Below are positions 1-486 of a stretch of DNA of 486 nucleotides, piece after piece. Every line of letters starts with the position of its first letter. Position 1 is the first letter of the stretch. Below the pieces are notes generated by a model. The model did no database searches. It saw nothing but the letters and a program-made list of their open reading frames with translations, and was not told the origin of the DNA. Source of the DNA: a phage; sequence record EF517052.1; one strand, written 5' to 3'. The position numbers and the translations under genes were made by a program.

Positions 1-134
1 CTCGTAAAGAGGCCACACAGTCACGCGCTCTGGCGATTCGCTCCAACGAACTGGCTGACAGTGCATCCACTAAAGTTACCGAGGCTGCTCGTGTGGCAAA
101 CCAAGCTCAACAGCTTTCCAAATTCTTTGAGTAA
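1..134 (+). CDS. 3' end of a small phage protein gene (5'-truncated by the window edge); C-terminal 43 aa RKEATQSRALAIRSNELADSASTKVTEAARVANQAQQLSKFFE; likely T7 gene 4.3-like, function unknown
   Basis: Frame 3 (codons from position 3) is open from the window edge to TAA at 132-134. The composition is Ala/Gln-rich and plausibly helical. The stop lies 19 nt upstream of the next start codon, which matches my recollection of the T7 gene 4.3/4.5 spacing. Identity is from memory of T7 genome organisation, not a search. Confidence 0.6.
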   Translation, partial: RKEATQSRALAIRSNELADSASTKVTEAARVANQAQQLSKFFE

Positions 135-140
135 TCAAAC

Positions 141-146
141 AGGAGA
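141..146 (+). promoter_or_regulatory. Shine-Dalgarno ribosome-binding site (AGGAGA) for the downstream 89-aa CDS
   Basis: AGGAGA at 141-146 lies 7 nt upstream of ATG 154, which is canonical spacing and complementarity to the 16S rRNA 3' end. It sits in the 19-nt gap after the upstream stop. Confidence 0.85.
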
Positions 147-153
147 AACCATT

Positions 154-423
154 ATGTCTAACGTAGCTGAAACTATCCGTCTATCCGATACAGCTGATCA
201 GTGGAACCGTCGAGTCCACATCAACGTTCGCAACGATAAGGCGACTATGGTTTACCGCTGGAAGGACTCTAAGTCCTCTAAAAATCACACTCAGCGTATA
301 ACGTTGACAGATGAGCAAGCACTGCGTCTGGTCAATGCGCTTACCAAAGCTGTCGTGACAGCAATTCATGAAGCTAGTCGCGTCAATGAAGCTATGGCTA
401 TCCTCGACAAGATTGATAACTAA
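154..423 (+). CDS. Small phage protein, 89 aa (MSNVAETIRLSDTADQWNRR...AMAILDKIDN); T7 gp4.5-like, reported Lon protease inhibitor / anti-toxin-antitoxin counter-defence factor
   Basis: ATG at 154 is preceded by a strong SD, and the frame is open to TAA at 421-423 (270 nt). The provided ORF track starts at GTG 61 in the same frame, but that start has no RBS and overlaps the upstream gene's 3' end, so ATG 154 is preferred. The 89-aa length and the position directly upstream of a T7-type promoter match T7 gene 4.5 as I recall it. The functional assignment comes from the literature on T7 gp4.5, not from the sequence. Confidence 0.85.
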   Translation: MSNVAETIRLSDTADQWNRRVHINVRNDKATMVYRWKDSKSSKNHTQRITLTDEQALRLVNALTKAVVTAIHEASRVNEAMAILDKIDN

Positions 424-473
424 GAGTGGTATCCTCAAGGTCGCCAAAGTGGTGGCCTTCATGAATACTATTC
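424..473 (+). other. Interrupted RNA stem-loop in the intergenic region; candidate RNase III processing site (T7 R4.7-like)
   Basis: Lower stem 424-432 (GAGUGGUAU) pairs with 465-473 (AUACUAUUC): 9 bp including 2 G-U pairs. An asymmetric internal loop follows (433-436 / 460-464). Upper stem 437-445 (AAGGUCGCC) pairs with 451-459 (GGUGGCCUU): 9 bp including 2 G-U pairs, with a 5-nt loop at 446-450. A roughly 20-bp helix with an internal bubble is the typical architecture of T7 early/middle RNase III sites. Pairing was done by hand; no folding energy was computed. Confidence 0.5.
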
Positions 474-486
474 GACTCACTATAAG
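468..486 (+). promoter_or_regulatory. T7-RNAP-type phage promoter, class II-like (phi4.7-like), truncated at the window's 3' edge
   Basis: CGACTCACTATA at 473-484 matches positions -12 to -1 of the T7 promoter consensus TAATACGACTCACTATAGGGAGA exactly. The upstream positions -17..-13 read CTATT versus consensus TAATA, three mismatches, which is typical of weaker class II promoters. The predicted +1 is position 485 (A) and +2 is 486 (G); the window ends there, so the initiating region is incomplete. Confidence 0.75.

Follow-up and report, generated by a model that had tools for sequence, protein, structure and literature searches.

Phage proteins that stop toxin release during infection include T4 Dmd, which acts against RnlA/LsoA, T4 Alt, which ADP-ribosylates MazF, and gp4.5 of phage T7 (PMC8230891). 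Dmd and Alt target the toxin itself, whereas gp4.5 reportedly acts at an earlier step, on the protease degrading the antitoxin, and has no sequence relationship to the two T4 proteins. When E. coli expresses the Shewanella toxin-antitoxin (TA) system sanaTA, T7 deprived of gene 4.5 is blocked (PMC3985639, PMC8230891), and gp4.5 interacts with the Lon protease (PMC3985639, PMC8230891, PMC11482910). One source is hedged in its wording that gp4.5 "might inhibit" Lon (PMC3985639); by doing so it would presumably prevent the Lon-mediated degradation of the antitoxin and hence the activation of the toxin (PMC3985639, PMC8230891, PMC11323111). According to a 2024 review, what the phage gains "remains to be defined" (PMC11323111).

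A recent screen, described in a 2024 preprint, suggests that gp4.5 has additional or other targets, namely RADAR and CcdAB (PMC11482910). Gene 4.5 was needed more in strains carrying CcdAB, and plating in the presence of a RADAR system fell by about 70% once either gene 4.5 or gene 4.3 was deleted; general ATPase inhibition by gp4.5 is a speculation of the preprint authors (PMC11482910).

Gene 4.5 in the window

The DNA analysed here is a stretch of 486 nucleotides (the window), which is colinear with T7 positions 13431-13916 and identical to T7 at 478/486 bases (98.4% in a pairwise alignment). Megablast against 50,697 phage records gave 149 matches, the best of which are all T7 (98.6% over positions 1-484, which correspond to T7 13431-13914), and T7 is the closest complete phage genome in this collection. 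On the plus strand, the window contains an open reading frame (ORF) of 89 codons plus a stop codon, from the ATG at 154-156 to the TAA at 421-423, found both by reading the window and in a mechanical ORF list. It corresponds to gene 4.5, which the T7 RefSeq entry places at 13584-13853 and labels "not essential in T7". The Shine-Dalgarno sequence of the gene, AGGAG, is located by sequence reading at 141-145 on the same strand, 8 nt 5' of the ATG, and is the same in the T7 alignment. An earlier note on this DNA had described an 89-aa frame with an ATG start and a strong Shine-Dalgarno sequence; both are present, the frame at the coordinates that the note had given. Given the Shine-Dalgarno sequence, gene 4.5 would be expected to be well expressed.

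The product of the ORF is identical to T7 gp4.5 (NP_041980.1) at 85/89 residues (96%). Residues 1-89 align with positions 1-89/89 of the Pfam profile PF17574, "Inhibitor of toxin/antitoxin system, Gp4.5" (TA_inhibitor), with an E-value of 1.3e-58 and a score of 195.5 bits against a curated cut-off of 27; the product also matches phrog_2254 (E 3.7e-39), and an NCBIfam search gave merely one sub-threshold chance match. Because the full PF17574 profile is covered and the identity to T7 gp4.5 is 96%, the ORF at 154-423 is, on sequence grounds, a real gene.

Searched against about 5.8 billion proteins, the product retrieved 48 members of the family. The 49-sequence family alignment has 25 invariant columns, among them residues T7, I8, L10, S11, H22, V33-K37, and H45-R48 with the HTQR and VYRWK motifs, and all 25 are kept in the window protein. 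Its length of 89 aa falls in the family size range of about 87-105 aa. A 100% identical protein is deposited as ABR22869.1 / UniRef100_A9XKZ7 under the name "Escherichia phage T7" and forms a singleton cluster; a look-up of the exact protein among contigs gave no occurrence, leaving the GenBank/UniRef entry as its sole record.

The gene order in the window, gene 4.3, gene 4.5, and the promoter phi4.7, is that of the class II DNA-metabolism block of T7. T7 gp4.5 itself occupies the same position and has 89 aa, and the start codon, Shine-Dalgarno sequence, stop codon, and flanks of its gene are identical to those in the window; the window allele differs from it by four replacements (G28D, M49I, A67V, and G75S) and two synonymous changes, all of them G:C>A:T. 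The gp4.5 homologues of other Studiervirinae and related Autographiviridae belong to the same family and are natural variants with 45-92% identity, but their DNA differences from T7 mix transitions and transversions, unlike those of the window. Judged by its sequence, the window is a T7 derivative carrying T7's own gene 4.5 and not the homologue of another phage. The earlier note had proposed, from T7 gene order and gene size, that the product is a homologue of gp4.5. The comparison with T7 gp4.5 that it proposed (85/89 residues identical, with T7 as the best DNA match at 98.4% identity) now gives the identification the backing of an alignment, and the PF17574 match agrees with it; the term homologue has to give way to that of a mutated T7 allele. 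The T7-like context predicted in the note is likewise found, with the tail of gene 4.3 on the 5' side and phi4.7 on the 3' side.

Flanking elements: gene 4.3, an intergenic hairpin, and phi4.7

Upstream of gene 4.5, positions 3-134 on the plus strand hold the 3' end of gene 4.3 (last 43 codons plus the TAA at 132-134), as expected from the T7 annotation. The frame at 3-131 is identical to T7 gp4.3 residues 28-70 at 43/43 amino acids, carries one synonymous C>T change at position 89, and matches PF17565 (DUF5471; E 2.8e-27) as well as phrog_1950. In the 2024 preprint, gp4.3 together with gp4.5 is reported to counteract RADAR defence weakly (PMC11482910). Since both genes are reported to act against RADAR, these adjacent small genes may act together.

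The intergenic region between gene 4.5 and phi4.7 is predicted by RNA folding to form a hairpin with an internal loop at 424-473 on the plus strand (-23.1 kcal/mol, z -3.95, 0/200 shuffles as stable), at the position of the RNase III site R4.7. The hairpin is identical in T7, and the hairpin and the promoter are nearly invariant in 8 natural T7-like contigs. At E <= 1, Rfam gave zero matches across the window, including the hairpin at 424-473. R4.7 is listed among the T7 RNase cleavage sites (PMC6938266). With its stability, internal loops, and intergenic location, the modelled hairpin has the features expected of R4.7 and is a predicted processing site. The R4.7 coordinate, reportedly T7 13892 (Dunn & Studier, 1983), would correspond to window position 462, in the 3' internal loop of the hairpin. 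The 3' arm of the hairpin overlaps the upstream edge of phi4.7 at 468-473.

The T7 RNA polymerase promoter phi4.7 covers positions 468-486 on the plus strand (-17 to +2, from the T7 annotation), and the end of the window cuts it at +2; gene 4.7 comes after the window. Its core, CGACTCACTATA (-12 to -1), is exact at 473-484, its sole occurrence in the window, and is absent from 200 shuffles, so that the T7-type promoter which the earlier note had seen 3' of the ORF is indeed there. The full 23-nt T7 promoter consensus was unmatched with 3 mismatches allowed; phi4.7 is truncated by the window end and off-consensus upstream. Its annotated start (T7 13915) falls at window position 485, where the +1 base is A in the window versus G in T7. 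T7 RNA polymerase prefers G as the initiating base, although T7 promoters that initiate with A exist. Because of this preference, the polymerase may initiate less at a phi4.7 that has A in place of G at +1. A scan of the window found no sigma-70 promoter, and its one terminator-like match, on the minus strand inside gene 4.5, is at chance level.

Spectrum and origin of the differences from T7

Between the window and T7, 8 of 486 bases differ, and 8/8 of these differences are G:C>A:T transitions. Six of them lie in gene 4.5: C>T at position 198 (D15, synonymous), G>A at 236 (G28D), G>A at 282 (K43, synonymous), G>A at 300 (M49I), C>T at 353 (A67V), and G>A at 376 (G75S). The remaining two are the synonymous C>T at position 89 in gene 4.3 and the G>A at position 485, the +1 base of phi4.7. 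In the same 486 bp, 8 natural T7-like contigs from IMG/VR together show 127 substitutions compared to T7, which comprise 28 GC>AT changes (22%), 42 AT>GC changes, and 57 transversions. At a background of 22%, and assuming independent changes, the chance that 8/8 differences are GC>AT is 0.22^8, or about 5e-6. The C>T at position 89 is the sole variant of the 8 that also occurs in natural relatives (the T7-like IMG/VR contigs L006 and L009) and could be a recurrent or ancestral polymorphism. Short sequences of 23-36 nt carrying the variants gave no occurrence in IMG/VR; a 25-mer of wild-type sequence, in contrast, was found in 8 IMG/VR contigs.

Within gene 4.5, the ratio of nonsynonymous to synonymous changes is 4:2, which matches the nonsynonymous fraction (0.67) that GC>AT changes would give here without selection. 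Mutagenesis of T7 with nitrosoguanidine or hydroxylamine yields mostly GC>AT changes (PMC6042481). As all changes in the window are GC>AT and this class dominates after mutagenesis of T7 (PMC6042481), we infer that the window most likely stems from a laboratory lineage of T7 that had undergone chemical mutagenesis and in which the dispensable gene 4.5 changed neutrally. The mutated G's are preceded by a purine in 6/8 cases; we considered the 5'-purine bias of nitrosoguanidine as a signature and discarded it, 6/8 being too few to decide between nitrosoguanidine, hydroxylamine, and further agents that cause GC>AT changes. Given this mutagen-type spectrum, which informs on provenance and is not a biological discovery, the differences between the window and T7 should not be taken as natural variation.

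Alternative readings and the activity of gp4.5

Besides gene 4.5, the mechanical ORF list holds a 120-aa frame that starts with GTG (61-423, in the same frame as gene 4.5) and a 99-aa frame on the minus strand (181-480). The idea that one of these is the true coding unit has next to nothing to recommend it beyond that listing: the GTG extension (61-153) overlaps gene 4.3 in another frame, without a Shine-Dalgarno sequence and without homology support, and the T7 annotation of the region has no minus-strand feature. Moreover, the PF17574 profile starts exactly at Met 154 (1-89/89) and the homologues begin close to this residue; we rejected both frames as artefacts of ORF listing. A more substantial question is whether the allele at 154-423 is still active. 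The four residues that it has lost are common but not invariant in their family columns, about three-quarters of the members sharing them (G28 in 38/48 homologues, M49 in 38/48, A67 in 35/48, and G75 in 36/48), and its PF17574 score of 195.5 bits is 12 bits lower than the 207.6 bits of T7 gp4.5. By this comparison the window allele may be weakened, and its activity is uncertain. In the extreme case, the allele would be a crippled passenger, with four replacements that went unselected on a host without a Lon-dependent defence and with Lon binding weakened or abolished, and would have ceased to serve in counter-defence. The neutral 4:2 ratio and the "non-essential" label of gene 4.5 in the T7 annotation agree with such a history, as do the wide sharing of the changed columns and the occurrence of S75 in 0/48 homologues; in the structural model described below, G28 is part of the beta-turn 27-28, and the turn between the helices (74-76) contains G75. 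However, the other three replacements are found in some distant homologues (D28 in 3/48, I49 in 7/48, and V67 in 8/48), 25/25 invariant family columns are kept, the frame, start codon, and Shine-Dalgarno sequence are intact, and the AlphaFold2 model of the same sequence is confident. On balance we consider this passenger reading doubtful, though it deserves to be kept in mind.

The AlphaFold2 model of the window gp4.5 has a mean pLDDT of 84.6, and Foldseek matched it to an "inhibitor of toxin/antitoxin system" of Pectobacterium phage Q19 (E 1.8e-7, TM 0.84), which belongs to the same family and has the same predicted fold. A sequence search of the PDB gave no relative of gp4.5 (best E-value 0.3), and neither gp4.5 nor a complex containing it has a solved structure there. 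Weak Foldseek matches (E about 0.2, 6-20% identity) were obtained to proteins of the PC4/Whirly/Pur-alpha fold, including the PC4 homologue of phage T5 (PDB 4bg7); on the predicted model this likeness is one of shape and not of membership. A further reading is that the main activity of gp4.5 is not Lon inhibition, and that the protein is a broader inhibitor of host ATPases or of defence systems such as RADAR and CcdAB, or else a PC4/Whirly/Pur-alpha-like binder of single-stranded nucleic acids that goes with the adjacent replication genes. We regard this as improbable: the fold matches are weak, with identities of at most 20%, the motif of a beta-sheet plus helix is common, and the literature found reports no nucleic-acid binding of gp4.5, while the RADAR effect is less than 10-fold and comes from a preprint, and the CcdAB idea still passes through Lon. 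A variant in which gp4.5, with its predicted PC4/Whirly/Pur-alpha-like shape, binds single-stranded nucleic acids or acts on several host AAA+/ATPase targets (Lon, RADAR), and, as a separate matter, in which the window allele is a natural separation- or loss-of-function variant, appears to us a similarly long shot. If single-stranded nucleic-acid binding or several ATPase targets were true, "Lon inhibitor" would describe part of the role of gp4.5.

The reading that we prefer, with a probability of roughly 85%, is that the window carries T7 gene 4.5, known from the literature for evasion of Lon/sanaTA, as a copy from a mutagenised lineage. Identity, family, context, mutation spectrum, and predicted fold come from our analysis, and Lon binding and sanaTA evasion come from the T7 literature. 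As a class II (middle) gene, gene 4.5 is transcribed by T7 RNA polymerase; phi4.3, the nearest annotated upstream promoter in T7, lies just outside the window. According to the work on T7, the 89-aa gp4.5 binds the host Lon protease and presumably keeps it from degrading the labile antitoxin; sanaTA, a Lon-dependent abortive-infection TA system, would never be triggered, and the phage could finish its cycle. On ordinary laboratory hosts the gene is dispensable, and the mutated allele is probably still made. The earlier note had taken gp4.5 to bind and inhibit Lon; interaction with Lon and evasion of sanaTA are indeed published for T7, but inhibition is less firm than the note had put it ("might inhibit").

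As the note had also held, gene 4.5 is by its published role a counter-defence gene rather than a new system, and the gene and its reported anti-Lon/anti-TA role are already known from Pfam and reviews. The window is thus of little value as a discovery, and an allele with mutagen-type changes should not be presumed active. At the same time, the mechanism of gp4.5 is thinly known, with no structure, a hedged Lon inhibition, and hints at RADAR and CcdAB from a recent screen. For this reason, a map of tolerated and damaging substitutions in gp4.5 could help researchers.
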